Shown: positions 1 through 64,000 of the stretch, one piece after another
How the letters are laid out: every line of letters starts with the position of its first letter
Numbering within the stretch: the first letter of the stretch is position 1
Virus record (IMG/VR): IMGVR_UViG_3300025910_000007
Location: 20,484 to 84,483 of that record
DNA: 64,000 bases
Direction: 5' to 3' (one strand)
Source of the DNA: a virus
Notes under the pieces: model-generated
Database searches by the model: none
What the model was told of the DNA's origin: nothing
What the model saw: only the letters and a program-made list of their open reading frames with translations
Made by a program: the position numbers and the translations under genes

Positions 1-618
1 CAGTTCAGTACCAGACAGTTCGATGCCCTTGTCGGCATGTTCCTTCAGCACCTTCTCGGCGATGACATCGTCGTCCCCGTTCAGGGACGTTTCGCTTACG
101 GTCAGCTTCTTGAAGGATTCGCCCAACTTGTAACACAGTGTCTTGAGTCGAGCATTCCACGGCCGTTTCTGACCGCGTTCCCACGGCTGAAGTTTGGGGT
201 CCAGCAATCCAGCAAAACGCCAGATCGCACCCGCAGTCTGAGCACGGGCAACGTCGATATGGGCCAGCAGCCCCGCGGCGATCACCGCGTCTACCCCGGC
301 GATGCTCATGGCCCAACGGCCCAATGGGCGGGCCTGCGCGAATTCCCGCAGCACCCGGGCTGATTCTCTTTCCAGTCGCTCCAGCCGCTGCTTCATCTCC
401 GTAATGAGGACCGGATCGGCAAGGATATCGGTACTGCGTTCATGTGCCGACTCCTTGTTGCGGGCGCCGACACGCAGTTTCTGGATGCCGTAGTACATGC
501 CTACGGCTGCGGCCATCTGTTCGCGGTCGAACGTGTGAGCTTCAGCCAGCTGGTCCTTGGTGTACCGCGCCGTTTCCGGCTCCATCAGCAGCGGGGCGGT
601 TCCGTTCGTCGTCTTCAT
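1..618 (-). CDS. Tas-like (TasA-type) Nop-domain / IS110-related RNA-binding protein, 3' end outside the window
   Basis: Not in the ORF track because it runs off the edge. Hand translation from ATG 618 (SD CAGGAG upstream) is open for 206 codons: MKTTNG...MYYGIQKLRVGARN...GRWAMSIAGVDAVIAAGLLAHIDVARAQTAGAIWRFAGLLDP...GQKRPWNARLKTLCYKLGESFKK. This resembles the IS110 Transposase_20/Nop-fold segment; no N-terminal RuvC/DEDD domain is visible. It lies directly downstream of a 36-nt dual-repeat array. Confidence 0.85.
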   Translation of the reverse strand, partial: MKTTNGTAPLLMEPETARYTKDQLAEAHTFDREQMAAAVGMYYGIQKLRVGARNKESAHERSTDILADPVLITEMKQRLERLERESARVLREFAQARPLGRWAMSIAGVDAVIAAGLLAHIDVARAQTAGAIWRFAGLLDPKLQPWERGQKRPWNARLKTLCYKLGESFKKLTVSETSLNGDDDVIAEKVLKEHADKGIELSGTEL

Positions 619-643
619 GGGTTTCTCCTGTTTGCAAAAGGGA

Positions 644-897
644 CGTTCACAGATAGCAGTTCTGTCAGCAGCAGCTCATTCAATCGTTGCAGTTCTATCT
701 TTCGTCTCAGCTCATTCAGGGGATACAGTTCTGTCTGTCAGTGCAATTCATTCTGTTCGTGCAGTTCTGTCTGAGGGTCCAGTTCATTCTCTCGGGGCAG
801 TTCTGTCATACTCCGCAGTTCGTTCCGCCATTTCAGTTCTATCTGTCTGCTTAGCTCATTCTCTCGGAGCGGTTCTATCGGAGGGGTCAGTTACTTC
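644..897 (-). ncRNA. TIGR-like array: 7 units of 36 nt with two alternating 10-nt repeats separated by 8-nt variable spacers
   Basis: The minus strand parses as GAA(T/C)GA(A/G)CTG-N8-GA(C/T)AGAACTG-N8. Spacer pairs: acccctcc/ctccgaga, agcagaca/aaatggcg, cggagtat/ccccgaga, gaccctca/cacgaaca, cactgaca/tatcccct, agacgaaa/caacgatt, ctgct/ctatctgt (one spacer in the last unit is 3 nt short). The array is intergenic on the coding strand. Confidence 0.85.
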
Positions 898-1382
898 ATC
901 GCTTCCTTCATCAGTCCGGCCAGTTGCGCCTCAGTCCAGGCATCTGCAACCATCTGCCCGTCCTGCATTCCCGCTGCCACTGCTTCGAGGAACGCAGCCT
1001 GCCGGGCGTTACCAATCTCACGTTGGCGGTATCCTACAGCCGATTTCATCACCTGCGTTCGAGTAGCGACGGATAGCCGCGTCCCATCAGGCAACGGCCA
1101 GTTGTAGAACTTGCCGCATGCCACTACTATCGAATCACGAAACCGGCGACTGTAGGTTCGCGGCGACCCGCAATCACGGGCAATCACGCAGCGGGCTTCC
1201 CGCTGGACTTCTCGCAAGGCTTCTTTGGCGGCCATTTCTACCGCCGCACGTACCGTCATGGCATTGGCCAGAATCACGACCACCATTTCTTCGACGGCCA
1301 TTGGGGTATAACCGTACTGCTCATAAGCAGCCGTAGCGGCGTCCCGAATTGACACAGCAGTATCTGCCTGTCCGCTCTCCAT
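891..1382 (-). CDS. hypothetical phage protein
   Basis: 163-aa ORF in the operon; its stop overlaps the first array repeat. Confidence 0.6.
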   Translation of the reverse strand: MESGQADTAVSIRDAATAAYEQYGYTPMAVEEMVVVILANAMTVRAAVEMAAKEALREVQREARCVIARDCGSPRTYSRRFRDSIVVACGKFYNWPLPDGTRLSVATRTQVMKSAVGYRQREIGNARQAAFLEAVAAGMQDGQMVADAWTEAQLAGLMKEAMK

Positions 1383-1383
1383 G

Positions 1384-1854
1384 TCATCGCTCCTTCGTCA
1401 ACGCTACGTCCATGTTGTCCTTCAATTCTTCCATCTCCAGCCGCTTCAGTGTATCGCGCATGCCCTTGATCTGGTCGCGGCGTCGTTGCCGTTTCAGGTT
1501 CAGCAGATGGGCATTCAGTTCGTGCAACGACTTCGGCGGCTGCGGACGATGAAGGTCTCCAGCGGAACGCGGCATCTCATTGTGGCAATCCACGTTCCGC
1601 CGTTCTACTTCATAGCCCAACGCCTGTAGGACGCGGTAAGCGCACGAATAGCGATCTCCGTAGCCGTCGTGAATCAAGACGTCGCCAAGGTAGATCGCGT
1701 CACCGTGATAGCTGATGATGGTGATTTTGGGCTTTGGCTCATTCGCAGTTTCCAGTGCGGCGACCAGAGCGTTGCGCACGTCTGCATCGGTCCAGTGGCT
1801 GTATGGAGGCAGCTTGTTCGCAGCAGCGCAGACCATTGCTTCGGTGACTTGCAT
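1384..1854 (-). CDS. hypothetical phage protein
   Basis: Probable start MQVTEAM at 1854, which overlaps the upstream TAA and has a GGAGG SD. Confidence 0.6.
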   Translation of the reverse strand: MQVTEAMVCAAANKLPPYSHWTDADVRNALVAALETANEPKPKITIISYHGDAIYLGDVLIHDGYGDRYSCAYRVLQALGYEVERRNVDCHNEMPRSAGDLHRPQPPKSLHELNAHLLNLKRQRRRDQIKGMRDTLKRLEMEELKDNMDVALTKER

Positions 1855-2222
1855 TATTTGGCCTCCTTCGTCAGTACCAACGGTCCCGGATCGGCTTCCG
1901 ATTTGAACGTATCGAACAACCAGCGGCGGGCTTCTGGTGGGAATTTCTCTACCATCTTCAGCGGGTCTTTCAACCGCAGCGCTTCCCGCACCGCGTAATG
2001 CCGCAGCAGTTCCTTGGCGATGGCCATAGCACGTATCTGCGTTTTGCAACGGCACAAGCTGTAGCCGACGGACGCTGCGGTGATTTTGTAGCCGGGGACG
2101 TCGTTTATCGGCCTGTGAATGGCCAGCAGCCCATCCGGGGACACCATCGCTTCCCAATCCATGAACGTGAATTTGTCATCTGTCATCAGACGGATGACGC
2201 GAAGTTTCCAGGCTTTACTCAT
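1854..2222 (-). CDS. hypothetical phage protein
   Basis: 122-aa ORF coupled to the RecA-like gene. Confidence 0.6.
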   Translation of the reverse strand: MSKAWKLRVIRLMTDDKFTFMDWEAMVSPDGLLAIHRPINDVPGYKITAASVGYSLCRCKTQIRAMAIAKELLRHYAVREALRLKDPLKMVEKFPPEARRWLFDTFKSEADPGPLVLTKEAK

Positions 2223-3294
2223 AACGGGGCTTCCTGTTCACTTCGCATGCTGCTTCGATCTCCGACCAGACTTGACTGACCAGCAGGCGCAGTTCCTTGA
2301 CCTTGTCTTGCTCTTCGATCTGTTCGATTAGCTTCTCCTTTGGTCCCTCGAAATTGAATTCCGGGGCAATGACCGTTTTCGCCTTGCTGGTATCTTTGTC
2401 GTCATCGCCGCCATCTTTGCCCTTGGCGGGCTTCCAGCGTTTCTCTTCCATCATGAAATCGACGCAGCTGCCTACGTCGTCCATGCCCAACCCCGGATAG
2501 AACGGCACGCGAATGCGATGATGGCGGCCGTTCTCGCGGTTCTTCTTGACGTGCATCACGAGGTAAGAGCCGATTTCCCGTTCCTTGCCCAGCACTTTGC
2601 TTTTGATGGCACCACCCAGACTGAACCAGATTTCTGATGTGGCATAGTACGTCAACGCCTGTCCGCCAGAACGTGTCTTGGGGTTGAACGGATTGCCGAT
2701 GTTGACGCGGGACTGTTTGACGACGATCAGGATGCTGCCAGGTTTGGTTTCGTCCAGACCGTTGTGGGCGCCACGCATCTCTGACGAATTCATCATTGCC
2801 TTGTCGGTGCCGTATTCCTTCCCCTTGCTGCCCGCCTCCGTCTTCAGTGCGTCCTCACTGTCCAGAACATACATGAAGGGGCGGCCTTCCTTGACCGCGG
2901 TAGTGACGTTGTCGTAGAACTGGTTGAGCGTGCGTGATGCTCCCTTCTTCGTTGGTGGTTCCAGCCGATCCGCCAACCTGCCACCAAAGAATTTGCGCAC
3001 GTCCATCAAGGCACCGCGTTCAGTTGGGTCATAGATCAGGCGGTAGTTGTCATAGTGCGAATTGATGGATGCTTCCGCCAGCATCTGCAAAGCGGCCATC
3101 GTCTTGCCGGCCTGACTGTCCCCTACCAGCATGTAGTACATCGATGGGAACAACCCAACGCCCGGACGACTGGTCAAACCGAGATTGAGCAGCGTCAAGC
3201 CAGTAGACAGCCCCATCTTGAAATCGGGACGGCCTGCCGGAGGTTTGTCTGCGAGCAGTTTCTTCTTCATGCGTTCGACAGTCTTGCTGGCCAT
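2215..3294 (-). CDS. recA: RecA/UvsX-like recombinase
   Basis: Walker A GDSQAGKT, Walker B YVLDS, RecA loop motif KTRSGGQALTYYA, VKKNR; start MASKT at 3294. Confidence 0.85.
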   Translation of the reverse strand: MASKTVERMKKKLLADKPPAGRPDFKMGLSTGLTLLNLGLTSRPGVGLFPSMYYMLVGDSQAGKTMAALQMLAEASINSHYDNYRLIYDPTERGALMDVRKFFGGRLADRLEPPTKKGASRTLNQFYDNVTTAVKEGRPFMYVLDSEDALKTEAGSKGKEYGTDKAMMNSSEMRGAHNGLDETKPGSILIVVKQSRVNIGNPFNPKTRSGGQALTYYATSEIWFSLGGAIKSKVLGKEREIGSYLVMHVKKNRENGRHHRIRVPFYPGLGMDDVGSCVDFMMEEKRWKPAKGKDGGDDDKDTSKAKTVIAPEFNFEGPKEKLIEQIEEQDKVKELRLLVSQVWSEIEAACEVNRKPRYE

Positions 3295-3313
3295 GTTGAA
3301 AGTTCCTTGAAGA

Positions 3314-3380
3314 CGAGACGTCCGGAGTTGCACCGGGTCCGTTGCCGGACGGGTCTATGGCTAGCCGTCCACACGTCTCG
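3314..3380 (-). ncRNA. tRNA-like element (acceptor stem and T arm, no D arm)
   Basis: GAGACGT/ACGTCTC stem, CCGG-TGCAACT-CCGG T-like arm, one internal GGACGG/CCGTCC hairpin. Confidence 0.4.
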
Positions 3381-3494
3381 ATGATTAGGAAGTGCCGAGC
3401 TACCACTCGTGCTATTTAGGCCGTTCAAAGCCAGTCACGATTGACCAGTCCAACTGACACCGCTCCAAGTGGTCATTGCCCAGCACTTCCTAGA

Positions 3495-3564
3495 TGGGGC
3501 GGTTGGATTTGCACCAACGAATTACCCGGCTATGGGCCAGAGCTTCCTATCCGCTTACACCCCA
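3495..3564 (-). tRNA. degenerate tRNA with CAT anticodon (Met/Ile2-like)
   Basis: TGGGGTG/CGCCCCA acceptor, anticodon loop CCCATAG, T arm GTTGG-TGCAAAT-CCAAC; the T loop and position 33 are non-canonical. Confidence 0.45.
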
Positions 3565-3634
3565 AACATGGGGATGGTCGGCACCCCGTGTACTCGGTCT
3601 ATGCCTTTGTCCGGTAGCTGACCATCCCCAAGAT

Positions 3635-3709
3635 ATCGGGCAGGGAGTCGAACCCTGCTCTTCCAGTTTGGTTCTGAGGACAAACTGGCGTGCGCCGTAC
3701 ACCACCGAT
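3635..3709 (-). ncRNA. tRNA-like element with an extended anticodon stem
   Basis: T arm GCAGGG-TTCGACT-CCCTGC, D-like hairpin, 8-bp CCAGTTTG/CAAACTGG stem with a 10-nt loop TCCTCAGAAC. Confidence 0.5.
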
Positions 3710-3759
3710 TCATGCGGCGTCCTTGCCTGTCCTCCCTATCCATACGCCTCTGTTCCAGC

Positions 3760-3857
3760 AGGATTGTCTGGAATCGAACCAGATCGGCTGTGGGGAGTTT
3801 CCATCCCCTCCGGGTTACGTTCCTCAGCCTGCAATACCCCGTGATTGCTCCAATCCT
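3760..3857 (-). ncRNA. tRNA-like element with an enlarged central domain
   Basis: AGGATTG/CAATCCT acceptor, TCTGG-TTCGATT-CCAGA T arm, GGCTG/CAGCC stem enclosing extra hairpin sequence. Confidence 0.5.
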
Positions 3858-3942
3858 CCAGCCGTTCTTTTTCCACCCTGCGAACGGCAACAGGCAGGAA
3901 GGAACGTCCGCTGATACGCACCGAACGCCCCTTGTGGCTCAG

Positions 3943-5124
3943 TTAGTCCTCGTCATCTTCCGGGTCTTCGTCATCCCCATCGTCTTCATCTTCCTCCGGC
4001 TCTTCGTCGTCCTCGTCATCCGATTCATCATCTTCCTTGACGGCCGACGCCTTGCGCTTCGGGGCCGGTGCATCGTCCTTGTCATCATCATCGTCTTCCG
4101 GCGTATCTTCCTCTTCTTGAATGCGGGTGACGTCGCTCGGCTTGATCTTGGCGTAGGCCGTCCCCTCTTCATCTTCCAGCGCCAGCAGCCCCTTGGATGA
4201 AACGGCGGTGATCTCGCATTCCTTTTTCTTGTACATCACCATCCCGCCGATGACGAAATCCTCCGCCGGTTCAGTAGTATCCTTGTCATCGTCGGCGTCC
4301 TTGTGCGCCTTGGTAGGGGCCGCGTCTTCATCATCCCCATTGTCCGACGCACGAGACCGGCGCGGGGCCTCATCGTCGTCATGATCTTCAGCGTCAACGC
4401 TGCCGGCGTTCAGCAACATCGTCAGCTTCTTGGGATCGGGGCGAATCAGCATGGCTTCCAGCGACGACGTCCGCTCCAGCATGTCATCGGGGTATTCGTA
4501 CTCACGCGGCTGGAAATCGATGCGGCCGACCTGCCGGTATTTCTTGTTGGTGATCGCCACCCGCAGCGTCTGGCCCGTTTTCAGGTCGAAGAAGTCCTTG
4601 TCCCCGCGCAGAGCGTCGATGGCTACCTTGAGTTGCTGGCCGAAGCCAAAGCCGCGATTGAAGTAGGCGGCGCTCAGCACCTTGAGCGGGTTCTTCAACT
4701 TGCCCGGCTTGTCGTTGACCCAGAACAGATTGCGCCGCTGCGGCTGCAACGGATCGGATTCCCCCTTGGGCACCCGCGGCAGTTCGTTACGCATCTTGCA
4801 GACAGGGCAGGGGGCGTCGTACACCTCACGCAGACAGCAGCACTTGTAGCCGAAGCCGCCGTCCGCTTCGGGCACCGAATGCTGTGCGTAGGTCAATTCC
4901 CAGTGCTGGAACCCTGCGTCAGCGCTGGGATTGCGTACCGCATCGCCCACGATGTAGGGCATGATGTCGAACGACAGCACGTCTTCGGTCAGGTCGAACC
5001 ACTCAACGCCTTCTGGCAGCTTGACCGCTGTCGGTCCACGAGTCTCGGACTGCTTCTTCGACCACTCGGCCGCGGACGTCTTCCGTGCCTGTTCCTTCGC
5101 CTTTTCCCTCTGACTCTTCGCCAT
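3943..5124 (-). CDS. single-stranded DNA-binding protein (gp32-like, Zn ligands, very acidic tail)
   Basis: H...C...CPVC metal motif, long D/E-rich C-terminus, located next to the recombinase. Confidence 0.7.
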   Translation of the reverse strand: MAKSQREKAKEQARKTSAAEWSKKQSETRGPTAVKLPEGVEWFDLTEDVLSFDIMPYIVGDAVRNPSADAGFQHWELTYAQHSVPEADGGFGYKCCCLREVYDAPCPVCKMRNELPRVPKGESDPLQPQRRNLFWVNDKPGKLKNPLKVLSAAYFNRGFGFGQQLKVAIDALRGDKDFFDLKTGQTLRVAITNKKYRQVGRIDFQPREYEYPDDMLERTSSLEAMLIRPDPKKLTMLLNAGSVDAEDHDDDEAPRRSRASDNGDDEDAAPTKAHKDADDDKDTTEPAEDFVIGGMVMYKKKECEITAVSSKGLLALEDEEGTAYAKIKPSDVTRIQEEEDTPEDDDDDKDDAPAPKRKASAVKEDDESDDEDDEEPEEDEDDGDDEDPEDDED

Positions 5125-5263
5125 TAGTCATTCTCCTTCGTGTGTCGGATCGTTCTTCAATTCGTTGGCTCGCAACCATCCCAGGCGGGCCAGTTTTACG
5201 CAGACATACAGGCCGAACGGTAGTCCGGCCATCGTCATCGCCCCGAAGCAGTACCAGCCGAAT

Positions 5264-5773
5264 TCACTCATCGGTGTTTCGCTCCCGCCGATGCTTGCTT
5301 TGGAACGCAGTCACGGCTTCATTACGGCGGTGTTCATCCATGTGTTCGCGGGCTGCGTCCGTTGATACCCGCGGCTTGGCCCAGTAGCCGCTCAAAAAGA
5401 GGTCAACCTCCTTGGAAATCGCGGTCTTCCTATGTTCCAGTGTACTTACCGCAGCCTGCGCCATATCGACGGCGTGCTTGGCAGTGATTTCCTTGGACAG
5501 TGCCTTGCGGTAACGTGGGTCCAACAAGACCGCTTCCTCGACTGCTTCTTTGGGTTGTGCTTTCACCAGCCCAAAAGCCTCGGGGTTCTTGCGTACTTCC
5601 TGCGCGACTTCGGCGGCGACTACTTCTCGTTGCGCCTTGGCCCGTTCATGATCCTGGCGGACATCAGCCAGGATCGTTGCGTACTGGTGATAGAGGCGAA
5701 CGTGGTTTTCCAGTTCAACCTCTAGCCGGAAACGGTCGAATACGAAGAAATCGGGCTCTTTGTCGGTTTTCAT
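5264..5773 (-). CDS. putative recombination mediator (UvsY-like coiled-coil protein)
   Basis: All-helical ~170 aa between the SSB and clamp loader; the call rests on context and overall pattern. Confidence 0.4.
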   Translation of the reverse strand: MKTDKEPDFFVFDRFRLEVELENHVRLYHQYATILADVRQDHERAKAQREVVAAEVAQEVRKNPEAFGLVKAQPKEAVEEAVLLDPRYRKALSKEITAKHAVDMAQAAVSTLEHRKTAISKEVDLFLSGYWAKPRVSTDAAREHMDEHRRNEAVTAFQSKHRRERNTDE

Positions 5774-5955
5774 TTCAATGTATCTCCGGATTGAACGCGG
5801 CGAACCTTGACGGAACTGCGGTCGAACCGATGAACCTTTTCCGTTTGGTCTTTGCTGCCGGCCCAAACGGACACAGCTTCTTCGATGTACTGTTCCATCT
5901 CGGCGATTGTCGCACCGTCAGGAACATCAATGGTCACGAGAAACAACCGAATCAT
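5770..5955 (-). CDS. hypothetical protein
   Basis: 61-aa ORF with ATGA coupling. Confidence 0.5.
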   Translation of the reverse strand: MIRLFLVTIDVPDGATIAEMEQYIEEAVSVWAGSKDQTEKVHRFDRSSVKVRRVQSGDTLK

Positions 5956-6544
5956 CCTGCACCTCAGTTGCCCACACCCTTAAGTATCCCGCTTCTTCCC
6001 CGCGTTCTTCCAGCCAATCTGCCAGGATCAGCAGTTTGCCCATGTCCAGGGGCAGCAACAGCACTCCGTCCAGCATCTTCTGTGCTGCGGCGAAAATACC
6101 AGTACGGGTGCGGCGTCGTACCAGTTCGCGAATGACTTCTGCGTGCAATGCGGTAAAGATTTCGTCGCGGGGGCTATCATCGTAAGGACGCAGAAACCAG
6201 CGGCAGCCGGCCGGTTCGCCTAGTATCTGATCGCACTCATAACAAACCTTGGCGAAGAATTCCTCAGCTTCCTCAACTGTTGCATCGGACGCATTTGGAT
6301 CAGCTGATGCATCCATCCAGAAACAGAACACTATTGCGTCCGCCGATTCGATAGGCCAATCACGTACTGACTGCACTGGTGGTGGCGAACAGGTTACGCC
6401 CTGTATCAACCGAGCGTCGTCCGATACCAACGCTTCCCGCAATGCTTCCAGCCCCTTTTCGGGCAGCTGATGGACAATGCCTCGTCGCCAGGTATCTCGC
6501 CAGTCTTCCATGCATATCCCCGATTTAGTATCCCAATCAACCAC
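5927..6544 (-). CDS. planctomycete-type conserved protein with a C-terminal TIGR02996-like motif
   Basis: GLEALREAL..DDARLIQGVTCSPPP..VRDWP...EAEEFFAKVCYECDQILGEPAGCRWFL resembles a Gemmataceae/Isosphaeraceae conserved hypothetical family; ends with ILADWLEERGEE. Confidence 0.6.
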   Translation of the reverse strand: MVDWDTKSGICMEDWRDTWRRGIVHQLPEKGLEALREALVSDDARLIQGVTCSPPPVQSVRDWPIESADAIVFCFWMDASADPNASDATVEEAEEFFAKVCYECDQILGEPAGCRWFLRPYDDSPRDEIFTALHAEVIRELVRRRTRTGIFAAAQKMLDGVLLLPLDMGKLLILADWLEERGEEAGYLRVWATEVQDDSVVSRDH

Positions 6545-7544
6545 CGCGGCCGCGAACCACTTCGAGACACGCCCAGACCAGTCCGTTGAACCCGTTGCGG
6601 CCAGCGTTGTACATGGGATCGCGGAACGTCTCCAGTATCAACCCCGCTGTGCCCGCAGATTTGACGTCCTTTGCCTTCATTGCAGTATCCGCTGCGTTGG
6701 CCATCACCAGCCGCCGCACCATCTCGGGGTCTTCGCCGCCTTCCTTGACGTCCTTCAGTATCTTCGCCACCGCGTCCCATCTGCCTTGTTGCCAGAGCAA
6801 TGCTTTGACCAGATCGAACGCCTTTTTCTGTACGCCTTCAGGCGCCAGCGCGGCCAGTCGTTCAGCGTCATCAGTGTATCGCAATGCTTTTTGCAGATCG
6901 TTGAGTGCGGTGCGGGCACTGCCTTCCGCTCGTTGCACGATTTGATCGATCAGCTGTGATTTGACGGGTAGTCCTTCCTTGTCCGCAATCGTTTTGACCA
7001 GCGTCGTCAGGTCCGTAATGCTCAGCGGTTTGAGAGCGATCACTTCGCAACGGGTACGGATAGCCTTGATGACCTTTTCGGGATCGGTGGTAGCCAGGAA
7101 GAAGTAGACGTGAGACGGAGTTTCTTCCAGCATGTTCAACAACGCTTGTTGTGCATGCGAAGTTCTGCTTAGCGACTGCACCTCCTCGAAAAACCAGATG
7201 CGACACTTGCCTGAACGGGGGGAAATGCCGATGCGCGATTTGATCCTGCGCGCTACGTTGATCGGTTCATCCCAAGCGGCGCAATCCTCTTCTGCGTAAT
7301 CAGCCTCAGCACACTGTAGCTTCTTTTGCATGATACGGACCATCGTGGTTTTCCCCGTACCTGATGGTCCAGTCAACATGATGGCATGCGGCACTTTGCG
7401 AGCCTTGACCATGTCAGATAGCTGCCGCACTGCGTCTGGCTGTCCGACGACGTCCGCCCATCGCGCCGGCCGCCATTTGCGGTAGAGCTGACTGGCCTCA
7501 TCCCCATTACGTTCAGTCTGCGGGGCAGTATTCGTTTCAGGCAT
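6537..7544 (-). CDS. dnaX: clamp loader, DNA polymerase III gamma/tau (DnaX)-like AAA+ ATPase
   Basis: LYRKWRP..W.DVVGQ, GPSGTGKTT, EEVQSLS, ALLNMLEETP, ATTDPEK, IRTRC, GSARTALNDL. Confidence 0.9.
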   Translation of the reverse strand: MPETNTAPQTERNGDEASQLYRKWRPARWADVVGQPDAVRQLSDMVKARKVPHAIMLTGPSGTGKTTMVRIMQKKLQCAEADYAEEDCAAWDEPINVARRIKSRIGISPRSGKCRIWFFEEVQSLSRTSHAQQALLNMLEETPSHVYFFLATTDPEKVIKAIRTRCEVIALKPLSITDLTTLVKTIADKEGLPVKSQLIDQIVQRAEGSARTALNDLQKALRYTDDAERLAALAPEGVQKKAFDLVKALLWQQGRWDAVAKILKDVKEGGEDPEMVRRLVMANAADTAMKAKDVKSAGTAGLILETFRDPMYNAGRNGFNGLVWACLEVVRGRGG

Positions 7545-8501
7545 CGTTGTCTCCAGTGGACTGTCGGTAGAGGCGTGCTGCATGTTCCACGTTCGCTACG
7601 GCCTGTCGATAGTACGACTTCTTCAGTTCTGCCCCAATGCCCTTTCTGCCATTCTTGACCGCCACGTAGATTTCGCTTCCCACTCCCATGAATGGAGAAA
7701 ACACCACATCATCGGGGGCAGACCACAAAGCCATGCAACGTTCGATCACATCCAATTGCAAGGGGCATATGTGACGGGCATCATCCTTGTCCTTGGCCTG
7801 CCGATAGGGCAGCACTCGCGTCTGGTCGATATCAAACCAGACCGGCGACGCATATTGCTGCCAGATCCAATGCGCCCGTTTGTTCTTGCGTGGGTCCGTA
7901 TGCATCTTCAACTGCTTCGGTACGGACCGCTCCCCGTAATAGACCGTCAGGCCGTTCTCGTTGTTGATCGGTTTGGCGTTTTCGCCGGGCTTGCGGAACG
8001 CCAGCAAATAGTCGGGTATGCCCGTCCGCACTATCGCGGAATCCTTGACCAGTTGTTGATGAGCCAGCCCAACCGCATGAGTGCGAACCGCCGCTATCAG
8101 CGGGTCTTTCCAAATGCAATGGCGGGAATGGAAGACAAATCCGTGCTCCTGAAACAGCCGGATGATGTCACCGCTAAAATCTTTCAGGCCGATTTCTTCG
8201 CCATTGCGTTTGTACGTTGGCAAGTCCATGCAATGTACCGCCACGATGCGGCCCGATGCCAGCGCCCGAAACAGTTCGGCAGCCAGATAGCCAAACTGCG
8301 TCAGGAATTCCTTGTAGGATCGGCAATTGCTCAGGTCGCGGGGGTCATCGCTGTATGAGTACAAGTCGAAAAAAACGGCGGCGAAAAGATGGAAAATCCT
8401 ACTGATTCCGCCGGCACTCCTTTCAGAATATCCATGCAGTCGCCACAATATAGGGCGTACTGAGGAGTGATTGTTTGTTTGTAGACATTGGCTATTGACA
8501 T
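7537..8501 (-). CDS. DNA N4-C/N6-A methyltransferase, frameshifted at a T7 tract just after the SPPF motif
   Basis: ATG 8501 with SD gives MSIANVY...YCGDCMDILKGVPAESVGFSIFSPPF, then the frame breaks at 8369-8375. The other frame continues DLYSYSDDPRDLSN...HICPLQLDVIERC...VFSPFMGVGSE (SAM-binding motif). Confidence 0.85.
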
Positions 8502-9859
8502 GAATCCCTCTTATTCAACCATGCCGGTACTTCCATGATTTGTTGCGCCACACCGTTAGCAGAGTTATCGCGCAATACCTGATTGATGCTGGCGCAAATG
8601 CCAGCATACATCTCGCAGATTTGCCGTTCCTTGCGCAGCATATTGGCCGCTACCTTGCCTTCTGCTTCAGTATGAACCAGCCGCACATTGACACGATTCT
8701 TCTGCCCAAATCGCCAGCACCGCCGCAGTGCCTGATAGTATTGTTCCACGCTATGCGTTGGAAAGTAACTCACGTCTGCGCAATGCTGCCAGTTCAGGCC
8801 GAAACTGGCGATCTTGGGCTTCGTCACCAGCGCCCGTATCTGGCCGCTGGTGAACGCCATTAGTTTCTCTTCCTTTTCCTCATCACGGTCAGCACCGCTA
8901 ACCTGTACCGCTCCGGGGATGAATCGTTCTAATAGCGCCGCTTCCTTGTTGAGCTGACACCAGGCAAGAACGGGCCGGTCTCTTGGTAGTAGTTCAGCTA
9001 CCTTCTGGCAGCGTCGTTCCGCCGTTCGTTTCTTTTCTTCGCGCTGCTCGGCCAGAGTATTCGCCTGATAAGGGAAAAAACCATTGCGGAAATCATTGGG
9101 CAGTACGACTCGTTCCGCAACCAATTCGGGTAAGATGAATGCACCGTCGGCGTAGCCCAGATCAGAAGGTAGCCGTACCGCTCGTGCCCATCCTGACATC
9201 CATTCCCAGAAGCGTGTACGGGCATGTCCCTTTAACGCCCAATGCTGCGTATCTTCCCCACCGTTGGTGAAGAACATGCCCAGCATTTGCCCACGAGGCA
9301 TGATGCCCAATGCTTCAGACAGCGAACCAATCTCCATGTGATCGTTGGGGGCAGGAGTAGCGGTACAGCCCAAACGATACGGAACCTTCGTCATGAATTC
9401 AGTAACAACTCGCCGTGTTTTGCCGTCGAAATTCTTGATGCAGCTCAGTTCATCACCGACAAAGCCCTGAAAATCAGTAGGGCGGTAATGGTGCAATTGC
9501 TCGTAATTGGTGACGTTGATCCCGCGATGCAATGCTCCGCCCTTGACGCGATGAGCAATCATGCCGAAACGTTCGGCCTCCTGAACGAACTGCCGTCCTA
9601 CAGCCAAAGGTGTCGCAATTAGAATATTGCTGTTGGTATGTCGTACCACGTTTTCAGACCAGACCAATGATAGAAGTGTTTTGCCTAGGCCGCAATCGGC
9701 GAGGGCCGCTGCCCAGCCCTGACGAATTGACCACTCCGCCAGATACTTTTGAAAATCAAAGAGACAGTCCGGTAAGAACGTCGGGGCAAATCCATGCCGA
9801 CGTCCTTGAACGGATTTGTGTTTGAGGAAAGCAGCGTATTCCCCGTTGGTATTTTTCAT
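8492..9859 (-). CDS. SF2 (SNF2-like) helicase
   Basis: ADCGLGKT, GDELS, TATPAPND, FGLNWQ, QALRRCWRFGQ. Confidence 0.9.
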   Translation of the reverse strand: MKNTNGEYAAFLKHKSVQGRRHGFAPTFLPDCLFDFQKYLAEWSIRQGWAAALADCGLGKTLLSLVWSENVVRHTNSNILIATPLAVGRQFVQEAERFGMIAHRVKGGALHRGINVTNYEQLHHYRPTDFQGFVGDELSCIKNFDGKTRRVVTEFMTKVPYRLGCTATPAPNDHMEIGSLSEALGIMPRGQMLGMFFTNGGEDTQHWALKGHARTRFWEWMSGWARAVRLPSDLGYADGAFILPELVAERVVLPNDFRNGFFPYQANTLAEQREEKKRTAERRCQKVAELLPRDRPVLAWCQLNKEAALLERFIPGAVQVSGADRDEEKEEKLMAFTSGQIRALVTKPKIASFGLNWQHCADVSYFPTHSVEQYYQALRRCWRFGQKNRVNVRLVHTEAEGKVAANMLRKERQICEMYAGICASINQVLRDNSANGVAQQIMEVPAWLNKRDSCQ

Positions 9860-11286
9860 CCCTTCGGCCCCCATTCACCGCTCCTATCAACCCACGGATT
9901 CTTCTGGAACCAGTTCGCTTCCCCAATATCCGCCTCAACCTCCATCGGCACTACCAGCCACGGCCATTCTTTTGGCAGCTTGACTGAAACGAAATGGCGA
10001 ACGGCATTCAGGTAGTCTTGTAGTTCGCTACGGGGCACGCTGCTGATGATTGAGTCATGGATCTGGCCAACGATCTTTGCCCGCATCTTGTGCTTTTCAA
10101 TCCACTGTTGCAGCCAGACCAGCACTTGCAACAGGCAATGGAATGAGGCTCCTTGGATCACGTAGTTCAGGACTTCGTTCCTCTTATATATCCCTGAACA
10201 CTTGAAGCCAGTATGCATGGCGAACCAACCCTTACGACGGTACGCCTGCCACCATTGTTCCTTCCATAGGGTGTAGACGGGAAAGCGGTTCTGCCACAGT
10301 TCGTCTTCTGCTGACTTTACCTGCGCTTCAAATGTACCGACTGCGGGCGCATGCTTGGGATTGCATGCCCCCAATTTCGTGATACCTTTTGCAGCCAGCC
10401 AGCGCCTCATGGGAATCTTGTTGGGTCCACGCAGATAGCGGGAAGTCCGCCACAATGACGGGGCGCACTGGAAATAGACGCTGCCGTAAAATTGTGCGAA
10501 AACGAATGCCCCCTTGCACAGATTCCTGAGTGGTCCTGCATCTTCCTTGGCAATCTGGTTCCATTCTTCTCGGGTGATGAGGAAATTGTCCAGGGCGGCG
10601 TCTCGGTGCATGTCACTATCGGGGTTGACCAGATAGTCTACCAGCGTCGGGTCGTGATGGTAGCACGCGCTTACCCGCACTTCTGCGCCTCGGAAATCGT
10701 TCTCGACGATGACCCAATCTGGCCCGTCAGGTATGAATGCCGTGCGGATGTACTTGGAGATTTCCTTGTTGCGGATGGGGATGTTGGTGAAGTTGGGCGA
10801 ACTTGACGAAGACCGAAATGTGATGACGGTATTCAGGTTGAATGATGGATGCAGCCGGCCGTTGCAGACTTCTTGCGTGATCCCCTTGAGATAGGTGCCC
10901 CGCAGCTTGCACAACTTCTTCCAGCGAAAGTACGGCTTCAGGAACGGCAGCTTGATGCCAGCGAACGCCGCTTCATTGGTACTGTCCCGCCCTGTCGCCG
11001 TTACCGTCTTGCTTTTGTGTTTCAGTTCCTGAAAGACAACATGGGCCAACTGCGGGCCGCTGTCCAGATTGGCCTTCATGCCAAAGCGACGTCGCCAGAT
11101 TTTGTAAACATCGTCCGCACGTAGCTGTCGTTCCAGTTCCTCGATCTGATTGGTAACTTGGACCGTGACCCGTTCCAGATAGGGAATGTCGATACGAATT
11201 CCGTTCGCTTCAACTTTCGCTAGCGCCAGCGCCCCCTCCATGAACAGCTTGAACGCCCGCGGTGAATCGGGAACGACCTTCTGCAT
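9856..11286 (-). CDS. polA: DNA polymerase family A, polymerase domain only
   Basis: TFRSSSSSPNFTNIP, motif A DFRGAEVR, motif B R..CK...FAQFYG, NYVIQG, motif C QIHDS; no exonuclease domain. Confidence 0.93.
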   Translation of the reverse strand: MQKVVPDSPRAFKLFMEGALALAKVEANGIRIDIPYLERVTVQVTNQIEELERQLRADDVYKIWRRRFGMKANLDSGPQLAHVVFQELKHKSKTVTATGRDSTNEAAFAGIKLPFLKPYFRWKKLCKLRGTYLKGITQEVCNGRLHPSFNLNTVITFRSSSSSPNFTNIPIRNKEISKYIRTAFIPDGPDWVIVENDFRGAEVRVSACYHHDPTLVDYLVNPDSDMHRDAALDNFLITREEWNQIAKEDAGPLRNLCKGAFVFAQFYGSVYFQCAPSLWRTSRYLRGPNKIPMRRWLAAKGITKLGACNPKHAPAVGTFEAQVKSAEDELWQNRFPVYTLWKEQWWQAYRRKGWFAMHTGFKCSGIYKRNEVLNYVIQGASFHCLLQVLVWLQQWIEKHKMRAKIVGQIHDSIISSVPRSELQDYLNAVRHFVSVKLPKEWPWLVVPMEVEADIGEANWFQKNPWVDRSGEWGPKG

Positions 11287-11805
11287 CAGCGGCCTCCCCG
11301 ATGCCGCAGAATGATCTCTTGCGCAACACGCAGGTTCAGCCCGTTGGTTTCCTTTATCACCTTGGCATGATCGGGGCCAATCCAGCCGGGCGGTTTCAGG
11401 AACTTACCTGATGGACTGAATGTCGCCTGACCGCCGGGGAATTTTCTGTCGTTCGCTTCACATACTTCGGCCAGATGGGGCAGGTCAGGAACACCGCAGG
11501 AGAGCATGGTGCCGATGCAGACATATATTGTGTCGCAACAGCCGTCGATGACATCCTTCAGAATGGTTGGGCAATGACCATGCAGTTTCAACCTGTCCGG
11601 TCCCTCAAAATCGGTATCGACCTCAAACCCCAGAGCGTAGATCGTCTCCAGCGCTTCCTCCAGTATCAGTTCCGCCCGCAGCCGGCGTGTCGCTTCATCA
11701 GGCTGGGCTGGGCTGGGCGGGAACCTGCTGGTGGGCATCAGTAGGGGCGCAGGTGCCCATACAGAATAGGTTGGAGACAGCGGTAGGACTGAGTTTGTCG
11801 AACAT
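11286..11805 (-). CDS. MazG-like / PRA-PH-type nucleotide pyrophosphohydrolase, apparent +1 frameshift near 11700-11720
   Basis: LRAELILEEALE, DGCCDTIYV, EVCEANDRK, GKFLKPPGW. The strong SD (AGGAG) ATG at 11805 is out of frame with the body across a (GCCCA)3 repeat. Confidence 0.75.
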
Positions 11806-11813
11806 GGATTCTC

Positions 11814-12629
11814 CTAGACGATCATCTCTGCGCGATCTTGCAACACGGGCTGGTATTCCTTGTCTAATGAAAAATCATCCGCTTTGAAATCTTCGGACGT
11901 TGGGGTATAGACGAGACCGGGCGTTCGCAAACATTGCTTTTTCGCATCAGCGATACGCCGCGCCAGATCGTAGTGGGCTTGATAGATATGAACATCACCG
12001 CCGATCCAAACCAGTTTGGACGCGATCCGCCCGGTCCGATATGCTAACCACATCAAGAACGCCCAATACTGAAACCAATTGTGGGGCAGTCCGCAGATCA
12101 CATCTACCGACCGTTGGTATGTAACCAACGTCAGCCCATTGTTCTTCCCAACGAATGCTTGAATGATGGTGCCGTGGCAATTGGTAATCGGGCAAGACGA
12201 ATGAGTCATATCCGCCGTATTCCAAGTAGTGATGACGTTCCGACGGCTGAATGGATGATTTTGCACCCCATCGAGCATCAGTGCTATTTGGTCCACTGCG
12301 ATGTTGCCGATTAACGATCCACGAAAATTACGAAACTGCTGCGAGTAATTGAATGGTACATTGCCTATGTGATTTGCCCACGGCTGCCACCACGAACGAA
12401 CTTTTTCATGCAAATCCCAGATGTTACACGATCCACTCATGAACCATTCCCATTCACGCAAGCAATTCTTCCATGCCGTTTTGCGGGCTGACACAAGAGG
12501 CACGACGTTAAATTCGATTTGCATAGCGACCATGCGACGGCAAACCGAATTGCGTGTCATCAATTCTTCGCCGTCATCCAGTATGCTGCAAATCAAATCG
12601 GCATAGGTGGCATCCACGTTGCCCATCAT
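11814..12629 (-). CDS. thyA: thymidylate synthase
   Basis: SRRNVITTWN, catalytic CH, YQRSVD...GLPHN, GDVHIY..H. Confidence 0.92.
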   Translation of the reverse strand: MMGNVDATYADLICSILDDGEELMTRNSVCRRMVAMQIEFNVVPLVSARKTAWKNCLREWEWFMSGSCNIWDLHEKVRSWWQPWANHIGNVPFNYSQQFRNFRGSLIGNIAVDQIALMLDGVQNHPFSRRNVITTWNTADMTHSSCPITNCHGTIIQAFVGKNNGLTLVTYQRSVDVICGLPHNWFQYWAFLMWLAYRTGRIASKLVWIGGDVHIYQAHYDLARRIADAKKQCLRTPGLVYTPTSEDFKADDFSLDKEYQPVLQDRAEMIV

Positions 12630-12889
12630 CGGTACTTCCCACCTTCCTTCATTATCTCCACGTCCGTGCCGCCGTTCAGTTCCCGAAACTCTCCGTTCCA
12701 CCAAGTGTCGCCAGTAGGTCCGTCGTACATTTGGATGTTGAAACGGTAGGTTCCCGATATTTCCAACGGGTTGATGAAGCTGTGGTAATGATCGTAGTAG
12801 TATTGGCCGGGAGCGTTGGTTCGGTAGTTCCAACCATAGAGCGGTTCGCTTTCAGCGATCCAGCGTTTGTATCCAGCCAACGCTGCCAT
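12626..12889 (-). CDS. hypothetical protein
   Basis: 87-aa ORF coupled to thyA. Confidence 0.5.
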   Translation of the reverse strand: MAALAGYKRWIAESEPLYGWNYRTNAPGQYYYDHYHSFINPLEISGTYRFNIQMYDGPTGDTWWNGEFRELNGGTDVEIMKEGGKYR

Positions 12890-12915
12890 CAGTTCCTATT
12901 TCTTTTCGATGGGAG

Positions 12916-13200
12916 TCACTTCGTATGCTCCTTGATCCATCGCTGGACTTCTTCCGCCACTTCCAAGTATTCCCGCGACGGCGTCAGGTTTACTTCTTGA
13001 CCCGGCCGATAGCTCTTCCAGATTTTTGCCCTCAAATAGGCCGGCAGCTTGAACCAATGCGCGGAACAGCCCCACATAGCCGGCGGACATTGTTTCGGGC
13101 AATTTGGCCAGTGGCAGTGATGATTGCGTGTCTGCCCCTGCGATTTGACGTAGGCCGCTTTCGCCGCGATTGATTCACCTGCGCTACGTTTCTTTGCCAT
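12916..13200 (-). CDS. hypothetical Cys/His-rich phage protein
   Basis: HHCHWPNC...MWGCSAHW. Confidence 0.6.
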   Translation of the reverse strand: MAKKRSAGESIAAKAAYVKSQGQTRNHHCHWPNCPKQCPPAMWGCSAHWFKLPAYLRAKIWKSYRPGQEVNLTPSREYLEVAEEVQRWIKEHTK

Positions 13201-13396
13201 CGGTTTTCCTTTTCTTTTCAGCGGCGCGGGCGGTCAGGTACTTACGGAAGTCTTCCAGTTCCTTGGTGTCGTTGTCCAGTTCTTTCGGATCAGGTTTCCA
13301 GCCGCAGCGGGGGCAACCGAGATGATCCTTACAGGAACCTTGCCAGCCAAACCGCTTCTTGCATTTGGGGCAGCAGGCGTCATTGAACGTGGTCAT
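13184..13396 (-). CDS. small zinc-ribbon protein
   Basis: CPKC...CPRC. Confidence 0.55.
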   Translation of the reverse strand: MTTFNDACCPKCKKRFGWQGSCKDHLGCPRCGWKPDPKELDNDTKELEDFRKYLTARAAEKKRKTDGKET

Positions 13397-13734
13397 CAGG
13401 CGCTATGCCCCTTCCGCATCTCAGCGATAGTGTCGGGGTCATCCCTGCGGTGCAGACCACGCGTCGGATCACCCTGCCCATGCGTAATGCGGTAGGCGTC
13501 GAATTCGTCAGCCAGCCTACGCAGACGTGCGGGGAAATCGGGATGTACGTCAGGATCGTTGGCGATGCTGTCCGCGTAGGCCCGCAAAGCGACAGCGGCG
13601 TGCGGATCACGGGCACCCAGCACGAAGTTGGGCCACTCAACCACCGTACCATCCCTGCGCTTTACAAGGTATTTGCCCTCTGGCGACTTGGGATCGTCAC
13701 GGACTAAGCCGGCCAACTTCGGTTTCTCGTTCAT
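13396..13734 (-). CDS. hypothetical phage protein
   Basis: FVLGARDPHAAVALRAYA motif; start MNEKPK. Confidence 0.6.
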   Translation of the reverse strand: MNEKPKLAGLVRDDPKSPEGKYLVKRRDGTVVEWPNFVLGARDPHAAVALRAYADSIANDPDVHPDFPARLRRLADEFDAYRITHGQGDPTRGLHRRDDPDTIAEMRKGHSA

Positions 13735-14128
13735 CGTTTTCCCCAAAAGGGTTTTGTGGCGATGGTAGGGCATGAGACGCACATCCAACGTGTCCGCATC
13801 TAGGACATTTGCCAACGCCCTTAACAATTTCGTCCAGCGTCGCGGTCAATTGTCGATCATGGTAACGAGCGGCCCGTGCCTCGAACACGAACAACGCAGC
13901 CTTCAGCAAACCGATACCCGCTTCGGTTTCCGCACAGGGCAACTGGCTGTTGACATATTCGGCGCGGTCGATCAACGCCCGCAGCACTTCTTGCATCGTC
14001 GTGCCAGGGTGATGGCCAATGTTGCCGGGGTACTTGGTCCCTTCTCGCTTGACGAATGTAAGCGTTTGGAGCAGTTCTCCGTCTAGCGGGTCCAATAGGT
14101 ATTCATGGCCGCGATCAACCACTATCAC
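13697..14128 (-). CDS. hypothetical phage protein
   Basis: LTFVKREG.KYPGN...PGTTMQEVLRALIDR; probable GTG start coupled to the upstream stop. Confidence 0.55.
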   Translation of the reverse strand: MIVVDRGHEYLLDPLDGELLQTLTFVKREGTKYPGNIGHHPGTTMQEVLRALIDRAEYVNSQLPCAETEAGIGLLKAALFVFEARAARYHDRQLTATLDEIVKGVGKCPRCGHVGCASHALPSPQNPFGENDERETEVGRLSP

Positions 14129-15363
14129 AGTTTCAACCCCATTTTTGGCGCCAGCTTTTGTGCGATGTGCCATTCCACCAACGAGTCCATCCCGTTATAC
14201 AGCAGCAGTTTTTGTAGCGGGGCCTCGCGGATGCGGTTGGGTGAATTGCCACCCCCTTTGGATGTCAGAAATGGCTTGATTTCATCATCGTAGCTTTCCC
14301 CACCTAGTAGCGCGAACGTCATGAACTTGGCGCCGGTGATACCCCGCCGGTTGTCCGCTACATGAGACGCCAGCATGTCGTCGATCTTCCAGTTCCGCGG
14401 CATCACGCCCAGCTTGGCCAACGACCACCGAATCTCGAACTGAATATGCTGCCCGATCTTGGGCGAGTCCGACAGGAGCATTTCTTTAGTGGCTTGGATC
14501 GCTTCCCCGTGCCAGGGGTAAGCGACGCTGATCACCCCGTCGCTAACCGAACAGCTGTAGATTTCGGCATGCGCCCCGTCCGGCTTCAAAGTGGTAGTTT
14601 CATAGTCGAACGCCAGCGGCTTCCCCACCGCCGTCATCTTCCGCACCGCTGCTGCTGCCTTGTTCGCGTCCAGCTCCACCCGCACCATCGCCTTGTAGTC
14701 AGGCGGGCCGTCCGGCCACGGCCGTCCCTTCAGTTTCAGCGCCCATTCCAACTGCTTTTCAAAATCGTTCAGCACCAATGGGTCGGGCTTGTCGTTGAAC
14801 CGCTGAGCACTGCGTAGGACGTGGCTAGGATGCCAAACGGGTGCTACCCAGGCGTTTAGTTGCTGGTTGGGGATGCGCCAACCGACCCATTTGGTGACTT
14901 CGCCGGGGTCTTCCTTCCACAGCCAGCCGATGACCGACTTGACCGCGTGTTTGCCCAACAGGATCACCAGCTCGGGCTTCAGTGCTTTGATAGCGTTGAC
15001 GACGGTAGGACGGCAGTAGCCGATTTCCTTGTCGGTAGGTTGACGGTTTTTGCCCTTGGCGTCGCTAGCGCGGCAGGCGATGGCGTTCATAATCCAGCAA
15101 TCGCGGGTCAGTTCGCACTTGAACCGACGCAGCGTTTGCTTCAGCAGATCACCAGCGGGTCCGACAAACGGCCGGCCGACAAGGTCTTCGTTTTCACCGG
15201 GGCCTTCACCGCAGATGAGGATTTTGCGGGCGCCGTCTCCATCAATCGGCATGCGAGGGCTTGCGCACTTCTTGTCGAGCTTACACGTCCAGCATTGTGG
15301 TTGCGGCGGGACCAGCAGCTTGAGCGAACGGGTTGTGACGGCGGAAAAGAAACCGGCCATCAT
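14125..15363 (-). CDS. family-4 uracil-DNA glycosylase fused to a PolA-type 3'-5' exonuclease (N-terminal half of a split polymerase)
   Basis: CxxC, GEGPGENED..GRPFVGPAG, WHPSHVLR; then ExoI AFDYETT, ExoII HIQFE, ExoIII YNGMDS. Confidence 0.88.
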   Translation of the reverse strand: MMAGFFSAVTTRSLKLLVPPQPQCWTCKLDKKCASPRMPIDGDGARKILICGEGPGENEDLVGRPFVGPAGDLLKQTLRRFKCELTRDCWIMNAIACRASDAKGKNRQPTDKEIGYCRPTVVNAIKALKPELVILLGKHAVKSVIGWLWKEDPGEVTKWVGWRIPNQQLNAWVAPVWHPSHVLRSAQRFNDKPDPLVLNDFEKQLEWALKLKGRPWPDGPPDYKAMVRVELDANKAAAAVRKMTAVGKPLAFDYETTTLKPDGAHAEIYSCSVSDGVISVAYPWHGEAIQATKEMLLSDSPKIGQHIQFEIRWSLAKLGVMPRNWKIDDMLASHVADNRRGITGAKFMTFALLGGESYDDEIKPFLTSKGGGNSPNRIREAPLQKLLLYNGMDSLVEWHIAQKLAPKMGLKL

Positions 15364-15735
15364 TCTGCCCCCATTGCGTAATCATCAGCTTCGGCGCAAT
15401 CACTGCACAATCCCAATGGCGGCGGATCTTCAACTGACCAAGGGAACAACCGTCGGCAATTGGTACATGCGTAACAATCTGGGCACGCCACTACTTCGCG
15501 AAACACATCGCCGAATTGCCTGCCGCAGCGTCGACAGCATGGTGGATTATTGCTGTCCATCATGCAGCCCCAATCGTCTCAGTGTCTACCAGCATCCGGT
15601 CAATGTCGTCGTACCCACCTGCCAGCATCCGCTCCTCTACCTCACGCGGATCAACGCCCGGCACCTTGCTCCAACCTGCCAGATGATGAAAGTCCCACAG
15701 CGAATCCAACACAGCGTTCCACGCACTTTGCGTCA

Positions 15736-16809
15736 TCATGACTCCTGTTCGACTACTTCAGTAGCTTCTTCATGTGTCCCATCGCCGTTGCTGATAGGGG
15801 ACACGTTCGGCCGAAAGAGCCATGCCGTGTAAATGTACCCACCCGCATCAACCCGCAGCCGATCCGTTGTCAGCGTCATCTCGCGGTGTTTGGTGACAAT
15901 ATCGCTCAGAATCTTGGGCGAAATCAGGAACGTCAGCTTGGGACCGTTGTACGTTACCTTGGGCGTTTCCTCGAACCAACCGGACACGCCCGTACCGCGT
16001 AATACCAATCGCCCCGGCCGCAACGAAACCTCCAGCATGTTGTTGTCAGTATTCTCTTGAGAGAATACCTCAGCGCGGGCGGCTGCTTCGGCCAGCCCCT
16101 TCGGCAACGCAGCGGGCTCGCCGCCTTCGGCCAGGAATTCCGTCAGGCTGGGGTAGTCTTCCAGATAGCGACGGCAGGACAGCACCAATCCGTTGGGATT
16201 GCGGAAATGAACCCAGCCCGCCGTTTCCCCGAATTCGACCATGCCCAACGATACGACGTTCTTCAGACTGGACGGCTTGAACATGGCCGGTTCGGCGAAG
16301 CCCGTTTTCAGTCGCCAGCGGCATGCCTGAAAATCAGTACCGGCTTCGATCCATTTGGGATGGACGTGGACAACGTTCGCGGCCGCCTTGGGGTCTTTCT
16401 CGTCTGCGCAGTTGTGGACGATGTTGACTGCCTCGCAGAAGTCCTTGTGCAACTTGTGCCACTCTGTTGGCGTTTCGATGCTGTCGATGGGCAGCAGGAT
16501 TTCCTTCTCCATGCGGATGCCGGATCGGCGACGTTTGCCTGCTACCAGCAGTTCGCCGTCGCCTGCGCTGACGTCAATGTCGTCGTCGGGTAGCAGCTTC
16601 AGGATGTCCAGCAGCGATTTGGACTGGACGGCGCCAGTGAACGCCTTCTCCAGACCGGATGGACCGCGGCAGGCGATTTCGTCGTTGAATGCGCAGACCT
16701 GCCCCTTGACAAAAATGAAGCACTGACTTTGCTCGATGACCTCCCTCGTAGCCAGGCCGGGGGCGACACCTTCCAGGCAACGCAGGAAATGCTCACGTCC
16801 GATTTTCAC
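15736..16809 (-). CDS. DNA sliding clamp (beta-clamp-like)
   Basis: 357 aa with a three-domain beta-rich pattern, SCRRYLEDYP resembling the DnaN SRLxxGxYP motif; a clamp loader is in the same region. Confidence 0.65.
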   Translation of the reverse strand: MKIGREHFLRCLEGVAPGLATREVIEQSQCFIFVKGQVCAFNDEIACRGPSGLEKAFTGAVQSKSLLDILKLLPDDDIDVSAGDGELLVAGKRRRSGIRMEKEILLPIDSIETPTEWHKLHKDFCEAVNIVHNCADEKDPKAAANVVHVHPKWIEAGTDFQACRWRLKTGFAEPAMFKPSSLKNVVSLGMVEFGETAGWVHFRNPNGLVLSCRRYLEDYPSLTEFLAEGGEPAALPKGLAEAAARAEVFSQENTDNNMLEVSLRPGRLVLRGTGVSGWFEETPKVTYNGPKLTFLISPKILSDIVTKHREMTLTTDRLRVDAGGYIYTAWLFRPNVSPISNGDGTHEEATEVVEQES

Positions 16810-17386
16810 AATGTTCCTCCTGTCCGAGCGATAGTATCAAACGTTTCAATGCACCGGCGCTATTCAGCAGATGACTGAGGCGCCGGGCTATCTCCAGATC
16901 AGTCAGCTCTGTTTTGTCGTGGCGGCTGAATGGACCGGCGGCTGTGTTCAAAGTACGTTGCATCCAGGCATGAATCTCTTGCTTGCTGCGGCTTGTCAGT
17001 TTGGCGATCCATGACAGTTTATAGGCCCCGTTCTTCTGCCCCGCTTCGCCGAAACAGAGAGCCAGCAGGTCCAGTTCCCGCTTGCTGAACGGTTCGCCGG
17101 CACGGTTGATCCGATTCGTCGAAACGTAACCAGCGACGTCTGGATAGCGGGCCGGTAGTTTCCAAAGCCGTGTCCAGATGGATTTGGGGCTCCTGCCCAT
17201 TTCGCTGTGGAAAGAGGGCGGCCGACCAGAAGCAATCCAACCATGAACAAGGAAACCGTCCAACAGTATATCATCATCGGCTGGCGTCCACGGATCGCCG
17301 TCGTGATAGAATTCGCCGTACCGTTCCGCCAGCCGGCGTTTCTGTTCGTTGAGTTTCGATCTGGGGTTGATGTGACGTTCACGCAT
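16793..17386 (-). CDS. hypothetical protein with tandem Myb/HTH-like repeats
   Basis: PWTPADDDILL...MGRSPKSIWTRL and PFSKRELDLL...TSRSKQEI. Confidence 0.5.
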   Translation of the reverse strand: MRERHINPRSKLNEQKRRLAERYGEFYHDGDPWTPADDDILLDGFLVHGWIASGRPPSFHSEMGRSPKSIWTRLWKLPARYPDVAGYVSTNRINRAGEPFSKRELDLLALCFGEAGQKNGAYKLSWIAKLTSRSKQEIHAWMQRTLNTAAGPFSRHDKTELTDLEIARRLSHLLNSAGALKRLILSLGQEEHCENRT

Positions 17387-17388
17387 GG

Positions 17389-17571
17389 TTATTTCGTTTT
17401 CCTACTCTGTACATAATGACGCAATCGCAGCTTTTGATCCTGCATCCGATTGGTTATCAGGTAGTATGAGAGCATGAATACCCGACGCCCCCCCCGTAAC
17501 ACAATCTCCGGTTCACCAACCAGCTTCCGTCCGGGTAGGGCGCCGCAGCTGCCCGAGTAAAACAGGATCAT
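17389..17571 (-). CDS. micro-ORF unit G of the DpdA-tail paralog array (intact; G8 tract in frame)
   Basis: MILFYSGSCGALPGRKLVGEPEIVLRGGRRVFMLSYYLITN...; G8 at 17488-17495. Confidence 0.75.
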   Translation of the reverse strand: MILFYSGSCGALPGRKLVGEPEIVLRGGRRVFMLSYYLITNRMQDQKLRLRHYVQSRKTK

Positions 17572-17730
17572 GCGTCATCTTTCCGAAGCGATAGTTTTGC
17601 ATCTGTCCACTACCCTCTTCTTTCGGACAAGAAATCAGGTAGTACGACAACATCAATGCAGCGCCCCCCCAAGGACGTCTTCTGGTTCCAGATCTTTGTT
17701 GCCGTTACTGCCTGAGTAGAACAGAATCAC
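17513..17730 (-). CDS. micro-ORF unit F (out of frame at a G7 tract)
   Basis: GTG start: MILFYSGSNGNKDLEPEDVLGG / shift at 17664-17670 / AALMLSYYLISCPKEEGSGQMQNYRF... Confidence 0.7.
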
Positions 17731-17912
17731 GCGGGTAACTTCTTCCGCATACGGCGATAGCGACGGAAGCGGCCCTGCTGCATTTTCACCGCGGCCTGTC
17801 CTGAGAGCATATGATAGGTGAGCATGAAATCGCCTTTGCGCAACACCAGCTCAGGATCACATCGCGTGATCTTCAGCGTCCCGTCGCCGTTTCCCGAGAA
17901 AAAAATACGAAT
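17727..17912 (-). CDS. micro-ORF unit E (no canonical start; ATT start or fused to unit D)
   Basis: IRIFFSGNGDGTLKITRCDPELVLRKGDFMLTYHMLSGQAAVKMQQGRFRRYRRMRKKLPA*; the stop overlaps the GTG of unit F. Confidence 0.65.
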   Translation of the reverse strand: MRIFFSGNGDGTLKITRCDPELVLRKGDFMLTYHMLSGQAAVKMQQGRFRRYRRMRKKLPA

Positions 17913-18076
17913 AACTTTCCCTCTTCTGTTTGCATACCAGCCGAAAACGGGGCTCTGGCCTACGTTTGCCTACTGAGTTGACAGCTGTCAGCATCAGCGT
18001 AGCCGCAGCCCCGAAGTATCGTTCAGGATCAGTGGTATGGTCTCCCCCCCCCGTCGCCACTGTAGAAAATTACCAC
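17857..18076 (-). CDS. micro-ORF unit D (out of frame at a G9 tract)
   Basis: GTG start: MVIFYSGDGG / shift at 18044-18052 / GDHTTDPERYFGAAATLMLTAVNSVGKRRPEPRFRLV... Confidence 0.7.
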
Positions 18077-18252
18077 GGCCGCTTACTCTGCTTGCGATGA
18101 AATATGCGACGCATGATCTTTTTACCAAATGCTGACGATTTGCCACTGGCGTAAATATCGTAATAGGTGCAGAGCAGACAAGGAACTGTTCGCGACCGTC
18201 GCACCATCGCAATGTCAATAGGTCGATGAACTCCAGCAATGAACATAATCAT
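18070..18252 (-). CDS. micro-ORF unit C (intact, most divergent, no G tract)
   Basis: MIMFIAGVHRPIDIAMVRRSRTVPCLLCTYYDIY...basic tail. Confidence 0.65.
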   Translation of the reverse strand: MIMFIAGVHRPIDIAMVRRSRTVPCLLCTYYDIYASGKSSAFGKKIMRRIFHRKQSKRPW

Positions 18253-18282
18253 CGTGCGATCTCAATCAAGTGCTGAAAATTA

Positions 18283-18468
18283 TCATGGTTGTTTGGCAAT
18301 GTGTTTTCTTTTCAACCACCGGCGTAGGCGGATACGTTGCTTGAACCAAATACGAAGACGGGATTGCAGCTCTTCTTGTCGATTATCGAAATAAGAGAAC
18401 ATCATGTGGCGCCCCCCCTATTTTCGGCTGTTTGGTTCGCAGCCTATGCCAGAAAAAAATAAGATCAT
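18283..18468 (-). pseudogene. micro-ORF unit B (in-frame TAG at the start of a G7 tract)
   Basis: MILFFSGIGCEPNSRK*GGRHMMFSYFDNRQEELQSRLRIWF...; ATGA overlap with unit A. Confidence 0.65.
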
Positions 18469-18634
18469 TTCACTGTCCGCTGCTTTCTATGATCCCGCCA
18501 CACCCACCGTTGCTTGCTTCCTATGTTCATGTATGTCAGTAGCAACGGCAAAGACGCCCCCCCCCGTTCGCCTCTTCATCAAAAGCCCTCGCCCACTTAC
18601 CAGCCGATTCGGGGCCAGAATAAAATAGGATCAT
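18465..18634 (-). CDS. micro-ORF unit A (out of frame at a G9 tract)
   Basis: MILFYSGPESAGKWARAFDEEANGG / shift at 18557-18565 / ASLPLLLTYMNIGSKQRWVWRDHRKQRTVK*. Confidence 0.7.
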
Positions 18635-18640
18635 GGAAGA

Positions 18641-19540
18641 TCACTTGCCATTACCAGAGAAGAATCCAACGGCCGGACGGCGATTGGCTGGCTTGAATGG
18701 CCAGGGATATTCCGATAGCCACTTGCGCAGCCCCTCGAAAAACAACAGGTTGGCAATCTTGCGCTCGCTGTGGCGATTGATGACGCCATGTTCGATAACG
18801 TTGCCGTCCTTGTCGTTCTTGCCCAGCGGTACGCCAATCTGTTTCAGCCATTCCCGCACGATCCGTTGTTCACCGGGTGACAGCGTCGAGTAGTGCTTAC
18901 CCTTGGCTCGCGTAGGGGCGTCCTGCGACATGGTAATTTGGTAGGGCTCTGTTTCGTATGTGAACCTACCGCCACGCTTGTGCGGTAGCAAGATACCGCC
19001 AAACGCCCCTACCTTCGTCCACGTAGCAGAATCCACGCTCCACCACGGATAGCGCAACAAACATTCGTATCCGGTGACGGCGAATCCATGCAGTTTTACT
19101 TTCGGTAGCCGCTTTGGAGTGTCGCAAACGAAATCAAACACGCGGTCTAACCACGTTCGACATGCTGGCGATCCGAAGCTTCCTACTAGGCCGCCGATGG
19201 CGATGAACTCATAACCACGTCGAACGTAGCGACGCAGCCATTTCAGATCGGTGCGAAAATGTACCACCGGAACCGGCGCCAGTCCGTGTTCTTTTTCGAG
19301 GTACTGCTGATTACGCCATGTTAGTTCTGGTTCTGGGATCGCGTCCACATTGGCGTAATAGTCGATGTACTTTCGGTATTTCTTGACGAAGGCCGCGTAC
19401 TCATCCATGTACCGCCAGAATTCTTTGGTGTCGTAATAACTCCAGGGTGATTTTCCGTGCTTCTTTCCGTACTTCGTGGCGGCTGTCCAAAGAGAGAAGC
19501 TGCCACTGTCCAGAAAAAACAAGCCGTTTTCCGTAGTCAT
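18641..19540 (-). CDS. DpdA/TGT-like 7-deazaguanine transglycosylase paralog 2
   Basis: FFLDSGSFS, YYANVDAI, PVPVVH, IAIGGLV, KLHGFA, PWWSVDSATW; adjacent to folE/queCDE. Confidence 0.8.
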   Translation of the reverse strand: MTTENGLFFLDSGSFSLWTAATKYGKKHGKSPWSYYDTKEFWRYMDEYAAFVKKYRKYIDYYANVDAIPEPELTWRNQQYLEKEHGLAPVPVVHFRTDLKWLRRYVRRGYEFIAIGGLVGSFGSPACRTWLDRVFDFVCDTPKRLPKVKLHGFAVTGYECLLRYPWWSVDSATWTKVGAFGGILLPHKRGGRFTYETEPYQITMSQDAPTRAKGKHYSTLSPGEQRIVREWLKQIGVPLGKNDKDGNVIEHGVINRHSERKIANLLFFEGLRKWLSEYPWPFKPANRRPAVGFFSGNGK

Positions 19541-19571
19541 TTCATCTGCCGTGAAATAGATTTGTGCGGCC

Positions 19572-20510
19572 CTAGAACGATACCGAGGCTCCGGACAGCC
19601 TCGCAAGCAAGAGTCTATCAAATCGGGGACACGGTATGTCGAAAAAAGATAGCATGATGCGAGCTTTTGTTTTCAGCACCGTTTCAGGTTGTCCGCCTTT
19701 GGCTCCGGCGCCACTGTAGTAAATCTTCAGGGGCTTATAGCTTCCATCGGGTTGCAGCTTTTGCAATTGTTTCCGCAGCCATTCATAATATTTAAGGTAG
19801 CATGCGTACCAAACTCTCGGATTAGCTAAATCACCTGCGGAGAACCCTAGATGATCGAGCCATCGCAAAACAGCTCTACGATGAAGCGGAGGCAGCGTGT
19901 CGAGATGGCCTTGATTACTTTGTTTGGTATTACCGACTTTTATGATGATTGCATCCTTTTCGGCTGTCCATACACCTTTTTTCGTTAGCGGTAACACTAA
20001 ATATCCGCGGCTACCAAGATGCGCCCAACGTACTGTATCGACTGAATGCCAAGGAAACTGAGCCATCGACCGATGTCCTCCGATTCCAAAACCATGCACT
20101 TTCACTTGCGGGATTCCGCGGCTATTGCACAGCTGATCGAAAACCAGACGAATCCACTCCTTACTCGTTCTTCTAGTTGTCGAGGCTGCGATACCGCCCA
20201 GACCTATGTATCGGTAGCCCCGATTTATGTAGTGTCGAATCCACTGCAAATCTGTTCCTAGGTGTATGACTGGAACGGGAGAAAGCCCGTGCTCTTTTTC
20301 GAGATATTGCTGGTGGTCCCAAGACAACTTTGCGTCAAACATCACGTCGACATTAGCGTAGTAATCAATCGCGATTTCATTGGCATGAATAAAAGCCGCG
20401 TATTCATCCATGTACGTCTTGTAACTGGAGGCCGTCGCTTTCGATTTCTGCCAAAGTGAAAATGCGCCGGAATCTAAGAAATGTGAACGGGGCGGCCAGA
20501 ATTCGGTCAT
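19572..20510 (-). CDS. DpdA/TGT-like 7-deazaguanine transglycosylase paralog 1, with a C-terminal IYYSG...PE.VL...MLSFF module
   Basis: HFLDSGAFS, YYANVDV, PVPVIHLG, YIGLGG, KVHGFG, PWHSVD. Confidence 0.8.
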   Translation of the reverse strand: MTEFWPPRSHFLDSGAFSLWQKSKATASSYKTYMDEYAAFIHANEIAIDYYANVDVMFDAKLSWDHQQYLEKEHGLSPVPVIHLGTDLQWIRHYINRGYRYIGLGGIAASTTRRTSKEWIRLVFDQLCNSRGIPQVKVHGFGIGGHRSMAQFPWHSVDTVRWAHLGSRGYLVLPLTKKGVWTAEKDAIIIKVGNTKQSNQGHLDTLPPLHRRAVLRWLDHLGFSAGDLANPRVWYACYLKYYEWLRKQLQKLQPDGSYKPLKIYYSGAGAKGGQPETVLKTKARIMLSFFDIPCPRFDRLLLARLSGASVSF

Positions 20511-20514
20511 GGTT

Positions 20515-21096
20515 TCACCCGCGGATGAGACTGAGCAGTTCTTGGCGCACGACGGATTCACGAAAAGCCCCTGTCAATGACGATGTTACCAGTTCCGAAT
20601 GCTGTTTCTGTACACCGCGACAAACCATGCAGAAATGAGTCGCTTCCAGTATACAAGCGGCCCCCAGCGGCTTCAGATGCTCGTCCAGCGCAGCAGTCAC
20701 TTGCTGACATAGACGTTCCTGTATCTGCAAACGGCGAGCATAGATGTCGAGAATTCGTGCCAGTTTGCTTACTCCAATCACTCGTTTGTCTGGGATGTAT
20801 GCGATGTGGGCGCTACCGAAAAATGGCTGTAGGTGATGTTCGCAAACAGAATGGAATTCGACATTGCGTAACACTACCATCTCGTCGCAGGCCCCATCCT
20901 CGAACACCTTCAGCACGTCTTCGGGTTTTTGTTTGTAACCTGCGAACAGCTCATCGTAACTGCGCAGCACGCGATCTGGGGTATCTCGCAGCCCCTCGCG
21001 CTCGGGGTCGTCCCCAATGTACGTCAACAACGACAGAACGGCTTGACGGGCCTGACAGTACCAGATGGTATCGCCGGCCGGCTTCGGTTCATCCAT
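20515..21096 (-). CDS. folE: GTP cyclohydrolase I
   Basis: REGLRDTPDRV, SVCEHHLQPF, GVSKLAR, RRLQIQERL, HFCMVCRGV. Confidence 0.96.
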   Translation of the reverse strand: MDEPKPAGDTIWYCQARQAVLSLLTYIGDDPEREGLRDTPDRVLRSYDELFAGYKQKPEDVLKVFEDGACDEMVVLRNVEFHSVCEHHLQPFFGSAHIAYIPDKRVIGVSKLARILDIYARRLQIQERLCQQVTAALDEHLKPLGAACILEATHFCMVCRGVQKQHSELVTSSLTGAFRESVVRQELLSLIRG

Positions 21097-21103
21097 GCGT
21101 TCC

Positions 21104-21784
21104 TCATTTCGACAGCAATTCACAAGACAGGTAGGACAGCGGGTCTTCTGTGTTGTTGGCCGCGAACGCGGTAAGCCGCTCCTGGCAGCTTCCGCACTTG
21201 CCGCACGCGAGCGGCTGCGCCTTGTAGCAGGTGCGTGTCAGTGCGAACGGAACGTTCAGAAGCAGCCCCTCGCGCACGATGTCGTCCTTGGTAAGTTGCA
21301 GAAATGGCACTCGTAAGGAAACCTTGCCATCAGTCGCAGCAGCAATGGCTTCTCGTGCAGCGTCGATGAATCGTGGGCGACAGTCCGGATAGATGAAATG
21401 ATCCCCCGCATGAACGCCTAGATACATGGTCGCCGCTCCGACGCTCTCAGCAAGACCAGCAAGGACAGATGCGAAAATCAGGTTGCGACAGGGGACCACT
21501 GTTTGGCGCATGCTCTCTGCTTCGTAGTGTCCCTCCGGTATATCGCCACCACTCAACAACAAATCAGAACGGAATCCCGCCATGACACCAGATAAATCGA
21601 TGAGACGAAAAGACACCTCGTAGTAGCCCGCGATCTGCGATGCCGCTTGATTTTCGTATTGATTGTGCTTGGACCCATAGTAGAAGGCGACGGCCATCAG
21701 ATCGTTGGGACGGATATCTCGCAGCACTTGGGCTAGCAGCACAGTGGAATCCAAGCCGCCAGACAGCGAAACTATCGCTCGCAT
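21104..21784 (-). CDS. queC: 7-cyano-7-deazaguanine synthase
   Basis: SLSGGLDST, VPCRNLIF, YPDCRP, TCY...CGKCGSC. Confidence 0.96.
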   Translation of the reverse strand: MRAIVSLSGGLDSTVLLAQVLRDIRPNDLMAVAFYYGSKHNQYENQAASQIAGYYEVSFRLIDLSGVMAGFRSDLLLSGGDIPEGHYEAESMRQTVVPCRNLIFASVLAGLAESVGAATMYLGVHAGDHFIYPDCRPRFIDAAREAIAAATDGKVSLRVPFLQLTKDDIVREGLLLNVPFALTRTCYKAQPLACGKCGSCQERLTAFAANNTEDPLSYLSCELLSK

Positions 21785-21786
21785 AA

Positions 21787-22515
21787 CTACTCCAATCCAA
21801 CGATCTTGTGTAACTGAAGACAGAGGGTATAGCCAAAGCGTAGACAGCTGTCGACCGCTGCTTTGGTGTTGGCTGCATTCTTGACAGGATCTTGCTCATC
21901 GCAGGGCTGGACATAGACCTTGTCATGGTATTGATGCAGTGGTAAAGGACGGAAGGGGCGACAGCCGTTAAGTGTCACAGACGGCAGCCCGTCAGCCTCG
22001 ACCTGTCCGGCACTGATGACGTATTTCCATGCGTCGACGCGGCGAACGATCTCGGGTGCCACCTTTGGCGTCTTGGGGGAGCAGACGAAGTGCAACTTGG
22101 GGTGATCGTACAAAGTGGAGAGCGATGGATCGTACAACGTGCCATTCGTCTCGATTTGCACGACGAAGTTGGCCAGTGCTGTACCAATGAAATCTCCGAG
22201 CCGCTGCCGTAGCGGTTCCCCTCCGGTAATGACGATCAGGTCACGGTCGGGATGATTCGTCTGGTAGGGGCCGCGCAGTTGCTGCAACACTTCGATAATC
22301 AACTGGAATTTCGACAGAAGCCGACGACCGCTCGTGTAGTCTGTGTCGCAGAGCGGGCACTGGAGATTGCAGCCAGCCAGACGAATAAACACAGCCGGAC
22401 GTCCAGCAAATGGCCCCTCGCCCTGAACCGTGTAGAATACCGAATGGACGTCAAGCAATCCTTCGGGATGCGGCTCACTCTTTTCGATGGGCTGGACATT
22501 CGGCAGGGTAATCAC
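21787..22515 (-). CDS. queE: 7-carboxy-7-deazaguanine synthase (radical SAM)
   Basis: FYTVQGEG, CNLQCPLCDT, ITGGEP, IETNG, SPK, QLHK. Confidence 0.95.
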   Translation of the reverse strand: MITLPNVQPIEKSEPHPEGLLDVHSVFYTVQGEGPFAGRPAVFIRLAGCNLQCPLCDTDYTSGRRLLSKFQLIIEVLQQLRGPYQTNHPDRDLIVITGGEPLRQRLGDFIGTALANFVVQIETNGTLYDPSLSTLYDHPKLHFVCSPKTPKVAPEIVRRVDAWKYVISAGQVEADGLPSVTLNGCRPFRPLPLHQYHDKVYVQPCDEQDPVKNAANTKAAVDSCLRFGYTLCLQLHKIVGLE

Positions 22516-22691
22516 TGGGCTTCCTCCTGCTGCTGCTTCATGCGGTCCCGCACTTCTTGCCGCAGGATGATGACGTCATCAGGGGCGACGAACCCCAGGC
22601 GAACGCGCTTACCGATCACCTCCAGCACCGTGACCGTGATACCACCGTCCACGACAATCTGTTCGCCTTCTTTGCGACTCAGAACAAGCAT
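22512..22691 (-). CDS. csrA: carbon storage regulator CsrA/RsmA family RNA-binding protein
   Basis: Below the ORF-track size cutoff. Hand translation MLVLSRKEGEQIVVDGGITVTVLEVIGKRVRLGFVAPDDVIILRQEVRDRMKQQQEEAQ; SD AAGGAGGT; GTGA overlap with queE. Confidence 0.92.
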   Translation of the reverse strand: MLVLSRKEGEQIVVDGGITVTVLEVIGKRVRLGFVAPDDVIILRQEVRDRMKQQQEEAQ

Positions 22692-22716
22692 GATTTACCT
22701 CCTTGCTAGGACTGAT

Positions 22717-23145
22717 CTAGTATCCATGTCCGGGATAATCGGCGCAACAGGCCGGCGTTTCCCAGAGCCGCACGTTCGTTACTTCGAGCCCGCTAACCGT
22801 CAGCAGCTCTTGGCATTTTTCGTACAGTTCTCGCGCCATGTTTTCGGCGGTCGGATTGCCGTACTTGACGGCGTAAGGCGGACGTTCCTCGGTTGCTGCT
22901 AAATGGGATAGCTGCGGATCGGCGGCATTCAACAGCAGCGCATGGTCCCAATTGGCGTCCAGCCAGCCCCCAATCAACTCTTTGATCTTGCCAAAGTCGA
23001 CCACCATGCCCAGCCGATCCAAGCCGTCGGCCCGTACCGTTACCTCAGCAACGCCGCGGTGACCGTGCAGCGAACGGCACTTGCCGCCGTGCCCCAGCAC
23101 GCGGTGACCGTAGTCGAATTCCAGGCGGCGGGTAACGGTGGTCAT
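22717..23145 (-). CDS. queD: 6-carboxytetrahydropterin synthase
   Basis: FDYGHR, CRSLHGH, VDFG, DH, PTAENMA, WETP. Confidence 0.95.
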   Translation of the reverse strand: MTTVTRRLEFDYGHRVLGHGGKCRSLHGHRGVAEVTVRADGLDRLGMVVDFGKIKELIGGWLDANWDHALLLNAADPQLSHLAATEERPPYAVKYGNPTAENMARELYEKCQELLTVSGLEVTNVRLWETPACCADYPGHGY

Positions 23146-23618
23146 GTCCCCCTCGAAAATAATCCGCCAGATCGATGCGAGAGCGTTGATTTGACTGCTG
23201 CCAGCATTTTGCCGATGGGAAGGCCCACGAATGGAAAGACAAGATCAACGGAGCTGTTCGCGAACGCGGCTCGAATTGCTGCGCAATATTCCTTGCCCCC
23301 CAAACCAATCACCTGCTCGAATCTATGCAGTTTCATCCGCAAGACCTGCTCGCAAAGCAACCGAACCGCTATCGGAGATGATGATGGTCGGTTGAAAGAG
23401 ACATCGTAGGGGCCGGGAATCATGAAATCGGGCGAGATGAATCCGTATTTGGCGCTGAGTATCATCCAAACATCGCCGAACTTTTCGGCGTAACGGCGAT
23501 TCAGGCGAAACGGCCCGCCAATGTAGGCCGACTTCGCCTGAATCGCCCCGCGCCGGGGAGCGACGTCCCATGCCTTTGCCTTGCCGCATGGGACTACCAC
23601 TAGCGTCCCGCTTCCCAT
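23142..23618 (-). CDS. DUF6884-like protein
   Basis: VVPCGKAK...Y.G..F...WMILSAKYGFI...YD...GGKEY...GLPIGK. Confidence 0.7.
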   Translation of the reverse strand: MGSGTLVVVPCGKAKAWDVAPRRGAIQAKSAYIGGPFRLNRRYAEKFGDVWMILSAKYGFISPDFMIPGPYDVSFNRPSSSPIAVRLLCEQVLRMKLHRFEQVIGLGGKEYCAAIRAAFANSSVDLVFPFVGLPIGKMLAAVKSTLSHRSGGLFSRGT

Positions 23619-23626
23619 AACAGTCT

Positions 23627-26038
23627 CTACTTCGTGGCACAGCTCGGCAGGTTGTCGCCGCGCCCCCAGGCCGAAATCCAGCCGCGAATGGTGGACACCT
23701 TGACGGCTTGATTGACGGCGTTCGCGTACTCCTCAGCATTCTTGGCCGACTTGTCTTTGTTTTTCAGCCACGCCTTGTAGACCTGCTCTTTGTTCGACGG
23801 ACCGCGGACGGTGTCGCTTTTGGCGACCTTGTCCTTCTTCGCGACCTTTGCCGGCTTGGCAGCAGCTGGGGCCTTGACATGCCCATTGCTCGCGGCTTTG
23901 GGCGCATCCCCTTCCAACCCGATCTCGGTGTGCTCGCCCAGCGCCTTGCGGATGTTCGCCAGCAGGCCCTTCAGCGTCTTGTCTTCGGGCTCGCGGACGT
24001 CCGCCTCACCCATCTCGGCCAACGTGTTCAGGTTGCGCACGATGGCCACACGCTTCGCATCGCCGGCCGCTGCGAACCCCATCGCCGCCAGCAGCTCCCG
24101 GGCCTGCTTTTCGTCAACCAGCAGCTGCTTCTTCCGCTTCGTTGCCGTTGCCATGTCTTCCTCCATTGTGTCTGTAGTGGGCGATGTCGGGTATTGTATG
24201 GACTTCGCCGACTCAGGAAACACCAATCCCGCCGCCTCTGCCTGAATCAACATCTCTTCGCGATTGCTGCCCACCTTGGCCCGACCCGTCCTGCCACAGT
24301 GCGTCCGCTCGGCCGCTTCCAGGGCCGTCCCCAGGCTGCGGTAGTGCTTGGGATAGTTGCTGCCGCCCATCTTGAGGTCCAGCTCACAGACCTGCCACGT
24401 CCCACGAATGCCGTCGACCGACGAGAAGAACTCGGCGAAGAAGTAATTCTCGCCACCGGAGAGCATCGCCGTGGCCCGGCTGACGCGATAGCGTCCGCAG
24501 ACCGTCTCCCAAATCTGCCGATAGGAGGTGGCACCGACCACCCTTTTCTCGTCGAACATCCATTCCAGCCGGCCATCATCGGGCGGGCGGATACGTACCG
24601 GCACCGCATTGTCCCGTGCTGCCGGACGGGATTCCCCAGCGTTGACCCGCTTGCGAGCCGTGAAGTCGCCCTTGCGCATCATCTCGTTCGTGACGTCGCC
24701 GGGCTTCACGCCGTGCGGGGCCAGCAGTTCCGGCCAGTCCGCCCATTGATGGACGTTCGGACCGTGCAGCCAGACCAACTCGTTGACGACGTTCTGCACG
24801 TCCGTCTTCTGCGTCTTGACGACGGGCGGTGCGGGTGCGTCGGCGTTGCCTGCGCGTTTGGTCGGCACTGAAGTGTCCTCCAGAAGTCCCTCATCCAGTG
24901 CTAGTATAACCCAGCGCTCGAACTGGACGTCACCGACCGCCTCCTTGAGCGACGCCAGATCGGCCGGCACCTCGGCATCCCCTGCAACCTGATCCGCGGT
25001 CCAGCCGCTGACGATCAGGATGGCGGCGAACTCCTCGTAGGACTGCGGGACGTCGGCGACGGTGCTGGACACGGTACGCCGTTCCGCTGCCAGCATCTGC
25101 GGTACTGCGAGGGCGCCGACGGCCTTACGGGGCAGGATGATGTCGACGACGCGGTCGTAGGTTTCCTGCAACGATTCCTTCGCAGCCGCTTCCGTCCGAA
25201 ACGGTCCGGCAACGGACGTGTTGCCATCTGCGACGTAGTAGTTCGGGAATGACGCACCGTCCGATGCGACCTTCAGACCATCAGATGCCGGGGCAGGAAT
25301 ACCAGCAGCCGTAGCAGTGGCAGACGGGGCAGGACTGTCCACCGCCGGGGTAGGCGGGAAAGGGGGCTGGTCATTCCAATTGGCGGGCGGTTCACTGACG
25401 AACGCCTCGAAATCAGGGTTGGTGATGGCTTGGCCTTCCTCCTGCTTCTTGAGGTACGCGCTGATCTCATTGGCTGCACGCTGCCGGTTGGCCGCGACCT
25501 CCTCCGGCTGATCCTCCAGCTCGCTCGGGTCCAGTTCAGCATCGGGCGTCCGGTTGGCCTCGTCGTCAGCGATCAGCCGTTCCGCTTCCTCCGGCGACGG
25601 CCGCATGGGGTCGGGCTCTTCACCAAAGTAACCGCCATCCTCCTCGCGGGCCATCAGCTGCGACGCCTGCCATTCCGGGCAGTCCGTGTTACCGCAGCTG
25701 CAACCGGGCGGATGCGCCTGCACGATGGCGTCAGTCTCTTCGCCCCAGACCTTCGCCGCTGCGTTGCTCAGTTCCTCAGCGACCGCGTTCTGCTGTTCGC
25801 AGTGGGCGGCGTAGGCGCCTTCCGTCTGCTTCAGCTCGGCGTCCTGCGCCGCATGCTCTTCGGCGAACGCCTTGGCGGCGGTCAGGGACAGCCGCTTGGT
25901 GCTGATCTTGACGTCCTTGCCATCGACCATGTGGCAGACGTCGAAGAAGCGATCCTTGCGCTTCAGCAACAGGTAGGTCGTGCCCTCACTGAAGTGATTG
26001 CCGCTGTTCTCGTCCCGCGTCCAGTTCAAGCTAGCCAT
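23627..26038 (-). CDS. large multi-domain hypothetical protein (acidic N-half, basic C-terminus)
   Basis: 803-aa ORF, SD CAGGAG, strong codon bias. Confidence 0.75.
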   Translation of the reverse strand: MASLNWTRDENSGNHFSEGTTYLLLKRKDRFFDVCHMVDGKDVKISTKRLSLTAAKAFAEEHAAQDAELKQTEGAYAAHCEQQNAVAEELSNAAAKVWGEETDAIVQAHPPGCSCGNTDCPEWQASQLMAREEDGGYFGEEPDPMRPSPEEAERLIADDEANRTPDAELDPSELEDQPEEVAANRQRAANEISAYLKKQEEGQAITNPDFEAFVSEPPANWNDQPPFPPTPAVDSPAPSATATAAGIPAPASDGLKVASDGASFPNYYVADGNTSVAGPFRTEAAAKESLQETYDRVVDIILPRKAVGALAVPQMLAAERRTVSSTVADVPQSYEEFAAILIVSGWTADQVAGDAEVPADLASLKEAVGDVQFERWVILALDEGLLEDTSVPTKRAGNADAPAPPVVKTQKTDVQNVVNELVWLHGPNVHQWADWPELLAPHGVKPGDVTNEMMRKGDFTARKRVNAGESRPAARDNAVPVRIRPPDDGRLEWMFDEKRVVGATSYRQIWETVCGRYRVSRATAMLSGGENYFFAEFFSSVDGIRGTWQVCELDLKMGGSNYPKHYRSLGTALEAAERTHCGRTGRAKVGSNREEMLIQAEAAGLVFPESAKSIQYPTSPTTDTMEEDMATATKRKKQLLVDEKQARELLAAMGFAAAGDAKRVAIVRNLNTLAEMGEADVREPEDKTLKGLLANIRKALGEHTEIGLEGDAPKAASNGHVKAPAAAKPAKVAKKDKVAKSDTVRGPSNKEQVYKAWLKNKDKSAKNAEEYANAVNQAVKVSTIRGWISAWGRGDNLPSCATK

Positions 26039-26393
26039 CGTCGTCTCCTGTTGGTGGATTCTTCTCACCGCTTCAACACTGCCCTGTTCCGCAAGGTTGT
26101 TTGGGCTGCGGCTTACTCAAGTAGCCGGATCAACTCCGGCAGTTCCTCCGGCGCGATCGGCCGGAGGCTGTTCAGGTCGCCGCCGGTCAACTTGCGGTAC
26201 ACCTGACCCAACCACACCGGGCTGGGGTCATACCGCCGTCCTGCCCCTTGATGCGGTGGTATGTGGGCCGTCGCCACGATCTGCCCGTCGTGGACGGACA
26301 GCGTGCTCCAGGTGTAAGTAACCCGGCATGGTGGCGAGGTCCACATCTCTGGTTCCGTCTGGTACTTCGGCATCTTTCCATCTCCCTGCTGCA

Positions 26394-26693
26394 CTACGCA
26401 GCTTCGGTCGGGCGAAAGTGTTCGAGAATGTCTTGCGGCAGATACCTACAGGTCGAGCCGTCGCTGTTCTCGGCGTTGTGGACGAGCACCCACAGCCTCT
26501 CGTGAGCTTCACCGATCTCGAAGCACAGCCCCTTGCTGCCAATGACTGCCTGACAACCGGCAACAAACCCCAACGCCCATCCCGTCACAGACGCGGTAGT
26601 CACTGTTTTGGAAGGTACGAACTCTGCCCACCAAGGACGATCAGCGTAGGGTCCGGCGTCTGGGAAAACCCCTGCGGTTCGGATTGGATGCAT
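26394..26693 (-). CDS. hypothetical early protein
   Basis: First ORF after the promoter motif, SD CAGGAG. Confidence 0.6.
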   Translation of the reverse strand: MHPIRTAGVFPDAGPYADRPWWAEFVPSKTVTTASVTGWALGFVAGCQAVIGSKGLCFEIGEAHERLWVLVHNAENSDGSTCRYLPQDILEHFRPTEAA

Positions 26694-26734
26694 TGCTGTT
26701 CTCCTGTTTTCGTTTCCCGCGTTCCCTTATCTAC

Positions 26735-26767
26735 CCTTAATCTTACCGTCAGGTTAGAATAAAGCAA
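26735..26767 (-). promoter_or_regulatory. conserved phage promoter/operator, copy 1
   Basis: Minus strand TTGCTT-tattctaacctgacgg-TAAGAT-taagg. Confidence 0.75.
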
Positions 26768-26832
26768 TAGCTGTTGCACCTTTTTTCTGAAATAATTTTC
26801 CGGTTCAAGCTCAGCCAATTTCCCCAGCTTAC

Positions 26833-27255
26833 CTATCTTAACAAACGCGCCAGGATCGCGTGTACCGCGTTGGCGGCGTCCCAGCGGGGCAAAGGGCGGT
26901 TTCTAGCACCCTCGTTGATTCTGGGGGCATCCTGTCGCTTTGGCGACCGTATCCTGACGGGCCAGGCGCCCCAGCTTGCGTTCCGCCACGATGGCCCCTT
27001 CTCTGCTTCGGACAGCGGGGCCGGTGCGGCCTGCATTGTGCTGGGCCTGCGTACAGTCAACTCATGTACAGTACCCGGCAGTTCGCCCATCCCGCCTAAC
27101 GTCGCCAGCACAACCTGACCGGGACTGGCATAGCGAACGAACCGCAGCGGCCGGCCGTGGGTATCGCTGTAGACCAGCTCGAACATGCGGTAAGGACACC
27201 AGCGCAGGCTGGCATCGTTCGCGATCTGAGCGGCGGTGGGCTTGCCCTTGGCCAT
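26833..27255 (-). CDS. hypothetical early protein
   Basis: ORF directly after promoter copy 2. Confidence 0.5.
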   Translation of the reverse strand: MAKGKPTAAQIANDASLRWCPYRMFELVYSDTHGRPLRFVRYASPGQVVLATLGGMGELPGTVHELTVRRPSTMQAAPAPLSEAEKGPSWRNASWGAWPVRIRSPKRQDAPRINEGARNRPLPRWDAANAVHAILARLLR

Positions 27256-27294
27256 TGCTGAATCCTATCTTCGCTTCGTTCGTCTTTCCAACGT

Positions 27295-27327
27295 CCTTAA
27301 TCTTACCGTCAGGTTAGATTAAGTCAA
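27295..27327 (-). promoter_or_regulatory. conserved phage promoter/operator, copy 2
   Basis: Minus strand TTGACT-taatctaacctgacgg-TAAGAT-taagg. Confidence 0.75.
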
Positions 27328-27357
27328 GCGCTTTTTGGCGAAAGTGAAAAGATTTTC

Positions 27358-28836
27358 TCAATCTTCGTCGTCCTTTTCCTTCGGGGCGCCGGCAGGGTAA
27401 CAGCTCACGACGAACGGCCGGCCCAACGGCAGGCAGCCTGCAACGCAGACCTTGTCCCTTCCTGGCGCCCCCTCACGCGGCGGGACAGCCCAGTTCAACC
27501 GCCAAACTCCCAACCGTTCTTCGTCCTGCCGTTGGTTCAACCCGATGACGGCGGTAGGGTGCGCGTTCTTCGTCTTGCTTTCGCTGAAGTTGTCGCGGCC
27601 TAGCCATTCGCGGGTGTAACTATCCGTGTCCGCCTGCGTCGCCGTCAGCAACAGGAAATGGTGCTCAAGGTTGATCCGGCGCAGATGGCGCCATGTCTTG
27701 TCCACCGCCAGCCGCCGTTCCCTCTCGTTGGGTGGGTCCGCCAGAATGTCGGCATAATCCACAAGGACCACGTCGGGGACGAATCCCTGCCGTTTGGCTT
27801 TCTTGATTTCTGCGTCCATCGCCGCAACGGACAACGTCGAATTGGCGCAGCAGTGCAGCCGGAAGTAGCTGTCCAGCGATTTCAGCCCCTTCGTCATCGT
27901 CTGCTGTTCGCCTTCGTCGATCTGCTGGCGGGTCAACGCTGCCCTAAACTCCAGCTTGTCGCATTCCACAGTCGATATCACCTGACCGCGATCTTTCCAT
28001 TGCGAAGTAATCTGCCGCGGCATCTTGACTGTGCAAGGCCATTTGCCTTTTTTGGTGGACTTGTAAGGATGGCGGCACATGCGAGCGGCGAACCGCCAGC
28101 GGATTTGCCGCTCGCTCATGTCCCCGACCTCAAAGAAGAACACGCGATTGCGTTGCATCATGGCATGCCAGGCCATTTCCAGCAGCGCCCATGTCTTGCC
28201 TTTCTTTTCTCCAGCAAGGACTACCACGAAGTTATCGCGGGCCAGCGTATCTCCCAGGAACTCACCCAGCGCCCCGTTGTATCGAATGATCGGTTCTACC
28301 TTCTGCGCGAACATATCGTCCCAGGCGGCGGCATCCCCTAGCAGATTCGATGTCCGCCCAATCGCTTCTCCCGGTTCAGACAAGGCAAACGACGCCAGCC
28401 GTTCCTTCGCCTTGTCTAGCCGGTCCCGGTCCAGGTCACCCCCCATGTCATCGACCAGCCCGCGCAGCAGCGTCTTCTCGAATTGCTCGACGGCCATCTC
28501 GATGATATGCGGCGGCTTTACCTCTTCATGCAGCCTTTCGTACTGGTCGGAAACATCGGACAGCAGGCTCTGTACCAGCTGCACCTCATGCGTATCCCGA
28601 TTGCCCGAACCCACCCACCGGTTGAAATAGTCGGTGATCGATTTGCGGGGCGCCTCGTTGTGGCGATTAAAGTGTTTGACGCACCAGCCCCCAATGCGAT
28701 TGGCGTAGGGGGAAGGCAGTGCATCTGCGGACCAGACACGAGAGAGGCTTTCCAGGACCGGGGTACTCACGATCATCCCCATCAGCACCTGCCGCACCAC
28801 TTCGCCGTCGCCGGTGCTTTCTTCGGAGCGTACCAT
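27358..28836 (-). CDS. dnaB: DnaB-like replicative helicase
   Basis: AGEKKGKT, FFEVGDMS, VLVDYADIL, TATQA. Confidence 0.85.
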   Translation of the reverse strand: MVRSEESTGDGEVVRQVLMGMIVSTPVLESLSRVWSADALPSPYANRIGGWCVKHFNRHNEAPRKSITDYFNRWVGSGNRDTHEVQLVQSLLSDVSDQYERLHEEVKPPHIIEMAVEQFEKTLLRGLVDDMGGDLDRDRLDKAKERLASFALSEPGEAIGRTSNLLGDAAAWDDMFAQKVEPIIRYNGALGEFLGDTLARDNFVVVLAGEKKGKTWALLEMAWHAMMQRNRVFFFEVGDMSERQIRWRFAARMCRHPYKSTKKGKWPCTVKMPRQITSQWKDRGQVISTVECDKLEFRAALTRQQIDEGEQQTMTKGLKSLDSYFRLHCCANSTLSVAAMDAEIKKAKRQGFVPDVVLVDYADILADPPNERERRLAVDKTWRHLRRINLEHHFLLLTATQADTDSYTREWLGRDNFSESKTKNAHPTAVIGLNQRQDEERLGVWRLNWAVPPREGAPGRDKVCVAGCLPLGRPFVVSCYPAGAPKEKDDED

Positions 28837-28839
28837 CGC

Positions 28840-29886
28840 TCAGTCCTCCATGTAAGTCATGCGGACCCGCCCGTTCGGTAGTGTTTCCTCGATGTAGCGC
28901 TTGCGTTGCTGAGCGGCCTGTTCTGGACCCAGCGTTTTATTATCACTGCGGCGTTTGGCTGAAATGATCTGCGGGAACTTGTCAGCGATGCCCTTACCTG
29001 AATAGGCTTCGGGCATGTGCTGTTCACCGAAATGGTCCAGATACCACTGGCAGTAGACGCACACGTCCTTTTCGGGATAGGCCCCATGCAAGACGCGCAG
29101 CTGTTTCGCCCATGTTGTAACAACCGCGGCGGCAGACTTGCGATGCGGTCCATTCACCCCTAGCAATCCAGCGCGGTGAACGAGTTCGTACAGGCGGGCT
29201 GCGATATTCCTCTCCATTGATTGAACAGGAAGGGAACCGTTGGTTGATGCGGGATTTGCCTGATGGGAAGTGCTAGATTTCCCGCAAGAAGAATTATCGT
29301 CCCCCCCTGTCCCAAGAACGCCGTTAGGCGTTTGGGACTGTTGTTTTTTGATTGTTTTCTTTTTAGGGGGGTAAATACCCCCCACCCGTCGGGGGTATTT
29401 ACCCCCCGCGGATTCGTCGGGGGTATTTACCCCCCGCGGTTTGCGGGGCGGTATTTCAACTTCGCCCAACTTCAGAGCGGCCAGCTGTTTTTCAACCTTG
29501 CTCGAACAGATATGCACCCACCGCTGTTGTGATTCGCCATGCTTGACGGTCTTGACGAAGCCTTCCTTGCGGAACTTCTTGAAGAACTGCTTTTGCGTAT
29601 CGCTGTCCCAATCAAGGGAAGTGCGAAGAAATGAAGTGGTGCAGAGAAAGTACGTCTGATCGTCGAATTGCTTTTTGACGCTGTGCTTGCCCGTGGCATG
29701 ATTGATGAGGTCTTGATAGAAGAGGGCTTCAACCTTGGTGAAGAGGCGGTAGGTGACGAATTCCCGCCGAAAGAAGAAGTAGTTGCCCTGCGATTGGGTG
29801 ATGAGGTCGTCGCAAGCGCAAAGCGACACGCTGTCCTGCGAACCCTTTACTTTGGCGGTAGGAACGCTAGAATTGTGGGTAGGCAT
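28840..29886 (-). CDS. replication initiator (lambda O-like organisation)
   Basis: N-terminal wHTH-like region, low-complexity linker containing iterons, immediately upstream of dnaB. Confidence 0.6.
   Translation of the reverse strand: MPTHNSSVPTAKVKGSQDSVSLCACDDLITQSQGNYFFFRREFVTYRLFTKVEALFYQDLINHATGKHSVKKQFDDQTYFLCTTSFLRTSLDWDSDTQKQFFKKFRKEGFVKTVKHGESQQRWVHICSSKVEKQLAALKLGEVEIPPRKPRGVNTPDESAGGKYPRRVGGIYPPKKKTIKKQQSQTPNGVLGTGGDDNSSCGKSSTSHQANPASTNGSLPVQSMERNIAARLYELVHRAGLLGVNGPHRKSAAAVVTTWAKQLRVLHGAYPEKDVCVYCQWYLDHFGEQHMPEAYSGKGIADKFPQIISAKRRSDNKTLGPEQAAQQRKRYIEETLPNGRVRMTYMED
29338..29456. repeat. putative replication origin: palindromic iterons plus a T-rich tract
   Basis: CGTCGGGGGTATTTACCCCCCGCGG exact at 29387-29411 and 29415-29439, inverted copy GGGGGGTAAATACCCCCC at 29366-29383, T-rich run at about 29338-29364. 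Confidence 0.7.
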
Positions 29887-29921
29887 ACCCGTTCTCCTTC
29901 TTCATGTTGGGGGACAAGGTC

Positions 29922-29958
29922 AAAGGGAGCACTGGTCATGCTCCCTTTTTCCTTTTCT
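29922..29958. terminator. hairpin / intrinsic terminator
   Basis: AAAGGGAGCA-ctggtca-TGCTCCCTTT followed by T-rich sequence. Confidence 0.5.
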
Positions 29959-30240
29959 GGTTCAGCTATTTGATCTCGCCGTGTTCATTTCTAGTCTTGG
30001 GCGCCATTGCCCGTAACGCTCTGTTTCAATTGCCCGCTAGCACTTCTTCAATCCATTTGCTTAGGCGTGGGCACCGCACCTCGAAAAAACAGGATTCCGT
30101 GATCGGATCGTTGAGATGGTTGCGGATGATCTGTTTGGCCGCTTGTTCGTAAGCGGCTTCATCGTTTCGACATTCGTTAGGCAGCAACGCCACCGCTACG
30201 GCTATTTTGGGTGGGATGACCTTGGTTAGTTTGTAGGGGC

Positions 30241-30417
30241 TCATGCTGTTCGCCTCCGCCGTTTGTAGGTATCGAGTGGACGTACTGCCGGACGCGGGGG
30301 CGGCATCCCCAGCAGTTCCCGCACGATGGCATTGAACGATTTATCCTTGCCCAAAGCCTTCAACGCTTTGTAGGCATGAACGTCGACGCCGATCACCTTC
30401 TGTTCTGTTTTGGCCAT
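30241..30417 (-). CDS. small DNA-binding protein (ribbon-helix-helix/antitoxin-like)
   Basis: KVIGVDVHAYKALKAL..DKSFNAIVRELL. Confidence 0.5.
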   Translation of the reverse strand: MAKTEQKVIGVDVHAYKALKALGKDKSFNAIVRELLGMPPPRPAVRPLDTYKRRRRTA

Positions 30418-30499
30418 AGCTGCCTCCCGTCTGGGTTGGGTAGGATTCAGGTATAATAGCTTATGCAACGGGTTTCCGTCTAGCGGAATTCTGGGAATT

Positions 30500-30943
30500 T
30501 CAAAGCAGGACGTCTGGATCGCGGGCCAGCTGCGCATCCTTGCCGCGGGCCGTCGCGTTGGTGCATTGATGGGATGTGCCACGCTGATAGATTTCGTGGC
30601 AAGCAACGCAGGACGCATTGCCGCTCAGTCGCATGGGGTCTTCGAGCAAGTAGTGCAGCCGCTTCTCGGTCCGTTCCAGTCCTACCTTCGCCTCAGCCGA
30701 TTTGGCGTTAGCCAGGCACGCCTGAATCAACCCCAACAAGCGGATGGCCCCGTCTGCGGTAAAACGGGTGCTGTAATCCCCTGTCAGCGATTCCAGCAGA
30801 TAGGACAGCGCCCGTTCGCGACGCCCGTGTTTGGTGGTGTTTTCCTGCTGATTGACGCAGGAACAGAGGTTTTCCGCCAGGCGGATTTGATAGGTGCGCA
30901 GCAGCCACTGAATTGTGGTGCTGACTTCCTTGTTGTCCATCAT
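30500..30943 (-). CDS. hypothetical protein
   Basis: Start MMDNKE with SD AAGGAG. Confidence 0.5.
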   Translation of the reverse strand: MMDNKEVSTTIQWLLRTYQIRLAENLCSCVNQQENTTKHGRRERALSYLLESLTGDYSTRFTADGAIRLLGLIQACLANAKSAEAKVGLERTEKRLHYLLEDPMRLSGNASCVACHEIYQRGTSHQCTNATARGKDAQLARDPDVLL

Positions 30944-31094
30944 TTCTCCTTTGCGGGCAGTTTCAGTGTCCCGCTTTTGGTGAATTTGATTCTGGTTGTT
31001 GGCGTACAGCGGATGCAATAACTGAACAGCCGGCCGAACTGGCGGACGCACCGAACATTGCCACCGCAATTGCATTTGCAGATGAACTTGGTTT

Positions 31095-31640
31095 TCATGT
31101 ATGCCCCTCATGTTTGCGTAGAAATTCCTTCGCCAATCGCGAACAGGTTTTGTCGCACCATACATTCCACGGCGAAACAAGCCGCCCGTGTTTGGTACAG
31201 CCCCGCCGCAAGTCGATCTGTGTCGGGTGGCCTGATACCAGCTCAACTTGCCATCGTCGGCCTTGTCGCAGTTCGATGATCTGTTTGCGCAGCCAATCAG
31301 GTATGCCATTGAAGCGGTCACTGGTCGTTAGTCGGTACAGCGTTACCAGCGAATCGGTAAACAGGACGCCGTTCCAGCCGAATGGTAGGGACAGCAACGC
31401 CTGAACGGCAGCGTATGCCTCCGAGAAATTGTTGGTGATTTTGAGCAGCACTGGGCCGCCCCATGGTTTTACATGCTCGGGTTTGATGATCCCGCAAGCG
31501 GATTTTAGCTTACGTTGACTGATGGAATCGACCCAGCAGAACGCAAATGTACCGCCATGAGACGAAGGGTTCGGTCCGATAACGCCGCCGTCGCAGAAGA
31601 TTTGATCGGGTAGGATTTCGTTCATTGGCCCAAATCCCAT
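31095..31640 (-). CDS. RNase H (HI-like)
   Basis: FCDGG, TNNFSE, FTDS, GH, WNVWCD. Confidence 0.8.
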   Translation of the reverse strand: MGFGPMNEILPDQIFCDGGVIGPNPSSHGGTFAFCWVDSISQRKLKSACGIIKPEHVKPWGGPVLLKITNNFSEAYAAVQALLSLPFGWNGVLFTDSLVTLYRLTTSDRFNGIPDWLRKQIIELRQGRRWQVELVSGHPTQIDLRRGCTKHGRLVSPWNVWCDKTCSRLAKEFLRKHEGHT

Positions 31641-32171
31641 ACCTCATTGATTCTCTGCTGATCGCCGGACGCGATGGCGTCTTTCAGCAACTGTTCCCAT
31701 TCGATGTAGGCCGCATCCAACATCGCCACTTCTTCCGCAGTTGGCGGGATCGGGTCCGGTTCATACCTGGTCCACGCCCGCCCTTTGGCTTCATTCATTA
31801 TTAGATTCCCTTATACTGCGTCAGGATTGCGCAGGTCGCGTTCAGATAGCTCCGCTGCGATTTCCCCTGTTTGCTGTTTCACGTCGCGTTATACGCGATC
31901 CTGGCTTGATTGCGGGGCATTCCTGATGGTTAGGGCCGTTCCCCTTTCCGCAGTTCTTCAATGTCCAGGTAGCGGAACTGCTGACCGCAACTGACGCAGC
32001 GGTCCAGTTCCAGCAGTTCGCCGCCTTGGTTGTTTCTTTGCATCAGTAGGACGCCACGTTCGCAGACAGGGCAGTCGCGCTTGAAGCGGCTGCGGTAGTC
32101 AAACGGTGTCAATTGCCCATGATAGACGTCGCGGATGGGCTGATCGAAGTTGGGGGCGATTTCGTTCATGT

Positions 32172-33047
32172 TCATTCCAGAAACTCCCTTCGCAGTTTGC
32201 GAACTTCTTTGGGTGACGCACTGCCGGGATCGGCTGCGTCGATTTCAACGCGAATCGTCTTGCCGGCGAACGCGCTCAGTTCCCGGCACAGTATCTTCGC
32301 ACGTCGTTGTGCGGCCGGTTCTGAATCGAAAATGATGATGCGGATGGGGTGTCGTGATATCAACAGCACCTGTGCCCGCGTTACCCCGACGCCCAGCGTT
32401 GCGACTGCGCCTGGACCCACTCGCATGGCGTCCATTGGCCCTTCCGTCACGATGATGGCGTGGCGGACCATATCATGTCCGAAGAGCAGGGATTTCGCGG
32501 GGAACACTTCTTCTTCTGGCTTGGCGTTCTCATAGCGCAGTTTCGCCTGATCGGACACCGCCCGCGTCGTCCAGCTAACCGTTTCCCCGCGGAAGGTAAT
32601 GGGGATGAATACCCGCCATGCCAGCCGCGCACTTAGTCCGATCCCTTTCAGGCCCCATAGCCGTTCCACTTCAACCGGATCGAAACCACGATGACGCAGG
32701 TATGCCTTGTGGATTGGCAGCAGCGCTCCTAGCCCATGCGGCAGCACCAGCTTGCCCCGCCGACGCATGGTAGGGGCGCGGCGGTCCCAACGCATGCCCT
32801 TGAGCAGTTCGGCGATCTTGCGGGGCTCTTCGCCGGTAACATCGCGAACAACATCCCAAAGACGATGCACCCCGCATTTCCAGCAGGAGCAGGAACCGTG
32901 GGCGATGCTAATGCCCATACCGTAATTGCCCGTACCGATGCCACAATACGGGCAGACGATCCCGAGCCAGCCTTCAGAGACGTGTTGACTTTCGCCGTGC
33001 TGACGAAAGTCAACGTCGTACTCTTGCAGGATTTCGATGAGGGTCAT
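32172..33047 (-). CDS. DNA primase (Zn finger + TOPRIM)
   Basis: CPYC...CWKC, YLRHRG, VTEGPMDA, FDSEPAA, DPG. Confidence 0.85.
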   Translation of the reverse strand: MTLIEILQEYDVDFRQHGESQHVSEGWLGIVCPYCGIGTGNYGMGISIAHGSCSCWKCGVHRLWDVVRDVTGEEPRKIAELLKGMRWDRRAPTMRRRGKLVLPHGLGALLPIHKAYLRHRGFDPVEVERLWGLKGIGLSARLAWRVFIPITFRGETVSWTTRAVSDQAKLRYENAKPEEEVFPAKSLLFGHDMVRHAIIVTEGPMDAMRVGPGAVATLGVGVTRAQVLLISRHPIRIIIFDSEPAAQRRAKILCRELSAFAGKTIRVEIDAADPGSASPKEVRKLRREFLE

Positions 33048-33587
33048 GGCTGTTGCGGTTGCGGCGGTCGGTTCAGCATTCGTAGCAGCTGGGCTTCCGC
33101 TTTGGCGCTTCGGACCCCTTCAGCATGAGCATCGTCCAGTGCCAGAGCGATGAGTTTGGTTAGTTCGCTATCGACGGCGGCTTCTTGCTTTAGTCGGCCG
33201 CTCGCTTCGGTAGGCAGATGTACCCAGGCGTCTATTACATGCTGCGCTTGTTCCAGCGATTCTTCAGACACGATCCAGCCGTCGCGAAATGCTGTCAGCA
33301 GTTCATCTTTGTAGGTCATGGGGCCTCCTTCACGCAGTAGCGTAGCTGAGTGGCGGCATCGGACAGGAAGTCCGCCAATTTGTCCAGGTCTTTCGCCTTG
33401 AGGAAACAGAGCGAAAAGACGGTATTCCCTTCGCTGATGACGAGGTTGCTAATGTCCTTACCTTTGCTGCCCTGTTCGACGTAGATCGTCGCCGAGCCGC
33501 CTTCATCATCTGCCGACAATGGCAAGGTCAGGGTTAGCTGCATTCGCTCCGACTGTTCCGCCAGGGCTTTGTTGAATTCTTGATCGG

Positions 33588-34073
33588 TCATGATTTGTCT
33601 CCGCACACAAAGGTCTGTTTCCAGTGAGACGGCAGCCGTTCCGTCAGCAGGTTTTGGTACATCGCCCAGATGATAGCTGGCGGGACGTCGTGAACGTTGC
33701 GGGCGATGGCCACGTCAACCGGGCAAAGGACGTTGACGATCTCGACATCGCGGCCATAGATTTCGGCCAGCCTGTAGTAAGGAGATATTTCCCATGCCTG
33801 CGTATTGGTGTTGTCCACGACCACCGACGCCATATCGCTGTAGTGGTCGGGATCTGTGAGCTGATTCAGGAATTTGCCGAGGCATTGATTGTGCGCCGGC
33901 CCGATGTTCGCCGGGTTGAAACGATAGACGCCGTCGATTACATGAAAGTCATCCGCTGAACAGACCAAAGGTCTGTTCAGACCGTCTAGGCCCCCCAGCA
34001 GACCGTTGTGATTGTCTTCGATCCACGTCGATTTCCCTGATCCCGGCAGCCCTCGCATGATGTAGACTTTCAT
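33588..34073 (-). CDS. P-loop kinase (AAA_33 / polynucleotide kinase-like)
   Basis: MRGLPGSGKST, SADDF, VVDNTN, RNVHDVP. Confidence 0.85.
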   Translation of the reverse strand: MKVYIMRGLPGSGKSTWIEDNHNGLLGGLDGLNRPLVCSADDFHVIDGVYRFNPANIGPAHNQCLGKFLNQLTDPDHYSDMASVVVDNTNTQAWEISPYYRLAEIYGRDVEIVNVLCPVDVAIARNVHDVPPAIIWAMYQNLLTERLPSHWKQTFVCGDKS

Positions 34074-35485
34074 GTGTTTCCCTCGTTGAGAAGTTCCTTG
34101 ATGAGCTGATCGAACACGCTGAGGTTGTCTCCCTTGCCGCGGCCGTCGATGGTACGGTTGATCGTTTTCTGCTTCGCTTGCAACAGTCCTACCAAACGCT
34201 CTTCAATTGTTCCTTTCGCCACGAGCCAAAATGAGCGGGAATGGATACCTTCCTGACCGCGGCCGATGCCGTGCGTGCGGTCTTCTGCTTGCGTATGCGT
34301 GGCAGGTGACCATGCGTATTCGACGAACGCTGTTGTACTGACACCTTTGGCGGACCACCCCACCCCAGTCGCCTTGATCTGCCCCAGGAACACCCGGCAT
34401 TTACCGTTGGTTAGGAACTTGTCAACGGCGTTCTGTCGCTTATGGCCGGTGATGGTGCCATCGACGCGGACGCAGCAATCCTTGTAACGCTTTTCCAGTT
34501 CGCCGAGAACGGAATGATGGACAGCGTACAGGATGATCTTTTCTTCTGAGTCATGCAGGAAGCCGTCCACCCAATCGAACACCGCTTTGAGTTTTAGTTG
34601 TGCCGCCAGTTTCTTCAGCGCTGCCAATTTCACCAACGCTGCGGCCCGCAATGATTTCTTACGTTTCTTCGGATGGAACTTGGCCAGCCATAACCCGAAC
34701 GACCGCTGCGCCAGTTCATACTCCTTCCTGCGTTCAATACCGAGCGGAACAACGTGTCGTGCTTTGGGTGGTAGCTGTTTGAGGACGTCTTCCTTGCGAC
34801 GGCGGATCATCAGGTTGTCTACCAGCAGTCGGTTAAGGACGTCGAGATTGCTGGCCCCGTCGAAGGAAATACCCCACGGTGTACGTCTGGGAGCACAGAA
34901 CTTGTGACCAAATGGCCAGAAGGATGGGAACAGGTCGGGACGAAGTATGTTCAACGTCACGAACAATTCGCGGGGGCGATTACCGATGGGCGTGCCCGAC
35001 AGCGCCAGTACGTGCGGGACGTTTCTGCAAAGCAATCTACAGGCTCGACTGCGGGCAGATTTGGTGTCGAGAAGGTAGTGGCTTTCATCGATGATGATTA
35101 GTTGCGGGTTCAGGCTGGTCAGGGCATCTACCCAGCCTTCCCGATGGACACCCTTGCGTTCGGATGGAGCCAGGATGTCATAGTTGACGATGACGACCTT
35201 TCGACGCGACCACGAACCGCCGCGGCGGGGGGACAGCCCCCCAACCACGGCAGCCCCCAGCCCGAAATGCACGCGGCACTCACGTTCCCAGTTGTACTTC
35301 AATCCTGCTGGACAGACGATGACGATAGGCAGCAGCGCAGGATTGCGGTGAGCGTACAGCAGCGCTTGCAGGCTTTTGCCCAGCCCCATCGAATCGGCAA
35401 GGAGCGCCCTGCCATCGAAGCGTTCTATGGCCTCGACGCCTTCGATTTGGAACGGGTAAGGTTCGGTGAGAATGCGGCGAATCAT
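34070..35485 (-). CDS. SNF2/HARP-like helicase
   Basis: LLADSMGLGKS, IIDESH, LSGTP, IRRRKEDVL, QAEDRTHGIG. Confidence 0.92.
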   Translation of the reverse strand: MIRRILTEPYPFQIEGVEAIERFDGRALLADSMGLGKSLQALLYAHRNPALLPIVIVCPAGLKYNWERECRVHFGLGAAVVGGLSPRRGGSWSRRKVVIVNYDILAPSERKGVHREGWVDALTSLNPQLIIIDESHYLLDTKSARSRACRLLCRNVPHVLALSGTPIGNRPRELFVTLNILRPDLFPSFWPFGHKFCAPRRTPWGISFDGASNLDVLNRLLVDNLMIRRRKEDVLKQLPPKARHVVPLGIERRKEYELAQRSFGLWLAKFHPKKRKKSLRAAALVKLAALKKLAAQLKLKAVFDWVDGFLHDSEEKIILYAVHHSVLGELEKRYKDCCVRVDGTITGHKRQNAVDKFLTNGKCRVFLGQIKATGVGWSAKGVSTTAFVEYAWSPATHTQAEDRTHGIGRGQEGIHSRSFWLVAKGTIEERLVGLLQAKQKTINRTIDGRGKGDNLSVFDQLIKELLNEGNT

Positions 35486-35918
35486 CTGGTCTCCGTTGAG
35501 CTACGACACCGTTCCGGCCAAGGTGCAACGATCCTTCATCTTCAGTCGGCAGAGGTAGTCTTCGACAGCTAGCGATGCTTCCGATTCCAGCATCGAGATT
35601 GGGCTGCATCCGATCTGTTTGGCACGTTTCGTCAGCATCTGCCACTCTTCGCGGGTCAGGCGGTCCCGCAGGATGACGGTGCAGCGCTCGACGCCGTCTT
35701 TGCTCATGGTGAACTTCATTGGGATGCCTAGCCTTTCTGTTTTTCCAGTGAGGCTTTGGTGACGAAGCTGGTAGTGCCGCGGGGCGATTCGCCGGTTAGG
35801 TCAACCGTGAAGATGACCTGGGCGCAGTCGGGGTGTCGCGCTTTGTATGCCCACATCATCGCCCAGCTGAGGTACTGGTCGATAATCATGAGGTCGTGTT
35901 CGGTGTTGTCCGGCGGTT

Positions 35919-36467
35919 TCACGGCAGCGCCTCCCGCACTTCGGCAAAACTCTCTGCCACCCGCCGCCAGGTCCAACCGAGTTCCAGCAGAAAAGTCATG
36001 ATCGCCCCCCGGCGGCGATCCACCGGCTTTTCTGCCGGCTCTTCATGTTCCCGCTCTTTCATGAGTGCCACGATATCGGGCGGCGGTTCCAGCGCCAGCC
36101 GCAGCACGACCGCAGCGTCATTGCTGACCTCAGCCAGCAGCGAATAGGGGCCGTCGTCCAGTGCGGCCAGTGCTTCCATCTTCAGGCCGTAGGTTTCGTG
36201 GGCAGTTTGCTTGCGTCGGGCTGCTAGACACTTTTGCAAGCCTACCCAGACGCGATAGTAGACCCAGCCCGAGAAGTTCTTGCGTGTCCCATCGAACGTG
36301 TTGTAGGCGATGCAGTAGGCCTCGGATGCATCGCTGAACAGGTCGTCGTAATCGCCGCCATGCGACCGCTGGAACCGGCAGCAGATGTAATGCAGCAGCT
36401 TCTCGACGTGCTCATACGATGCTCGGCGCGGTTGAAACGTCTCCTGTTGAATCGTTGCGGCCATCAT
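35919..36467 (-). CDS. sigma-factor region 2-like protein
   Basis: YDDLFSDA..AY..AY..FD.TR.NFSGWVY. Confidence 0.55.
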   Translation of the reverse strand: MMAATIQQETFQPRRASYEHVEKLLHYICCRFQRSHGGDYDDLFSDASEAYCIAYNTFDGTRKNFSGWVYYRVWVGLQKCLAARRKQTAHETYGLKMEALAALDDGPYSLLAEVSNDAAVVLRLALEPPPDIVALMKEREHEEPAEKPVDRRRGAIMTFLLELGWTWRRVAESFAEVREALP

Positions 36468-36745
36468 CGACCAACCTCCTGTTTGGGGACATGGTAGGAA
36501 TAGGGGCCTCTTCCCTGTTCCCTGTTCCGGTTTACTTCTGGCGGGCCGCCTCAGTCCGCTGAGCGTAGGCGCGTCCCCGCTGCTGCCGCCAGCGGGCGTA
36601 CTGCCTGCGGGTCGGTTCCACCTGGGCCAACCTGCACGCCCTGTTGAACAGGTCGTCGCATACGGCGGCCATTGTGTAGGTAGTGGTCGGCTTCTTCGTG
36701 CTCTTCATCGTCGTTCTCCTGTCATGTGATGTAGGGCGAAACAGA

Positions 36746-36822
36746 GCCGCGGATGGGCTTTGAACCCATGTCTCCCGACGCGTGCGGGTATCCTGGTCCA
36801 GCCTTTTCTAGACGACCGCGGC
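36746..36822 (-). ncRNA. tRNA-like element
   Basis: GCCGCGG/CCGCGGC acceptor, GTCTA/TGGAC D-like arm, CCCG-CACGCGT-CGGG arm, ATGGG-TTCAAAG-CCCAT T arm; the anticodon loop is non-canonical. Confidence 0.55.
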
Positions 36823-37711
36823 TGATGGTTGCGGCAGTTAGCCCAACTGAAGATGATCCCGCAGCTGGTCCTTCATGCCCGCCGGTGCGTACTGAATGAA
36901 CTGTTGAAACTCAGGAATCTTGGCAGTGTCTCCCGCAAGGATATCGCGGGACAGGTTGAGCAGATGACAGTACAGTCCGAAGGATGACATGGACTGATGG
37001 GCCTGCTGCTGACGCTGCTGTTCTCGGGTCTTCATCGGTTTCTCCTGTTTGGCGGGCGAATGGGAATCACTGTGGACAATTCACGTCGATGGCCACGATG
37101 CGGTTGCGCTCGCTGTAGCGGCCGACGAAAACGGTGCGGGCCTTTTCGATCATGGTCTGGTCGGTATCGTCGGCCGTCTGCTGGACGAAGACGTAGCGGT
37201 TGCGGAACTGGCCATTGATCTCAACAGCGACCCGCACGCGGCGGCATACGCCTAGGATGGTAGATTGGTGGTTCATGGGTTGCTCCTGAACAAAGTGTCG
37301 GTGCTGCCGCCGCAGTACGACTCCGGATCGCTCCGTTTCAAATAGCGACGGTAGCGAACTGCCGGCAGATGCAGGAACGTCAGCACGTGTTCGATCAAAT
37401 CTCGTTTGAACAGTGCCACTTCGCGGGACTGTGGATAGCCGGATACCCACGTCGCCCGCCACGGCAGCCGTTTCTTCAGGGCGTCGATGACTGCTGACGG
37501 GACGTAGCGCAGGAACGCCACTTTGCCCAGCCGCGGTATCGCGAAGAAGTCCTCTTCGTACATCAGCCCGGCCTCTTCGGCATGGTCACATGCCACCAGC
37601 CAATCGCCAGGTGCGTAATCCTTCGCCTTGGGGTTGGCTTTCCTCTTGGCTTCGCTCGCGGCCCGCAACGCTGCCTTGACTTCAGGGGTCATCTTGCTCA
37701 TCGTCGTTCCC

Positions 37712-38116
37712 TCAATCAGACACGCGGTGCCAGACGCCATGCATTTTAACGCGGGTGATGCCTTCCACAGCGACGGAGCGGTAGCCATGCTTGGCCATGT
37801 CGAAGATCGTCAGCAGTCCCTTGTCGGTGGGATCGTAGGCCATACCCCGCCCGTTGACATAGGCATGGACACCGATGCGGCCGTTGTACAGCCGCAGTTC
37901 GCCAGTGGAACGCTTGATTGCTTCGACTGCGAACACTTTCCCGCCCGAACTCAGAATGAATTCCACGGCCTGCTGACGACTGACCGTAGGGCCGCAAACC
38001 GCCTGGTGGGCAGCCAGGTCGGTTGCGTTGAACAGGCCCCCACAGTGGGGGCAGGGATTGCTGAAGAGGTCCATCGGAATCGTCTCCGTTTCATGGACGT
38101 TAGCGGGCCACGTCAA
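37712..38116 (-). CDS. conserved phage protein (SH3-like fold)
   Basis: GKVFAVEAIKRSTGELR....IGV....G...YDP..KGLLTIFDM..HGYRSV. Confidence 0.6.
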   Translation of the reverse strand: MTWPANVHETETIPMDLFSNPCPHCGGLFNATDLAAHQAVCGPTVSRQQAVEFILSSGGKVFAVEAIKRSTGELRLYNGRIGVHAYVNGRGMAYDPTDKGLLTIFDMAKHGYRSVAVEGITRVKMHGVWHRVSD

Positions 38117-38600
38117 ACATTTCGTCGTCGAATGCTGTCATGCACCAGCGGCCTGACCAGATGATGCGTGCCGGGCATATTTTGCCGCCCACTTCCAGCC
38201 CAGGATGTTCCGAGATGGCGGTGATGGGGTGGGAGCCTCCCAGTGCGAAAATTACGTCGTCGATCTTGAGCGATTTGCCGCAGCGGCGGATCGGCGGTTG
38301 CGGTTTGTTGTAAGGGCTCATCATCGTTCTCCTGTGTAACGGAGGAAAGGGAAGCAATCGAGTCGGTTTGAATTCAGCGCGGTCGCGGAAGGCATTCAAA
38401 TCGCTGGTCACCTTCTTTCCACGGACGGCTTTCCTTGACGAACTGAATGTTCACAATGCGCCGCAGATTGTTCTTCGCATGCGCCGCGGTATCCCCCCAA
38501 GACACGTAGGTACGTTCAGCACCATCTGGCATCTCAACCGTGATTGTCCATCGTCGCATTGCGTTCTCCTGTTTTCGTTTCCTTCGGTGCTCCCAACGTT

Positions 38601-38632
38601 CTTAATCTTACCGTCAGGTAAGAATAAAGCAA
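38601..38632 (-). promoter_or_regulatory. conserved phage promoter/operator, copy 3
   Basis: Minus strand TTGCTT-tattcttacctgacgg-TAAGAT-taag, upstream of a run of small ORFs with CAGGAG SDs. Confidence 0.75.
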
Positions 38633-38661
38633 GCCCAAACGGTAAGAATTTCTGAAATAAT

Positions 38662-38898
38662 TTACCCCTTGTCTGGTAAGGACTTACGCGGTGGATGATA
38701 CCCTAGCGGCCGTCCCCGTTGGCGCGGGATCGCTGCAAAATGCTCAACGTCCAAGGCGGTAAAGAAGAGCATCGAACGATGGCCGATCTCCAGGCGTTCT
38801 ATGGCCCGCAGTCTCCCCGCACTAACGAACTGCCGTACCCGCTGCTTCGACACCCCCAGCATCTGCGATACCTCGCGCGTCGTCAGCAACTGGTTCAT
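38662..38898 (-). CDS. excisionase-like / HTH_17 DNA-binding protein
   Basis: LLTTREVSQMLGVSKQRVRQFVSAGRL, C-terminal RGRP. Confidence 0.75.
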   Translation of the reverse strand: MNQLLTTREVSQMLGVSKQRVRQFVSAGRLRAIERLEIGHRSMLFFTALDVEHFAAIPRQRGRPLGYHPPRKSLPDKG

Positions 38899-39040
38899 GA
38901 CTGACCCCTGAATTAAATCTAACCGGACGCATAGATTATACCCGATCAGCAAGAAGGGGTAAAGGAAACCTAGCGTCGCTCCCGCAACAACGTTAGAATA
39001 AGGTTCCAGCAAACCAACTCAGGGGAGGTCCGCACGACCA

Positions 39041-39862
39041 ATGGCCGCCAAGTCGAAGACATCCAAGGCTAAAGGGAAACGCCCGGGAAGAAAGTCAGCC
39101 AAGGCAGCCCGTCCCAGGGTACGCCCTGAGATACCTGTTACGCTGAACGAACAGGTGTCCCCGGTATCGGTCCCAACGCCGGAAGAGATTGACAATCTGT
39201 CCGATGGGGAATTATCCCCAAGACAGAACGCTTTTATCCTTCATTACCTCAATGGCGTGCCCGCTACAGAAGCGTATCAGTTAGCAGGGTTCATCACGAA
39301 GTCCTACTCAGCTGCTGCTGCTGGTGCATGCTACCTTTTAAAGTGCCCTAAGATCTATAGAGCGATCAGGGCATGGTTCGTGCAAAGGACTGAACGAGTA
39401 GAGATAGACAAGGACTATTTGATCGCAAAACTGGTGGAAAATCTGGAGCGATCAATGCGTGCCCGCCCGGTGTTTGACGCATTGGGGCACCCTACGGGTG
39501 AGTACCAGTACGAGGGCAATGTAGCCAATCAATCGGCCAAGTTGATCGCGCAGATGCTGGGGATGATTCAACTCAACGTCAATCATCGCGGCAAGGTCGA
39601 CGTAGATCATAGCGGTCAGGTCGGCCACGCCCACCTGCACGCCCACGTAGAAATGAACGGCAAGAAGGTGCTGTTGAAGGATCTGACCCCGGAAGAACGG
39701 CTGACGTTCTGGAACCTGGCCAAGCGCCTGCAAGCAGAAAAGAACGGGGATACTGAACCGATTACCGTTCCTGCTCTACCAGCACCGGAAATCGCCCCAT
39801 CTTCTTCAACGCAGCAGGAGTCCCCTCATGCCGCGTCGCAAACGTCTGAAACCTCTTCCTGA
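39041..39862 (+). CDS. terS: terminase small subunit
   Basis: LSPRQNAFILHYL.G..ATEAY..AG.....A...A..LL..PKI...I; first gene after the strand switch. Confidence 0.75.
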   Translation: MAAKSKTSKAKGKRPGRKSAKAARPRVRPEIPVTLNEQVSPVSVPTPEEIDNLSDGELSPRQNAFILHYLNGVPATEAYQLAGFITKSYSAAAAGACYLLKCPKIYRAIRAWFVQRTERVEIDKDYLIAKLVENLERSMRARPVFDALGHPTGEYQYEGNVANQSAKLIAQMLGMIQLNVNHRGKVDVDHSGQVGHAHLHAHVEMNGKKVLLKDLTPEERLTFWNLAKRLQAEKNGDTEPITVPALPAPEIAPSSSTQQESPHAASQTSETSS

Positions 39863-40069
39863 ACACCCCCTCATTCCCGCCGTCCGTTTAGCCATTGATG
39901 CCCTGTTACGCAAACGCGGTTTCTGCCTGTTACGTCGGCCCAAACAGGGAGAACCGATCTGGCAGCGGGCAGGGATACTTTACCGCCAAAGTGCAGCCGT
40001 TCTGACGTTGGACCCGCACGACGTCGAGGATGCGGCCTATCTGGAAACGTTGCGGGCGGAGGGTTATGA

Positions 40070-40564
40070 ATGAACGCCATCAAAAGTCAGCTGCATCTAC
40101 GCTGGATGATCCGCCGGGATATGCCGGAAGTGCTTCAAATCGAACAGGCATCTGAGACGGCCCCGTGGACGGAAGAGACATTTCTGCATACCTTACGCGG
40201 CCGCAACTGTATCAGCTTCGTCACCGAGATGAATGGCAAGGTCGTCGCATTCATGGTCTATGAGTTGAGCGAGCACCACCTCGAAATCCTGCGTGGCATA
40301 GCGGTACATCCATCCCAGCGCCGGCAGGGCATCGGTGCTGTGATGATTGCGAAACTGGCCAGCAAGCTCTCCGCTCATCGACGGACGCGCATCATCACCA
40401 CGGTACACGAGACGGATTTGCCGCGGCAGATGTTCTATCGTTCGCAGGGCTTCAAGGCGGTTCGGCTGCTGCGTGGGTACTTTGGCGAAGCGGATGGCTA
40501 CGTGCTGGAGCGGTGTGATTACCCGGACGAATATTGGCGTGGGGTAGCGGAGGTGCTGGAATGA
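40070..40564 (+). CDS. RimI-like GNAT acetyltransferase (planctomycete type)
   Basis: HLRWMIRRDMPEVLQIE, AVHPSQRRQGIG, FYRSQGF. Confidence 0.85.
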   Translation: MNAIKSQLHLRWMIRRDMPEVLQIEQASETAPWTEETFLHTLRGRNCISFVTEMNGKVVAFMVYELSEHHLEILRGIAVHPSQRRQGIGAVMIAKLASKLSAHRRTRIITTVHETDLPRQMFYRSQGFKAVRLLRGYFGEADGYVLERCDYPDEYWRGVAEVLE

Positions 40565-41071
40565 ATGACGTGGCAATGTCAGTAACCAGTGGCATCGATC
40601 TGGAAGAGGCTGGTGCGAACGTCAGCAAGATCGTGGCCGACAAGGTTAATGCCATGTGTGGTGAGTTGACGAAGAAGATGGGCGTGGGCTGGATTATGGA
40701 CGCCATGACGCAGGTGCCGCTGAATGTACTGGGGGCGTCGGTATTGCTCATCACTATCGTCGGCAGGAAGGTGAATTGATGAACGACAAGGTCTACATCG
40801 TACAGGGCGAAACGGGCGAATACGATGATGCACAGAACTGGTACGTCGCTGTTTATTTGGACAAGAAAGCCGCCGATCATGCCTGTCGGGAATTGAATGA
40901 TTGGTGCGTCCGCAATAGGGTGGGCGATGACTGTCATGAGCGGGATTCACTGTCATACGCCGAGCGGCAGAAGCTGCAATGCCCGTTCGATCCCAACTGG
41001 CGGGCCAGTGCCTACGGGATGAGCTATGCGGTGGTCGAAGTACCGTTGCGGGGGTAGGCGGGCGGACGATA

Positions 41072-41225
41072 TTTAGTTTGTTTAATGGTTGTTTACCATT
41101 AAACAAACTAAAGGATAGGATTCATTAGTTAGTTTAATGTAGCGGCAACATTAAACTAACTAAATCTGCCCTTGTCATTAAACAAACTAAAGGATAGGAT
41201 TCATTAGTTAGTTTAATGTAGCGGC
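41072..41225. repeat. AT-rich nested inverted/direct repeat structure upstream of the ParB-like gene
   Basis: 18-bp perfect IR 41072-41089/41095-41112; 16-bp perfect IR 41125-41140/41148-41163; exact 50-bp direct repeat 41097-41146/41176-41225. Confidence 0.9.
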
Positions 41226-41282
41226 TGCGTCGGATTGGCTTCTGGCGGCGGCCGACGGTACTCCTACAATGAAAGGATCGCA

Positions 41283-42116
41283 ATGGGCAGCACTACGCAG
41301 AAGAAGAACAAGCCCGCACCGTTTCGCATTGATTTGGAAGACGTCATCGAAGATGAATACTTGCAGCAGCGGGCCAAGCTGTCGGAGGTTACGATTGCGG
41401 AATACACCGAGATGCTCCAGGCCGACAAGGAATTCGACTTCCCGCCGGTTACGGTGTACTGTGATCCGTCTGACGCCACATGGTTGGTCAATGGGTTTCA
41501 TCGCCTGCACGCCTACCGAAATGCGGAGCGTCGCAACATGCCAGTAAAGATCATCAAGGGGACGAAGCGTGAGGCATGGCTGTATTCTTTGTCAGCCAAT
41601 GCCAAGAACGGGCTACGTCGTACCAACGCGGACAAGCACAAGGCCGTCTACTCAGCTTTGGAAGATGAGGAGTTGTGGGGCTGGACGGATACGCGCATCG
41701 CCGAATTGTGCGGGGTCAGCTCGTCTTTCGTTGGGGAAGTCCGCCTGAAGGTGGCCGAAGATCATGGACGGAAGTCCCCGACTGAGCGGGAAGGCAAGGG
41801 CAAAGGTGGCGGCACGCAGAAGGTCAAGGTCGGCAATCAGGGCAGGCCGAAGGCTGCCACTTCAGCAGGATCGGTGCCAGAGCAGAACAATGGGGAATCC
41901 TCACAGATAGTAGTCAAGCTGAATTCAAGCCATTTGCAATTGATCGACAAAATGTCTGAAGGCTTTACATCGTTGAGCGCCTACATCATTACCAACGACG
42001 CCGCTCGTCAGCGGTTGGCAGTTTTGCGGAAGCTCTTCGATCGATTGGTCAAACCATTCGACAAGGCAAAGCCGGCCACTGGAACTACAGGAAAGGATGA
42101 GGAGGAATCTGAATGA
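41283..42116 (+). CDS. ParB/Srx N-terminal domain + HTH protein
   Basis: FPPVTVY...WLVNGFHRLHA, ANAKNGLRRTNADK, TDTRIAELCGVSSSFV. Confidence 0.8.
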   Translation: MGSTTQKKNKPAPFRIDLEDVIEDEYLQQRAKLSEVTIAEYTEMLQADKEFDFPPVTVYCDPSDATWLVNGFHRLHAYRNAERRNMPVKIIKGTKREAWLYSLSANAKNGLRRTNADKHKAVYSALEDEELWGWTDTRIAELCGVSSSFVGEVRLKVAEDHGRKSPTEREGKGKGGGTQKVKVGNQGRPKAATSAGSVPEQNNGESSQIVVKLNSSHLQLIDKMSEGFTSLSAYIITNDAARQRLAVLRKLFDRLVKPFDKAKPATGTTGKDEEESE

Positions 42117-44192
42117 CCACAGAACCCAACATTACCGAAGTACAAATCGCCCACGTCCAGCCGGGCGACGTCATCGTCTACCGCAGCCCTACCGCAATGT
42201 CCCCTGAAGATGTCACAGCCGTCGGGGATCGACTGGCCGAAATCTTCCCGGGTCACCAGATTGCGATACTGGATGAGGGCGGCGAACTGCAAGTCCTGCG
42301 GCCGGAGAAGGAGTAGCCGATGGGTACGTTCACGATTGAATGCCCGACACCGATTCAGGCACAATGCGGCATCAAGGCTCGTGATCTATCGCCGGGCTGG
42401 GACGGTTATGTCATGCCGTACCGTGACCGGCAGGAACAGGTAGTGGTTGGTACGCCGTCCGATGATGATACCGCATGGCTGGAAGAACTGGTGAAGGTTG
42501 AAAAACTCGTTGCGGAAGCGTTGCTTTGCGCAGGAAACATGTGCGATCATGAAACGTCACCGTTGTACGGCAAGCTGCGTCTAGCTACTACGCTATTGGG
42601 CATGCTCTGTGGTGTATGGGCAAAGAACAAGGTGGCCCATCGCAATAACTCAGTTGCGGTGAAGGCCCCTATCGAAGGAAGCCCCAAAGTAGGTTCACGC
42701 TGGTGGGATTGCAACAGTGCTGTCGTGGTCGTGCGGAGCGTTGAAGAACACTACGGCGCTACCTATGTCAATTACACCTGGCGCGATGGCCGGGTCGGTT
42801 ACACCATACTGGATCATTGGCATGAGGCCAACGGCAAGCCCAACTTCATCCCCGTCGAATGGTAAGGTTCTGTCGCTACTGTCTGGGCTGGTTCTTCGTA
42901 CTGGCAGCGGTATTCATGATCTCCCTCGCAATTCTGCGGGCCATCTATCTCTTCAGGCACTAACATGGGCCGACCTGCCAAGCCAAAACATCCCGGTTGC
43001 GTTTGTTGTGGCGCCCGCAAACGGACGAAGCAGCATTGTCGTAAATGCGCCAAGGCGTTCTCACTCAAGGTCGCATCACGGCAGCAAGTGATGATTGCAG
43101 AAGGCCGTTGCCCAACGTGCGGCGAACTGAAGACAGGGGCCAACAAACGATACTGCATTGACTGCGCCTGCAAGGTGAAGATAGCGGTCAAGGCATGGAA
43201 GGAAAGGCAGAAGGTGGGGACATGCTCGAATTCACCGTAGCCGTTCGTGGGAGTGATGGAGCCGTATTTCATCAGGACAGGACTAGAATTTCGCAATTGG
43301 TTCGTTTGGCTTATGAATCAGCCGACAAATGGCGGTACATCATTCGGCAAGTGACCGAACACCGTCGTTCCTGTCGGATACGGCTCATTGTGGGGTATAC
43401 CGGCTGTCGATACGCTCCGGTATGGAAGTATGAGGAAATGACCATCCGTGTTCGCGATGAGGAAATACCATGACACCAGAAGAACGGGCAGCAGCAATTG
43501 TGATCGGCATAAGCGTCGCTCTGCGGGATGAACGAATTGAGAAATCGCTGCAATACCTCATCGCCAGTGCTATTCGCGAAGCGGTCAAGGATCGTGACAT
43601 GGAATGGTGGCAAGCGCTGGCCTGTGTGGACAATGTGGCACCGACGCCCGAAGCGGTCAGGGCGTGGGTACTTGCGCTATCGAAGCATTTTGAGGAAGAG
43701 GCAGTTGATAAGGCCGTGGCAGCAGAACGGGAAGCATTGTTGAATGCCAGCGAATCGCGTAGTTGGCATGATGAGCTTTGCGACGTTATCATCAGCGACC
43801 GCGGCGCTCGTATAGTCAAATGGGACAAGGAACAGACGGCCTATCTATACAAGCGTTTAGGCAAAAAGCCCGAATAGCAGCAATCGTTACAGGATTGCGC
43901 AGGTCGCGTCCAATGCCCTTTTCCCGGTTTACCCCCTTGAAACGATCCCGAAGCGGTTGTACGCAATCCTGGCGCATCTGGCGGGGTATTCCATGACTGA
44001 ACCGCATTGCAGTTGTTTGGCTGCTGCCGGGGACAATCGTTCCTGCCCTGTTCATTTTCCCAACGGCCCACCACCGCTCGCGGGTCGATACTGCATTGAC
44101 TGCGACACGTTTCAGCCGGTCCCGCTTTTCGGTGGACCGTGGCCGCATACATGCCCACGTTGCGGTTGCGTCGATGCGTTCAGGGATAAGTC

Positions 44193-44552
44193 ATGACCGC
44201 TGAAGAATGCTTCATTGCTGCCATCCTGGCCAACCCTGACGCGGACGGTCCCCGGCTTCAATTCGCGGACTGGCTGGAAGAACGTGGGGACGAACGAGCG
44301 CCCAAGCTGCGGGAACCGGGGCGGCTGATGCTTTGCAGGATTCCGGCAGGTAACAGGCTGGCGTTCGACCTTGAATGGCGAATTCATGGGTATCGCAATA
44401 CCGTAGTAGCCGGACGGATCGACTTTACAGAAGAGACACAGCTCCGCTGCCCTTACAATTGCGCCAATGAGCAAGGCGAGTGGCATGGGCTGTACGTTCG
44501 GGAAGAGGGCAAGTGGACAGGTCTGAGTTGTGCTAATGCCCAGGCTATTTAG
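44193..44552 (+). CDS. TIGR02996 domain protein
   Basis: EECFIAAILANPDADGPRLQFADWLEERGDERA. Confidence 0.85.
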   Translation: MTAEECFIAAILANPDADGPRLQFADWLEERGDERAPKLREPGRLMLCRIPAGNRLAFDLEWRIHGYRNTVVAGRIDFTEETQLRCPYNCANEQGEWHGLYVREEGKWTGLSCANAQAI

Positions 44553-44687
44553 CAGTGCTATTCAGCAGTTCCGCAGTTCAGCAGAGGTGACTCATGCCTA
44601 GCGGCTGAATTGAATTTGTTAGCGTTTGGTGGGGATTTTTGGTAAACTACCGTTGGAAGTTGCCCGGTCGTCGATCCGGAGGTTGTC

Positions 44688-45225
44688 ATGTCTGAAGTCA
44701 TTCATGCCCCATCGTATCTAGTCTCGAAAAGTGGCGAAGTCATCGCCAGCAAATTCCTCGGTTGGATACGGTCTACGCAAACCAAGCTGCTCAAGGCATT
44801 CCCTACTGGCGAGCGCGCCTTTTGTCGAATCATCGACAAGATGAAATCTCGATTGCCGAAACGGTACAAGACGCGGTTGTGGTACACCCGTCAGAAGAGA
44901 TTTCTTGTCGCTCCGTCTGTTGTGTTCTTCGGTGATTTCTATTTTCGGAACATGCGGCTGCTGGTCGAAATCGACGGCAGCAGTCATTTGGGAGAGATCG
45001 CCAAGGAAAAAGGATGAGTGGCGCAGTAAGTTGATTGCTATGTGGCATGTGCGGGTCGTGCGTTTGGCGAACGAGCAGGTTTTGAATGGGGATTTTCGGG
45101 AAGTGGAAAAGTGGTTTATTGAGCAGACTGAGCGTCGCGATTTGCTGCGGAGCTATTGCGATATGCGAAATAGGTATAGCGGCATTTACGGCGTGACGGA
45201 AACGTTAACTACGTTCCGGCCGTAA
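44688..45225 (+). pseudogene. DUF559/Vsr-like PD-(D/E)xK endonuclease split by +1 in an A5 run
   Basis: FFGDFYF...LLVEIDGSSH...AKEK / 45007-45011 / DEWRSKLI...VRVVRLANEQV. Confidence 0.75.
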
Positions 45226-45845
45226 GTAGGGAAGGGGCCGGTTACGCAAAGAGGGGGAAAACGCAATGAATACTCCCCGCTGGATCACGCACTGGGAAGA
45301 AATCTGTAAAGACGATTCGTACATCGTTTGCCCCGTCAACGCCGGTACTGAAGGCCATCTCTACCTGGGTCAGCCCATCGGCATACTGAAGGGCTGGGAA
45401 GTAGTTCGCCTGATGGAACGCTGTTACGTCGCACTGGCCTGTCCGCCGCCAGACCTGACGAAGCTACTGAAGGGGAACACATAATGTCGCTCAACGAAGA
45501 CCTGACACAGATCGAAACGCAGAACAACTTCCTCGAAGGTCTGCTGAAGCAGGGGGAAGCCGCCGCGCTGGCATGGCTGCGTCCTGCTTATCTGGCGCTA
45601 GCTGCCCGCGAGGTAATCCTGCGCCGACGCATCGACGAGTTGCGCAAGGTAGCGACGCATTGGGGCAGCATGCTCTGTACCGATCCGTGGACGGTAGAAA
45701 TGGCGACGTTGCTGTATGCGTGCCGTTACTGCCACAAACCCGCTACGGAGCAGATGACGCTAAACTATGGGCAGGAGTTCGCCCATACCGCGTGTTGCGA
45801 ACAGCGGCAGCCGGTCGACGCGCCGGTAGTGGTGGAGGGAAACGA

Positions 45846-46223
45846 ATGAAGCTGACTTACGATCAGGTCGCGGCCATGCCTGCTGGACGGGACATGGACG
45901 TGCAAGTAGCCAAACTGCTGGGTTGGAGCGAGATACAGGAAGGGCCGCCGCACGTCGATATGGAATACGTTGGCTACCCCAATCCAGAACAGCCCGGCAA
46001 GTTGCAGATGCAAGTTCCGCACTACAGCATGGATGCCGGGGAAGTCATGCACGCCGTTCGCGATCTGCTTGCTCGACAGGTTCATCCTTTTCGGCGTTTT
46101 GTATTGCACGGCGAAAAAGGCAGCTGGTGGGCGTGGTTCGATTCGGTGACTGAATCTCATTATGGAATTGAACTGGCCCGCGTGATTTGTCAGGCCATTT
46201 TGTATGCCGGACAGGAGGACTAG
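45846..46223 (+). CDS. phage ABA-sandwich (BC1872-like) protein
   Basis: AGRDMDVQVAKLLGW...PHYSMD...ICQAIL. Confidence 0.65.
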   Translation: MKLTYDQVAAMPAGRDMDVQVAKLLGWSEIQEGPPHVDMEYVGYPNPEQPGKLQMQVPHYSMDAGEVMHAVRDLLARQVHPFRRFVLHGEKGSWWAWFDSVTESHYGIELARVICQAILYAGQED

Positions 46224-46819
46224 ACAACCGATGACTGCACCCGCGGACCTCGACAAACTGAACGATTCCGTCAGCCGGTTGCGCGCCTGGATTAGCAACT
46301 ACGGTGACCAGAAATCGCCCTGCTTTATCGCCGATCTGACGCATGTTCTGGACGAGCTGTGCCGGCTGCGGAAGGCGTCGATAATCACGCCTGCCCTTGA
46401 AGCGGAATTCAGATTGTTGCGGGCGCATAACGACCGTCTTCGTATCCTGCTACGTCAGGTGGAGACGTTGCCCCTGTCCGGCTACACCGAACCAGCTTGC
46501 CCGTTCTGTGCCAGTTACAGCGGACACCGGCCGGATTGTCAACTGAAAGCTGCGCTAGAGGGTAAGCCGTGAAAAAGGTCGGGAAGCGCGTTCGGCCATT
46601 CCACGTCGAATGCCCTTTCTGCGGCTTTCTGAACGTTGCGGTCACGACCTATTCGTGGTGCGGTGGGTGCTATGTCGAGTACACGCGGAACAAAAGAAGC
46701 GGTCGCGTCACTTTCGACACGGAACTAAAGACCGACCGATTCATCTGGGCAATCGCGCTTGCGAAGGCGGGTGGGATGAGGATGGGCAGTATCGCAGAAG
46801 AGGAGAAGGAGCGGAACGA

Positions 46820-47275
46820 ATGAGCGGGACAGAACTGACCCAAGAGCAAGTGCAAAAGCTATCCGCTGGGCGCGACCTTGATTTGCTGATCGCTGAAAAG
46901 GTGCTGGGCTGGCGCTGGTGGTATATCCCTCTGGCGAGAGTACGTGTATTGTATCCACCCGACGAGCAGTTGGCATGGATGACAACGCCCGCGGATGGAA
47001 CGGAGCCAATTGGCGCAGCTACGCGGTTTCTGTGGCCGCCCAAGTACAGCACTGATGTTGCTCTGGCATTCAGCGTTGTTGAGGCGATGTCATCATATGG
47101 CTGCGGTTTGGTTCTCGAAGACTGGCGCAATGAAAGCGAGCTGTATCCGTGGGCAGCATATTTCGGTTTGCCTGACGGTGGTACTAGCGCACAAGGGGTA
47201 GCGGATACCGCACCGCTGGCCATCTGCCGTGCTGCGTTGCTGGTGCCGGAACGTTTGCTGAGGAAAGGGCAATGA
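46820..47275 (+). CDS. phage ABA-sandwich (BC1872-like) protein
   Basis: AGRDLDLLIAEKVLGW...PKYSTDVALAFSVVE...TAPLAICRAAL. Confidence 0.7.
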   Translation: MSGTELTQEQVQKLSAGRDLDLLIAEKVLGWRWWYIPLARVRVLYPPDEQLAWMTTPADGTEPIGAATRFLWPPKYSTDVALAFSVVEAMSSYGCGLVLEDWRNESELYPWAAYFGLPDGGTSAQGVADTAPLAICRAALLVPERLLRKGQ

Positions 47276-49461
47276 CGCTCACGCTGGAACTGGAGAATGG
47301 CATTGCGGTCGTACCGGACGATCCCGCTGAGTATCATCCGCTCATTTGCCAGGATCGTCTGTCTGAGTTCGTCCGAGAATTTTGGTCCGAGATACCCGGT
47401 GCTGGCAAATTGATATGGAACTGGCACATGGATGTGCTATGCGATGAGTTGCAGACCGTTGCTGAGCGGCTGATCGCCGGACTGCCCAAAGAACATGATA
47501 CCGTTTTCAACATCAGCCCCGGCACGTCCAAGTCGTCCATCTGTTCCATTTTGTTCCCTGCTTGGTTATGGACGCGGATGCCCCATGCCCGCATTTTGAC
47601 CGCCAGTCATACTTCGGATTTGGCGTTGGATCTGGCCGCCAAAAGCCGCGATGTTGTCCGCAGTGAAAAGTATCGGGCATGGTTTCCTGACATCGACATT
47701 CGCGAAGATACGGACAGCAAGGGGCATTATCGCAATTCGCATGGTGGGGAGCGGAAGGTCTGCACCGTATCTGGTGTGTCGCCGATGGGCTTTCATGCAC
47801 ATGCCATCATTGTGGATGATCCGATTGACCCGAAGAAGGTGTTGTCTGTTGCTGAACTGGAGACAGCGAAGAAGTTCGTGGACGAGGTAATTCCGTCCCG
47901 CAAAGTGGATAAGTTGGTGTCCGTGACATTCTTGGTTATGCAACGATTGGGATTGGGCGATCCTTCAGATGTGATGCTGAAGGGAGCAGCACGCGAGGGG
48001 GCGTCTCCCGTTCGTCAAGTTTGTTTGCCTGCTGAATTGGTGAAGGGCGATGATGGGGCGTTCGCCGATACGGGCGTGGAGCCAAAGGAACTGGCCCGCC
48101 GTTACATCGAAGGTCTGATGGACCCGATACGGTTGGGTCCGCAGGTATTGCGGGATTTTCATTCTCGCGGCGAGCTGTACTACAGCACGCAATTTCTTCA
48201 GCGTCCGTATGCCCGCAGTGGTGGAATGTTCCATGAAGACTGGTTTTCCAAGAGAATCAAGGCGGCTCCTTACAAATGCAGACGGGTTCGTTCTTGGGAT
48301 CGCGCTCAGACGGAAAGCGGCGGCTGTGCGACAGCTGGGACGTTGTTAGGTATGGACGAGGTCAAGGCGTTGTATGTTGAGGATGTCGTCAAGGGTCATT
48401 GGGCGCCCGATCAGCGCAACGCCATGATTTTGGCTACGGCATTGCGCGACCGCATTCGCTATGGCCCCAAGTATGAGCCCATCATACTGGTTGAGAATGA
48501 AGGGGGCAGTACGTCCGGGGATGCCAATTTGGCGCTGGCCCGCAAGTTGCATGGCTTTCGCGTTATTTTTGAGCATCCTACTGGCAAGAAGGAAATCCGC
48601 GCCGATCCGTGGGCTTCGCAGTTGGCTGCTGGTAACGTTTGGTTAGTAGACAACGGCGAAAGGGAAGGGCAGGGCAAGGCGACGTGGGACATCAATGATT
48701 ACATCGCAGAGCATTTGGCCTTTCCTGTCGGAGCCGCTTTGAAGGATCAGGTAGATTCTTCCAGTGCCGGCAGCACTTGGTTGGCTAATCAGATTCGCAA
48801 TGGCCCTGCCATGCGGACTCTCCCCTACCGCAATCGCAAGAAAAATGAGCTGGGCGTCATCGTCTGCACTGAGGATGAACTGGCGGTTACATTGATAGAG
48901 CAGCAGTGCATGTTGGTTCATGTCGTCGATCCTTCGCCCGCAGTCGAGGAGGTGATGTGCAATGAGGCTTCGGCGGCCGCATCCACAGGCGTGCGATTGT
49001 CAGGAGTGTCGGTTGAAGTGAATGGGGGGGTGGGGCAGTCCGCACTTGTTCGCAACCCCGCGGCGGCCTTGTTGGCCGAAGCTCCGCCCCCTCATGCTTT
49101 ACCGAATCTGTTGGGTCATGTAACGCTGACGTTCGCTGCCATTGATCCGGTCGATTATCAGGACCGTTGGGCTGAGCCCATCCCGCCGTGGAACTTGCCT
49201 GCGGATAAACTCATCATGTCGCGTGATGACGGCCGCAAGCTGTGGGGTTTTCTGTCCAAACGTCGCGATATCCCGCCGGAGGTTGTGGTGTTCTGCGATG
49301 ATGGGGACGGCCGCGCCCTTTCGTTGGCAGTGGCATTCTGTGAGATCATGCGATATCCTTTGGAAACGATCCATCGGCCGAATGAAGAAGCAAAGGTAAC
49401 GGCAGCGCCGATCAAGCACGTGGCGGATATGGCGAAAACTTGTAGGGCATTGGTGATGTAG
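47272..49461 (+). CDS. terL: terminase large subunit with a ~220-aa C-terminal extension
   Basis: WNWHMDVLC, NISPGTSKS, IIVDDP, VMQRL, QRP, RSWDRA, DQVDS. Confidence 0.92.
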   Translation: MTLTLELENGIAVVPDDPAEYHPLICQDRLSEFVREFWSEIPGAGKLIWNWHMDVLCDELQTVAERLIAGLPKEHDTVFNISPGTSKSSICSILFPAWLWTRMPHARILTASHTSDLALDLAAKSRDVVRSEKYRAWFPDIDIREDTDSKGHYRNSHGGERKVCTVSGVSPMGFHAHAIIVDDPIDPKKVLSVAELETAKKFVDEVIPSRKVDKLVSVTFLVMQRLGLGDPSDVMLKGAAREGASPVRQVCLPAELVKGDDGAFADTGVEPKELARRYIEGLMDPIRLGPQVLRDFHSRGELYYSTQFLQRPYARSGGMFHEDWFSKRIKAAPYKCRRVRSWDRAQTESGGCATAGTLLGMDEVKALYVEDVVKGHWAPDQRNAMILATALRDRIRYGPKYEPIILVENEGGSTSGDANLALARKLHGFRVIFEHPTGKKEIRADPWASQLAAGNVWLVDNGEREGQGKATWDINDYIAEHLAFPVGAALKDQVDSSSAGSTWLANQIRNGPAMRTLPYRNRKKNELGVIVCTEDELAVTLIEQQCMLVHVVDPSPAVEEVMCNEASAAASTGVRLSGVSVEVNGGVGQSALVRNPAAALLAEAPPPHALPNLLGHVTLTFAAIDPVDYQDRWAEPIPPWNLPADKLIMSRDDGRKLWGFLSKRRDIPPEVVVFCDDGDGRALSLAVAFCEIMRYPLETIHRPNEEAKVTAAPIKHVADMAKTCRALVM

Positions 49462-49469
49462 GAGCATCC

Positions 49470-49856
49470 ATGAACGTGACCGAAGTGGAAATTGTGTTGG
49501 CTGGGCAGCAGGACGATCCTCGCATACTGGGCTACTGTTCGGTGGTGTTCGGTGATGATTTCGTCCTGCACGAACTGAAGATCATCAGCGGTGACTACGG
49601 GCCGATTGTGTGCATGCCGTCGCGCAAGGTAACACGTCGTTGTTTCAAATGCGGCCGCAAGAACGCCGTACAGAACAATTACTGCGGCTACTGCGGTTGT
49701 ACTTTGGAGGTCAGCAACCGCCCGTCGCGTGACAACCATGCGGACATCTTCCACCCCATCAACAATAGCGCCCGTGAGAAGCTGTCTGCGGCGATACTGA
49801 ATGCGTACTGGCGGCAGCAGGATTTGCAGATGGATCATGTGGGGGCCGTTGAATGA
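49470..49856 (+). CDS. spoVG: SpoVG family protein with a zinc ribbon
   Basis: MNVTEV...FVLHELKII.G..G..V.MPSRK..CFKC..YCGYC..ADIFHPIN..AR. Confidence 0.85.
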   Translation: MNVTEVEIVLAGQQDDPRILGYCSVVFGDDFVLHELKIISGDYGPIVCMPSRKVTRRCFKCGRKNAVQNNYCGYCGCTLEVSNRPSRDNHADIFHPINNSAREKLSAAILNAYWRQQDLQMDHVGAVE

Positions 49857-50572
49857 CTGAACAGGAAGCCGAGAAGGAATTCCGCAGCAAGATTGTGAGC
49901 GTGCGCAAGGGCCGCCCGTTGTTCCCGCGGCAACGGTCGCAGGCGGAACGCAACGCATTGTTCAATGAGCATGTTCTACTAGCCTACAAATTTGCGGCCT
50001 GTTACTGGAAGCGGCCTGTTGGTAAGCGGGTAGGTTCGTATGAGGATTGCGTGCAGCATTGTCTGATGGGGCTGTTGCATGCGGCGGAATTGTTCGATGC
50101 GCGTCAGGGCTTTCGGTTTTCTACCTATGCCTACCGTGCGATGTATTCGCATTTGCAACGGGGTGCATCGGACGCACGGTTGATCGGCATTCCTGCACAG
50201 TACCTGAACGGCAGCAACAAGTGCGTCGATCACAAGGACGAGGTAGTGCGGGCCTATCATGTGCAGCAATTTCCGGTAGGGCTTTTCGATGATGGCGATG
50301 CCTGGGAGCCGCTGGCGCCAGTACGGCATTACATGGAACAGGATGAGCGTCAGGAAGTGTTGCGTGCCTTGCAACGATTGCGTCCGCGTCTGCGTTTGTT
50401 GCTGATGCTGCGGTTTGGCATCAGTCCTCTGCCGTGCATCTGGAAGGGCGAAGAGGTAGGGCTGATACTGGGGGTGTCGAAGCAGCGGGTCGATCAGCTA
50501 TGGAATCAGGCCGCACGAGAATTCATGAAGGCGTATCGTACTGAGAAAGATGTTAGCAGGGGACGGTCATGA
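49853..50572 (+). CDS. sigma-70 family RNA polymerase sigma factor
   Basis: EDCVQ...GLLHAAELFD...GFRFSTYA, region 4 EEVG..LGVSKQRVDQL. Confidence 0.85.
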   Translation: MTEQEAEKEFRSKIVSVRKGRPLFPRQRSQAERNALFNEHVLLAYKFAACYWKRPVGKRVGSYEDCVQHCLMGLLHAAELFDARQGFRFSTYAYRAMYSHLQRGASDARLIGIPAQYLNGSNKCVDHKDEVVRAYHVQQFPVGLFDDGDAWEPLAPVRHYMEQDERQEVLRALQRLRPRLRLLLMLRFGISPLPCIWKGEEVGLILGVSKQRVDQLWNQAAREFMKAYRTEKDVSRGRS

Positions 50573-51309
50573 AGGGCGGCTACAAAGACCTCTGCGTCAA
50601 ATGTCATATGCCGTGGGGGCAGGGTACATGCCGAGCCTGTGCGGCAGTGCGATACTATGCTGAGGATGTTTTTGGGAAGGAGTTCAACAATGTGGATGAC
50701 CGATTACATTCGGGAAATTCAGAAGCAACTGGTGAGCCGCTACGGTTTCCCGCCGAACAACGAGGGCCTGCCAACGGCTGTACCGGACGGCGACTACCCG
50801 ATGGAGATTGATGGGAAACTGGACCATGTACAGGTCATTGACGGCAAGATTCATTGCTGTCGATTCGTTGATGAGGAGAAGACCGATGGATGACAACGAT
50901 TGTGATTGGTGCAAGGAATGTGATTGTCCTGTCGGTCAGGGACGCTGTGATGGCTGTTGTGCAGTAGCCGTTGCATGCGAATACAGCGGTTTCCCCGACG
51001 AAGACATTGCCACATGCCCTCATTGTGGCAAGGAGTACGAGGATTTCAGCGATCTGGGCTGCGGCCATTGCGATGCCCGTCATCCTGATTTCGGAGCGAT
51101 GCCATGAATGAAACCATCACAGTAGAACGGGCGATGCTGATAGAACTGCGGGCACAGATTCTGGATGCGCAGGAAATCCGCTGTGGTGCTTTGGCATGTC
51201 CAGACAGCCGCTACAGCGTTGATCCTGCTCTGCGGGCACCTTGCAGCCGGCATGCGCGGGGACGGCGGCTGCTGATTGCTTTGGACGCTCTGTTGCAGGA
51301 GAACAAGAC

Positions 51310-51699
51310 ATGAGTTTGTTTGAGCATGGGGATTTTCACCTGCACAGCGGCGGGCGTTCGACATTCAAGATCGATTGCAACTGGTTGATGGATGAAGACT
51401 GGTGCGCAGTAGCAAGCCTGTTACGTTCGTTGCTGCCGAAGTATGGCGGGGTCGTTGGAATACCGACTGGCGGATTGCAATTAGCCAAGGAAATGCACAG
51501 GGGCGTTACCATTTCTGAACTGGCTGAAGGGAAAACGCTACCGACGCTGCTGGTCGATGATGTGCTGACAACCGGCGCCAGCATGGAAGAATGGCGGGCG
51601 AAAATCAAGGGGGATGTGATTGGGGCAGTAGTGTTCGCACGCGGCTCGTGCCCGGATTGGGTACTAGCCTTGTTCCAGATGAAGGAGAACAAACCATGA
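51310..51699 (+). CDS. orotate phosphoribosyltransferase-like PRTase
   Basis: GDFHLHSG.RS.FKIDC, PRPP-binding LLVDDVLTTGAS. Confidence 0.8.
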   Translation: MSLFEHGDFHLHSGGRSTFKIDCNWLMDEDWCAVASLLRSLLPKYGGVVGIPTGGLQLAKEMHRGVTISELAEGKTLPTLLVDDVLTTGASMEEWRAKIKGDVIGAVVFARGSCPDWVLALFQMKENKP

Positions 51700-52496
51700 G
51701 TCTGCACGACGCCATCCAGGCCATTGTTGAGGACATGGAAGAAGTTGCGGGCAGTCCGCCGCACAGCAACGAATCTCTGCAATTGCGATCCTACGCACGG
51801 ATGCTGCGGATTGCCCTCAAGGCTGCGACTGCGGGCAGTATGATGGGTGTCAATGCCCAGCCTGTCATCCTGCCAGCCTATCCTGATCCCATCACGCAGC
51901 ACGCCACCGAAATCGAAAAGGCCCGCGCCGAGTTTCGCAACAAGAAGAAGCCGAACGAAGACACCGACCGCATGGTGCTGCTGGTGGGGGGCAGCGGCGA
52001 TGGGGCGCTGTTGCCCTTCCCCGAAGCTGCGCCAGTGGGCGCCCGCACGGAAGTGAGTGGAGACGTATACGAGCTGTGGTCAGACGGCAGTTTGCACTAT
52101 GTGCGGCCGCAGCGGACAAAGGCTGAAGTGTTGCGGGCGCGGAATACTCGATCGGGGTGCTGCAATCGCTACGCGGACAACATGGCATGCGATTGTCTAG
52201 AGGGGGCGGTCTGATGAAGCCGCCCCGCAAAAGCGACCCCTACCTGATTTACGTCGCCGATATGTTACGTGATGAAGACCGGCTGGTTTCTTCCTGTCGG
52301 ACACGTGGGCGGGCTGAAGCGGTGGTACGGCGCATCAATCAGGAATTGGTCACTCGCTACGGTGATCCACGCATTGCTCCGTTGTACTATGTGCTGCGAC
52401 GTTCGGACGGTGGGGGCTGAATCCCGCTTTCCCTAGACGAAAACCCGTCCCATCCGTTAGGCTAGGTAATACGGAATCGGGGAACGGGGGTGCTAG

Positions 52497-52886
52497 ATGG
52501 ACTGGCTGCAATTTCTCGACAAGCAGGGGTGGCCAGCCGTCACGACCTTTCTTGTCGTGCTGGGGGTAATCTACACGACACGCGCCGTATGGCGTGATTT
52601 CGTTCTCCCTATCCGCGACCAACTCGTCCTTCGCGGTGTCAAATCTTTCGACAAGTTCGATTCTGAAGTGTGCCGGCTTCGAGATTTGCGTGATATGGTC
52701 GAAGGACTGCATGTTCAGGTGGAAAGGATCATCAACCAATGTACGCGACTGGAGGAACATTTAATGGGTCCGTACCGTCCCTCGTCGCGGACGGATCGCC
52801 CAGCGCCCCTGCGACCGAAAGAACACCAGCACCCGCCAGTAACGTCCGTGGAGCAAAAGCCTCCGTCCTCTACTACGCCGAAGTAG
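52497..52886 (+). CDS. membrane protein (holin-like candidate)
   Basis: N-terminal TM helix followed by a coiled coil. Confidence 0.45.
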   Translation: MDWLQFLDKQGWPAVTTFLVVLGVIYTTRAVWRDFVLPIRDQLVLRGVKSFDKFDSEVCRLRDLRDMVEGLHVQVERIINQCTRLEEHLMGPYRPSSRTDRPAPLRPKEHQHPPVTSVEQKPPSSTTPK

Positions 52887-53364
52887 TGGTATTGCTTGGG
52901 GGCATGTTGCTGCTGGGCTTCGTGATCTTGCCGAGGCTGGAGGCGGTTCTTGACAAGCAACGGGAGATCGACTGGAAGCGACACGAAGAAACCGTTCGAC
53001 AGGAAAGTACGGCGGCAACGCTCGAACAATCGCGTGATCGGGCGATCAAGCAGCAGGCCGAGATCATACGGTTGAACGCCGAGAACCTGCGACTGGCGCA
53101 GGAACTCAACAAGAAGCTCAAGGGGGAATGACGTGGCCTGCGAAGCTGAACAGAGTGCGGTCAACGCAGCTCAGGCATCGGTGGATCAACTGGCTGAGTC
53201 ATTGGTCGTGGCCAGTGCAGCGGTCACAGCAGCGGAAGCGACCGAGACGGCGGTACTGGCGGCATATGGTGCGGCCATCGTGGCACTGACGGCGGCACAA
53301 GCCGCATTGACGGCATGTCAGGGCGGCTAATCACCGAGAGATAGGTACAGTGGAGTGGCAACCA

Positions 53365-53640
53365 ATGTTGTTTGCCGAAATCTCGGATACGGTCTGGTTG
53401 GCCATCATCGGCATTGTGGCAATGGTGGTCAAAGATGTGCTCGATGCTTGGCGGGCACGTCGTGCGGCAGCAGCAGTGGTCAAGGCCGTGGTTGATAAGG
53501 CGGACGAGGCTGCTGTGCAGCGCGACGTAGATATGACGGCCATTCGGAATGATACGGTCAAGCAGACGCAGCATCTCGTTTCTGGGTTGGAGAAGGTGGC
53601 GGCTAGTGTGGAAGAGGTGCAGGCGACTGTGACAAAGTGA
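53365..53640 (+). CDS. membrane-anchored protein, paralog 1
   Basis: MLFAEISDTVWLAIIGIVAMVVKD. Confidence 0.6.
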   Translation: MLFAEISDTVWLAIIGIVAMVVKDVLDAWRARRAAAAVVKAVVDKADEAAVQRDVDMTAIRNDTVKQTQHLVSGLEKVAASVEEVQATVTK

Positions 53641-53669
53641 GGACCAGTTTGTATCGGCGGGGGCAACCA

Positions 53670-54206
53670 ATGTTGTTTGCCGAAATTTCAGACGCGGTCT
53701 GGTTGGCTGTCATCGTTCTTGCTGGAACCATTGTCAAGGAAATATTCGACCGTCAACGTGCCAATGATGCAGCGGCCAAGGTAGCTGCTGTAGCTGCAAC
53801 GGCCTCAGAAATTGCAACGGTAGCAGCCAGGAAGGCAGAAGAGGTCAAGACAGTTTTGCAGGCAACAACGGCATCTGTCGCTAGCAAGGTTCAGAAAGCG
53901 ACTGAAGCAGTTGAGGCTGTAAAGGATGCATTGGTAGAAACAACCGAAGCAGCAGTCACAAAAGCGGAAGAGGCTGCCGTTGTACGTGCTCAAACGTTGA
54001 GGGTTGTCAACATTGTTCACGGGCTGGTCAACAATGAAATGCATCTGGCGCTCTCGGCAGCAGCGACGTTGGCCCGGCGTGTGGCTAATATGACGGGCCA
54101 TGCTACCGACGCAGCGTTGGCAACAGAGGCGGAAACGAAGCTGCGGGAACACGACGCGAGACAGACAAGGGTGGATGCGCAGCAGACGAACGGAGGCCGG
54201 CCATGA
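53670..54206 (+). CDS. membrane-anchored Ala-rich coiled-coil protein, paralog 2
   Basis: MLFAEISDAVWLAVIVLAGTIVKE. Confidence 0.6.
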   Translation: MLFAEISDAVWLAVIVLAGTIVKEIFDRQRANDAAAKVAAVAATASEIATVAARKAEEVKTVLQATTASVASKVQKATEAVEAVKDALVETTEAAVTKAEEAAVVRAQTLRVVNIVHGLVNNEMHLALSAAATLARRVANMTGHATDAALATEAETKLREHDARQTRVDAQQTNGGRP

Positions 54207-54415
54207 TCGCCGATATCATCGTCCACACGAGCAGCGGCAGCAGCATTCTGGGCACGCTCAAGTGGCTGCTGATTATCGCTGGGCTCGTGGCCATCGTCCT
54301 GATCGCCGTCAAGGCGATGGGCTACATAATTCCTGAGTGGTTCATCAAAATCCTGTTCGTGGTCCTGATCGTCGTTGTGGCGGTTCTGGCCCTTGAATTT
54401 CTAGCGGGCCTCTGA
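54203..54415 (+). CDS. two-TM small membrane protein (holin-like)
   Basis: Two hydrophobic helices separated by MGYIIPEW. Confidence 0.6.
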   Translation: MIADIIVHTSSGSSILGTLKWLLIIAGLVAIVLIAVKAMGYIIPEWFIKILFVVLIVVVAVLALEFLAGL

Positions 54416-54576
54416 TGTTCCGACCCATCTGCAATTACCTGTCGGCTCTGTTCGACTGTCCGCCCCCGCGGCGGTCGTTTCGTCTCATTCCAGTCCTGAG
54501 TGCGGTGAAAGAACAGAACGGTCCTGTTTCGCCAACACCGCAATATCAGGGCTGGCCTACTACTGGAGAATTACTC

Positions 54577-54900
54577 ATGGCGTTTCAACTCATCGATTCG
54601 CAGTCTGTTTCCCTGTCCGTCAAGGTCGTGGACAAGAAGGGCAATGACGCCAAGGTGGATGGCGTCCCGGAATGGCTGGTCGACAATACCGAGGTATTGG
54701 CATTGACGCCGGCCGCGGACGGGCTGACCTGCGTCGCCGCGGCGGTTGGTCCGTTGGGTACGGCTACGGTCACGTTCAAGGCAGACGCTGATCTGGGCGT
54801 GGGCGTTACCCCGCTGCTGGGCACGTTGGAGGTGCAGGTTGTCGGCGGCCAGGCTGTTACGGTGACAGTGGTGCCGGGGACGCCCACGGAGCAGCCGTAA
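54577..54900 (+). CDS. Ig-like beta-sandwich protein
   Basis: V/T/G-rich, VDKKGN.A.VDG.P.W motif, SD GGAG. Confidence 0.6.
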   Translation: MAFQLIDSQSVSLSVKVVDKKGNDAKVDGVPEWLVDNTEVLALTPAADGLTCVAAAVGPLGTATVTFKADADLGVGVTPLLGTLEVQVVGGQAVTVTVVPGTPTEQP

Positions 54901-54973
54901 GCGTTCGTTCGTAAGGTGGGGAGGGGGTTCCACCCCATTTACCCCTCCCCACCGTTTCTATCTGGAGGGATTC

Positions 54974-55789
54974 ATGCGTAGATTTGGTGCAGTGGCCTTG
55001 CTGCTGATTCTGGCGGCAACAACGTATGCGGCTGATCCGCCGGTCGAACCGATCATTCTGCTTCCTATCGCACCTCCCGCACCGCAGCCTACCCCTGGAG
55101 TCGCCACGAAGTTGGGCAAGGGCATGCGCTACGTCATTGCATGCAAGGCGGCATGCGATGTGGTGGCGTTCCCTGATACTCTGCTTGTGATTGAAGAGAA
55201 GAAGGGGCCACGTGATTGGACCGCGATTTTCGCCGGTGGTACTGGTGATTACGAAGATCGCACCTTCACCTATCCATTCCTGTACGCACTGAAGGCGAAC
55301 GGCGTGGGGCAGTGTCAGGTCGTTATTATCCCGCGCGGCTACAAGGACAAGTCGGAATGGATGAAGGTTACGCTGGACGTGGACAGCGGCGTCGGACCGC
55401 AACCGCCACCCGGCCCTGGACCGAAGCCACCCGAACCGCCGCCGACGCCCGATCCGTTGACGCTGTCGTTTCAGGCTGCCTACGCTCTCGACACTGATCC
55501 GGCAAAGGCCGCGAAGATCGGGCCGCTGGCCGAACTGCTTGAGGCCATCATCGCAGCCGCAAAGGAATCGGGCAGTATCCAGACGCTCAGCCAACTTCAG
55601 GCGAAGATTCATGAAGCCGATGACCGAGTGGCCGGCAAGGGCGGGCTGCCGGTGCTGCGGAAGACGATGAGCAACTACGTCGCAGCCAGATTCCCCAAGG
55701 AAGATCAACCGATGACGGAAGCCCTGTGGATCACGGCCGCGACGACCTACGCCGAAATCGCAAGGGCTCTTGCAAAAGTGGTGAAGTAA
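54974..55789 (+). CDS. secreted protein with a Pro-rich linker
   Basis: Signal peptide MRRFGAVALLLILAATTYA, PQPPPGPGPKPPEPPPTPDP. Confidence 0.7.
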   Translation: MRRFGAVALLLILAATTYAADPPVEPIILLPIAPPAPQPTPGVATKLGKGMRYVIACKAACDVVAFPDTLLVIEEKKGPRDWTAIFAGGTGDYEDRTFTYPFLYALKANGVGQCQVVIIPRGYKDKSEWMKVTLDVDSGVGPQPPPGPGPKPPEPPPTPDPLTLSFQAAYALDTDPAKAAKIGPLAELLEAIIAAAKESGSIQTLSQLQAKIHEADDRVAGKGGLPVLRKTMSNYVAARFPKEDQPMTEALWITAATTYAEIARALAKVVK

Positions 55790-55802
55790 CGCAGCTTGTG
55801 CT

Positions 55803-56627
55803 ATGCGGGGAGTAAAGTACATGGGGCATGGTGTAGGATTTCAAGATTTGACTGGGGCCGTCTTCGGAAGACTGGAAGTCGTTCGGTTGTACAGCAAGGG
55901 TGGAGGCCATACTCGATGGTGGTGTCGGTGTCGGTGCGGACGTGAAAAAGCTGTGCTGGCTCATCATTTGAAGAGTCGGCGCAGCCCATCATGTGGCTGT
56001 GCGATCAGAAGGAATTGCTATCCAGTACAAGTTACACTTGGGCAGCATGGTAAAACCAATACCCCGGAACATAGAATTTGGTGCGGGATGCTGCAACGGT
56101 GTTTCGATCCATCTAGTAGCAGTTATCAGAGGTACGGTGGTCGCGGCATAACCGTATGCGATGGATGGCTGAATTTTGATGCGTTCTTGAAAGACATGGG
56201 GGTGTGTCCGTCTTCGTTGTATTCGCTGGATCGGTTTCCGAACATTGACGGAAACTATGAGCCTAGTAATTGTCGATGGGCTACAGCAAAGGAACAAAAC
56301 AGAAATCGTCGAGACAATCGCATTCTTACTCACAATGGGCAGTCGTTGACACTTGCTGAATGGTCAGAAGTAACAGGTCTTGAAAGATCAACCATTGCAA
56401 ACAGGATTAACAAGTTAGGATGGAGCGTTTCCAAGTCTCTGACAACGGGGCTCTTCGATTCCGTTCGTCGATTAACGCAGCAACAAATTGAAGAGTCGCG
56501 TCAAAGACATGTTGCTGGCGAATCTTACGAGACCATAGCACGATCCTTGGGAGTGGGGACAATGACTCTCTGGCAGAATATTAATGGGCGGTCCAGAGTC
56601 AGTAAGATGAAGGTGGTGAAGCCGTGA
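55803..56627 (+). CDS. HNH homing endonuclease
   Basis: DLTG..FGRL, WWCRCRCG, SCGC, YGGRGITVC..W, SLDR...DGNYEPSNCRWAT..EQ.RN; lower GC than flanks. Confidence 0.9.
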   Translation: MRGVKYMGHGVGFQDLTGAVFGRLEVVRLYSKGGGHTRWWCRCRCGREKAVLAHHLKSRRSPSCGCAIRRNCYPVQVTLGQHGKTNTPEHRIWCGMLQRCFDPSSSSYQRYGGRGITVCDGWLNFDAFLKDMGVCPSSLYSLDRFPNIDGNYEPSNCRWATAKEQNRNRRDNRILTHNGQSLTLAEWSEVTGLERSTIANRINKLGWSVSKSLTTGLFDSVRRLTQQQIEESRQRHVAGESYETIARSLGVGTMTLWQNINGRSRVSKMKVVKP

Positions 56628-57514
56628 GTGACATCATCACGCTTTGCGATGGCCAGCAGGTCCGTATGGGGCGCATTCGCCCTTACGCCCAGGCCGACAC
56701 GCCCCGCTTCAAGATGCTTGTCGCCAGTGATGGTACGCAACGTATCATCCCGAAGCTGGAAGCCTACGCCGACCTGACGATGGCCAGTCCGCCCGTTACA
56801 GTGGACCTGTCGGCAAAGGCAATGGCTACTGTCAAGCGGAAGTACGCGAACGATCAGTACGGCGATTGCGTGATCGCCGGCAAGGCACACCAAATTGGCA
56901 TCTGGACCGGCAATGACAGCGATCAGGCCGTCGAGGTCTCGGACAATCAGGTAGTGTCCTCCTACCACAGTATTTGCGGGCCGGGCGACAACGGTTGCAA
57001 CATCACCGCGGTTCTCGACGTGTTCAAGCAGAGTGGGTTGTGGGGGCACAAGATCGACGGTTACGTCGAGGTGAACCACACGAACAAACTGCTCGTGCAG
57101 ACGGCTATCTACCTGCTCGGCAGTCTGACGCTCGGCATCAATCTGCCGCATGGCTGGACCTGCACGAACTGCGTCTGGGGGCCTTCCAGCGGATCGGTGG
57201 GCGGGCACGATGTCTGCGTCGTCGGTTACGGTCCCGATCTGAAGGACGCCAACGGTAAGCCCTTCAATGAGGACGGCGTTGCAGTGGCTACCTGGGGCGG
57301 CATCGCTCTCATCCCGTGGCCGCAATTTCTCGTACGCAGCTGGGTCGAGGAATGCTACGCCGAGTTGTCGCCGGATTGGTACGGGAAGGACAACCTGGCA
57401 CCGAACGGCATCGACGCCGGTTCCCTGAAGAACGATCTGGACGTGCTGGGCGGTGGAACGCCCCCGCCGTTGCCCGACCCGATCCACTACCTGAATCCTG
57501 ACCTCTGGGTATGA
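56624..57514 (+). CDS. papain-like (C1) cysteine peptidase
   Basis: NDQYGDCVIAG (catalytic Cys), GGHDVCVVGY (His), ATWGG. Confidence 0.8.
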   Translation: MSDIITLCDGQQVRMGRIRPYAQADTPRFKMLVASDGTQRIIPKLEAYADLTMASPPVTVDLSAKAMATVKRKYANDQYGDCVIAGKAHQIGIWTGNDSDQAVEVSDNQVVSSYHSICGPGDNGCNITAVLDVFKQSGLWGHKIDGYVEVNHTNKLLVQTAIYLLGSLTLGINLPHGWTCTNCVWGPSSGSVGGHDVCVVGYGPDLKDANGKPFNEDGVAVATWGGIALIPWPQFLVRSWVEECYAELSPDWYGKDNLAPNGIDAGSLKNDLDVLGGGTPPPLPDPIHYLNPDLWV

Positions 57515-57526
57515 AAGGGGGCTCCG

Positions 57527-58081
57527 ATGTCTCCACAAGTAGCTCTTGCGTTAACCCTGACGTTCGGAACGCCGGCACCGAAGCCTGCTGAGCCGGTTGC
57601 CCTGACCTACCCCGCCGCCTACCGCGAGGCCGTCGCCGCCGGCAAGCCCCTCTGCGTGTGGGTGGGGGTCCATTGCACCCTCACGCGCAACCAGACGCCG
57701 GACGTGGTCCATGTGGACCTCGACAGCTTCGACGGCAGCAAGGTGCCACGCGTCGTCTGCTCCGTCCCCGACCTCGTTTATGGCGGGCTCAGACGCACCG
57801 GCGAGGTGCTGGCTGCGGACGTGTGCGCATCAGGCATCAAGTCAAAGGTGACACAGACGACGAAGCCATCGACAAGTTCCGGAATTCCGGAACTTCGGAA
57901 TTCGCCACCACGCCGGACGGACTGCGGTTGCAGCAGCACGCGGAATTGCCGCTGCCCGTCGTCGTCGTGCGACTGCGCGAACTGCTTCCCGGTGTCGAGG
58001 TTCCGCAGCGAGGCCCCTGCGCCGGTTGTGGTGCCGATCAGTACGGTGTCAATCCGCGCAGTCCGAGCGTCGGGCTGCTGA
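57527..58081 (+). CDS. secreted protein with a thioredoxin-like start and Cys-rich tail
   Basis: Y.AAY.EA...GKPL.VWVG; CGC...C.C...C.C..C. Confidence 0.5.
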   Translation: MSPQVALALTLTFGTPAPKPAEPVALTYPAAYREAVAAGKPLCVWVGVHCTLTRNQTPDVVHVDLDSFDGSKVPRVVCSVPDLVYGGLRRTGEVLAADVCASGIKSKVTQTTKPSTSSGIPELRNSPPRRTDCGCSSTRNCRCPSSSCDCANCFPVSRFRSEAPAPVVVPISTVSIRAVRASGC

Positions 58082-58439
58082 CACTGACCCGAAATGCGGC
58101 CGTGAGCCGCGAGGAGTAGGCTGTGTTTGCCAAAAAGATGAACGCCGCGAGAGAATCAGCCAGGAAGGTGCTGGCCATGCTGAACAGGGCTCTCGGCGGG
58201 AAATCCCGCAAGCCGTCGGCTGTGTTAAACACGGACAAGCGAACGGGTTGAATGGATTGCAGGCTTGGATTTTGGCATTCCGTCGGGGGAAGTGCGGCCG
58301 TGAGAACGTACTACAGGCTGCTTGGGCTGACCCAGGAGGAGATCGACGCCGAGAATCCGACCTGGGTGGACGTGCTGGGCCTCGTCGCCTTCGCGGTGCT
58401 GCTGGTGGCACTGTACTGCCTGCTCGGATCGGGGGAGTG

Positions 58440-58682
58440 ATGGCCAAGTACCGCAAGAAGCCCAAGATCGACGAGGCAACGCAATGGTTCCCCGGCAAGT
58501 ATGTCGAAGGAGTCTTTTCCAACGGTACAGGCGATGAGCATGGTGCCTACGTCATCACTATTCATGGTCAGCGGGCTTACTTGGCGCCCGGTGATTTCGT
58601 TGTTACAGAACCGGATGGCATCCATCATTACCCCTGCAAGCCTGATATTTTTCGTGATGGACACGAAATGCCGGAAGAGTAA
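58440..58682 (+). CDS. conserved phage protein (PGDYG-like)
   Basis: MAKYRKKP..EATQW...I.TIHG......PGDFVV.......YPCKPDIF. Confidence 0.7.
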   Translation: MAKYRKKPKIDEATQWFPGKYVEGVFSNGTGDEHGAYVITIHGQRAYLAPGDFVVTEPDGIHHYPCKPDIFRDGHEMPEE

Positions 58683-59070
58683 CATGCTGCGTCAAATCAT
58701 GCCGGGCTGGTACGTCTACCAGCCGGATTGTCCTACTGTTTCAGAAGAAAAAGCAGACGAGTGCGTGATTGTAGATTCAACGCAACCGTTTCCACCAAGA
58801 GGAGCTTCCTATGGGCTGGGCTGTCATTCTGAAGATGGTGATTATGTTCCTACAGCTGCTGCTGGGCCTGTTGGGGAAGGCACAGAACAAGGGCGAATTG
58901 TCTGAGCCGAATCAGGAGCGGTTGTCGCACGTCGCTCAGATGTGTCAGGAGGTAGTGGGCCATACTACCCGGCTGGGCATTGCCCCTGCATCGCCACCAC
59001 CGATGACGCACGAGCCCGATTGATGTCAACGAAACATCGAAGAATCTTCGCCCCTACCAAGGAGACGACC

Positions 59071-59439
59071 ATGTCATTGCCCGATCCCTGTACTTTCGCT
59101 TCCCCAACCTTCGCCGATGTCACGTCGGCGCTGCCAGTCGTGTTGTCGATCATCAAGGGCAGCGGGACTGATTACTCTACTGCAACCAAGGTTCACTGCC
59201 TCTCGACAGCAGCTCTGTTCGGATTGGGGATGGCCTTCCCGCCGGACAAGGGGCCGTTCTTCGCCGAAGCGTCCTGCCCGCAAGACTGCGTCGACCTATG
59301 TCATGATGTGCTGGCAGCGGGTGGCGCCCCAGTGCTGATGGAAGCCGCGGGACCGAAGACGCTGGCGTCGATCAACTGGAAGACGTGGCTTGCCATCGTT
59401 CTGAAGGCGCTTGAAGCGATCCTGAACGGTCTGGGGTAG
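59071..59439 (+). CDS. hypothetical protein with an amphipathic C-terminal helix, paralog 1
   Basis: PTFADVTSALPVVL...NWKTWLAIVLKALEAIL. Confidence 0.55.
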   Translation: MSLPDPCTFASPTFADVTSALPVVLSIIKGSGTDYSTATKVHCLSTAALFGLGMAFPPDKGPFFAEASCPQDCVDLCHDVLAAGGAPVLMEAAGPKTLASINWKTWLAIVLKALEAILNGLG

Positions 59440-59630
59440 GATATGGCCATTCTTATCACGCAACCGGCCTTGCAGAAGGTGCTAGACGGCTATCTGGCGG
59501 TCCTGCGGGAACTGTCTGCATCGCACAGTTTCGCCATGCAGGCCGCCACGATGGTCGAATCATTTCATACCGCACATGAGGCCGATATCTTACGGCTGTT
59601 GCATGAGCGGGGCGTGGTGGAGTATACGAC

Positions 59631-59966
59631 GTGACCAATCCCCTCACCAGCTATCCGCCACCCACGTTGGAACAGGTCCGTGCTGCACTGCCAACGGTGC
59701 TGGCGAGGATGAACGGGCAGGTCGTGCAATCGCCTACGGTTGTCGCAGCCGCCTGTACGGTGGAATGTTTCATCCTGTCTTTATTGTTTCCCACCGATCA
59801 GGCCCCTTGTACGGTCGTTACTGTTCCCGCTGATATCGCAGCCATGTGTCAAACGCTGTTGGTTGCGAACGGCCGTTCTTTCGCACCTGTTCCTGATCCA
59901 GCCGCATTCCCCTGGCGGGAGGTGCTGGACGTCCTGTTCATGATGTTGCAGTTGTTGCTGGCATGA
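59631..59966 (+). CDS. hypothetical protein, paralog 2
   Basis: PTLEQVRAALPTVL...PWREVLDVLFMMLQLLL. Confidence 0.55.
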   Translation: MTNPLTSYPPPTLEQVRAALPTVLARMNGQVVQSPTVVAAACTVECFILSLLFPTDQAPCTVVTVPADIAAMCQTLLVANGRSFAPVPDPAAFPWREVLDVLFMMLQLLLA

Positions 59967-60463
59967 TTGCGCAGCCGCCGCATTATTGAGCCAACCGGGG
60001 CGGGCGGTGGGATGGCTTGGCGATGAGCCATTTGCCTGCCCCGGTTCCCCTCATCATTCGCCGTTGGGGCAACTTTGCGCACGGGGTCCGCAACGACCCC
60101 AACGGCGAATTGATGTTTTCATGGAGACGGTGATGGACGCCGGACAACGTTGGGCTCATGTGTTCGCTCTGGTCTGGATCGCACAACCGCTGGTATGGAA
60201 CATCATGGTTGCCGCCTTCCCCGATACCTTCGGCTACCGCGTCACCTTCTGCGAGACGTTAGGGGGCTGGTTCACCCGCTGGCCGCTGCTGTGGGCCATC
60301 GTGGCGTTGTTCCTGGCCCATCTGTACGAATGCGGTAAGGCGCCCTGAGCTACGGTTCGGCGGGGAGGTGGCGCCGCTTGCGTTGAGCGTCGCCCGATGC
60401 TGGGACAACCCGCCGAACCGTTTTTGCTTGCAACGGACGTCCGCTCTCGGGCGGCGCCATTCG

Positions 60464-60500
60464 ACCCCGGTAGCTGCCCTCCAGGCTACCGGGGTTTTTC
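60464..60500 (+). terminator. intrinsic terminator ending the late/membrane operon
   Basis: ACCCCGGTAGC...GCTACCGGGGT followed by TTTTCGTTT. Confidence 0.8.
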
Positions 60501-60562
60501 GTTTCCGTAAGTCCTTGCTGCGTAAGGGGGTAAATTATTTCAGAAAAAAGGTGAAAGTGCTA

Positions 60563-60595
60563 TTGCTTTAATCTTACCTGACGGTAAGATTAAGG
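60563..60595 (+). promoter_or_regulatory. conserved phage promoter/operator, copy 4 (perfect palindrome)
   Basis: TTGCTT-16-TAAGAT overlapping TTAATCTTACC-TGAC-GGTAAGATTAA. Confidence 0.8.
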
Positions 60596-60637
60596 TGTTG
60601 GATGGATGAACGGGAAACGCAAGACAGGAGAACGACG

Positions 60638-60847
60638 ATGAAGGTTTGCGAGACTTGTGGTGCGGACATCGACGGCACGAAGGATGGGGAAAGCCGCTGT
60701 GCGTATTGCGAAGAGGTCGTTGTCAATCAGGAGAATCTCGCAGTCAAGGCACGTCAACGGGCCAAGCGGCGGGTGCGGGATGCGGCCATGCGGTCCTGCG
60801 GGCTGGTAAAGGTCAAGGGGGCTTTGGGCGGAACGTATTGGGAGTAG
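60638..60847 (+). CDS. small zinc-ribbon early protein
   Basis: CETC...CAYC, GLVKVKGALGGTYWE, SD CAGGAG. Confidence 0.65.
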   Translation: MKVCETCGADIDGTKDGESRCAYCEEVVVNQENLAVKARQRAKRRVRDAAMRSCGLVKVKGALGGTYWE

Positions 60848-60933
60848 GATCAGCACTGCCCCGCGACAGAGTAACCGGGTCCAAACCGGCGCGGGGATTT
60901 GTTCGGAAGAAGGAAACCTGACAGGAGAATGAG

Positions 60934-61350
60934 ATGACTAATACGACCGAAACCGTAGCAATTGAGTACCTGAGCAGCCGCTACTCCTACATCTGCTGGG
61001 ATGACGCTAGCCGTGTCGAACTGCATCGCGAATTCCACGCGCGGTTGCGGCGGAACTTGTCGTCAGGTCGTTGGGCGGTGGCTATCGTTGGTTCTGAACA
61101 GTGGATGAGCAGCGCGGCCATCGGCGACGGCATCACCAGCGCCACGGCCGCGTTGTTGACGCGGTGCAAGACGAAAGCGGAAGCGGAAGCCATTGCCGCC
61201 GCTGCGAACGATTTGGAGCCGGGTTTGCTGCCGGGACAGGGCTTTCGCTGGGTCTATCAGGCGCTGCCGTACCGTCGCGATGACTACATTGGCAGTCAGA
61301 ATCGTCAGCGCGGGCAACGGCGGGATTGTGACCGCCGCATTGCCCGCTGA
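60934..61350 (+). CDS. hypothetical early protein
   Basis: SD CAGGAG, 138 aa. Confidence 0.55.
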   Translation: MTNTTETVAIEYLSSRYSYICWDDASRVELHREFHARLRRNLSSGRWAVAIVGSEQWMSSAAIGDGITSATAALLTRCKTKAEAEAIAAAANDLEPGLLPGQGFRWVYQALPYRRDDYIGSQNRQRGQRRDCDRRIAR

Positions 61351-61435
61351 TCGAGCAACAATTCGGAACAGAGCAGGGGAATACTATTCATGCCCGCCTG
61401 GTGTTGGCGGGCAGCTTCCAACCGGAGGGGTTTCG

Positions 61436-62785
61436 ATGAGCAGCATTCTGGACAGCGTCATTTCCGCAACTGAGAACCGCGTTCGCATCATCAGCGAACA
61501 GCATGACCCGAATCAGATCAAGGTCAACCCGGACGACGTCACCAACGGCGTTGCTTCCCGCAGCGGTCTGCCCAATCCGAACGGGGGCGGTGGTTGGGAC
61601 ACCTCAGAATACGGGATCACCCGTGAGGAGGCGATGGCCCGCATTCGGGCAGCGAACACGCCCGAAGCCCGTGCGGCCGTCCTGCAAGACCTGAAGAGGC
61701 GGGCCATTCAGCGGGCAGGTCTGGATGTCAGCAACGGCCGTGTCAACGTCGCATTTGCCAACCGGGGCGGCTGGCACGATCTAGGTGTTGTGCTGTCCGA
61801 TGTGTTTGACAGCGAGACGGGCATCGTTCAGGGCGGTCTGAACTGGCCGGTGGAGAAGCTGCCGTACTTCTCTCCGGAAGGCCCCGACGGAACCATGATC
61901 GCGTCGGAATCGCGGTTCTATCTGCGCCGCGGTGATACCAAGATCGTCCTGTGCGACAACGTCGGGCGCATCTACCAGCCCATTCAGAACGTCGACGCCT
62001 TCCGGTACGTGGACGGTGTTCTGAGCGAGCGTGGCGCCCGCTACGAAGCGGTCGGCAGCCTGTACCGCGGTGAGAAAATCTTTTTGCTGGTCAACCTGCC
62101 GCAACAGTCGTTCACGCTCAACGGCAAGGATCGCAACGAGGCGTATACCCTATTCACGAACCCGCACGACGGCAGCGGCTGCGCCTACTGCTACCCAACG
62201 AACGAGCGCGTGGGGTGCCGGAACACCCTTCGCCGGTCCCTGTCTGATCGTTGGAAGGGCATTCGCATCCGTCATGACGGCAACTTGCGCAACAGCATGG
62301 CCGACGCTCAGAACGCTCTCGGGTTGGCCGTCCAGGGATTCGACGCCTACAAGGAAGAGGCCGAAGCCCTCTTCCGTCAGCAGTCTGTCAATCCGCAGCA
62401 TTACGCGGCGGATGTGCTGGATGCTGTCCTCGACATCACCGGGGCCGATGCGCTGAAGGGTGCGGACGTTCTGGCCGCAGTCCTTCAGGTGACTGAGGCT
62501 CAGCGGGCGCTGGAGGCCAAGAGCTTCGCCCGTCAGATCAAGCACCGTTCCGCAGTTCTCGATGACATTTTGGAGAGGTACGAGTCGGACCGCTGCGAGC
62601 CGAAGGGGACGGCGTGGGCTGCGTTGCAGGCTGTCACGGAATCGGTCGATCATGGGAAGCTGGGCGGCAGGTTCAAAGGCGCCGAAGACATTCGTGCCAG
62701 TCGTCGGCTGGAGAGCAACGTCAGCGGGGACAACGACGACGTGAAGCAGACCGCGTATCAGATGGCGTTGGCGACGACGCGGTAG
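61436..62785 (+). CDS. DUF932 family protein
   Basis: WHDLG, YQPIQN.DAF, GSLYRGEKIF, NPHDGS, RVGCRNTL, IRHDG, GTAWAALQAVTE. Confidence 0.88.
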   Translation: MSSILDSVISATENRVRIISEQHDPNQIKVNPDDVTNGVASRSGLPNPNGGGGWDTSEYGITREEAMARIRAANTPEARAAVLQDLKRRAIQRAGLDVSNGRVNVAFANRGGWHDLGVVLSDVFDSETGIVQGGLNWPVEKLPYFSPEGPDGTMIASESRFYLRRGDTKIVLCDNVGRIYQPIQNVDAFRYVDGVLSERGARYEAVGSLYRGEKIFLLVNLPQQSFTLNGKDRNEAYTLFTNPHDGSGCAYCYPTNERVGCRNTLRRSLSDRWKGIRIRHDGNLRNSMADAQNALGLAVQGFDAYKEEAEALFRQQSVNPQHYAADVLDAVLDITGADALKGADVLAAVLQVTEAQRALEAKSFARQIKHRSAVLDDILERYESDRCEPKGTAWAALQAVTESVDHGKLGGRFKGAEDIRASRRLESNVSGDNDDVKQTAYQMALATTR

Positions 62786-62839
62786 CAGCAATTGAGACAT
62801 GGTCTGGGGGTTTTCCCCAGACCATTTGGGGGAAATAAG

Positions 62840-63406
62840 ATGGCGCGGACTAGGGATGACGGCAAGTTGTGTGCTTGCGGACAACCTGCGAAGTGGCATA
62901 ATTCGCGATGCCAGCAGTGCATCAATATTCGGCATCGGCCGAAGACGCTTCAAAAGCAGAATGAACAATACCGTACTGATGCAACGTTCCGCGAAGCCGT
63001 CAAGGCGAGAGTGAAGGCTCGGCAAGATGCTATGCGGGCCGCTGGCATCAAGCCGCAGGAACAATCACCCCGCCATTGGCTCAAACACATCATGGATGGT
63101 TTGGCGCGAGTGAACAAGCAGCGGATCAGGCCAATTGAAATAACTGTCACCGTGACGGAATTGGTCGAAATATGGGAAAAGCAACAAGGGCGTTGCGCCA
63201 TAACCGGAATCCTCATGAGAACGAAAACACGAACTCCTTATTCAGCATCGGTTGATCGTATCGAATCGTCCAAAGCGTATACTGTTGACAATGTCCAGTT
63301 GGTTTGTGTAGCGATCAACTATGCCAAACTGACGCATTCTCAGGAAGTAATACGTCAATTCGTTGCTGACATTAGGAATGTGCCGCTATTGGCAGATGGG
63401 TGTTGA
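62840..63406 (+). CDS. HNH-like endonuclease
   Basis: WEKQQGRCAITG...SVDRIESSKAY..DNVQLVC..IN..K. Confidence 0.8.
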   Translation: MARTRDDGKLCACGQPAKWHNSRCQQCINIRHRPKTLQKQNEQYRTDATFREAVKARVKARQDAMRAAGIKPQEQSPRHWLKHIMDGLARVNKQRIRPIEITVTVTELVEIWEKQQGRCAITGILMRTKTRTPYSASVDRIESSKAYTVDNVQLVCVAINYAKLTHSQEVIRQFVADIRNVPLLADGC

Positions 63407-63514
63407 TTGGACGAGTTGAAGCAGGCCGCTTACGTTCAGGCGGTTGCGAAGGTTCGCTAACGAGAAACCCTTCCGACGGGGCGCCAGGGACGGCGCCCTT
63501 TTTTGGAGAATACC

Positions 63515-63796
63515 ATGACAGAGCAGCTGTACATTTTCGTGATGGAGCGGGGGTTTGTCCTTGTCGGCATGCCGCAACAGAATAGTGACAATTTTCTGTT
63601 CTGGAATCTGACCAGTTGCGGGGTTGTGCGCAATTGGGGGACTACTGAAGGACTGGGGCAGCTGGCGAGGGAAGGCCCTCGAACGGAAACCAAGATTGAT
63701 CGCGAGCCTGACGGGACTGAGATCAGCAAGCATGCGACTTACCGCCGCATTCCTTGCAATATGAAAGCGTGGAAGAAATGGCTGAGCGATTCCTAA
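63515..63796 (+). CDS. conserved phage protein (DUF6948-like)
   Basis: IFVMERGFVLVG...VVRNWGTTEGLGQLA.EGP. Confidence 0.6.
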   Translation: MTEQLYIFVMERGFVLVGMPQQNSDNFLFWNLTSCGVVRNWGTTEGLGQLAREGPRTETKIDREPDGTEISKHATYRRIPCNMKAWKKWLSDS

Positions 63797-64000
63797 TGCC
63801 CGCTGACGCCGATGTTGCTACCGGATTGGTCTGGTGCGACTGGCTTGAAGAACGCGGCGAAGAAACGACTGGTTTGCGAATGATGCTGGTCCGTCCATCG
63901 CAAAGGCCGTATCCTTGGCCGGATCATGGAAAGCACGGCTACGGCGACGGCTACGGCGACGGCTACGGCGACGGCGACGGCTACGGCGACGGCTACGGCT
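63796..64000 (+). CDS. TIGR02996-like motif + Gly-Tyr/Asp repeat protein (runs off the window)
   Basis: MPADADVATGLVWCDWLEERGEE...HGYGDGYGDGYGDGDGYGDGYG; GGCTAC/GGCGAC repeats from 63937. Confidence 0.75.
   Translation, partial: MPADADVATGLVWCDWLEERGEETTGLRMMLVRPSQRPYPWPDHGKHGYGDGYGDGYGDGDGYGDGYG

Follow-up and report, generated by a model that had tools for sequence, protein, structure and literature searches.

The DNA analyzed here (the window) comprises 64,000 nt, positions 20,484 to 84,483, of the IMG/VR virus record IMGVR_UViG_3300025910_000007. The record derives from an uncultured soil phage and, at 84,483 nt (approximately 84 kb), represents a near-complete genome (96% by CheckV). 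At the left edge of the window, the minus strand carries a gene for a 163-aa protein, a TIGR array and the beginning of tasA, which runs past the edge by 399 nt and a stop codon. The first-pass annotation had proposed extending the sequence to the C-terminus, and the full virus record indeed gives an ORF of 339 aa (contig 20085-21101). A second TIGR array follows tasA, and the locus is surrounded by UvsX-like, SbcC-like and SbcD-like genes. Sequence analysis thus finds both the protein family and the array anatomy of a TIGR-TasA system at this locus (Table 1).

Table 1. Features of the tasA locus, in the direction of transcription of tasA
Feature	Coordinates	Strand	Evidence or remarks
163-aa gene, function unassigned	window 891-1382	minus	ORF directly upstream of the array
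Upstream TIGR array	window 672-897	minus	18-nt register print, pattern scan, Tandem Repeats Finder
Edge repeats of the upstream array, GAATGARCTG type (n = 7)	window, starts at 897, 861, 825, 789, 753, 717, 681	minus	edge repeat 0 (897-888) and edge repeat 6 (681-672) bound the six intact units
Loop repeats of the upstream array, GAYAGAACTG (n = 6)	window, starts at 879, 843, 807, 771, 735, 699	minus	
Degenerate seventh unit	window 639-671	minus	register print
AGGAG ribosome-binding site	window 625-629	minus	read from the sequence, 6 nt before the tasA ATG (618-616)
tasA, first 206 codons	window 1-618	minus	ORF and translation
Downstream TIGR array	contig 20070-19663, outside the window	tasA strand	11 units

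The upstream array contains six intact 36-nt units, in which 10-nt edge and loop repeats alternate and are separated by 8-nt spacers; the 18-nt register print showed 10 conserved and 8 variable bases throughout. These are six predicted 36-nt tigRNA units. After edge repeat 6, the register is broken by 3 nt, and the unit that follows has a spacer A of only 5 nt (671-667) and ends in a decayed edge repeat (648-639); between them lie the loop repeat GACAGAACTG (666-657), which is intact, and a spacer B of 8 nt (656-649). The first-pass annotation, which had described an intergenic minus-strand array with an 18-nt half-period and a 36-nt period, therefore placed it correctly, and of the seven units that it counted, six are intact and the seventh is degenerate. 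When the window was scanned with a composite pattern (edge repeat, eight arbitrary bases and loop repeat, with up to three mismatches), six matches were found against 0.01 expected, and none of 100 shuffled sequences reached six. All six lie within 690-897 on the minus strand, spaced exactly 36 nt apart. Tandem Repeats Finder reported only 726-807, the best-kept part of the array, with periods of 36 and 18. Counted from the last intact edge repeat, the tasA ATG follows after 53 nt, and counted from the decayed one after 20 nt, so that the earlier estimate of about 25 nt was roughly right. A separate observation concerns the ribosome-binding and start context of tasA, 24 nt of which are repeated at window 37028-37051, before another small ORF.

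The downstream array begins 11 nt past the tasA stop codon and is made up of 12 edge and 11 loop repeats. It opens and closes with a GAATGA-type repeat, which identifies this type as the edge repeat. Within the 10-kb locus, the composite pattern gave 17 matches (0.01 expected), and when all 84.5 kb of the record were scanned at lag 36, only the two arrays that flank tasA emerged. The two arrays together hold 16 units with full 8 + 8-nt spacers, to which unit 9 of the downstream array, with a spacer B of 10 nt, adds a seventeenth. Edge and loop repeats both begin with GA and end with CTG, and thus have the shared terminal motifs of TIGR-Tas. Several repeats carry one to three mismatches, and each array includes one unit whose spacer departs from 8 nt (the degenerate unit upstream, with 5 nt, and unit 9 of the downstream array, with 10 nt), suggesting that some decay is possible. 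The two sequencing runs listed for the locus are both of DNA, and their contigs are identical to it; one contig, of 151 nt and from a second (soil) study, reaches over the end of the downstream array. The locus had no Rfam match at E-values up to 1, and a scan of the gene strand beside either array revealed no convincing promoter- or terminator-like site; in the available text of PMC12045711, arrays are said to 'typically' end in a terminator.

We also compared 34 spacers: the two from each of the 16 full units, spacer A (8 nt) from unit 9 of the downstream array, and spacer B from the degenerate upstream unit. The first-pass annotation had noted that some spacers resemble each other, and the comparison bears this out in part. 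One pair does differ by no more than one base, whereas the six pairs that differ by no more than two bases are a number reached by 10% of shuffles (3.2 ± 1.8 expected). At up to three differences there were 32 pairs against 18.7 expected, an excess that accompanies a position-specific base bias in the spacers.

A scan of IMG/VR for relatives with the single sequence gave no matches; an alignment-based scan matched 303 stretches, among which were 275 relatives, and the best 80 of these were used. A 36-nt periodic region was present in 68 of these best 80 loci of the 275, as against 0-4 of 80 at eleven other lags, and the consensus units in the same set likewise had the form 10+8+10+8 on the tas strand. 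In 39 of the 55 distinct arrays from the best 80 of 275 loci, the two repeat types ended in the same three bases, and CCA was mixed with CCG in only one of the 55. This fits the published rule, as given in the text available to us, that the terminal motifs shared by edge and loop repeats (box D, box C) covary. CCA and CCG dominate, and the CTG ending found here occurs in none of the 55 tabulated arrays. Relatives were also encoded at 25 genome loci from many phyla, at identities of up to 50% (50% on a 50-residue fragment and at most 40% on longer matches).

Given that 18 nt equal six codons, the repeat region could instead encode a repeat protein. Stop-free plus-strand frames do span the arrays, one over the upstream array (window 557-1066, 169 aa) and two over the downstream array, where the ORF reaches 238 aa. 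However, these ORFs are antisense to the operon and overlap the start of tasA and the ends of both neighboring genes, and across the arrays each frame of the gene strand contains 2-12 stops (2-11 in the three frames of the upstream one). In addition, the register of the repeats within the 238-aa ORF changes at the downstream spacer that is 2 nt longer, so that the 'repeat peptide' of this ORF would change partway, and the variation falls in solid 8-nt blocks and not at third codon positions. Among the distinct arrays of relatives (best 80 of 275 loci), 30 of 55 have stops in all six frames. We consider a repeat protein scarcely credible.

The four IS110/Nop-type motifs quoted in the first-pass annotation are all present in the translation of tasA, and the comparison with Tas and IS110 models that it proposed favored Tas. 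The TasA protein scored 130.3 bits against the NCBIfam equivalog NF052498 (TIGR_Tas_endo, 'TIGR-Tas system RNA-guided endonuclease'; cut-off 100), a family model that NCBI already holds for TIGR-Tas. Against the NCBIfam IS110 model NF033542, it scored 22.3 bits (cut-off 140), over residues 72-138 only. In searches of the PDB, the single sequence matched TaTasR (9mty, 1.2e-21) and SpTasH (2.4e-12), and a family profile of 24 members matched TaTasR (6.9e-31), SpTasH (1.3e-19), IS621 (3e-5) and ISCro4 (3.5e-4). An IS110-family RNA-guided transposase was rejected as an identity for this protein, since TasA lacks the DEDD/RuvC-like catalytic domain and falls far below the IS110 cut-off. An ESM Atlas model of TasA had a pTM of 0.80 and a pLDDT of 0.82. 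Its nearest clusters (TM 0.76/0.91) are viral homologues of the same family, so that they do not serve as an independent check against solved structures of Tas or Nop5.

The alignments to TaTasR and TasH start near residue 39 of TasA, and begin at residues 121 and 68 of these proteins, respectively, past their nuclease domains. Only 38 residues precede the region of TasA that aligns to the Tas coiled coil, and in all 120 aligned homologues this number is at most 79. No RuvC or HNH nuclease match to Pfam was found in TasA at E-values up to 10. The first-pass annotation had left room for a TasH, should the insertion after ESFKK hold an HNH domain. This insertion is charged and comprises 56 residues (173-228); it has the same length in homologues P0009 and P0017, and an insertion of this length was seen in 9 of 120 homologues. 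It gave no HNH or other Pfam match at E-values up to 10, so that the TasH alternative fails and, in the absence of a nuclease domain, the protein is a TasA. At the C-terminus, His326 aligns with H296 of SpTasH, described as a processing residue in the published text available, and is invariant in 120 of 120 homologues. In place of the Tyr of the published Tyr/His processing pair, TasA has Trp319, which aligns with SpTasH Y289; at this position the 120 homologues have Tyr in 76, Trp in 34 and Phe in 10 cases.

The repeat mismatches and the two units with irregular spacers might also be read as signs of a decaying or domesticated remnant, either a fragment of an IS110-type transposase or a TasA without working guides, whose arrays are only repetitive DNA. 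Pfam likewise offers only a sub-threshold match to Transposase_20 (E 0.016-0.037; 14.8-16 bits against a cut-off of 21.3), and both PHROG 4285 and the Atlas clusters carry the label 'transposase'. These labels, however, are automatic names that predate the Tas family. The tasA ORF is intact and keeps all 10 columns that are invariant in the 120 homologues, His326 included; it scores above the cut-off of the curated Tas model and below that of the IS110 model, and the DEDD/RuvC-like N-terminal domain is missing. The array repeats of the relatives are at least as degenerate as those here, with many consensus positions below 75%. A remnant is therefore very unlikely.

The curated family model, the homology to solved Tas structures and the arrays beside the relatives all bear out the earlier proposal of a TIGR-Tas-like system with a nuclease-less, TasA-like protein of Nop/IS110 type. 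We conclude that the locus is very probably a dual-repeat TIGR-TasA system carried by a phage of approximately 84 kb. Judged by tasA and the array anatomy, it belongs to TIGR-Tas and is not a new kind of system; the class was regarded as recently described in the first-pass annotation, and its publication dates from 2025.

We also considered the genes around tasA. The TAA stop (893-891) of the 163-aa gene sits inside the first edge repeat of the upstream array. The protein has no Pfam, PHROG, NCBIfam or Atlas assignment, and its family numbers six proteins in 5.8 billion. On the other side, a PDDEXK endonuclease gene begins 23 nt after the second array (PDDEXK_15, Pfam 30.1 bits, cut-off 27). 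A tasParB-tasA operon (Faure et al. 2025) is not supported for this locus, as the upstream 163-aa protein has no recognizable similarity to ParB; neither it nor its three homologues gave a ParB match in Pfam (E up to 10), PHROGs, NCBIfam or the Atlas, where the paper used a search of HHpred grade. Across 81 loci, no conserved neighbor family occurred in more than 14. A neighbor cluster present at 66 loci was made up of antisense ORFs lying over tasA and the arrays.

The arrays are thus wedged between a rare gene and an endonuclease gene inside a UvsX/SbcCD module, which raises the possibility of a recombination-linked module. TasA would then be the guide-binding part of a larger, clade-specific assembly with the 163-aa protein, the PDDEXK endonuclease or both, and would serve cleavage or recombination in trans and not plain repression. 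Homologues of the 163-aa gene were found in four of the best 80 of 275 loci, the four with the highest TasA identity, where the gene lies directly upstream of the array or of tasA, and an independent IMG/VR scan with an alignment of the 163-aa protein returned only the same four contigs. The position of the stop codon within the first edge repeat and the placement among recombination genes point in the same direction, as does a PDDEXK_15 homologue downstream of tasA in three of the four loci that share the 163-aa gene. Faure et al. (PMC12045711, available text) also speculated that the DNA bend made by TasA could aid recombination. However, the four relatives are related phages with a shared gene order (UvsX, PDDEXK, SbcC), and synteny alone therefore explains the linkage of the 163-aa gene and tasA. 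The limit of 14 in 81 loci for any neighbor family also speaks against such a module, and the available text of Faure et al. (2025, PMC12045711) reports no consistent tasA partner apart from a ParB-like gene, which the 163-aa protein does not recognizably resemble. A module of this kind seems unlikely. Slightly less probable again is the fuller version, in which TasA in a small phage clade is the guide-reading core of a recombination-linked module and not a stand-alone repressor, with guides that would target the DNA of the host or of rival phages for cutting or recombination in trans.

As for a stand-alone TIGR-TasA system, the reading we prefer, we searched for targets of the guides. The scans used the 16 units with 8 + 8-nt spacers in both strand arrangements, leaving aside both irregular units (the degenerate one upstream and downstream unit 9 with its 10-nt spacer). 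Scanning the phage's own genome with the spacer pairs gave no perfect match. One match with one mismatch (window 21595-21610, inside the minus-strand ORF 21104-21784; mean of mis-paired controls 0.07 per arrangement) and one with two mismatches (control mean 0.43) were rejected as chance. In the reverse direction, 1,590 non-redundant spacer pairs from the relatives (best 80 of 275 loci), scanned in both registers, had no perfect match in this phage. The guides of this phage gave two one-mismatch matches in the 846,388 bases of the relatives' loci (best 80 of 275), which were also judged to be chance, and no match at up to one mismatch in three related phage records (216,881 nt). In collections as large as the public ones, each 16-mer would, by our estimate, match tens to hundreds of times at random.

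Based on published relatives, a mechanism can be proposed for the locus. Both arrays would be read on the tasA strand, probably within a long co-directional replication/recombination operon, and a TasA dimer would bind the termini that edge and loop repeats have in common. Cleavage of the precursor would take place in the middle of the edge repeats, through the C-terminal loop with the invariant His326 and the aromatic residue 319. The resulting 36-nt tigRNA would have the 10-nt loop repeat at its center, an 8-nt spacer on either side (A before it, B after it) and 5 nt of edge repeat at each end. In each of the 16 full units, spacers A and B would pair with opposite DNA strands of an adjoining 16-bp site, with no need for a PAM. 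Lacking a nuclease domain, TasA should form a complex that binds and bends the DNA and blocks transcription or replication instead of cutting. The likeliest targets would be host genes or competing mobile elements, and the system may act as a repressor or in inter-phage competition. Such a role is proposed or shown for TasA in the available text of two papers; FpTasA is described as binding 36-nt RNAs (PMC12045711, available text), and MbTasA, in the part of its report available, as binding target DNA and repressing a reporter.

What the locus adds is material and not a change in what is known of the TIGR-Tas class. It gives the family 16 regular two-part guides, and one with a 10-nt spacer B, in a near-complete phage genome, and illustrates that TIGR arrays can be picked out by reading the sequence alone. 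It is also a usable test case for whether guides are still matured when the processing loop has Trp in place of Tyr, whether a repeat can end in CUG, and whether a phage TasA represses the genes of the host or of rival phages. Published studies have mined 20,096 tas loci, which may already include this one. A 2026 preprint catalogues 4,126 dual-repeat arrays; the accounts of TIGR-Tas drawn on here are PMC12045711 (Faure et al. 2025), 10.64898/2026.09.09.750476, PMC13421893 and 10.64898/2026.08.11.744272.

Compared with known systems, the arrays agree with the TIGR definition. As described in the accessible text of PMC12045711, published arrays have two alternating repeats of 8-12 nt, spacers of about 9 nt and a 36-nt unit; the 10-nt repeats here fall within this range, and the unit length is shared. 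IS110/IS621 (PDB 8WT6) has a distantly related RNA-binding domain, as seen in the family-profile and Transposase_20 matches above. However, its DEDD/RuvC-like catalytic domain is absent from TasA, and it uses a single bridge RNA, whereas tasA is flanked by guide arrays.

TaTasR (PDB 9MTY) is the best solved relative. Its C-terminal KPW-LEHGGH-YI-PP-W loop is nearly identical to that of TasA, including the Trp at the 'Tyr' position, and it uses 36-nt guides (PMC12045711, in the text available), as predicted here. In contrast, TaTasR has an N-terminal RuvC nuclease (before residue ~120), its spacers are 9 nt and not 8 nt, and its repeats, according to the available description, start with UG and end with CCA, where those here have GA at the start and CUG at the end. 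SpTIGR-TasH of Salicola phage CGphi29 (PDB 9w03, 21kl and others) is phage-borne like this locus, and in the available text its guides also have 8+8-nt spacers, that is, 16 nt per guide. Its Nop domain aligns to the family profile, with H296 at the position of His326. However, SpTasH has an N-terminal HNH nuclease and cuts DNA, a domain for which TasA has neither a match nor room, and it has a Tyr (Y289) where TasA has Trp319.

Another close counterpart is FpTIGR of Flavonifractor plautii (PMC12045711). FpTasA, known here by its description in the text available, is likewise a solo, nuclease-less Nop-domain Tas, and dual-repeat systems of this type are described with two alternating short repeats, short spacers and 36-nt units. 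Like this locus, dual-repeat TIGR-TasA systems such as FpTIGR, as far as they are described there, have an array on either side of the gene and occur in phages. The FpTIGR spacers amount to 18 nt in total, against 8+8 nt here, and the CTG repeat endings and the 56-residue insertion after ESFKK are further differences of this locus.

The IMG/VR record is rated 96% complete at 84,483 nt; the window covers its bases 20484-84483 and truncates the locus. The full record supplies the C-terminus, and there the ORF starting at window position 618 is complete and encodes 339 aa. PHROGs labels this protein 'transposase', and Pfam gave only a sub-threshold IS110-type match. The protein passed the NCBIfam equivalog NF052498, 'TIGR-Tas system RNA-guided endonuclease', with 130.3 bits (cut-off 100) and failed the NCBIfam IS110 model with 22.3 bits (cut-off 140). 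We also searched solved structures: the single sequence matched TaTasR (9MTY; 1.2e-21) and SpTasH (2.4e-12), and a profile built from 24 family members matched TaTasR (6.9e-31), SpTasH (1.3e-19), IS621 (3e-5) and ISCro4 (3.5e-4). The alignments begin near residue 39 of this protein, but only at residue 121 of TasR and residue 68 of TasH, past the nuclease domain of each. Neither a RuvC nor an HNH domain would fit before that point, and Pfam matched neither at E-values up to 10; judged by its sequence, the protein is TasA. This comparison with profile models and solved structures, which the first-pass annotation had proposed, bears out its assignment to a nuclease-less TIGR-Tas protein, with TaTasR and SpTasH as best matches. 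The same annotation had allowed for TasH, with an HNH domain in the insertion past ESFKK; that stretch is a charged 56-residue insertion with no HNH match, and this option was dropped. Insertions of more than 25 residues occur at this point in 9 of 120 aligned homologues. A 24-nt stretch over the tasA ribosome-binding site and start (window 611-634) recurs with 96% identity at window 37028-37051, where it precedes a 65-aa ORF (36838-37035, minus strand); the two ORFs apparently have a translation-start context in common.

Upstream of tasA, window 897-639 reads on the minus strand in a strict 18-nt register, each step having 10 conserved bases and 8 variable ones; GAATGARCTG and GAYAGAACTG alternate as the conserved part, which makes the unit 36 nt long. 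Seven units had initially been counted; the register, alternation and period stand, and the count becomes six intact units followed by a degenerate one. A composite pattern (both repeats with an 8-N gap between them) matched six times in the 64-kb window, always in this array and at 36-nt spacing (0.01 expected; 0 of 100 shuffles). Tandem Repeats Finder picked up only the best-kept part of the array, with periods of 36 and 18. A second array begins 11 nt past the tasA stop codon in the full record and comprises 12 GAATGA-type and 11 GAYAGA-type repeats, with one 10-nt spacer. Since a GAATGA-type repeat stands at both of its ends, we took this type as the 'edge' and the GAYAGA-type as the 'loop', following the nomenclature of Faure et al. 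(PMC12045711). When the entire record was scanned at lag 36, only these two arrays flanking tasA emerged. Among the 34 spacers of both arrays (window 682-887 and contig 19673-20060), 16 have C and 2 have G at position 1, and 15 have A at position 8; this bias may reflect an effective repeat longer than 10 nt, or common ancestry of the spacers. An identical 151-nt contig from a soil metagenome matches the end of the downstream array and the start of the next gene (L005 5629-5779); the whole locus is present in a rhizosphere run, whereas this contig belongs to a different study, of 2024. Among the sequencing runs matched to the locus there was no RNA run.

Features at and near the tasA locus (L005, a stretch of the same record reaching outside the window)
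Feature	Coordinates	Strand	Remarks
163-aa gene	window 891-1382	minus	TAA stop within first edge repeat of upstream array
Upstream array, intact part	window 897-672	minus	six units
Upstream array, seventh unit	window 671-639	minus	first spacer short by 3 nt, closing repeat mostly gone
PDDEXK_15 / RusA-like endonuclease	L005 5062-5640 = contig 19061-19639	minus	starts 23 nt past downstream array
TIGR02996-domain phage protein	L005 3-362 = contig 14002-14361	minus	34.5 bits, cut-off 29.05

The TasA family is large. Of 8,000 candidates scored in the 90% clusters, at least 382 proteins reached E ≤ 0.001, none of these more than 52% identical; clusters at 50% identity number 2,425 at the same threshold, including 402 at 1e-30 or better. 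An alignment-based scan of IMG/VR gave 303 matched stretches and 275 confirmed relatives, of which the best 80 loci were used. A strong lag-36 self-identity region is present in 68 of these 80, and eleven other lags gave 0-4 of 80 each; the 12 loci without such a region include fragments with little flank. Read on the tas strand, the consensus units of the relatives are 10+8+10+8, mostly GAGCGAGCCA/G with GAGAGAACCA/G. After exclusion of low-complexity regions whose consensus does not start with GA, AA or GT, we tabulated 55 distinct arrays of at least six units each. The last three bases are identical in both repeat types in 39 of the 55, and a CCA/CCG mix occurs in only one. Edge/loop covariation is a described property of TIGR arrays, and these shared endings are that covariation. 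None of the 55 arrays has repeats ending in CTG, so the CUG ending seen here is uncommon in that sample. The closest relative, an IMG/VR contig of 41,711 nt (L115, record G001) whose TasA is 50-63% identical, has the same layout, in which the partner gene is followed by an array, tasA and another array; the two arrays (3975-5110 and 5930-6943) are far longer, with about 31 and 28 units, and their repeats differ.

We also considered the possibility that the repeat regions are translated as a repeat protein, a check raised in the first pass. On the gene strand, every frame of both arrays contains stops (2-12 per frame). Stop-free frames occur only on the opposite strand, where their ORFs overlap neighbouring genes in antisense, and within the ORF opposite the downstream array the register of the repeats moves by 2 nt. 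In 30 of the relatives' 55 distinct arrays, each of the six frames is interrupted by stop codons. We therefore rejected the repeat-protein reading.

The locus lies within a co-directional replication and recombination block, in the order UvsX/RecA-like gene, two unknown genes, array, tasA, array, PDDEXK_15 endonuclease gene, TSCPD-domain gene, and SbcC-like and metallophosphatase genes. Homologues of the 163-aa gene were found in 4 of the 80 loci (best 80 of 275), namely those whose TasA most resembles this one; a separate scan with this gene returned the same four contigs only, with all homologues beside tasA. Its protein family comprises 6 proteins in 5.8 billion, and Pfam, PHROGs, NCBIfam and Atlas detected no family for it. 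A ParB-like partner gene has been described by Faure et al. (PMC12045711); the 163-aa protein was not recognisable as ParB in family searches, and this candidate was set aside. The PDDEXK gene lies downstream of tasA in three of the four closest relatives. Because the gene order is common to these phages, descent alone suffices to explain the linkage of the 163-aa and PDDEXK genes. No family was conserved more widely as a neighbour, that is, in more than 14 of 81 loci. TIGR02996 domains occur typically in Planctomycetota and Myxococcota, and the presence of one in a neighbouring phage protein may hint at a host from one of these phyla.

By calculation, a perfect 16-bp match (8+8 nt) arises by chance in an 84-kb genome at about 4e-5 per guide and arrangement. 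There were no perfect self-targets in the phage's own genome, no perfect matches to this phage among the relatives' 1,590 spacer pairs, and no matches of the 16 regular guides at up to one mismatch in three related phage records (216,881 nt). The sole self-match with one mismatch is that of unit 6 of the upstream array at window 21595-21610; it falls in coding sequence, the ORF at 21104-21784 on the minus strand. Controls averaged 0.07 such matches per arrangement, and this match is probably due to chance.

The sequence shows intact genes and arrays at this locus, and we infer the later steps by analogy. FpTasA has been reported to bind 36-nt RNAs (PMC12045711), and MbTasA to bind target DNA and repress transcription reversibly. 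If TasA behaves likewise here, a TasA dimer would mature 36-nt guides from both arrays, guide-loaded TasA would bind 16-bp sites with one spacer per strand, and bound TasA would block transcription or replication without cutting. The TIGR-Tas class was published in 2025, and 4,126 dual-repeat arrays have been catalogued in a 2026 preprint; thus, this kind of system is already known. The TIGR-Tas identification is correct, and we regard the local variants as minor and claim no new mechanism.

One such variant concerns the C-terminal loop, on which Y289 and H296 have been described as acting in SpTasH guide maturation. In the alignment with SpTasH, H296 corresponds to His326, which is kept in 120 of 120 homologues, and Y289 corresponds to Trp319, a position at which 76 homologues have Tyr, 34 Trp and 10 Phe. 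TaTasR also has Trp at this position, and its guides have been reported to be processed in a protein-dependent manner (PMC12045711). Therefore, by comparison with TaTasR, Trp319 may be a tolerated variant.

What the first reader, a model, noticed from the sequence alone, without database searches (positions are those of the whole stretch)
17389..20510. Array of seven divergent micro-ORFs that copy the tail module of a DpdA-like enzyme: candidate split transglycosylase with interchangeable subunits
Seen in sequence: the 1.25 kb after the two DpdA/TGT-like genes, mostly missed by the ORF track, is a head-to-tail run of seven ~60-codon units, most coupled by overlapping start/stop codons. They share the pattern hh(F/Y)(Y/F)SG-x(n)-[E/D]PE-x-VL-x(4-6)-(M/L)L(S/T)Y-...-RF plus a basic tail (MILFYSGP, MILFFSGI, MIMFIAGV, MVIFYSGD, IRIFFSGN, MILFYSGS, MILFYSGS). 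The same module is the C-terminus of paralog 1 (LKIYYSGAGAKGGQPETVLKTKARIMLSFFDIPCPRF). Paralog 2 lacks it and ends in only GFFSGNGK. Both enzymes begin just a few residues before the DSG(A/S)F motif. Established: in TGT-fold TIM barrels other strands precede the DSG strand, and from memory related phage proteins start with an IYFAG...LLSY segment. Inference: paralog 1 is circularly permuted, paralog 2 is split, and the array supplies alternative beta-alpha-beta pieces with variable loops that complete the barrel and change which guanines or substrates are modified. That would be a combinatorial DNA-modification specificity system. I know of no description of one.
Basis: partly seen in the sequence, partly recalled or inferred. 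Interest (0 to 1): 0.93.

Follow-up and report, generated by a model that had tools for sequence, protein, structure and literature searches.

The report
Split phage DpdA with switchable mini-subunits
This uncultured phage encodes its DNA-modifying enzyme DpdA without the first two strands of its barrel fold and supplies that piece from seven diverged mini-genes, several interrupted at slippery poly-G runs. I did not find this layout in the DpdA papers I searched, and it may let one enzyme core change which DNA sites it modifies.

Summary
After two DpdA-like genes lies a head-to-tail array of seven ~60-codon units plus a 6-codon stump.

Each unit encodes strand 1, a variable loop, strand 2 and a basic helix of the TGT/DpdA barrel. 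Both enzyme cores lack this piece at their N-terminus; paralog 1 carries it at its C-terminus.

- **Family trait:** in the close subfamily, 32 of 34 related loci carry at least one such module. It is usually a free ~60-aa gene right after the core, sometimes N-fused or C-fused.
- **Size of the family:** a profile search found 607 protein clusters, mostly free-standing. Pfam and PHROGs have no model for them.
- **Arrays elsewhere:** arrays of 2-7 units recur next to a single core.
- **State of this array:** only U3 and U7 are intact. U1, U4 and U6 are frameshifted at G9, G9 and G7 runs, U2 has a TAG, and U5 has no canonical start.
- **Poly-G runs:** five of the window's six G/C runs of 7 or more lie in this 1.25 kb. 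Runs also occur in module genes of at least seven unrelated loci, both in and out of frame.

Split and permuted architecture: well supported. Changed specificity and phase variation: inferred, not tested.

This scan reported split DpdA mini-subunit arrays before in four other genomes. I found no description in the DpdA papers I searched.

The parts
19749..20561 (-). DpdA paralog 1, barrel core. It starts at strand 3 (HFLDSGAFS). The ATG start is at 20510; GTG at 20561 is an alternative.
   Evidence: phrog_887 E 3.6e-36. 39% identical to paralog 2. AF2 core pLDDT 80-97, VIA Z 13.2 to TGT/QTRT1.
19572..19748 (-). Module fused in frame to the C-terminus of paralog 1 (LKIYYSGAGAKGGQPETVLKTKARIMLSFFDIPCPRF...).
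   Evidence: Module HMM i-E 4.5e-13. Natural C-fused homologs: P0221, P0236, P0241, P0242, L029, L043. The AF2 placement is of low confidence.
18641..19540 (-). DpdA paralog 2, barrel core without strands 1-2. ATG start (MTTENGLFFLDSGSF); the TTG at 19621 is less likely.
   Evidence: phrog_887 E 4e-40. 706 homologs at E<=1e-10. The family-typical C-terminus is present.
18465..18634 (-). Unit 1. MILFYSGPESAGKWARAFDEEANGGG, then a frame change at G9 (18557-18565), then ..ASLPLLLTYMNIGSKQRWVWRDHRKQRTVK. G10 or G7 restores a 55-56 aa ORF whose TGA overlaps U2's ATG.
18283..18468 (-). Unit 2. MILFFSGIGCEPNSRK, then an in-frame TAG (18418-20) touching G7 (18412-18418), then GGRHMMFSYFDNRQEELQSRLRIWFKQRIRLRRWLKRKHIAKQP. 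There is a T7 run at 18453-18459.
   Evidence: No run length removes the TAG.
18266..18286 (-). Stump of a further unit: ATG ATA ATT TTC AGC ACT TGA (MIIFST*). Its ATG overlaps U2's stop.
18070..18252 (-). Unit 3. Intact 60-aa ORF with no homopolymer run. It is the most divergent unit (MIMFIAG...LLCTYY...basic tail).
   Evidence: the ORF listing. Module HMM i-E 9e-9.
17857..18076 (-). Unit 4. GTG start overlapping U3's TAA. VVIFYSGDGGG, then a frame change at G9 (18044-18052), then DHTTDPERYFGAAATLMLTAVNSVGKRRPEPRFRLVCKQKRE... G8 or G11 restores the frame.
17727..17921 (-). Unit 5. (GK)VIRIFFSGNGDGTLKITRCDPELVLRKGDFMLTYHML...RFRRYRRMRKKLPA. The frame is open, but there is no ATG/GTG/TTG before strand 1. 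A T7 run (17899-17905) sits on the FF codons.
   Evidence: i-E 1.9e-13
17513..17730 (-). Unit 6. GTG start overlapping U5's TGA. VILFYSGSNGNKDLEPEDVLGG, then a frame change at G7 (17664-17670), then AALMLSYYLISCPKEEGSGQMQNYRFGK... G8 or G5 restores the frame.
17389..17571 (-). Unit 7. Intact 60-aa ORF with an in-frame G8 (17488-17495) encoding RGG just before strand 2. It is 63% identical to the N-terminal module of homolog P0042.
   Evidence: (i-E 1.7e-12)
20515..23618 (-). Upstream preQ0 pathway: folE 20515-21123, queC 21104-21784, queE 21787-22515, csrA 22512-22691, queD 22717-23145, DUF6884 23142-23618.
   Evidence: NCBIfam and Pfam hits

Best explanation
The locus encodes a two-part DNA 7-deazaguanine transglycosylase (DpdA).

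**Shown**
- The catalytic TIM-barrel cores, paralogs 1 and 2, begin at strand 3 (the FLDSG catalytic motif). They lack strands 1-2 at the N-terminus.
- Each unit of the downstream array encodes exactly that missing piece: strand 1 (MxIFYSG), a variable loop, a short helix (PExVL), strand 2 (MLSY/TF) and a basic helix.
- In relatives the same piece is fused N-terminally, fused C-terminally, or, most often, encoded as a free ~60-aa gene translationally coupled to the core.

**Inferred, about 0.85**
- The free mini-protein docks onto the core in trans and completes the barrel. Paralog 1 does the same in cis, as a circular permutant.

**Inferred, about 0.4**
- In bacterial DpdA the matching elements are the strand1/helix1 insertion (Ins1) and the strand2/helix2 insertion (Ins2). 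They line the DNA-binding surface and the active-site rim. The diverged units would therefore give one core several alternative DNA-contact surfaces, that is, different target motifs or efficiencies.

**Inferred, about 0.5**
- The G7-G9 runs inside five units slip during replication. Individual units would then switch between in-frame and out-of-frame in the phage population, making this a contingency locus for DNA hypermodification.
- As assembled, U7 (and U3) are ON and U1, U4 and U6 are OFF. U2 is dead or reduced to its second half.
For: **The module is barrel strands 1-2**
- P0042 (N-fused, 56% identical to paralog 2) folds with strands at 3-7 and 31-35, helices at 23-29 and 46-59, then HFLDSG at 73-76. 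pLDDT is 88 and pTM 0.87.
- Model residues 1..343 align to bacterial DpdA 7UI4 residues 3..411 (Z 18.9, 274 aligned, rmsd 3.6). They also align to Z. mobilis TGT residues 39..370 (Z 18.6).
- PMC10164549 says of bacterial DpdA that Ins1 helps form the dsDNA-binding surface. [quoted passage not shown]

**Rosetta-stone evidence**
- N-fused: P0004, P0008, P0042 and others; L011, L015, L035, L068.
- C-fused: paralog 1, L029, L043, P0221, P0236, P0242.
- Fused at both ends: P0241. Three modules in tandem: P0123.

**Co-occurrence**
- 32 of 34 close-subfamily viral loci carry at least one module. The other two contigs end at the core.
- 34 distinct free module ORFs, nearly all starting at an ATG directly on strand 1.
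- The module profile finds 607 clusters in 1.84 billion representatives, 99 of them at E<=1e-10. Nearly all of the best 150 are free-standing proteins of 47-103 aa.
- A cultured example exists: ZHS_65 + ZHS_62. hhalign between the close and the distant module profiles gives probability 90%, E 1.6e-6.

**Arrays**
- L012 has 7 units, L005 has 5, L021 has 3, and L017 and L064 have 2 each. L045 and L046 have about 6. Each array sits beside a single core.
- Units within one array are only 25-45% identical.

**Poly-G**
- 5 of the window's 6 runs of 7 or more lie in the array.
- All three frameshifts sit exactly at runs, and the downstream frames stay open up to the coupled stops.
- An independent Logan assembly gives identical run lengths.
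- Other runs of 7 or more in the window are in frame.
- G7-G9 runs occur in module genes of L041, L098, L107, L116, L135, L138 and L147. L041 and L138 are out of frame. L116's run splits an otherwise fused gene.
- In 140 non-redundant loci, window excluded, 10 of 18 coding-strand G runs of 7 or more fall in the 20% module zone, p = 0.001.
- P0015 (MWGGQVPCY..) against its 72%-identical ortholog in L107 (MRVYYVGGQVPCY..) fits a one-G difference at the same run.
Against: - Physical association of core and mini-protein was never modelled or measured.
- AF2 left paralog 1's own C-terminal module unplaced (pLDDT below 50).
- Some family members carry other N-terminal domains instead of the module: a ~70-aa helical domain, or DUF6884. 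So the core may tolerate other partners.
- No read-level data on tract-length heterogeneity exist. Only contigs were available, at about 9x depth and probably from the source sample.
- U2's TAG, U5's missing start and the stump look like decay rather than switching.
- Most related arrays (L005, L012) have no homopolymer runs at all, so switching is not needed for the array to exist.
- No data link module identity to a modification motif.
Confidence: 0.6

Rival explanations
1. Mostly dead array. One or two units (U7, U3) serve as the structural small subunit. The rest are decaying leftovers of tandem duplication and recombination between dpdA genes. The homopolymer frameshifts are ordinary inactivating mutations, and no combinatorial or switching function exists.
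For: Four of seven units are interrupted, U5 has no canonical start, and a 6-codon stump lies between U2 and U3. U2's TAG cannot be reverted by slippage. Most relatives need only one module.
Against: All three frameshifts fall exactly at G runs. The out-of-frame second halves keep the family pattern and stay open up to the coupled stop/start sites. Arrays of 5-7 fully intact, diverged units exist in L005 and L012. G runs recur in module genes of unrelated phages with 33-59% GC.
Confidence: 0.2
2. Assembly or sequencing artefact. The true phage has all run-bearing units in frame, and the array is a constitutively co-expressed set of small subunits. The apparent OFF states are homopolymer length errors at low coverage.
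For: Depth is only about 8.8x. G9 runs are error-prone in library PCR and sequencing. Another gene, a DNA methyltransferase, is also broken at a T7 run.
Against: Two assemblies give identical lengths, though probably from the same reads. Other runs of 7-8 in the window are in frame. U2's TAG is not a length error. Out-of-frame runs in L041 and L138 come from other samples and assemblies.
Confidence: 0.12
3. The mini-proteins do not complete the barrel. They are independent small basic DNA-binding or regulatory proteins derived from the DpdA N-terminus, for example dominant-negative regulators or decoys. The truncated cores would fold by themselves or with other partners.
For: The tail is strongly basic. 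Some cores carry unrelated N-terminal domains. P0241 and L011/L068 have more modules than one barrel can hold.
Against: In the P0042 model strands 1 and 2 align with barrel strands 1-2 of solved DpdA and TGT. A six-stranded open barrel lacking the strands next to the catalytic FLDSG strand is unlikely to be stable. The core-module linkage is strict, and fusions occur at both termini.
Confidence: 0.08
4. Programmed recoding. Ribosomal frameshifting or transcriptional slippage on the G runs yields a fixed ratio of short and full-length unit products from one fixed DNA sequence.
For: The runs lie inside coding sequence, and both frames are open after them.
Against: The shifts needed differ in direction: +1 for U1 and U6, -1 for U4. 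No stimulatory structure was looked for or seen. Related loci carry the same kind of run in frame. From my own knowledge, transcriptional slippage is best documented for A/T runs.
Confidence: 0.05

Closest known systems
Phage DpdA1 (Enterobacteria phage 9g gp03, CAjan, iggy; phrog_887)
   Same: Homologous TGT-fold enzyme: tblastn 34% identity over residues 25-263. It sits in the same gene neighbourhood with folE, queD, queE, queC, clamp and polymerase. Known members insert preQ0 at short motifs: GA and GGC in CAjan, GA in iggy (PMC10484667).
   Different: 9g DpdA is one polypeptide with strands 1-2 at its N-terminus (FQIYMAAV...NILESWHY...KIFLDSGAFS). Here the piece is moved to the C-terminus (paralog 1) or encoded as separate multi-copy genes (paralog 2).
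Bacterial DpdA of the Dpd system (PDB 7UI4, PMC10164549)
   Same: Best structural match of the family: Z 18.9 for homolog P0042. It has the same barrel and the same FLDSG-type catalytic strand.
   Different: About 16% identity. It is monomeric and complete, works with DpdB, and has the CXCX2CX22H zinc site. That site is absent here: no CxCxxC motif and only one conserved Cys column.
Edwardsiella phage vB_EpM_ZHS, ZHS_65 ('queuine tRNA-ribosyltransferase') + ZHS_62 ('hypothetical protein')
   Same: A cultured phage with a core that starts at FFLDSGAYS and a free 59-aa module gene, MKIFLAG...ILVSFFFY.
   Different: It has a single module about 770 nt downstream, separated from the core by two other ORFs. 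It has no array and no homopolymer runs. The record does not annotate it as a subunit.
Type I R-M specificity subunits (HsdS) and phase-variable methyltransferases (phasevarions); from my own knowledge
   Same: Works alike, if the inference holds: one catalytic machine with exchangeable or switchable parts that set the DNA target, and simple-repeat tracts that turn them on and off.
   Different: No homology. Here the exchangeable part would be two strands of the catalytic barrel itself rather than a separate target-recognition domain. The owner is a phage, and the chemistry is base exchange rather than methylation.
Poly-G contingency loci of Campylobacter, Neisseria and Haemophilus; from my own knowledge
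   Same: G7-G9 runs inside coding sequence, clustered in paralogous genes, with a mix of in-frame and out-of-frame states.
   Different: Those are bacterial surface and modification genes with measured switching. Here length variation is only inferred.
Two-subunit or split TGTs (eukaryotic QTRT1/QTRT2; split archaeosine TGT); from my own knowledge
   Same: TGT-family enzymes that work as more than one polypeptide.
   Different: Those pair two whole barrels, or separate the barrel from accessory domains. None, to my knowledge, splits the barrel between strands 2 and 3.

Membership tests
TGT/DpdA superfamily (7-deazaguanine transglycosylases) | TGT-type TIM-barrel fold | tested here: met
   Paralog 1 model: VIA Z 13.2, 231-233 residues aligned to QTRT1/TGT. 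Homolog P0042: Z 18.9 to DpdA 7UI4. Foldseek top hits are all TGT or DpdA.
TGT/DpdA superfamily (7-deazaguanine transglycosylases) | Catalytic Asp in the (F/L)LDSG motif | tested here: met
   D11-S12-G13 of paralog 2 are invariant in 26 aligned sequences, paralog 1 included.
TGT/DpdA superfamily (7-deazaguanine transglycosylases) | Second catalytic Asp (the nucleophile of TGT) | tested here: inconclusive
   An invariant WSVDS Asp (D170 of paralog 2) is a candidate. Its equivalence to the TGT/DpdA nucleophile was not checked residue by residue.
TGT/DpdA superfamily (7-deazaguanine transglycosylases) | Structural zinc site CXCX2CX22H (bacterial DpdA and TGTs, PMC10164549) | tested here: not met
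   No CxCxxC motif in either paralog, and only one conserved Cys column in the family alignment. By eye, 9g DpdA lacks it too.
TGT/DpdA superfamily (7-deazaguanine transglycosylases) | Complete (beta/alpha)8 barrel in one chain, in the canonical strand order | tested here: not met
   Both cores start at strand 3. Strands 1-2 are at the C-terminus (paralog 1) or in separate ORFs.
Phage DpdA (phrog_887) within a preQ0 cluster | Sequence match to phage DpdA, and linkage to folE/queD/queE/queC | tested here: met
   phrog_887 E 4e-36 and 4e-40. tblastn hits to 232 phage records including 9g. FolE, QueC, QueE and QueD by NCBIfam.
Phage DpdA (phrog_887) within a preQ0 cluster | Inserts a 7-deazaguanine into DNA | not testable with these tools
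   Needs LC-MS of phage or plasmid DNA.
Free-standing DpdA strand-1/strand-2 module proteins (unnamed family defined here) | ~50-90 aa, M-x-I-(F/Y)-(Y/F)-S-G at residue 1, (M/L)L(S/T)(F/Y) strand, basic tail, gene adjacent to a dpdA core | tested here: met
   U3, U5 and U7, and the halves of U1, U4 and U6, match the HMM. There are 34 free ORFs in relatives and 607 clusters in the representative library. Pfam and PHROGs have no model.
Free-standing DpdA strand-1/strand-2 module proteins (unnamed family defined here) | Binds the core and completes the barrel in trans | not testable with these tools
The support is indirect: fusions and co-occurrence.
Phase-variable contingency locus | Homopolymer runs inside coding sequence, enriched against the genome background | tested here: met
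   5 of 6 G/C runs of 7 or more in the window lie in 1.25 kb. Across 140 other loci, 10 of 18 runs fall in the module zone, p = 0.001.
Phase-variable contingency locus | Both in-frame and out-of-frame states, with intact downstream frames | tested here: met
   U7 is in frame. U1, U4 and U6 are one base off, with open second halves. L041 and L138 are off; L098, L107, L135 and L147 are on.
Phase-variable contingency locus | Tract-length variation within a population or between close isolates | tested here: inconclusive
   Only contigs were available, one of them identical. No second copy of this phage could be reached. There is one indirect case between 72%-identical orthologs, P0015 and L107.

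The most novel reading that the evidence does not exclude
A phage-encoded, phase-variable, combinatorial DNA-hypermodification system. One catalytic DpdA core is completed in trans by any of a library of diverged two-strand mini-subunits. Their variable loops set which guanines receive a 7-deazaguanine. Poly-G tracts switch individual subunits on and off, so each burst yields phages with different modification patterns. This would hedge against both classical restriction enzymes and modification-dependent defences.
Probability: 0.3. Interest if true: 0.92.

Novelty: new variant of a known kind. Interest (0 to 1): 0.8.

Why it matters
**An open question becomes testable.** DpdA enzymes protect phage DNA from restriction and from Cas9 by replacing guanines at short motifs. 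What sets the motif is unknown: only GA/GGC for CAjan and GA for iggy have been mapped (PMC10484667). If the two-strand module carries the DNA-contact loops, nature has already done the domain-swap experiment many times. One can co-express a single core with different ~60-aa units and read the motif.

**A hidden subunit affects annotation.** At least 607 clusters have no Pfam or PHROG model. A missing small subunit might also bear on why some phage DpdAs did not work in heterologous tests; the 2023 study says its attempts with DpdA3 and DpdA4 in E. coli were unsuccessful.

**Protein-fold interest.** A TIM barrel that is naturally split between strands 2 and 3, and found in N-fused, C-fused and free forms, is a clean natural case of fragment complementation and circular permutation.

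**Phage biology.** Poly-G switching of a DNA-modification gene in a phage would extend the contingency-locus idea from bacteria to their viruses.

Tried and rejected
I could not read the second contig (138 kb) that carries the same paralog 2, nor the DNA of P0015.

**Tests that gave nothing useful**
- The AF2 model of paralog 1 left the C-terminal module at pLDDT below 50. VIA ranges for that model (2..264 against TGT 32..379) give only first and last residues, so they do not show which strands are missing.
- The Tandem Repeats Finder found no array, because the units are too diverged.
- A single-protein scan of viral contigs found nothing. The alignment-based scan worked.
- A profile search of PDB sequences found nothing.
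- Pfam, PHROGs and NCBIfam have no model for the units.
- Exact 30-mer scans of the metagenome and viral collections found no other copy of this phage.

**Reads**
- Only Logan contigs were available. X1 is identical and is probably the source sample. X2 covers only 239 nt (18055-18293) and stops 3 nt from U4's G9. That proves nothing about heterogeneity.

**Readings considered and rejected**
- That 'VGFFSGNGK' is a module stump. It is the normal family C-terminus.
- That a suppressor tRNA rescues U2's TAG. The window's only tRNA is tRNA-Arg(CCT).

**Considered and not preferred**
- That paralog 1's C-terminal module is really paralog 2's N-terminal module cut off by a frameshift. The spacing would fit (about 42 codons to FLDSG). 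But the same spacing is expected for core-module-core order, and natural C-fusions exist.

Full report
**Setting.** The window is bases 20484-84483 of an 84.5-kb IMG/VR virus record, rated 96% complete by CheckV. A rhizosphere metagenome run holds the stretch and may be its source. All genes from 13.7 to 26 kb are on the minus strand. In transcription order they are:
- DUF6884, queD, csrA, queE, queC and folE;
- DpdA paralog 1, DpdA paralog 2 and the array;
- a 197-aa ORF, a clamp-like gene and a UDG/exonuclease gene.

**Observation.** Both paralogs hit phrog_887 'queuine tRNA-ribosyltransferase' (E 4e-36 and 4e-40) and have no Pfam or NCBIfam hit. They are homologs of the DpdA of phage 9g, at 34% identity. 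Both begin a few residues before FLDSG.

Three-frame translation of 17389-18640 shows seven units plus a 6-codon stump. A module HMM built from N-terminal segments of homologs and the intact units finds all of them, and also finds the C-terminal 57 residues of paralog 1 (i-E 4.5e-13). Start/stop overlaps (ATGA, GTGA, GTGGTAA) link most neighbours. TRF sees nothing. The units share only 25-45% protein identity, and U7 is closer to the module of a foreign homolog (63% to P0042) than to any neighbour. So this is an old set of diverged paralogs, not a recent repeat.

**State of the seven units.**

| Unit | State as assembled | What would restore it |
|---|---|---|
| U1 | breaks at a G9 run | G10 or G7 gives a 55-56-aa ORF whose TGA overlaps U2's ATG |
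| U2 | in-frame TAG touching a G7 run | no run length removes it |
| U3 | intact, no run | - |
| U4 | breaks at a G9 run | G8 or G11 |
| U5 | open frame, no ATG/GTG/TTG before strand 1; holds a T7 run | - |
| U6 | breaks at a G7 run | G8 or G5 |
| U7 | intact, with an in-frame G8 | - |

In every broken unit the second half, read in the other frame, still shows the family pattern (MLSY/LLTY ... RF ... basic tail). It stays open up to its natural stop.

**What the module is.** The 120 best homologs of paralog 2 (53-63% identity, 706 at E<=1e-10) fall into clear architectures:
- module + basic linker + core;
- core only, starting at SHFLDSG;
- cores whose called start lies at strand 2;
- cores with another ~70-aa N-terminal domain;
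- cores fused to DUF6884.

All end ...PWPF..RRKGFGL. So paralog 2's 'VGFFSGNGK' is an ordinary C-terminus, not a stump.

In 80 related viral loci, a free 47-95-aa ORF starting with ATG directly on strand 1 lies immediately downstream of the core in about 30 loci. In the close subfamily, 32 of 34 loci carry at least one module, and the other two contigs end at the core. N-terminal fusions are L011, L015 (two in tandem), L035 and L068. C-terminal fusions are L029 and L043.

A profile of 36 free modules, searched against 1.84 billion representative proteins, finds 607 clusters (99 at E<=1e-10). Nearly all of the best 150 are free-standing proteins of 47-103 aa matched from at or near residue 1. 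The list also holds clear C-terminal fusions to full cores (P0221, P0236, P0242), one protein with a module at both ends (P0241) and one with three modules in tandem (P0123). Neither Pfam nor PHROGs has a model for these proteins.

More distant loci have an 'M-K-I-Y-L-A-G ... R-L-L-S-F-Y' version. This includes the cultured Edwardsiella phage vB_EpM_ZHS (ZHS_65 core, ZHS_62 module). Profile-profile comparison links the two versions at probability 90%, E 1.6e-6.

**Structure.** The N-fused homolog P0042 folds confidently (pLDDT 88, pTM 0.87). Its order is strand 3-7, loop, helix 23-29, strand 31-35, helices 36-41 and 46-59, then the HFLDSG strand at 73-76. The model aligns from residue 1 to bacterial DpdA 7UI4 residues 3..411 (Z 18.9) and to Z. 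mobilis TGT from residue 39 (Z 18.6). So the module is barrel strand 1, the strand1/helix1 insertion, strand 2 and the following helix.

The DpdA structure paper (PMC10164549) says Ins1 contributes to the positively charged dsDNA-binding surface. [quoted passage not shown]

For paralog 1 itself, the core is well modelled but the C-terminal module is not (pLDDT below 50). That alignment had few C-fused sequences. A complex of paralog 2 with U7 could not be predicted.

**Arrays.** Multi-copy arrays are not unique to this window:
- L012 has one module upstream and six downstream;
- L005 has five;
- L021 has three;
- L017 and L064 have two each;
- L045 and L046 have about six.

In each case there is a single core within 5 kb. 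This window, with 7 free units, a stump and one fused module for two cores, is at the upper end.

**Poly-G.** Five of the six C/G runs of 7 or more in the 64 kb lie in the array, all as G on the coding strand. Two of the three A/T runs of 7 or more lie there too. The third (T7 on the coding strand) breaks a DNA methyltransferase right after its SPPF motif.

The runs in U1, U2, U6 and U7 sit at the same place, just before strand 2. U4's run follows strand 1. The window's other runs (C7 at 29301, G7 at 49024) are in frame. A Logan contig of the probable source run reproduces the whole 1451-nt stretch without a difference, at depth about 8.8. Contigs cannot show minority lengths.

Among the first 80 viral loci, module genes carry no G run of 7 or more, except L041 (33% GC). 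There a G9 right after MKVYFAGIPGGG puts the rest of an N-fused dpdA out of frame. Eighty further metagenome loci add more cases:
- L098: two G7 runs in two modules, both in frame.
- L107: G8 in GIRGGLPED and G7 in MRVYYVGGQV, both in frame.
- L116: G7 in a module, and G8 in the linker. The linker run turns a fused gene into a module ORF plus a core ORF.
- L135: G7 before strand 2, the same place as in U7.
- L138: G8 after MKIYLGGG, out of frame; G9 would restore it.
- L147: G7 after strand 2.

With the window excluded, 10 of 18 coding-strand G runs of 7 or more in 140 non-redundant loci fall in the 20% of sequence next to the core (binomial p = 0.001). For C runs the figure is 1 of 4.

P0015 begins MWGGQVPCY.., where its 72%-identical ortholog in L107 reads MRVYYVGGQVPCY... 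That is what one extra G at the same run would give. This is an inference, because I could not see P0015's DNA.

**Mechanism.**
- *Shown:* the cores lack strands 1-2. The units encode them. The same piece occurs N-fused, C-fused and free. The linkage to the core is near-obligate in the subfamily. Arrays recur. G runs are concentrated in module genes and coincide with every frameshift here.
- *Inferred, about 0.85:* the free unit completes the barrel in trans.
- *Inferred, about 0.4:* different units change DNA target choice, because they replace the elements that line the DNA surface and the active-site rim.
- *Inferred, about 0.5:* the runs make unit expression heritably stochastic.

A further sequence-level point: in the ON form, U1's stop overlaps U2's start. 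In the assembled OFF form, U1 stops 68 nt before U2's start. So the state of one unit may also affect translational coupling to the next. This is speculation.

**Rivals.**
- Decay: U2's TAG, U5's start and the stump fit it. The exact coincidence of frameshifts with runs, and the intact second halves, do not.
- Homopolymer artefact: it cannot be excluded at 9x depth, but other runs are in frame, and out-of-frame runs recur in other assemblies.
- Independent small regulators: argued against by the structural mapping and the fusions.
- Programmed recoding: least likely.

**Known and new.** The main DpdA papers do not mention a split, permuted or multi-subunit phage DpdA:
- Nat Commun 2019, PMC6884629;
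- the 2023 'four additional derivatives' study;
- the DpdA structure paper;
- the iggy paper;
- a 2026 genome-mining preprint.

Within this scan, similar 'split DpdA with mini-subunit array' findings were reported for four other genomes, one with slippery repeats. Those are unreviewed AI notes that agree with what I found independently here. They are not extra evidence.

I class the locus as a new variant of a known kind: a DpdA, but split inside its barrel, with multi-copy and possibly switchable small subunits.

Noticed in passing
window 7537-8514 (-), T7 run at 8369-8375: A DNA methyltransferase (weak CcrM-like NCBIfam hits) is split at a T7 run right after FSPPF. The N-terminal part (MSIANVYK...FSPPFF) is in another frame than ...DLYSYSDDPRDLSN. 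T8 or T5 would join them. This is a second DNA-modification gene in the same phage broken at a homopolymer.
   Followed up: partly
window 22512-22691 (-): A 59-aa CsrA homolog (TIGR00202, E 2.5e-17, just under the cut-off) sits between queD and queE, overlapping queE's start.
   Followed up: partly
window 23142-23618 (-); P0017, P0041: A DUF6884 (PF21818) gene heads the preQ0/dpdA cluster. In homologs P0017 and P0041 the same domain is fused to the N-terminus of the DpdA core. This suggests DUF6884 works with DpdA.
   Followed up: partly
window 17857-17921 (-), T7 at 17899-17905: U4's restored frame runs through the start of U5. One T fewer in the T7 run would join U4's tail to U5's FFSGNG..., giving a two-module tandem protein like P0043, L015 or P0123. 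U5 has no start codon of its own.
   Followed up: no
L116:544-930: A G8 run in the linker (ELDGGG|) turns an N-fused dpdA into a module ORF plus a core ORF that starts at an ATG just before the run (MGGVRLIMNE..SHFLDSG). This shows how a single slip can convert fused forms into split forms.
   Followed up: partly
L046:1243-1967: An AT-rich phage has an array of about six modules. Some pieces lie in different frames around a (GA)n-like stretch (REREREF / ERERERI), a possible dinucleotide slippage site.
   Followed up: no
P0030-P0032, P0034, P0035, P0038, P0044, P0047 and others: Many close homologs of the core carry a different, unannotated ~70-aa N-terminal domain (..LRLADNPKY..PP.F......F...AW.LF..) in place of the module. 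P0030 has no Pfam hit.
   Followed up: no
P0241, P0123, L011, L068: Some proteins or loci have more modules than one barrel can use. P0241 has one at each end of the core, P0123 is three modules in tandem, and L011 and L068 have an N-fused module plus a free one. This hints at exchange or oligomeric use.
   Followed up: no
window 18055-18293 (run X2): A second rhizosphere sample from another study holds a 239-nt contig identical to U3 and the start of U4. It ends 3 nt before U4's G9 run.
   Followed up: no
L041:2792-3270: Fragments of a second DpdA-like core lie upstream of the frameshifted dpdA in this AT-rich phage. They may be a broken paralog.
   Followed up: no
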